Positions 1 through 64,000 of a stretch of DNA of 64,000 nucleotides are shown here, in pieces. Location of the stretch: assembly GCA_030390025.1 (NCBI GenBank), contig CM059447.1, forward strand, positions 26,226,001-26,290,000. The letters run 5' to 3'. The position numbers were made by a program, and so were the translations under genes. How positions within the stretch are numbered: position 1 is the first letter of the stretch; every line of letters begins with the position of its first letter. The notes beneath the pieces were generated by a model. The model had not been told where the DNA came from and ran no database searches. It saw nothing but the letters and a program-made list of their open reading frames with translations. Source of the stretch: Squalus acanthias. Taxonomy: Eukaryota.

Positions 1-445
1 CAGCAGAGCTTGATTTTATTTACTGTCCATGCGTAGTAGAAAGTATTTGTACAACACACAACCTCTAAGTTTTTAATGAAAAATATCAGTCTTTCTTTGT
101 GAAATACAGTGACTGAAGACTTCTAAATGAATCCTTCTATATATTAAAAATGGTGCATTGGAGCCAACATGTATATAAATTAGTTGTGAATGCAAAATTT
201 ATTCTGATTAAGCACCAAAAGCTGTTCAGTTTAAAGCAGCAATGTATGAAATTGTAAGCCTGAAAATTTCTAAGTTTCTACAAATCTGGGCATGGCGTGT
301 GGAAATTCCAACTTTCTGTGAAGAAATTTTAAAACGGCGTAGAGTTTTAAGTATGAAATGGTCATTCATATGAAGGCATCAAAAGATGATCCAAGGTCTG
401 CTTTAGAAGTTAAATGTGATTTTTGTAAATGAATCGATAATTTAA

Positions 446-35247
<34,802 letters not shown>

Positions 35248-37002
35248 AGCCATTTCATAGTCAGCATGGCATGCCCTTCTCTGATTGAGCCTCTGAGGAT
35301 AAGAATGATTTCTGAACTGCTGACTTCGGATTCTCTCCTACCTTTTTTTAAACTGGCAAGTTATAAAGTCATATAAGCCATTGTCCTCTTGCGTCTTAAT
35401 TTTCTTTTGTCTCAACATATCGCACCCTGCAAATTGTATCCATACAATGGCTTTCCTAAAATGTCTTTGATAATCAAGTACTAATTTGAGCACATTTTGA
35501 CTGTTGAGATAGCACCTGAATTTGGTTTTCTCTGGAAACCGGGGTAAATTCCAGATACAATTAGGGTGGGATTGGGAGGAGTCTTGTGTATTTACTATGC
35601 ATGCTTACATGTACAAATAAACATGTATTCCCATATATAATTTTGTGGACAATGGCATAGAATTTATCATGTTATTAGTCTGCAGCTGACTGCTGCATAA
35701 AGACCAAACTGTGACCGATGTTGGATCTGCAGAAGCAAGTTTTATAATGAGGAAAGAGAAATTGAAATAAGTCTGTCGGGACTGCAGTATCTGGTTAGCT
35801 TGAGTGTGTTGAGTTAAGTGCAAGGACTGACCCAGACTGTATTAGTGCCAACATATTTTGAGTAACCAGTGATTACAGATCATAAACAGGATAGTAAATA
35901 ACCCAAATTTAGCTGCACAGAAGTATCCTTGAAATACCATCAGTCACGTGATGTAATTTCATTCACTTATTTGTATCATTTATAATATGCATTCACTCAT
36001 GTCACTCAAACTTCTTGAACTTAAAAACCAATTTTTTTTTCTTCAAATTGCTAGGGGGGACTTAAATCTAGCAATGGTCCTTGGTGTTCAGATAATTTGC
36101 ACAAATCATTTTGAAGTAAGTACAACTATTGGTGTTTAAAAGCTATACTGGAAGTCAACACGTTGTACTTTAAATGTGTTAATGGTGTTTGAACTATTCG
36201 ATGTTACTCTTGTTTTCCCATATACCATTGCCCTACATAGTGGACATCAGTATTTCAAACACTTTTTTTTTCTGATGGTGGTAATTTTACCCTTTAAATG
36301 TGGATGAAAACTTTTTTAATAGGATGGACCCAGCTGTATAATGGTATTTGGCCTTTTTGTATTGGACCATTCAAGACTTAAGCACTGAACACTAAGGCAA
36401 TGTTCTGGTTAGCCACAACCCCAGAATCTGATCCCACATTACTTCACTTCCAAATTGTTTTTTCAGCATCCCAAAATACACTTTTTTAGCTATGAGATGA
36501 TGTACACTTGGTCTTTGGAAATCCATGAAATAAATATTTGCACTGGTCTCCACAAGCTACCAGATGCTGCATGATTCAAAATCGTACAAATAGATTCATA
36601 TCAATCTTTGTCCTAACCAGAGTTGCATCTGAAGTTATATGAACAGAGATTTCAGAAAGTGCCTTAGACACGGCTTATAATTTGATTACAAGAGCAAGCA
36701 TCACAGTTGAAACTGATGTAGTACATTTATGCTGAGTATGTAACCATTAAAATGGTTTTCTATATTCGCTGTAGCTGCAGCTGTGCTTCATGCCTTGTGC
36801 AACCCCTGTGATCAGAATATATCGGGGTTTAACTCAGTGTTATTGAATATGTACCTTGAGCCTTCTGTACCAAGCAGGAATTTCTTCTGGTTTAAAGCTT
36901 TAACATCTGTTTGAAGTATTTTTACTGTACTGGCTGTTGACCACCAGGTGCTGTCGTTCTCATACCTTTGTATACCTGTATTTCTAGACAGCTATACCAT
37001 TC

Positions 37003-37062
37003 AATAAAGATTCCTTTGGAAGCAACAATTTTTTTAATAAAAAAACCAATAAACTTATTAAA
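37003..37062 (+). promoter_or_regulatory. MYH10 polyadenylation signal cluster (3'UTR approx. 35248-37080)
   Basis: AATAAA at 37003, 37036 and 37048, ATTAAA at 37057, with upstream TGTA motifs and a downstream T/GT-rich tract (ttttgttccgtgttct). Confidence 0.75.
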
Positions 37063-37667
37063 CGTAACATTTTGTTCCGTGTTCTACTTTTAGATTTAAC
37101 AACTTTTCCCTGTTTAAATTCATTTTTGGCTGTCTTTCACCTTTTCCAATAAGTCTGGTGGGTTAATTGTATTTTTTTTTTTAAAAACCTGAGCTGAGTG
37201 CATGATCAAAACAAATAGGCAATTGCTAATTTAAATATATAAATTAGTGATTTTAATTGGACTTTGCAGATACTTGACACATTGAACTTAATCTTTTGGA
37301 GATTTCAGCCCGACTGCATACCCATCTTTGTAGCCCAGTTACTATACCACCCCTCTTCTCTTCCCCCACCCCCCCAAAAAAAAGTATTCTTTCTAAAATT
37401 TAAATTTAGAATTAAAATGGGGGGGAAATATGATGTACAATGAAAGGAATATTCAACCTAATTAAGTTACCAATCTATAGAAAAGACTGCTATCGTTCTC
37501 CTACAGAATAGATATGGAGACTATTTTTTTCCCCCTCTTATTAAAAACATATGTTTTGTTACACCATGTCCTGACTGGCTTGTGTCCCAGTATTTCAACA
37601 GACTGTTGGCATTAACACTGTCTCCAGGAATAAAATGCACTCCATTTGCTCTTATTTCCCAGTAGAG

Positions 37668-37880
37668 GTCCCTGGTGGATCAGTGGGATAAATGAAGTGC
37701 ACAGACCAGGAGGGTCCCTAATGATCTTTGCTTGGTACAAAGTTAATTGATCTTAACCAGAACAGCTTGGCCTCTTCCTAAAGTGAGAAAAGAAAAATCA
37801 GCCAGAGTTCCCACTCCTGCTTGTTCTCTAGTGACGTACTTAAGTGTGGGTGTTGGCGAAGGGCAAAGTTGAACTCTATT
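37668..37880 (+). mobile_element. LF-SINE-like remnant
   Basis: acagaccaggagggtccc...gaaaaatcagccagagttcccactcctg resembles the LF-SINE consensus as recalled; related minus-strand remnants at ~3740-3920, 8190-8250, 24518-24605 and 33990-34110. Confidence 0.55.
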
Positions 37881-38924
37881 GTTACTCCCCCTGTTCTGTA
37901 TGAAGAGCCTGTCCCTAGCCAGCCCTATGCATGAAGAATGTCTATTGGGGCAAGGTTAACGAGCTGCCTACGCCTGTGCAATTGTATCCTTGCAGCAATT
38001 GCTGTCTTCAGGAAAAAAACTGAACAGACTTGACTTAAAACTTGAGAGTAATGAATTTGGATAAAATATTTTAGGAAGCCACTCTGCACATTGGTTTGAA
38101 AGAGCACCTAGCTGGAGGTTGAAGGTTCAGTGAATTTGTGCTGCAAAGAGATGATGAAAGGCAACTTTCTTCTTCCCTTGAGGAAAAAGTAAACCTCAAG
38201 CTATATGAAATAGAAATTTAGCTGGGCATTGAGTAAAAGGAAATTGGTTAATATCTTGAGTTTCACTTGGTTTATAGTCTCTCACTCTAGTTATAGCCTT
38301 TATCCCAAAAATGATCAAACTGTAGCATGGAGTGCTGGCAAATGAGTCTTCAAGCCCAAGCAAATCAATCCTATTTGCTCTTCCAGTTTTTATTTGCTGG
38401 GTTCTGCTGTTTGACTAGTGCGGAGCTGGAAGCTTGATACTCTGCTGGATAATTCTAAATCTGGACAAGAGGCTTGATCTGGATCAGCAGATTGAAATCG
38501 ATGCAAATCATGAGAACATGGACTTTATACATGAGGCTAAAGTTATTCAGACACCTCTGCTTTATGTATTTTAGTATCTTTTATATACCTCTAAGATTCC
38601 CTTGACCACCTTCCTAGATTGTAGAACTTGAGCTTGTCTAAGTTAATGCTTCAGACGTACAGACCTTCAACAGAGCTGCAAGAGCATTTTTAATGGAATC
38701 TGGACAAAGAGGAGAGCAAGGAGGAGGGGAAAACACAAGGAAATGTTGGTGGATTAACCTGCTTAATTAACTGGCTTAAACGAAAAGAGAAATGGAGATG
38801 GCCAACAGATCTTTACAATGGGAAAACAGGAAGTATTTCAAAAACAAACTATTAGTGAAACCAAGAATGCTTAAATAGCTAAAGCAACCCAAGGAAGAGA
38901 AGAAAATACATTGAAAATAGATCT

Positions 38925-39621
38925 GGGGGTAGAGTTTCCACTTTGGACGCAATCTGGGCGCAAATTGTGCTCGAAATTGCACTGGTTTTCCAAATTGATT
39001 TTATTCAAGTTTCCGCTCGCACTCAATTGCATAATCACAATCGTAAAATCTTCCATCAACCAATGGCAATCCAGCAATGTTTAGACCGTATTTGTTTATT
39101 TTTTCCCCTGCATTAAAAAATATTCCTTGATGTATTTAAGAGTGGTAACTTGGTGCAGTTTTATTAATACAGCTGAAAATGGGTTTATCACAAAAAAGCA
39201 TTTTTAATCAGTGTCCAGTCCACCACCGGTGAGTAATCTGATTTTGAGTAACTGAAAATGACGTTAAAAAAATCTAGAGAACCATTTACTCGTTTCATTG
39301 GGGTAGTCAGTTTCTTGGTTTTTAAATATTAAAAAATATTTAAAAACTATTAAACAATGCTTACTAGTGCCTTTGCACTTATAAAGAAACAGCGTCTTCG
39401 AAGGGCCGCAAATTACCGGAACTCGCTGTTGATTAATTTGATTTGGGGGCGTGGCCAGTTTTGGGGGCAGGGCCAGTTCCCAGCACAGTTTTTTAAACCA
39501 GCATAAAACATTGCAGAAACTCGATTTGCGCTGGATGTAACTTGCTGTTGAAATTCCTTGATCTTTTACACTGGTTTGGCTGACTTCAGGCGAGTTGTGC
39601 TCCAGCAGAAACTCTACCCCC
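38925..39621. mobile_element. MITE with 14-bp perfect TIRs
   Basis: GGGGGTAGAGTTTC ... GAAACTCTACCCCC; CpG-rich ends, AT-rich centre. Confidence 0.75.
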
Positions 39622-40229
39622 AAGTCTCCAGTCAAAATTGGAGAAAATAAGGTGGGGGTCTACTGACCCTGAAAAGAGATGGGTAAGAGAAACAGACCCA
39701 CACCAAGGATGTTCTTTGTTTCTCTAATGTCTTTCATTTCTTCAATGCTTCTTTCTATTGTCTGGTGTAAAGATTGTCATCTACCGAGCTCCTGGTTTTC
39801 CTTTAAGCAGGTTCCAGGTCATTCATGCCATTGATATTTCCAAGTTTTTCTGGCCTCCCCTTTATTAAACTGCTCGTTCAGTTTTCCTGATCTGATAACT
39901 TGTTGAATGTTAACTTCTCTGTTCTCTCCACAGATACTGACTGACCTTCTGGGTTTTTTTTTTTATGTTCACCATTTTCACTTTTAGGATTTTTGATTTA
40001 GAGTTTGTCTAATGCTTCCTTATTCAAAGTACCATGTGGGATCATTCTTGTTGCTGTCCTCGCCACCCTCTTCAATGCAGGTATGTAGCTTTTGAAATGT
40101 AAACAAATACAATTGTGGTCTGCTGAGTGAATTATAACATCTCTAGATTTGTATCACACTGTTCTACTTGTGCACCTCTACTTTTATTTTCTTAATTGCT
40201 GCTTCACATTGTCTGATTGTGATCATTGT

Positions 40230-40745
40230 GCTAATTCTATTATGTTTTTCTTCCACTATGCAATACTTTACATTTGTCAGTATTGAATTTAATTTGGCAT
40301 TTTGTTTGTGCAATTTCATAAGTGATCTGTATCTTTCTCCAAATTATTAACTGAATTCTTTCACTACTGCTCCTTACTTTGATGTCTGCTAATTTAACAA
40401 GCTTGGAATTGCTTACTGCATCCATGTCTTTTATGATTGGTCCCTCAAGCACTAACCACTGCAGTATTTGGCTCAAGATCTCCTCACTAAGATATATCCT
40501 ATCATGTGGGCCTTTGACAAAGGCTGGCTAAAAATGCTAATCAACAATATCATAGGCAGCTCACTATCTACTTTATTTGAAACTTCCTCAAAAAATCCTA
40601 TTTGACAGAGTTTTTATTGCTGGCTATTTCTTATTAAACGATTGATGTTTTTAAGTATTCCTCCAGTCTACCCACAATCGTTCTCATAGTTTTGCCAGAG
40701 ATTAATGATAGGCTTGAAGTAATAGTTTTGTGTCTGCTCTTTTTA
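40230..40745 (-). mobile_element. Highly degenerate CR1 fragment
   Basis: Remnant QIKFNTDKCKVLHSGRK and other decayed RT motifs on the minus strand. Confidence 0.5.
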
Positions 40746-41875
40746 AAACCCCAAATCAATGTTGTCTGGATTTGACTTTTGTTTAGGCTCCATCATTATA
40801 AACAGTAATTAAACTATACTTTGATTATAAATTAGAGACACTGTGCTCACAATTGAAGGGCTCTAATAATATTTTGTAGGTATTCATTTGCTAAAGTTAA
40901 ACACATGCCGATCTCCAAGCATGTTTGTGTAGAGCTGAATAATGCTGTTTTATTAGCGGTCATGTGGTATATGTGGTCACATTTAAGATACTGATTTCAT
41001 ATGATTTTATTGTCTAGTTTAACCTAATGCCTGAAAGTTACTGTGCTTTGTTCATTCTATGGCTCCTTGCAAAACATTTGATTACGGGGGGGGGCCCATT
41101 AGATACAAAGAAGGTGATATATGCTTAGAGGCGCAGGGCAAGGCTAGAATACTCAAAGTACTTTGTATCGGTGTTTACTAAGGAGGTGGATGCTGACAAA
41201 ATATCGGTAGAAGTGGAAAAGGTAGAAGCAATGGAAGGGGTGAAAATTGATAGACAGGATGTACTAGAAAGATTGGGTATGCTTAGAGTGGACAAGTCGC
41301 CTAGTCCAGATGGCTTGCATCCCAGGCTGCGAAGGGAATTGGGGGAGGAGATAGCGGAAGGGCTTGCCATAGTTTTCCAATCTTCCCTAGATGCGGGGGA
41401 GCTGCCTGAGGATTGGAAAGTGGCAAATGTGACACCATTGTTCAAGAAAGGGTGTAAGGACAATCTTAGTAACTACAGGCCGATCAGTTTAACATCAGTG
41501 GTGGGTAAAGTTTTAGAAACAATAATCAAGGAAAAAATTAATGGCCACTTGGAGAGGTTTAAGCTAATTAAGGAGAGCCAACACGGGTTTGTAAAAGGCA
41601 AATTGTGTTTGACGAATCCAATTGAATTTTTTGATGAAGGGAATGAAATGGATGTTGTCTACATGGATTTTTGGGAGGCGTTTGACAAAGTACCACATGG
41701 AAGGCTGGTTAACAAAATTGAGGCCCATGGAATAGGTGGGTCAGTGGCAGCTTGGATAAGGAATTGGCTTAAGGACAGAAAACAGAGAGTTGTGGTAAAT
41801 GGCTGTTCTTCAGACTGGAGGATGGTAGACAGTGGTGTTCCCCAAGGGTCAGTGCTGGGGCCACTGCTTTTTTTG

Positions 41876-41899
41876 ATATATATATATATATATATATAT
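41876..41899 (+). repeat. (AT)n microsatellite inside CR1 RT
   Basis: About 12 AT units expanding the LIYIND codons. Confidence 0.9.
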
Positions 41900-42242
41900 C
41901 AATGACCTGGATATTAGAATACAGAGTAGAATTTCTAAATTTACCAATGACACCAAACTTGGGGGTGTGGCAAACAGTGATGATACCAATCGACTGGAAC
42001 AGGACATAGAAAGGCTAACAGAATGGGCAGACAAGTGGCAGATGGAATTTAATACAGAAGTGTGAGGTGATGCATTTTGGCAGAAGGAACAGGGAGAGGC
42101 AATATACACTTAATGGCACAGTTTTAAAGAGTGTGCAGGGACAGAGGGACCTGGGAGTTAACGTGCATAGGTCCCTGAAGGTGGCGGGACATATTGAGAG
42201 TAGTTAACAAAGTATATGGGATCTTGGGCTTCATAAATAGAG

Positions 42243-43053
42243 TCATAGAGTTATACAGCACAGAAAGAGGCCCTTTGGCCCATTGTGTCTGCACCGGCCA
42301 TCAAGTCCTATCTATTCTAATCCCATTTTCCAGCACTTGGTCCGTAGCCTTGTATGCTATGGCGTTTCAAGTGCTCATCTAAATGCTTCTTGAATGTTGA
42401 GGGTTCCTGCCTCTACCACCCTTTCAGGCAGTGAGTTCCAGATTCCAACCACCCTCTGGGTGAAAAAGTTTTTCCTCAAATCCCCTCTAAACCTCCTGCC
42501 CCTTATCTTGAAACTATGCCCCCTGGTTATTGACCCCTCTACTAAGGGGAAAAGTTCCTTTCTATCTACCCTATCTATGCCCCTCATAATTTTGTACATC
42601 TCAATCAGGTCCCCCCCTCAGCCTTCTCTGCTCTAAGGAAAACAACCCCAGCCTGTCCAGTCTCTCTTCATAGCTGAAACGCTCCAGCCCAGGTAACATC
42701 CTGGTGAATCTCCTCTGCACCCTCTCTAATGCAATCACATCCTTCCTATAGTGTGGCGACCAGAACTGCACACAGTATTCCAGCTGTGGCCGAACTAGCG
42801 TTTTGTACAGCTCCATCATAACGTCCCTGCTCTTGCCTTCATTAGCCGAGGCATAGAATATAAGTATCCCATATGCCTTCTTAACCACTTTATCTACCTG
42901 TCCTGCTGCATTCAGGGATCTATGTACATGCACACCAAGGTCCCTCTGATCCTCTGTCCTTCCTAGGGTCCTACCATTCATTGTGTATTCCCTTGCCTTG
43001 TTAGTCCTCCCAAAATGCATTACCTCACACTTTTCAGGGTTAAATTCCATTTG
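42243..43053 (-). mobile_element. CR1 LINE 3' fragment nested antisense in another CR1
   Basis: ORF 42601-43050 MEFNPEKCEVMHFG...LVRPQLEYCVQFWSP...; 3' tail ...gctgtataactctatgactct at the left junction. Confidence 0.88.
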
Positions 43054-45402
43054 GTATTGAGGTATTGGGTATTGAGTACAAAAGTAGAGAAGTTATTCTG
43101 AACCTTTATAAAGTGCTGGTTGGGCCACAACTGGAGTATTGCGTCCAGTTCTGGTCAGCACACTTTAGGAAGGATGTGAAGGCCCTTGAGAGGGTGCAGA
43201 GGAGATTTACCAGAATGGTTCTGGGGATGGGGATCTTAGCAATAAGGACAGGTTGGAGAAGCTGGATTTGTTTTCATTAGAGCAAAGGAGGTTGAAGGGT
43301 GATTTGATAGAGGTGTACAAGATTATGACGGGTTTGGATAGGCTAGACGGTGAAAGGCTGTTCCCACTAGTTGATGGTACAAGGACTAGCGGGACACAGA
43401 TTTAAGGTTTTGGGCAAGAGATACTGGGGAAAACTTTTTTACGCAGCGAGTGGTGATGACCTCTAATTCGCTGCCGACGGAAGTGGTGGAAGCAGAGAGA
43501 CACAATATTTTCAAGGGGAGACTGGATAGGCACTTGAAGGAAATAAACTTGCAGGGCTACGGGGCTAGAGCGGGGGAATGGGACTGACTGGATTGCTCTA
43601 CAGAGAGCCGGCACGGACTCGATAGGCCGAATGGCTTCCTTCTGTGCTGTTATGACTCTATAGCTTTGTGAGTAATAAGCATTTGATCACATCCGCCATT
43701 ATTTACAGAAAGAGAAGCTTATGGTAACTAAATATTTGAAAGTATTTGATTTTAGTGCTTGGTTTCCAAATGACTTGTTGCTTAGTTAGATTAGTAGAAT
43801 AATCCAGATATTGTGCCGGTACTCTGAGAAATGCAATACTTTTTAGAGATCACTGAAGTTGTGCGAGTCCATCTTCAAGAAGTGCTATGTGAAACATTTG
43901 AACTACGTACTATTACAGATGAGCAGTCTGCTATGTAATCTGCTGCCATTCCAATGATTCTCTTGCTCAAATTGAGGTTAGAGGGAGTTGCCCCTGGAGT
44001 GCCCTTTACGCTTCCTAGTGCTTGATATTGCACGGCGCTGGGTGAGACCTGGGAGCAGGTTGGCATCTTTCAGGGGCAGGGCAGAGGAGGGAGAAAAACT
44101 CTGAGTACAAGATAACATCCTTCGTGAGTGGCTGATGGTGAATAGTGTCAAGAGTTGACCTAGTTCAATTCTGCGGCCATCAGCTTAAATCATTTTAGTT
44201 CTCATGTAGCTGAAATGGCCTTTAGGACTGGTTTTCACCCACGTGCCATTTTTCAATCCTCAAAGAAAAGTTAAAAGAAAAATTTCAGGAAAAAAATGGA
44301 TATAGAAATGTTAAAATGCACTATATTGGTGAAAAAAGTGGTTAAAATAATCAGAATGGGAGAAGGGAGACAGCAAGCAGAGTAAAATGTTTAAAATCTT
44401 TGTTTTTATTTAAGGTTGTTTTATTATTTGATTGTTTCAAAGTATTTTAGTTATATTTGGCAAATATTACAACAATCAAGCTAGGTTGTGAGCTGAAAGT
44501 TTTAATTACTAGCTGGCCCAAGAGACTGGAAATTCTCAGAGCTGTTGGTAGCCCAAGGTTTAATAGTAGCACAGGGCTAGTCGTCCTATATTTGACTTTC
44601 AGCATATCTGCCATTGGATTGACATGAATACAATGTTAAAAAGTAATTCTTGGGTATAACTAAAATCCAGATTTTGCATCATAAATTGAACTATAAACAC
44701 TAACACAGCACAGTCTCTGTATAAAGATAGCCTGATGAAAATAGAAATTTTTTGTGGCTTTGTGTTTTCTCGTATAAAGATCTTCCTTCCTCTACCATTT
44801 GTCGCTCTTAAAAGGTTGTCTTGCACCTGCACCTTTTCATATCTCTGTCATATTTGAAGTTTATGGTCTAGGTAAACCTCACCCTTTATGTCTTGCATTT
44901 CTATTAGTTTCTGTTTTAAAGTTGTTTTCTCCCTCTCGCTCAATCAAGGAAATGGCCACTTGAAAGGAAGGACTCTACCAGGGCCACTCTGGCAGAAACA
45001 ACTAACTTGGATTTATGTTATGTTCCAAATGCTTCACGTTCAATGAATTACTGAGGTGTAGTTATTGTAGGCTCATGGCAAGGTCCCATTAACAGCCATC
45101 AGCTGAATGACCAGTTGATCTGTTTATGGTGGGTTTTGTTGAATATTGGCCAGGATACTGTTAGCACACCCTGCTCCTCTTCAACTAGTCTCAATGGGTT
45201 CTTTAACTTCCACTTGAATGAGCAGATAGTGTCTGACAAGTTGTTCAACTGTGGGTGCCATTACAGTCTGTTCTTGCCTCCTTTTCCTGAAGTATTTCCA
45301 AATCTATATTAAAATCACAACAGGTACACAGAAAGGTGGAAGCACACCTGGCTTCCTCTTAACACCTCTTCCTCCCACCAGTATCAGAGGCTTCGAATGT
45401 GA

Positions 45403-47968
45403 GTCTCTCTCTTAGGCAGTCCCTCGGAACCGAGGATGACTTGCTTCCACATTAAAAATGAGTTCGCAGGTGACTGATGAGTCCAATGCGGGACCTACAG
45501 TCTCTGTCACAGGTGGGGCAGACGGTGGTTGAAGGGGCGGGTGGGTGGGGTGCTTGAGTTGACGTGCGCTGCTTGCGCTGTTTGCGCTTGGCTTCCGCTT
45601 GCTCCCGGCGAAGAGACTCGGTGTTTGGCGCCTTCCTGGATGCTTCTCCTCCACTTTGTGCGGTCTTGGGCCAGGGGTTCCCAGGTGTCGGTGGGGATGT
45701 TGCACTTTTTCAAGGAGGCTTTGAGGGTGTCCTTGAAGCGTTTCCTCTGCCCACCTGGGGCTCTCTTGCCGTGCTGGAGCTCCGAGTAGAGCACTTGTTT
45801 TGGGAGTCTCGTATCGGGCATGCGGACAATGTGACCCGTCCATTGGAGCTGATCGAGCGTGGTCAAAGCTTCGATGCTGGGGATGTTGGCCTGAGCAAGA
45901 ACACGGACGTTGGTGCGCCTATCCTGCCAATGGATTTGCAGGATCTTGCGGAGGCAGCATTGGTGGACCTCAAAGCACTGGAGAGGTACCATGTCTCTGA
46001 GGCATACAGCAGGGCGGGTATCACTGCTGCTCTGTAGACCATGAGCTTAGTGCCGGGTTTGAGGTCCTGGTCTTCAAACACTCTCTTCCTCAGGCGACCG
46101 AAGGCTGCACTGGCACACTGAAGGCGGTGTTGGACTTCGTCGTCGACGTCTGCCCTTGTTGACGGTAGGCTCCCGAGGTATGGAAAGTGGTCCACGTTGT
46201 CCAAGGCCTTGTCGTGGATTTTGATAATCGGGGGGCAGTACTGTGTGGCGGGGGCAGGTTGGTAGAGGACCTTTGTCTTACGGATGTTTAGTGTAAGGCC
46301 CATGCTCTCGTATGCTTCGGTGAAGATGTTGACGATGGTTTGGAGTTCGACCTCCGAGTGAGCGCAGACGCAAGCGTCGTCTGCATACTGTAATTCGACG
46401 ACAGAGGATGGGACGACCTTGGATCTGGACTGGAGGCAACGGAGGTTGAACAGTTTCCCATTTGTTCTGTAAATTAGCTCCACTCCAGCGGGGAGCTTAC
46501 TGAGGGTGAGATGGAGCATTGCAGCAAGGAAGAGCGTTGGTGCGATGACACAGCCTTGCTTGGCCCCGGTTCGTATGTGAATTGGGTCTGTGGTGGATCC
46601 GTTGGTCAGGATCACGGCTTGCATGTCGTCGTGAAGCAGGCGGAGGATGGTGACAAACTTTTGAGGGCAGCCGAATTTGAGGAGGACACTCCATAATCCC
46701 TCACGGTTGACAGTGTCGAAGGCCTTTGTGAGATCAAAGAAGGCCATGTACAGCGGTTGGTGCTGTTCCCTGCATTTCTCTTGTAATTGACGTGCAGTGA
46801 AGTTCATGTCCATTGTGACCCTTAGTGGGCGGAATCCGCATTGTGACTCTGGGAGGAGCTCTTCGGCCACTGGGAGAAGGCGATTGAGGAGGATTCTTGC
46901 GATGACTTTCCCTGTGGCAGACAGCAGGGAAACTCCTCTGTAATCACCGCAATCAGACTTGTCACCTTTCTTGAAGATTGTCACAATTACGGCGTCTCTG
47001 AAATCCCCTGGCATGCTCTACTCCTTCCAGATAAGAGAAATGAATTCGTGCCAATAGTGCTTCTCCGCTATGCTTTAGTGCCTCGGCAGGGATTCCATCT
47101 GCTCCTGAGGCCTTGTTCTTCAGTTGTCGGATGGCCTTTTCAACCTCATGCCGGGCTGGGGTTGTGCTGAGATGGTGGCAGGTAGCATGCTGCGGGATGG
47201 AGTTGAGGACACTCGCATCGAAGACAGTCGCGGTTAAGGAGATCTTCGAAGTGCTCCTTCCAGTGGGCACTGACTGCCTCTCCATCCTTGATGAGTACCT
47301 CTCCGTTCTTGGCCCGCAGTGGGGTAGGACCTTGGGTGCTTGGGCCGTAGGTGGTCCTGACTGTGCTAAAGAATCCATGCATGTCGTGGTTGTCAGCGAG
47401 CTGCTGGATCTCCTGTGCTTTCTCCACCCACCACCTGTTCTTTAGGTCGCGAGTTTTTTGTTGGACCTTGGCCTTCAGGTGTCTGTAGAGCTGCTTTCTT
47501 GCTGTCGAGTTCTGTTGCTGTTTCCAGATCAGGAATGCCTTGCGCTTGCGGCTTATTAGCTCCTGGTCGTTCTCGTCGAACCAGTCTTGGTGTTTCCTGG
47601 TCGAGTGACCGAGCGTCTCTTCACAGGTGTTGATTATGGAGGCCTTGAGTGCAGACCAGGCGCTGTGGACACTCTGTGTCTCTGCATCACTGGGAGTCGT
47701 CAGGTTGTTTGAGGCGCAGGCTGAATAGGGCTTTCTTAGCAGGGTCTTTGAGTGCTCCAGCATTGATTTTCCTGCGGCATTGTTTCTGTTGCCGCCGCTG
47801 TTTTGGGGCTACATTGATGGAGATGACAGAACGGATTAGGCGGTGGTCTGTCCAGCAGTCGTCAGCTCCTGTCATGGCGCGGGTGATGCGGACGTCCTTG
47901 CAGTCCCTTGCTCGGACGATGACGTAGTCCAGCAGATGCCAGTGCTTAGAGCGAGGGTGCTGCCATGA
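45403..47968 (-). mobile_element. RTE-clade (BovB-like) LINE, 5'-truncated, frameshifted
   Basis: APE C-terminal motifs (WQHPRSKHWHLLDYV, CWTDHRL); RT motifs FKKGDKSDCGDYRGVSLL, ESQCGFR, FFDLTKAFD, KQGCVIAP, LQYADD; RTE C-terminus GHIVRMPDTRLPKQVLY; GC/CpG-rich. Confidence 0.92.
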
Positions 47969-49104
47969 ATCCTAGGTGCAAGCTCATCAATAAACTGTGA
48001 CTTGTTTCTCAATAATTTCAAACTATTATGCTTTAGAAAGATACAGTAGGCTTTACAATGTTAATTCTACAGCAATTATATTCAAGTACATTCAGCATAC
48101 CTACTTCTCAGGTGCCACCCACATTCCCACTAATCCTGCTTGTAAATTCTCATACACTTAAATAAGATTCTCCACATTTTGTGCTGGCACAAGGGTTAGA
48201 TTCTAAATGAATGTTCTTTCATTTTGTTGGAGAATAAATCATAAATTTGGATTTGAAGCATAGGTGTGACTGGGGTTGAGGTTGCCTGTATTAATGGGAA
48301 CAGGAATGGAACATACATTGCTTATTGTACTCTGTGTTAACCAGGATTAAGTAAACCCATACTAATCTTTGTACTCTTCTTTCATTCTGTTCTATTAATA
48401 CAAATTGGTTAGATTTGTCCAGCGTGCCAGGTGCCTGTAAATGTACAGACAGCACATCGAGAAATGCTCCACTAATAAATAGAACAAGATCATTTTGCTC
48501 ATACCTAACTACATTGTCTCAACTGTGGAAGCCCTTTTGGTTGGACAAGTTTTATAACTCGATTGCCAGGATTAAACACATGAATGACCTAACCTTAACT
48601 GCCATATGCACTTAAATAAGTCAATATTTAAAAAAAATATTGGCATAAGAATACTTTATTATTTATTTAAATACAATTGAGAGTAACACAGTTTTTCCCC
48701 TTTGTGTGACTATCGGTGCTCAACTTAAAAACAGCAATTTTTTATTTCTAGTCCATCTTTCATTACAAATAAAAAATGTACACATCAGAATTAGAACCAG
48801 TTTGTATGGGATTTCTGCAGCTGCTGCAGGAGGTTTAGAGCATGTTTTCTGATGCCGAGAGAGATTTTATATAATCACTGGCCTCATGCTACAGGGGTGC
48901 AGTTTAATCTTTTGGCCACTGGTTGGCAGTATAAGGCTATACATAAATGCTAACTGTCCTCCGGGGTGGGGAGAGTAGGATCATCATGGAGTATAAATCC
49001 ATTACCAAGCAAATTCCACCCAGTCTTTGAGTCTGAGGCAGGCTTTAAAGTTCATTGTTCGAGGAATTTTAGCACAAGAGGCTTTTTGGCCTTCGGTGAC
49101 ATTC

Positions 49105-49592
49105 TTGGCTCAATGGTAGCACTCTGGCCTCTGAGTCAGAGAAGGTCATGGGTTCAAGCCCCACTCCAGAGACTTGAGCACATTATCTAAGCTGACACTG
49201 TTCAAGGTGCTGGCTTTTGGATGGGATATTAAACGGAGGCCCCATCAAGTGAATGTAAAAGATCCCACGGCACTATTTCAAGAAGATCAGGGAAGTTCTC
49301 TCCATGTCCTGGTCATTACCGATCCTTCAATCAACAACACTAAAATAGATGATCTGGTCATTGCTGGGTGCAAATTGCCTGCTCAGTGTCCCTATATTAC
49401 AACAGTGACTACATTTCAAAAGTATTTCATTAGCTGTGAAGCACTTTAAGGTTCTGATGAAAGGTCATCGACCTGAAACGTTAACTCTGTTTCTCTCTCC
49501 ACAGATGCTGCCTGACCTGCTGAGCATTTCCAGCAGTTTATGTTTTTATTTAAGATGCTGTGAAAGGTGCTATATAAATGCAAGTCCTTTTC
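49105..49592 (+). mobile_element. tRNA-derived Deu-domain SINE (SacSINE1-like) with L2-like tail
   Basis: Pol III A/B-box-like head (tggctcaatggtag...gggttcaagccc), core gatcccacggcactattt...gggaagttctc, tail aaaggtgctatataaatgcaag; carries a nested ~100-bp insertion. Confidence 0.75.
49450..49486 (+). ncRNA. Minimal type I hammerhead ribozyme motif in a Penelope-associated repeat (49451-49548)
   Basis: ggtt-CTGATGA-a-AGGTC-atc-GACCT-GAAA-CGT-T-aact: core boxes, 5-bp stem II, palindromic ACGT stem III, short stem I. Confidence 0.65.
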
Positions 49593-51482
49593 CTTTCTCT
49601 CTTTCTTGCCTCTGCTGGTTTGATTTTAGACAATCCTATTGTTCTTTGTCCTCAAATCTAATTTAATTTTCCTCATAGCCTTTTATATTCTTTAACTAAT
49701 TATCCAGGAACTTTTTTTGCCATTGTAATTGATGCTAGTATTGAACACCACTTGCGGCAAACCACTTGTGCTCAACTATTCTTGAGATCTTGCTGTTTAG
49801 CTTAGATCCTAACTTCTCGCACTCCCTCAGCACGATCTCTCCTGTATTCTTTCTTATGTCGTTGGTTCCCACATGAACTACGACTTCTGGCTGATCATCC
49901 TCCATCTCCACTCCATTATGTCCCTTACCCTAGCACCTAGGAGGCAATATCTATTCGGGATTGCAGGTCAGACCTGCAGAAATGGCTATTGATCCCTCTA
50001 AATCCATGATGCCATGTTATTGCTTATGTGTACATTGTGATATAATACCCTATTATTATAAAACAGCATATCCCATATGACTCATTGTGACCAAGGCCAT
50101 GTAATACAGCATATGTTTTGTCCATCACACTTTGGCATCAGACCTGTGTGTGCAAATATCTGCAATTACATATACAGGAGCAACAAATCACAACTGAAGA
50201 GCTAGGGCATGTGTAAATCATACAAGAGGAAGTACACACACACTCTTACTAAAATGCTGCTGCTTAGAATTATTGTAAATCCTCAAACATTTTTATCAAA
50301 GAGGCTTATTCAATGTGGAGCATTTGGCTGGAGCCTAACTTATTGGGTTGGCCTTTACTGCCATAGAAAGGGGAATTGGGTGGTCAGGACTTGAGTGCAA
50401 AAAGGATCAAGGGAACAGGAAGAAGTAGGTCTCATGGATGAGGTGAGCTTGGATAGGGCAAGAGCAAAATGGCTGCAGACAGACAGGAATTCAGAGCTAG
50501 AGGGGCTGGGTGGAAGGGAACAGGAAGGGCAGTGGAGGCAGGAATAGCCTTGATCTCAGTGTTGAATAAATCTCTGAGCGCCTTACATTTTGTGTTTGAG
50601 GTGATGGTGGAGGAGCTGGTTTAAGGAGGTAGTTGGTCATAGATTAAAAAAAAGGAACCATCAGGATGATCTTTTAGAATAGGTGGTTTGGGCTGAGCAG
50701 AGCTTGACGTGATCATGCCAGATCTGTCAATGAATGGCTAGGCCAGTTGCGTATGCTTGTGTTTACAACCCTCACAGTTGGGAAAGAAATGGCAGGGGTC
50801 ACAGACTCGCTTTGCAGAGAACAAGGGTGTCAAGGATAGTCGTAAGACCGCAATTAAGGCAGTCTCCCACAGTGGAGAGATAATGGTGACACGGTAGAGG
50901 ATTTAGGACATTGAGAGTGAGGTTGTAAGGATCCCAGGGACAGCTATTTCCAGGAATAGATGGTGAAAGCTGTGTAATTGTACCAGGGTACAGGGATGTG
51001 GATGTTAGTAGAGATGAGGAAATGGTCAGAGATAGACTTGTCTAACACTGAGACCACAGGGAAGAAGTTGACATAAGGCATGGCAGAGGGGTATGGTAAA
51101 AGGAAATATTAAATAAAAAGGGTAAAGTGCTTAGAGGATTAGGGGCAAAGGCCAAGATGTGATTTGGGGATAATGGTCATGCCACCATGGTAATGGTTTG
51201 GGCAGGGGCAGTAGTAAAGCTATAGCCTAGCAGGGAAGCTACTGTGAGGGGAAAGGAGTTGCTGCCCATGTGCCCATCTGTTAGTGCCAAGATGAGGTTT
51301 CACAGACACATAGTGAGGCAAATACAGAGGGGGTCTGTGACAAAATAACAGTGCAAGAAGTATGAACAATGGGCAGAGATTGAAGAGGTTGACCCAAGGA
51401 GTCTAAGATGATCAGCGAAAGTGGAGAATGGGGCAGTTAGGTAATTGCTTACAGGAGAGAAGGTTTGTAAAATGGAAAGAAA

Positions 51483-52227
51483 CTGCAAAGTGCTACAGTA
51501 CAAAGGGATCTGGGGGTCCTGGTGCATGAAACACAGAAGGTTAGTATGCAGGTACAGCAGGTGATCAGGAAGGCCAATGGAATCTTGGCTTTTATTGCAA
51601 GGGGGATGGAGTATAAAAGCAGGGAAGTCTTACTTCAGTTATACAAGGTACTGGTGAGGCCACACCTGGAATACTGCGTACAGTTTTGGTTTCCATATTT
51701 AAGAAAATATATACTTGCTCTCGAGGCAGTTCAGAGAAGGTTCACTCGGTTGATTCCGGAGATGAGGGGGTTGACTTATGAGGAAACGTTGAGTAGGTTG
51801 GGCCTCTACTCATTGGCATTCAGAAGCATGAGAGGCGATCTTATCGAAACATAAAAGATTGTGAGGGGGCTTGATCGGGTGGAAGCGGGGAGGATGTTTC
51901 CACTGATGGGTGAGACTTGAACTAGGGGGCATAATCTTAGAATAAGGGGCTGCCGTTTCAAAACTGAGATGAGGAGAAACTTCTTCACTCAGAGGGTAGT
52001 AAATCTATGGAATTTGCTACCTCAGAGAGCTGTGGAAGCTGCGACATTAAATAAATTTAAAACAGAGATAGACAGTTTCCTAGCTGATAAGGGAATTAAG
52101 GGTTATGGGGAGCGGGCAGGGAAGTGGACGTGAGTCTAGGTTCAGATCAGCCATGATCCTATTGAATGGTGGAGTAGGCCCGAGGGCCCATATGGCCTAC
52201 TCCTGCTCCTACTACTTATGTTATGTT
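51483..52227 (+). mobile_element. CR1 LINE 3' fragment
   Basis: ORF 51522-51854 KANGILAFIARGMEYKSREVLLQLYKVLVRPHLEYCVQFW; tail ggcctactcctgctcct...ttatgttatgtt. Confidence 0.9.
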
Positions 52228-53652
52228 AAGTAGTGATAGATTGGGATCAGAGCAGGTAGCATACCTGAGGGAGGAGAATGGTGCCATGATCAGCTTTGGG
52301 TTAATGGAGACAGGAGAGCATGCCTCAGAAGGAAGATATTACTGAGTTCGGTTCTCGAGTTAGTCAAAATACACACACGAAAGGCACAAGAGAGTCAGTT
52401 TTTTTTATATTAACATTAAAAATGTCACCAGGATTTGAACACTAGTCAGCAGAACTCTGCAGTCAGTCCAATGTAGCCAGCAGTATAACTGTGCTCTGAA
52501 CTTGCACTGTTCTCACAGTAGTTGCAGCTTTCAAATGGTACCTATAATGTAACATCAGAGAGACTAAGAATGACTAGTGCAAGGCAGAAGGGAATGTTCT
52601 CGCAAAGAGCCAGGACAGCACGATGGGCTGAATGGTCTCTACCTGTACTGTAAGCTATGATGGTTCTGTAGCGAGAATGCATTTACAACTTCACTAAGTA
52701 GCAAAGAAAATATTCCCCTGTTGTTGGTGCTGAATACTCTGCATCTGTCCATAGGATCTGTGACTCCTTTGTGAAACATTCATTTGATGATGCCAAATCC
52801 ATTTCAAGGGGAATTAATCCCAAATTCTTTGAGGGGGCCATAGATTCCATTTTGGTACAATTGTGTTTCTACCACACATTGGAGATGGATGACCAGTTAA
52901 TTGTTTTCTGGGAGTGTTGCCTGAGAGAAATGTTGGTCATGACACACAACTCTTCAAATAATGCCATCAGATTTTTTTTTTTTTTTTTTTTTTTAAAACA
53001 TTGCTCCTGTTGAAAGGAGGCTTTGTTTTAATGTCTCAACCAAAAAACTGCACCTCCAACATGCAGCACTCAGTATTGTACTAGATTATGTCTGCAACTG
53101 TGAAGTGGAGCTTGAAACCACAACCTACTGAATGTTTCTAGGTTTTAACACAAGAGGGTTGGAAATGCAAAGAACACATGTTCACATGAAGTAAGACTTT
53201 GCACTCCCATCACTCCTTAGTACCCTGAATGCATTTACATGGATAACACACAAACTATAAGTTAGTGACAAACATGGTTCACAATTAAGCAACAATAAGC
53301 TGCCAGGCAGGGTAGTAGAGACACAGACTCAGCTAGAGAACGAGAATACTAGAGGGATGAGCTTCGGTGGGCCAAAAGTCCATTTCTTGTACTTTACTTT
53401 GCTCACGTTCTTAACTTCTGTTATTAAAAGAATCTCCAAATGTTTATAGAAAGCTGCTGTGACATCAACAAACGTGTGTCCATTCAAATTCAGTGTGCTA
53501 TGGATACCAGAATCTACAAGATGTCAATTGGAATCTTCTGTTATGAAGTCACTGTTATCAGTTAAAAGGAACCATTTGTTTCAACTATTCACTGTTTAGT
53601 TTCAAATATACTGAGCTTAGTGAATTGAACACAAGATAGAAGCAACTTACAA

Positions 53653-54645
53653 ATGAAAATGGAAGCTAACTTAGGAACCTGTAGGAAGAACATGGGGCTT
53701 TTGTCTGGAATGGGAGCTGCTTATTTACTGTACAAACCAATCAACATAAGCACAAACACTGAAGACCAGGACAGAAGAACGTCTAGTAACGAACATAGCT
53801 CATGTGTTGAAGCGGGGACTGGTAACTCTCACATGATTCAGGCTGATGCATCAGGATTTACTATCACCAGCAGCTGCGATGACATGGATGCACAACACTT
53901 GCGTAGGCTTTTGGCTGTTCTTAAGCAAAATCCCAATCCTACCCTGAAAGCACTCATTGGAACAAGTATTTGTAGATTGGCTGCATTTTCTGCTAATCAC
54001 GAATTAATTCGTTCACAAGGTGGGATCAGCATCATTGTAGAATCACTGAATGATCCTCTGACCGAGATAAAAGTAGACACTTTAAATGCTCTTAACTTCC
54101 TTTCTAACAATGTCACAAATCGAGAACTAATCCAGGAATATGTTCATCAAGTCCGTGAGCTGGTCAGCACAGCCATTTTAGACTCTGAATTACAGTTAGC
54201 TGCTTTAAGGCTGCTCAGTAACTTGCTGCACTACCATCAAAACCAGCTCAAGATGAAAAGGTCCATCCCGGAATTTTTTGAACTGTTGCAGAAAGGGTCA
54301 GCCCAAACTAAGGCCCAAGTATTAAAAATTTTCATCAATCTGTCAACAAACTTAGAGCTCACATTTGATATTCTGAACACCCGAGTTCCACCATCCTTCT
54401 TTTCATTGTTTAATACCTGCATACCACCAGATATTCTAAAGGGTCATCTGACATTTGTGGCTAATTTAAATGAAATCAGGAGAAGTCCACATTATGAATC
54501 TGCTCAGCATGAATACAATGAGGAGTCCCTCTTTGCACTGTTATTTGGAGGCTCACAATTTTCAAATAAACTCTTTTCTTTAATGACACACCCAGACAAT
54601 GGGGTGTTCATACTGACTACTAAGATCCTATCAAAATTACGGTGA
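53653..54645 (+). CDS. Intronless ARMC10/ARMCX-like armadillo-repeat protein (330 aa), probable retrogene
   Basis: Uninterrupted ORF with in-frame TGA upstream (53626). N-terminal hydrophobic GLLSGMGAAYLLYK resembles the ARMC10 anchor GLLLGAGACYCIYR. Arm_2-type motifs AAFSANHELIRSQGGI, LNALNFLSNN, QLAALRLLSNL, TKAQVLKIFINLSTN and EESLFALL appear in ARMC10 order. ATTAAA at 54687, AATAAA at 55028. Confidence 0.85.
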   Translation: MKMEANLGTCRKNMGLLSGMGAAYLLYKPINISTNTEDQDRRTSSNEHSSCVEAGTGNSHMIQADASGFTITSSCDDMDAQHLRRLLAVLKQNPNPTLKALIGTSICRLAAFSANHELIRSQGGISIIVESLNDPLTEIKVDTLNALNFLSNNVTNRELIQEYVHQVRELVSTAILDSELQLAALRLLSNLLHYHQNQLKMKRSIPEFFELLQKGSAQTKAQVLKIFINLSTNLELTFDILNTRVPPSFFSLFNTCIPPDILKGHLTFVANLNEIRRSPHYESAQHEYNEESLFALLFGGSQFSNKLFSLMTHPDNGVFILTTKILSKLR

Positions 54646-56869
54646 ATTACTTGCAAGTTACAGTTAGATAATATTTAATAGAATTAATTAAAAATTCTTT
54701 GATTTCAAGAGCAGTTTAAGCCACAGTAACTGGTTCAAAGGTTTGTGTGTAAGTATGAAGTATTTTAATTCTATGGACATTATTCCTTACAATGATAATT
54801 CTTAGTGAAAATATAAGATCATAAATTATATGCAGAAGCACGTGAGCTTTCACAAGGGTGAAAGACCCGGCATAATGTGACTGATAGAATCTTGAACTAG
54901 TTCTTGTACTTTCTGGAGCCTGTCACAGGAAACAAGCTGTTAAGTGGTAACTCCAGTTAATTTAATTCCCCAACAACTTAAACTATTAGCATCTGCACTA
55001 ACAATTACATTAGTAGATAATGCCACAAATAAAGGTGATTGGTATCTGCTTCACAACACGGTCTTCTCATTCTTTTAACCACTCAACAGTTCAAGTTATA
55101 ATTCATTGTAAAGCTGAACTCAGCGTGAACAAAGATCATTTGCCATCGCAGAGAACGTCACTTTATAAAATAACAGCACTGTTGATACACTATTTAAAAA
55201 AAATTGAATAGAGATCATACTTCACATACTTTATATGGGGTGGAAGAGAATTACTGCGACAGGGTTTCTCCAGTTTTATACTGAAGTTTAGTAATGTGCC
55301 TTACTGCACAAAAACCCCACCCTCTTATTCTTTTCAATCCAAACACTCTAGTGTAAGGCACACCCCAACTGTTCCAATTAAAATTTGCAAAAACACTCCA
55401 TATATCAGTTAAAATAGTGGGAGTGGAGGGTAGGAGTGAAGAATGTGGAGAATAAAATACATTAACCATGCTAATATTAGATTATCATATTCATCCTCCC
55501 TTCATAATCCTTTAGATGATACTTTCACATAATGGCCTATCAAGAGGTCAAGGCAGCAAGACCATCTTTGTAAGCCAGTTCAGACAATCATTGTCTACAC
55601 CTAAAACTGTTGGTCTGTCTCTTTTTACAGATGCTGATGCACCTACTGTGAAGTTCCAGCATTTTCAGTTATTATTTCTTGAATTTTCATAACTGAGCAC
55701 AGCCTGCTCTGTTTGCAAAGATTAATGGAACGAGTACATTCAAAAGACAGCTAGGTTCCTGCTAAGCCTGCTCCAAAGCACTTTTTACTTTGAACTAAGC
55801 TTTTGAACTTTATTTTTCCTAAATTTGACAATCTTGTGACTTCAAAAGTGTTGACTCTAGTCCTCCTCAAAAATACTGAAAGGAGTTGACAGTCATTGCA
55901 GGGAGTCAGAGAGGAGAGGCTGCTTCTTATTACCCTGTTCATTTCCTGTTCTCCAGCTTTCAATGATAATTTGTATTGGCTTTCTATTTTTATAGCTAAA
56001 GAAAACCAGTTGGAGCTGTTGTCTTAGTTATTGACCTTTTGTTTCCACCACACAAAGTATTGCAGTGAGCTCCATCTTTCATGTGCTACACTTTTGTGAT
56101 CCCACAGGAAATTGAACTGTGCAATATTAGTGCACAACAATGGCAGCTGGTGATCTTTTTAGTAGGTGAGGCACACGTTAAGCATGCCTACTAGCCAAGC
56201 CAGCTTGTCACTGACAATGGGCCCTTTGCACATGCGCAGTGTCTTTGAACGCACGCCCCAGTCACTGAAGTTGAAAAGGGTTAAAAAAAAATCTGAAGAA
56301 TGGAGTTTTGCAAATGCTCATTCGGCTGCAAGTTGCAGTTTTGCACATGGAACATTCCAAAACACAACTTTTTTCCCCTCGCTTGATGAGTTGCCTCTGG
56401 CTTAACATGTTCATATGGAATTCCTTTGTCCACTACTTTAAATGAGGTGTTATCCCATTTACTTCAAAATTTAAGCAGGTAAAAATTTCACACAAATGTG
56501 CTAAGTGTTGTTCTGCCATTATCACAGCGCAATTTCACTTCATGACATTTATTTAATTGGTTGCTATTTTGACAAACATCCAACCGTAAAACTGTTCTAC
56601 ATCCTATGAAAGAAATAAATTAATGTAAGAATATACAGCATTAAAATTGTAACTTAAAATGTTTAATAATCCATTTCAGTAAACAAATACAAATAAACAA
56701 TATCTGCAGTATTGCCATTAAGCATGTGCATGAGATTTTTTACATTCTAGCAAATGCTATCTAATTATTAAAGTCCACAGCATTGTTTTGGCTGGTCTAC
56801 ACTGGTACAATTTAAGAGTATAAATCTTAAGAATGCCTATTATGCCCAACAACTACTTCCAGTTGATAG

Positions 56870-57555
56870 CTGTGGTCTTCCAAATGTTAAACAGGACAAA
56901 GTTAAAACTCATCCAAGACTGGATGGAAGACAAGCAGTCTGACAGCACAGAGGCAGTCGGATTGAGAGAGAGGTAGAGCTGGGTGTCATCAGCGTATGTG
57001 TGGTTAGCTGACCCTGCTTTGATGGATGAGGTCATCGAGGGGCAGTATGTAGATGAGAAGAGCAAGAGCCCAATATTATATTCTTGGAGGTCCCTGTAGG
57101 TGACGGTGAAGGAGTGAAGATGATCTGGCTACATTTGGAAAAGTATGAGCGAAACCATGTCAGGGCAGGCCCAAAGAGCTAGACAACACAGGACAGATGT
57201 TGGAGAAGGATAGTGTGGCCCACTGTTTCGAGGACTGTACAGAGGTCAAGGAAGGATAAAGCACCACGGAGAACGCCATTAACGCTTTTGTCAGTGCTCT
57301 TCTGGTGCTCTGAGATAGACAGAAGCCAGACTGGAGGGATTTAAAGAATTACAGGCAAGATGGGCAGAGAGTCAGGAGGTGACAACATATTCAAGGACCT
57401 TGAGGGAAGAGAGAGGTTGGTGATACGGCAATAATTGGCAAGGATGAAAAAGTTGAGGATATTTTTATATAAGGGTGCGATAGTGACACTTTTAAAGGGG
57501 AAGAGGGATGGTATCTGAGAAACAAAACCATCAACTTTGCCAGCTAGCATAGGGG
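56870..57555 (-). mobile_element. Degenerate L2-type LINE RT fragment
   Basis: YADDTQLYLS...LSDCLSSIQSWM and ANYCRITNL remnants on the minus strand. Confidence 0.75.
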
Positions 57556-59864
57556 CTTGATGAAGAAATACACAAGCTCCTTGCACTTGGTGTTTGAGGA
57601 AAGGTGAAGGGGGGCAGGGGAAGAGGATTTTGAGGAGGAAAAAAAATGAGCCTGGGGTTATCCTTGCCCTCCAGGCTAACTGGCTGGTTTTAGCTGAGGA
57701 AGGTGAAGCACAATAGCACTTGCCATGGTCACTCAAGATCTGGTAATGGATGGCTAGGGACATTCAGACTTAAGCAAGAAAACATGGACAGCTTGAAAAT
57801 TTTACATTTAGACATGGAAATCTCCCATTTCAGATACTTGTAGTTCCTGCAGATGACATGCAGGAACCAGAACAAAAGACTATTGCTATATGATTTCCTG
57901 ACATTTAACCAGAAATTATAAATTTTACACAAACTAAGTTTTTTTGGCATCTACAGGATTAAAAACTATTGCAAAACTTGTACACAGTTCAAATTTTATA
58001 CAAAAATTAACAGTTCCTGTAAGCAGATGGTTTACAATTCAGAAGCTGTATATTTCTGTCTTCATACATACAGATGTATACCCAAGGAGATAACACTTGC
58101 AGCAATCTGCTTACTTGATTTAATTTCTCATGTTACACTAGCAGACGCTCTGAAATAGTAGATATTGCCACATAGACCAGAGATTTACAAACTTAAAGTA
58201 AATTTAGTTTAAACAGTATATAAAATGCACAAAAAATTGCAAATACTAAAATTACTATACACATGCATACAAGACTGTACACAATGAACCATTTATCTTT
58301 GGGTGGAGTATAAAATTCTTGGTCACTTACATGGTGAATACAGTTGATTTCTTCTCATAACAGTTTCTGAAACAGCAAATCATATTTTAAATGCATCATT
58401 CAAACACAAAAGAGTGTCTTCCATCTGACCAATACACCATCAAAATAACCTCACCCTTGTTTCAGACTCCAGCACTGAACCTCCAAAGTGTTCAGAGCTA
58501 CACTCCACTACCTGCTTTTTTCAGCAAACGTGACAATACTACATATTCATATGTACAATTAAATGCATTGTACAAGTGTGGAACTAGAAAAATTCTAAAA
58601 CAAATTAACAGAACATCAAAAACCTGCATCAGTTTGTGTCCCCAATCTAGCACTGATGTTTGTCTGCTACCTTTTTGCTCCCATGTACTATAAACAACGT
58701 TGTACCATGATAAAAGAGCATTTTAAAATAAAGTGTTCACTTTGCAACAAGATTGTGGTGTTTTGGAATATTTACTACACTAATCAATGTCCCGTAGCGT
58801 TGTTCACAATTAACAAGACGGTGTGCGCTGTTTGGCTGAGAGAGATTACAGCACTAACTCTTTAGCAAGCAAGAACAGGAGTTCTTGTCATTTTTTTTAA
58901 GAGGTAACAGCACCATCCTCTGGAAGAAATAAGAATAGCAGGTATTTACCATTATTACATTACCCATTGATTCAAAAATAAACTAGAATTTTATATATAT
59001 CTAGTAATGGATCTCCCATGCGTTGTTTATGGTAAGTTGGAGGGTAGGCTGGATAGGAAGTGGATTCAAAAGGGAAGTACTTGTGGTTTAGGCAAAGAGG
59101 GAAAGGGAAAGTTATTAGAATTTTAATAGATACATAGATAAGTTTAAGTAGAGTGTATTTATAAATATATAAAAGAACCACCAAAGAGCTGGGGAAACAA
59201 TTGGGAGAAAATGAGGCAAAATGTTGAGGGGGGGTTAAGCAATGGGGTAGCAAATGAGAAAAAAAAGAGCCAAGAAGAGACAGGGGAGTGGCCATCAGTT
59301 GGGACAGCAAATGGAAAAGAAAGGCTAAGAGCTGAGGTTGCAGTTAAGGTGCAAATCCAAAGAAACAAAAGAGCCAAAAAGGGGAAGAGTTAAGGTAGCA
59401 ATGGGGGAAGAAAAAAGGGGGTAGTCAAGAGATGGGCATCTCAGTTTATCACTGTCTCACAGCTGTAAGTATTTAACATGTTTTCTATTTTCTATCAACA
59501 AAATACAGATGATAATTAAAACTTCTGTTTTCTTTCAAAATTGAACTCATTTGTTTTTAGAAAGCATGTTAAGTGATTTGTGAGGAAAACTATTACTGTC
59601 ACCTAGTGGCAATAAAGTTACTTTGTTGTTTAACACTGGCATTACCAGATCATATTTTTGGATATTTTCACAGGCTTAGCATCACCAGCAACTCCCATCT
59701 GCAGATCTTACATCTCTTGCGATCCGCAGTGTACTTTTATCTGCCCAATATCTAGGTAAACGATAGTGAGACCCAGAGACCACACCAGAGAACTCATACT
59801 CTGTCAGCTACTGGAACACATCACATGTCGCTGTGGTTCTTCTCTCTTGGAAAACCAGACTGAA

Positions 59865-60350
59865 TCTAAATAGCACCTTTAATGTGGAAAAAATGTCCCA
59901 AGTCACTCAGAGGCATATGGAAAAAGTGGATGCCAAGCCAAAGGAGGAGATATTAGGAGGGTTGACCAAAAGCTTGGTTGAAAAGGTGGATTAAAGGAGG
60001 TTATTAAAAGGAGGAGGGGTGGAAAGGCAGAAGGGCTTAGAGGCAAGGAATGTTGGTGCCTGAAGACATTGTTGACAATGCGAAGGGAGCAGGGATGCAC
60101 TCAAGGCCCGAGTCAGAGAATGGAAGTTGGGAGGGGGGTGGTTGTAGGGCTGGAAGAGGATACACAGATGGAGAGGGACGAGGCCAGGAAAAAATTTAAA
60201 CACGGGGATGAGAATTTTAAATTTGAGGCATTGGGGGACCGGGAGCCAGTGTAGGCCAGCAAGGACAGGGGTGATGAGAATAGGATATGGGCAGCACTTT
60301 GGGACAGTTTACCACGTTAAAGATGCTATAAATGAAAGTTGTTGTTGTTG
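59865..60350 (-). mobile_element. Degenerate L2-type 3' fragment
   Basis: Reverse-complement similarity to 18500-18990 (WLPVPQCLKFKIL); ends next to a plus-strand L2/SINE-type tail (ttaaagatgctataaatgaaagttgttgttg). Confidence 0.65.
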
Positions 60351-60642
60351 CCGCCGCCAAGCAATGTGAAATCTGTGGTCATTTAACCCAATTAGCACCT
60401 TATGCTTCCTATTATGTTTTTGCTAACAATTCACACCATGTGATGGCTACCGTCTGGTATCTGAACTTGTGGTTCTTCCTTGGAGAACGGTGCGCCCCTG
60501 GGTCATTACACCTCCCAAGTTTTTTGATATTGCTGGAAATGGCAAGCAGACAAAAATTCATTTTTTTTGTTGTAGTCCATTAGAGCGCTACCTAGTAGTA
60601 TGACATATTACAGATTAAATGTTGACAATATTAAACATTGGA

Positions 60643-60714
60643 AATACCAAAATCCCTGTGCAGTTAGTGACAATTCAGCCTAAATCTATGGGTTAATCCT
60701 GCTTCCATTTACAT
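60643..60714 (+). repeat. 72-bp direct repeat, copy 1 (copy 2 at 63898-63969)
   Basis: 67/72 identical by manual alignment. Confidence 0.9.
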
Positions 60715-61022
60715 TGCATTTTATAATGTAAATCATAACACGGGAAGTAAGGTATTGTGGATAGGAAGTGCACCTCACGAACAAGACTTAATATATAGAT
60801 AGATAGAATTGATTTCCAATTCCAGCTTTTGATATTTTGGCTTCATACAAATCAGTAATTATTATTTGTTCAGTGCCACATTTACAGAAGTTCAGTAATG
60901 TGTACTTACTAAATTTTTCATTATATTTTAATGGAGATACTTTCCACAAAGTCTTACTAATAGTGACTCCAGCCTGCATCTGATCATGTTATAACAGACC
61001 AACACCCTGCACACTATGGCTG

Positions 61023-61123
61023 TTTAATGAACAAATTTATTTCTGGAAGATTAGACAGCAGGTTCTACATCATGATATCATATGATTTGTTACAACTGTG
61101 TATGGTAAACTTTCTCATTTATT
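61023..61123 (-). promoter_or_regulatory. Probable NDEL1 poly(A) signals
   Basis: Minus-strand AATAAA (61118-61123, 61036-61041) and ATTAAA (61023-61028), followed by GT-rich gtgtgcagggtgttggtctgtt. Confidence 0.55.
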
Positions 61124-61924
61124 AAACATGCCATATAGAATCTGAATAAATAATGCTACAAAGCCCAAGCTATGTACAAATATCTTGGGCAAAGTTATGT
61201 TTACAAACTTATATACAGTAAAAAGAAACGTAAACAGGCAACGTAATTATCTGAATTATGCAACAAAATAAAATGTAAAAGTGATCGAGTTGATGCATAG
61301 AAACAAAAATCAATGCTGTAAATGGTTCAAAAAATTAAAGTAAGTTTGTTATCCAACTTTTGTATTTTTTTTTAAAAAACAAACCAATTTACACTTAAAC
61401 AATGCTTAAATATATCTTCATAAATCTGACATTAGAAACCAAGGAGAAATTGTACAGTACAACATAAAAATTACAGGAATTGGTGTTTTAAAATACCACC
61501 AAATCTAGGCACATAACCGAGAAACCCAGACCAACTATCTGGAGAGTCACACACCCTACAAGTGGCTTGAACAAATACCATATATACCATCATTAGCTTT
61601 GAATATGTAGACTTTTCCAATACTGCTTAGGATTTCAATTTTGAATGCACAATATACAAGTCTGCTGTTGCTGTAATGTATAACAGGAATAGCATTAAAA
61701 CCCACATGAACGGTAAAGTAATGTGACATTAACTACACTGCAGTGACAGTATATCAACAGAGATTAAGAGGCAAACTGTTTAATAAACTGAAAATCTTGT
61801 GCAGAACGAGTAAGATAAAAGTTCAGAAATTCCTACACACCGCCGTGCACTCCATTTGTAGCCAGGTTACATTGGTTATCCTGTTGTTTGAAGTAGACGT
61901 TAAAAAAAAATGTAGTATGGCTAT

Positions 61925-62012
61925 TTAGACACTGAGTGGCAGCATGCCTGGTGGTGAAGAAGGTGGCGCTGATCCAATTCGAGCAGGTCCTTGGTCTAGA
62001 CCATTTACTGCC
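61925..62012 (-). CDS. NDEL1: NDEL1 terminal coding exon (rest of gene beyond window end)
   Basis: Minus strand tttttttgttgaatatag|G GCA GTA AAT...GTC TAA = (G)AVNGLDQGPARIGSAPPSSPPGMLPLSV*, matching the NDEL1 C-terminus GAVNG...PGMLPLSV; tail-to-tail with MYH10 as in mammals. Confidence 0.92.
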
Positions 62013-63897
62013 CTATATTCAACAAAAAAACTGGTTACATTAAAGTATTTTATACAAGGTTGCTACAGTAGCTGGTAATCTATAGATCTGGTACAAGTCT
62101 GACAACATTCAAGATACAAACATTAATTACTAGAATGAGAAACTCTTCTAAACTGTCTCAAGACAATTATCAAGTCCATTGTTAGCTCTGGGTTGAGGAC
62201 AAAATACAAATTATATAGACTAATCAATTCACTTGCTTTGGTTTCCTGGTGGGTCTATTTCTGGAGATTCGGCTTCCTTCAATACTGTTTCTGCATCCTG
62301 CACCATTACCTGGCCTTGAAAATTAAAGATCCGCATTAGCTACTCTACTACAATATTAAACTGGCAATGGTCTAAATGACACAATTAAAAACATTTATCA
62401 ATTTTATATAGTTACCAACTACAACTAAATGTTGATCTCCATTGTATGCAATTATAGCATGAAACGTATCAGATAGGTTTATATCTGATTTTCAAACTTC
62501 AGTAGTTTTACTACAATATTACGGGTTGTTTCAATACCATAATGTGCAAGTTGAAAACATTTATAAAAAAGAAAGCTGACCCAAGAAGACTGGAAATCCC
62601 TAGAGTGTCTGAAGCTTAAGGGTTAATAGAGTTTGGTTTTGATGAGATTTGGAAAGAGATGGCAATATTCATATTTAAACCCGATTTTAACATTTCCATT
62701 ACAAAGAGTCACTAATGATCATCCTTATGCAAACATTTATACGAGGTTTGTCCAAGATGCAACTGATTCTATGTACAATTACAAAGTAACTCACTGTACA
62801 AAAACAACTACACACATTCGGTACTTCTAGACATAATGGCATACAGGATTTTTTAAAGAAGTGAACATGTGCCAACAGAAGGCTTTAGTAGCAAATGCAC
62901 ATCTTAATGTATTTTTCACGTACACACTTGTTAGTATTGCTTTTAAGTTTAGCCATGCCTCAGATTTGAATGTACAAGAGACAATCCACAACCAGTTAAT
63001 TTTCTTTTTTTTTTAAAAAAACATTGTGCCCTGGGTAAGAACCATTTTTATAAGTTTACTGTTGTATCTCTGGCTCAAGTTTTTATTTAAATATCCTTCA
63101 TTTTTATTCAGATCTAATATAAAATTTCCGCTGTGCATAAATATCTAAATTTCCATTTAGTAATGCTAGTTGTTCAAGTTGACCACCGTGTTTCAAAGTT
63201 TAGCCCAGTGCACAAAGCTTTGGCTAGTATTTCCACATACGTTTTAAGAAAAATATAATTTTGATTTGATCATTCACCTCCACATTTAGCCAAGCAGTCC
63301 GTGTGTTATGCAGATTTGAGGCTCAACCAGAAAAAGGTTTAAGATTGGGAGAGAAAACCTACCCAGAATCTAAATATGTTGCTGCACATTTGCCTCTGCA
63401 TTTCTTGCAAAGAAACTCAGACAGAGTAAACTTGAATGCTTGTAGAAATGCTGTCACTTGTTAGATACGGCACAGAACTTACGGCTGAAAAAATTATAAA
63501 TAGGTCATAATGGAGTCAGAATTTTGGCAATAATGTTAAACTTCCAACATTCTGAATCCTAAAATACAACCCAGTCACAGCCATTTTCCACATTCTATTT
63601 GGTGCCTCTTACAGCTTCTTAACAGGTGCTATACTTAATGCAGGTTTGTACTACAAGTTCATCTGCAGTTTAAATGTTTTTAACTGCAATAGCAAAGATG
63701 ACATTTTGTCAACCAAGGGAAATTTTTCATCTTAGCTGCATTTAAAGACGAATTTCCACAGGCCATAGGATAAGCCCCATACACAGATTATAAAATTGTA
63801 GGGTAAAAATTTAGAAGAGCCACCAGGAGCTGCATTTTGAGGAATTATATGATACAATATCTGGCACCTTAAGCCAGGCTCTTACTACTTGCCACAG

Positions 63898-63969
63898 AAT
63901 ACCAAAATCCCCATGCAGTTAGTGAAAATTCAGCCTAAATCTAGGTGTTAATCCTGCTTCCATTTACAT
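63898..63969 (+). repeat. 72-bp direct repeat, copy 2
   Basis: 67/72 identical to 60643-60714. Confidence 0.9.
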
Positions 63970-64000
63970 CACCATTGCGATAGCATGCAGGTGATCACTG

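Follow-up and report, generated by a model that had tools for sequence, protein, structure and literature searches.

A single-exon armadillo gene, copy A, lies in the window, as we call the whole 64,000-nt stretch of dogfish DNA that was analyzed, and it very probably belongs to the ARMC12 lineage. On balance, we favor the reading that copy A is an orphan retrogene of this lineage, likely older than the split between sharks and chimaeras, whose product is probably a peripheral armadillo adaptor on spermatid mitochondria. The dogfish genome carries a second such copy, copy B, on contig C25, which the initial annotation of this DNA overlooked.

Results

A single-exon gene between MYH10 and an NDEL1-like gene

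Copy A is a single open frame of 993 nt (330 codons plus a stop) on contig C24, and frames like it are expected by chance about 7e-5 times in 64 kb. Because five of the seven named A orthologues have their N-terminal methionine at the second ATG (53659), whose context (A at −3, G at +4) is stronger than that of the first, translation probably starts there. The features discussed below are as follows, in window coordinates.

35056..35247, + strand: open frame with the last MYH10 coding exon, left neighbor, on the same strand and ~18 kb upstream of copy A
53653..54645, + strand: single-exon coding sequence of copy A, very probably an ARMC12-lineage protein; probable start at the second ATG, 53659 (328 aa)
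53689..53733, + strand: residues 13-27, an uncharged N-terminal stretch with homology to the N-terminal helix of ARMC12 and ARMC10
53734..53880, + strand: variable linker, approximately residues 28-76, of low model confidence
53887..54543, + strand: Arm_2 (PF04826) domain, a predicted armadillo solenoid, from a Pfam match and a structural model
55028..55033, + strand: nearest AATAAA 3' of the copy A stop, a candidate poly(A) signal (the motif is common in the window)
61928..62011, − strand: terminal coding exon of the right neighbor, an NDEL1-like gene tail to tail with copy A

The upstream gene is MYH10 (its best PDB match is myosin-10, and its last exon ends at ~35247), and the downstream gene is NDEL1-like, with a NUDE_C exon and NDEL1 as its only PDB match; going by the human protein, we take 61928-62011 to be the usual last exon of NDEL1. 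These matches confirm the placement between MYH10 and NDEL1 given in the initial annotation, whose description of an uninterrupted 993-nt frame in repeat-littered DNA with broken LINEs also holds. Repeat copies flank copy A on both sides (51458-52232 and 56866-57444). LINE fragments resembling reverse transcriptase, which fall into at least two kinds (26123-27076, 41098-43665, 45404-47763 and 51458-52232), lie in MYH10 introns and in intergenic DNA, and every one is a partial ORF. On the minus strand at 58780-58925, 3 kb past the NDEL1 terminal exon, there is a strong polypyrimidine acceptor with a short frame and AT-rich DNA after it; this is a possible alternative last exon of NDEL1, ~4 kb from the copy A stop. 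No CpG-island promoter was found near copy A (CpG observed/expected 0.2-0.3 at 52-55 kb).

The Pfam Arm_2 profile (PF04826) matches residues 79-297 of copy A with E=9.6e-50. An AlphaFold2 model built from an 18-row alignment (mean pLDDT 75) predicts a helical solenoid confidently over the C-terminal two thirds, with pLDDT mostly 85-96 from residue 121 on and helices reaching residue 329; residues 1-76 are modeled with low confidence. A fold search with this model returned generic armadillo repeat matches (TM ~0.5-0.6), and a PDB sequence search with copy A returned no solved relative, the best match being ARMC4 at E=2e-4. The initial annotation had described an Arm_2 domain colinear with ARMC10; domain and colinearity are borne out, but the lineage is very probably that of ARMC12. 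At the position of the human disease residue C229 of ARMC12, copy A has Thr.

Residues 13-27 are less hydrophobic than the corresponding helix of ARMC12 and ARMC10, and what comes after them is Lys-Pro, not a basic helix. The best 15-residue Kyte-Doolittle mean in this N-terminus, 1.03, is the lowest among 21 family proteins (the others range from 1.06 to 2.51, with copy B, ARMC12, ARMC10 and ARMCX at 1.55-2.51), and a net positive flank is absent. Because of this low hydropathy and the missing basic flank, the N-terminal hydrophobic 'anchor' reported earlier is an overstatement, although the segment itself is present.

Family members in the dogfish and in other species

Genome searches with five queries (the window protein, the Arm_2 profile, a sturgeon ARMC12-like protein, copy B and opossum ARMC12) returned three loci below E 1: copy A on C24, copy B on C25 and a set of exons on contig C10. 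Two additional matches from one of these searches, at E >1.7, were ignored. Copy B is a second single ORF of 324 aa (C25:14019774-14020748, + strand) that is 44-46% identical to copy A, has an AATAAA within 60 nt after its stop, and is well conserved across sharks, rays and chimaera. It sits between an alpha/beta-hydrolase gene and one that is GIT-like (the GIT1_C match is weak and under the cut-off, and a kinase lead is also weak), in a neighborhood whose genes are presumably TAOK1, ABHD15, TP53I13 and GIT1. The exons on C10 (C10:110653020-110672206) form an ARMC10 gene of six coding exons with GT-AG junctions and 338 aa, which groups with named shark ARMC10 in our tree; an LHFPL-family gene is 0.7 Mb away. 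Human ARMC10 is reported to have seven exons, so that one linker exon differs. The initial annotation had allowed that the gene in the window might simply be ARMC10; the multi-exon ARMC10 is in fact a separate gene, present on C10.

Orthologues of copy A elsewhere, which the same annotation had suggested seeking, occur among annotated proteins: named A-type proteins come from six sharks and from the chimaera Callorhinchus, and named B-type ones from sharks, three rays and Callorhinchus. A profile of eight A rows, used in a word-limited search of annotated proteins with 8000 scored candidates, returned 16 proteins (seven A-type, six B-type and three ARMC10), none of them an A-type protein from rays, carpet sharks or catsharks. 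Among the named cartilaginous-fish proteins there was no third type. Their database names are mostly 'ARMC10-like', with one 'ARMC12-like' and one 'ARMCX1-like', and the chimaera B protein is called 'ARMC12'. Copy A is 91-94% identical to the horn shark and sawshark proteins and has a full-length chimaera orthologue. Two of the seven named A orthologue models are odd, with a 31-aa skip in Carcharodon and an unrelated C-terminus in Heptranchias. Mean column identity is 89% for B (11 rows) versus 78% for A (8 rows).

Several features of these relatives stood out. Callorhinchus copy A has a Gly/Asp-rich linker and a Pro/His insertion, with a letter make-up unlike that of the family. Sturgeons and paddlefish retain an ARMC12-like protein that is apparently spliced, and there was no teleost ARMC12 among the representatives named. 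In squamate-type ARMC12-like proteins the C-terminus bears long Ser/Thr/His-rich repeats, and more than one ARMC12-like type apparently exists in geckos.

Copy A groups with ARMC12

In a maximum likelihood tree (LG+C20 PMSF, 52 rows, 321 columns), the A clade (100/99) and the B clade (100/100) are sisters (99/94), and the node that unites them with ARMC12 of sturgeon, paddlefish, frog, reptiles, duck and mammals has support of 100/100; ARMCX is nested in mammalian ARMC10, as published. AU tests reject a grouping of shark ARMC10 with A and B jointly (p=1.2e-4) or with A alone (p=1e-93). A pruned 29-row tree, which leaves out B, ARMCX, invertebrates, chimaera A and four long ARMC12 rows and whose root is misplaced, still puts A with ARMC12 at 100/99. 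Further, two partitions of the ARM region (residues 76-161 and 162-330) give the same split with SH-aLRT of 95 and 100. A chimeric ARMC10/ARMC12 origin of copy A is rejected, as both partitions agree. The initial annotation had made copy A an ARMC10 retrocopy; that parentage does not survive the 100/100 grouping and the AU tests (p<=1.2e-4), and the proposed convergence with ARMCX falls with it.

Pairwise comparisons add to this picture. Copy A is the best genome match of the opossum and sturgeon ARMC12 queries, and its residues 8-32 share 14/25 identities with opossum ARMC12 versus 9/25 with shark ARMC10. As DNA, copies A and B align at 65% over 373 nt, and neither coding region aligns with the C10 gene. 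By raw score, copy A matches fish ARMC10 at 188-163 bits versus 119 bits for mammalian ARMC12, and its diagnostic columns agree with ARMC10 in 18 cases and with ARMC12 in 9, 12 of the 18 being outgroup states as well; we read this pattern as a slowly evolving ARM core in copy A and fast evolution of ARMC12 in bony vertebrates. The sister relationship of A and B is only moderately firm: an alternative has AU p=0.04, and the C-terminal partition does not resolve it.

Intron loss, relocation and an absent parent

Human ARMC12 is described as having six exons (PMC13062846). Protein isoforms of bony-vertebrate ARMC12 break at the aligned columns of introns 2-5 of the C10 ARMC10 gene: the break is at intron 2 in a frog isoform and at introns 2 and 3 in mammal-type isoforms, a squamate-like protein skips exon 4, and both another squamate-like protein and a sturgeon protein skip the 24-aa exon 5. 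Because these breaks fall at ARMC10 intron sites, ancestral ARMC12 was spliced. Copies A and B run through all of the sites in genomic DNA, and the five coding introns are absent from both.

Human ARMC12 is placed next to FKBP5, with CLPS beyond (bioRxiv 746610), and copies A and B both lie away from the colipase and FKBP5-like genes that correspond to these flanks. The dogfish colipase gene is at C17:11.42 Mb, beside an LHFPL gene, and an FKBP4/5-type gene is at C17:45.6 Mb; PDB matches do not separate FKBP5 from FKBP4, and we infer from the contig and the long introns that this gene is FKBP5. The two genes, close together in human, are thus 34 Mb apart on C17, with a breakpoint at the old ARMC12 position. 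The stretches fetched from this breakpoint region are repeat-rich (56-75% repeated).

No spliced ARMC12 was found in the genome-wide searches with the five queries, which scored the best candidates in an assembly that may be incomplete. Scans with profile HMMs of ARMC12, A and B over 200 kb around colipase and 360 kb around the FKBP gene (the latter including one 500-N stretch) likewise gave no exon match at E<0.6, and the same profiles recovered 4-6 of the 6 exons of the more distant ARMC10. A segmental DNA duplication linking A and B was rejected, as the two share no flanks, only short repeat-like matches. Because both copies have chimaera orthologues, the copying events likely predate the shark-chimaera split.

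Intron loss, relocation and an absent parent are together the marks of an orphan retrogene as described in PMC4772013 and PMC3548309, and we consider it probable that A and B are two orphan retrogenes, of retro-origin and with their parent lost. In this scheme, the ancestral ARMC12, with its five coding introns, would have been transcribed in the germ line, and on the stem of the cartilaginous fishes it would have been retrocopied either two times or a single time with a later re-copying; the spliced parent would have been lost afterwards, its former neighbors now lying 34 Mb apart. The initial annotation had proposed an old retrogene at a new locus in the cartilaginous lineage, and its retro-origin and age are borne out, while ARMC10 was the wrong parent.

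Constraint on copy A

Compared with run X5 over the ARM region, copy A shows 16 synonymous and 9 non-synonymous differences (pN/pS 0.18-0.23, p<=4e-4), these being the 25 differences listed of 34 counted in the two X5 contigs. Runs X6, X7 and X9 come from closer relatives; a single contig without a joint covers the ORF in X6 and in X9. X6 carries a 2-nt deletion at codon 308, before which the ratio of synonymous to non-synonymous changes is 6:10 (pN/pS 0.51-0.67, not significant; two rows after the deletion and four flank rows are left out of the count). X7 contigs break at 54548-54604. The single indel in X9 is an in-frame 3-nt insertion, and among the 12 X9 changes listed (up to 53965; 23 more rows exist) the ratio is 4:8 (pN/pS 0.58-0.75, not significant).

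Selection on copy A, which the initial annotation had asserted, is therefore clear in the X5 comparison, but the X6 counts and the listed X9 counts do not reach significance, and the annotation's statement that no stop or frameshift occurs is true of the dogfish ORF but not of X6, with two of the seven orthologue models odd as well. From these comparisons, copy A looks old and selected but dispensable in some lineages, and it is less constrained than copy B.

Four putative RNA runs gave patchy contigs with a depth of ~3-6 over parts of the ORF and similarly low cover outside it; a silent control was absent. No splice joint into the copy A ORF was seen in these runs, which we weigh neither for nor against expression.

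Discussion

Because copy A groups with ARMC12, the analogy with Miro/Trak neuronal transport yields to the spermatid role of ARMC12. Mouse ARMC12 is described as testis-enriched from the round-spermatid stage, as a salt-extractable peripheral outer-membrane protein that is partly cytosolic, and as a binding partner of VDAC2/3, MIC60, GK2 and TBC1D21; its N-terminus clusters mitochondria, and the protein is required for the mitochondrial sheath and male fertility (PMC8017931). In catshark sperm, the midpiece is reported to bear mitochondria over its full length (PMC8532847). By analogy, we lean slightly toward a role of the shark copies on spermatid mitochondria, in which the ARM solenoid would bind outer-membrane partners of the VDAC2/3 and TBC1D15/21 type and help to pack midpiece mitochondria. 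The N-terminus is best kept in copy B, with 17/26 identities to rat ARMC12, and copy A is weakened in the N-terminus that mouse ARMC12 needs for mitochondrial clustering. Copy B would likely be the main ARMC12 replacement, and copy A a more dispensable accessory.

A different fate for copy A within the same lineage, namely a changed role as a soluble or partner-recruited ARM protein that does not tether mitochondria and is perhaps not restricted to testis, seems unlikely. It would account for an N-terminal hydropathy lower than in any other of the 21 proteins and for the Pro after the segment, for the ancestral, ARMC10-like states retained in the ARM core and for an A/B identity of only 44-46%, and old retrogenes are described as tending toward broader expression (PMC4772013). 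However, the segment is still recognizable and shares 14/25 identities with opossum ARMC12, and low hydropathy does not have to prevent targeting, given that the mouse protein is also salt-extractable and in part cytosolic. We regard it as improbable that copy A was once functional and is now decaying, its frame intact mainly through slow sequence evolution in sharks. The late frameshift and near-neutral pN/pS in X6, the X7 contig break in the same region, the odd models in two of seven orthologues and the lack of any returned for rays, carpet sharks or catsharks are all in keeping with decay; against it stand the pN/pS of 0.18-0.23 versus X5, the 91-94% identity to horn shark and sawshark and the full-length chimaera orthologue, and the X6 and X9 counts are small and compatible with constraint.

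The two remaining explanations concern origin. ARMC12 might have recombined with its own cDNA, shedding its introns at the original locus, and then been moved or duplicated as DNA to two new sites; neither a poly(A) tail nor a target-site duplication is to be expected at such an age, and rearrangement has broken the old locus, but the flanks of A and B share nothing beyond short repeat-like matches, the neighbors differ at both sites and all five coding introns are gone from both copies, so that this route is very unlikely. Less probable still, and in our view largely refuted, is an independent ARMC10 retrocopy convergent with eutherian ARMCX and pulled toward ARMC12 by long branches. ARMC10 proteins are indeed the best raw matches outside cartilaginous fish, a spliced ARMC10 is present on C10, and 'ARMC10-like' is the commonest database name. 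Yet the placement with ARMC12 recurs in site-mixture trees, in pruned trees and in both partitions, AU tests reject the alternative, copy A is not a long branch, and A and B align with each other as DNA (65%, 373 nt), which neither coding region does with C10.

The reading of A and B as ARMC12-lineage orphan retrogenes has several consequences. Shark, ray and chimaera proteins now mostly called 'ARMC10-like' would be reassigned to ARMC12, a human male-infertility gene, and the ARMC10/ARMC12 split would move back to at least the jawed-vertebrate ancestor. The pair would also be a rare and very old double orphan retrogene, and the Arm_2 family would have undergone RNA-based duplication a second time, from the other parent. 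With its ancestral ARM core and its apparent loss or damage in some lineages, copy A offers a natural test of what midpiece assembly needs from ARMC12. A bolder proposal, which we hold only tentatively and think doubtful, is that all cartilaginous fishes run ARMC12 function on two dispersed retrogenes whose parent was lost >400 million years ago, with B clustering mitochondria, A acting as an anchor-weakened partner, and loss of A by lineage tracking midpiece shape. If such a division of labor were true, the packing of sperm mitochondria by ARMC12 would date to the first jawed vertebrates.

Our literature search returned no paper on the shark A and B genes, whose proteins are present in databases. 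PMC8017931 gives reptiles, marsupials and mammals as the only groups with ARMC12. ARMC10 is treated as single-copy and ARMCX as eutherian retrocopies in PMC5424104, and ARMC10, ARMC12, ARMCX and GPRASP are grouped in bioRxiv 2025.04.02.646874; the portions of these two papers considered here do not mention sharks. An intron-free TSSK1-like gene is described in a cartilaginous fish (PMC6905558).

Among known systems, copy A most resembles ARMC12 (C6orf81), with which it shares a clade (100/100), a layout of N-terminal helix, linker and Arm_2 solenoid, and motifs such as DILN and RSPHY. It differs in having one coding exon instead of six, another locus and two copies, and in its weaker N-terminal segment, more ancestral ARM-core states and lack of a C-terminal tail. 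ARMC10/SVH is a colinear member of the same Arm_2 family, 36-37% identical to copy A in shark and lungfish, but in the dogfish it is the six-exon C10 gene, unlike single-exon copy A. The ARMCX1-6/GPRASP genes likewise have a single coding exon, an Arm_2 domain and an RNA-based origin, which for the shark copies we infer; the shark copies would differ in having ARMC12 and not ARMC10 as parent, in the apparent loss of that parent and in being far older, and they lie on two contigs, as opposed to the eutherian X-linked tandem cluster. Orphan retrogenes (PMC4772013, PMC3548309) and the teleost hatching enzyme (PMC6385490), as these sources describe them, show the same intron loss, relocation and absent parent, from which the shark case differs in its two coexisting copies, its cartilaginous-fish host and its spermatid gene. 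Copies A and B are no new kind of mechanism.
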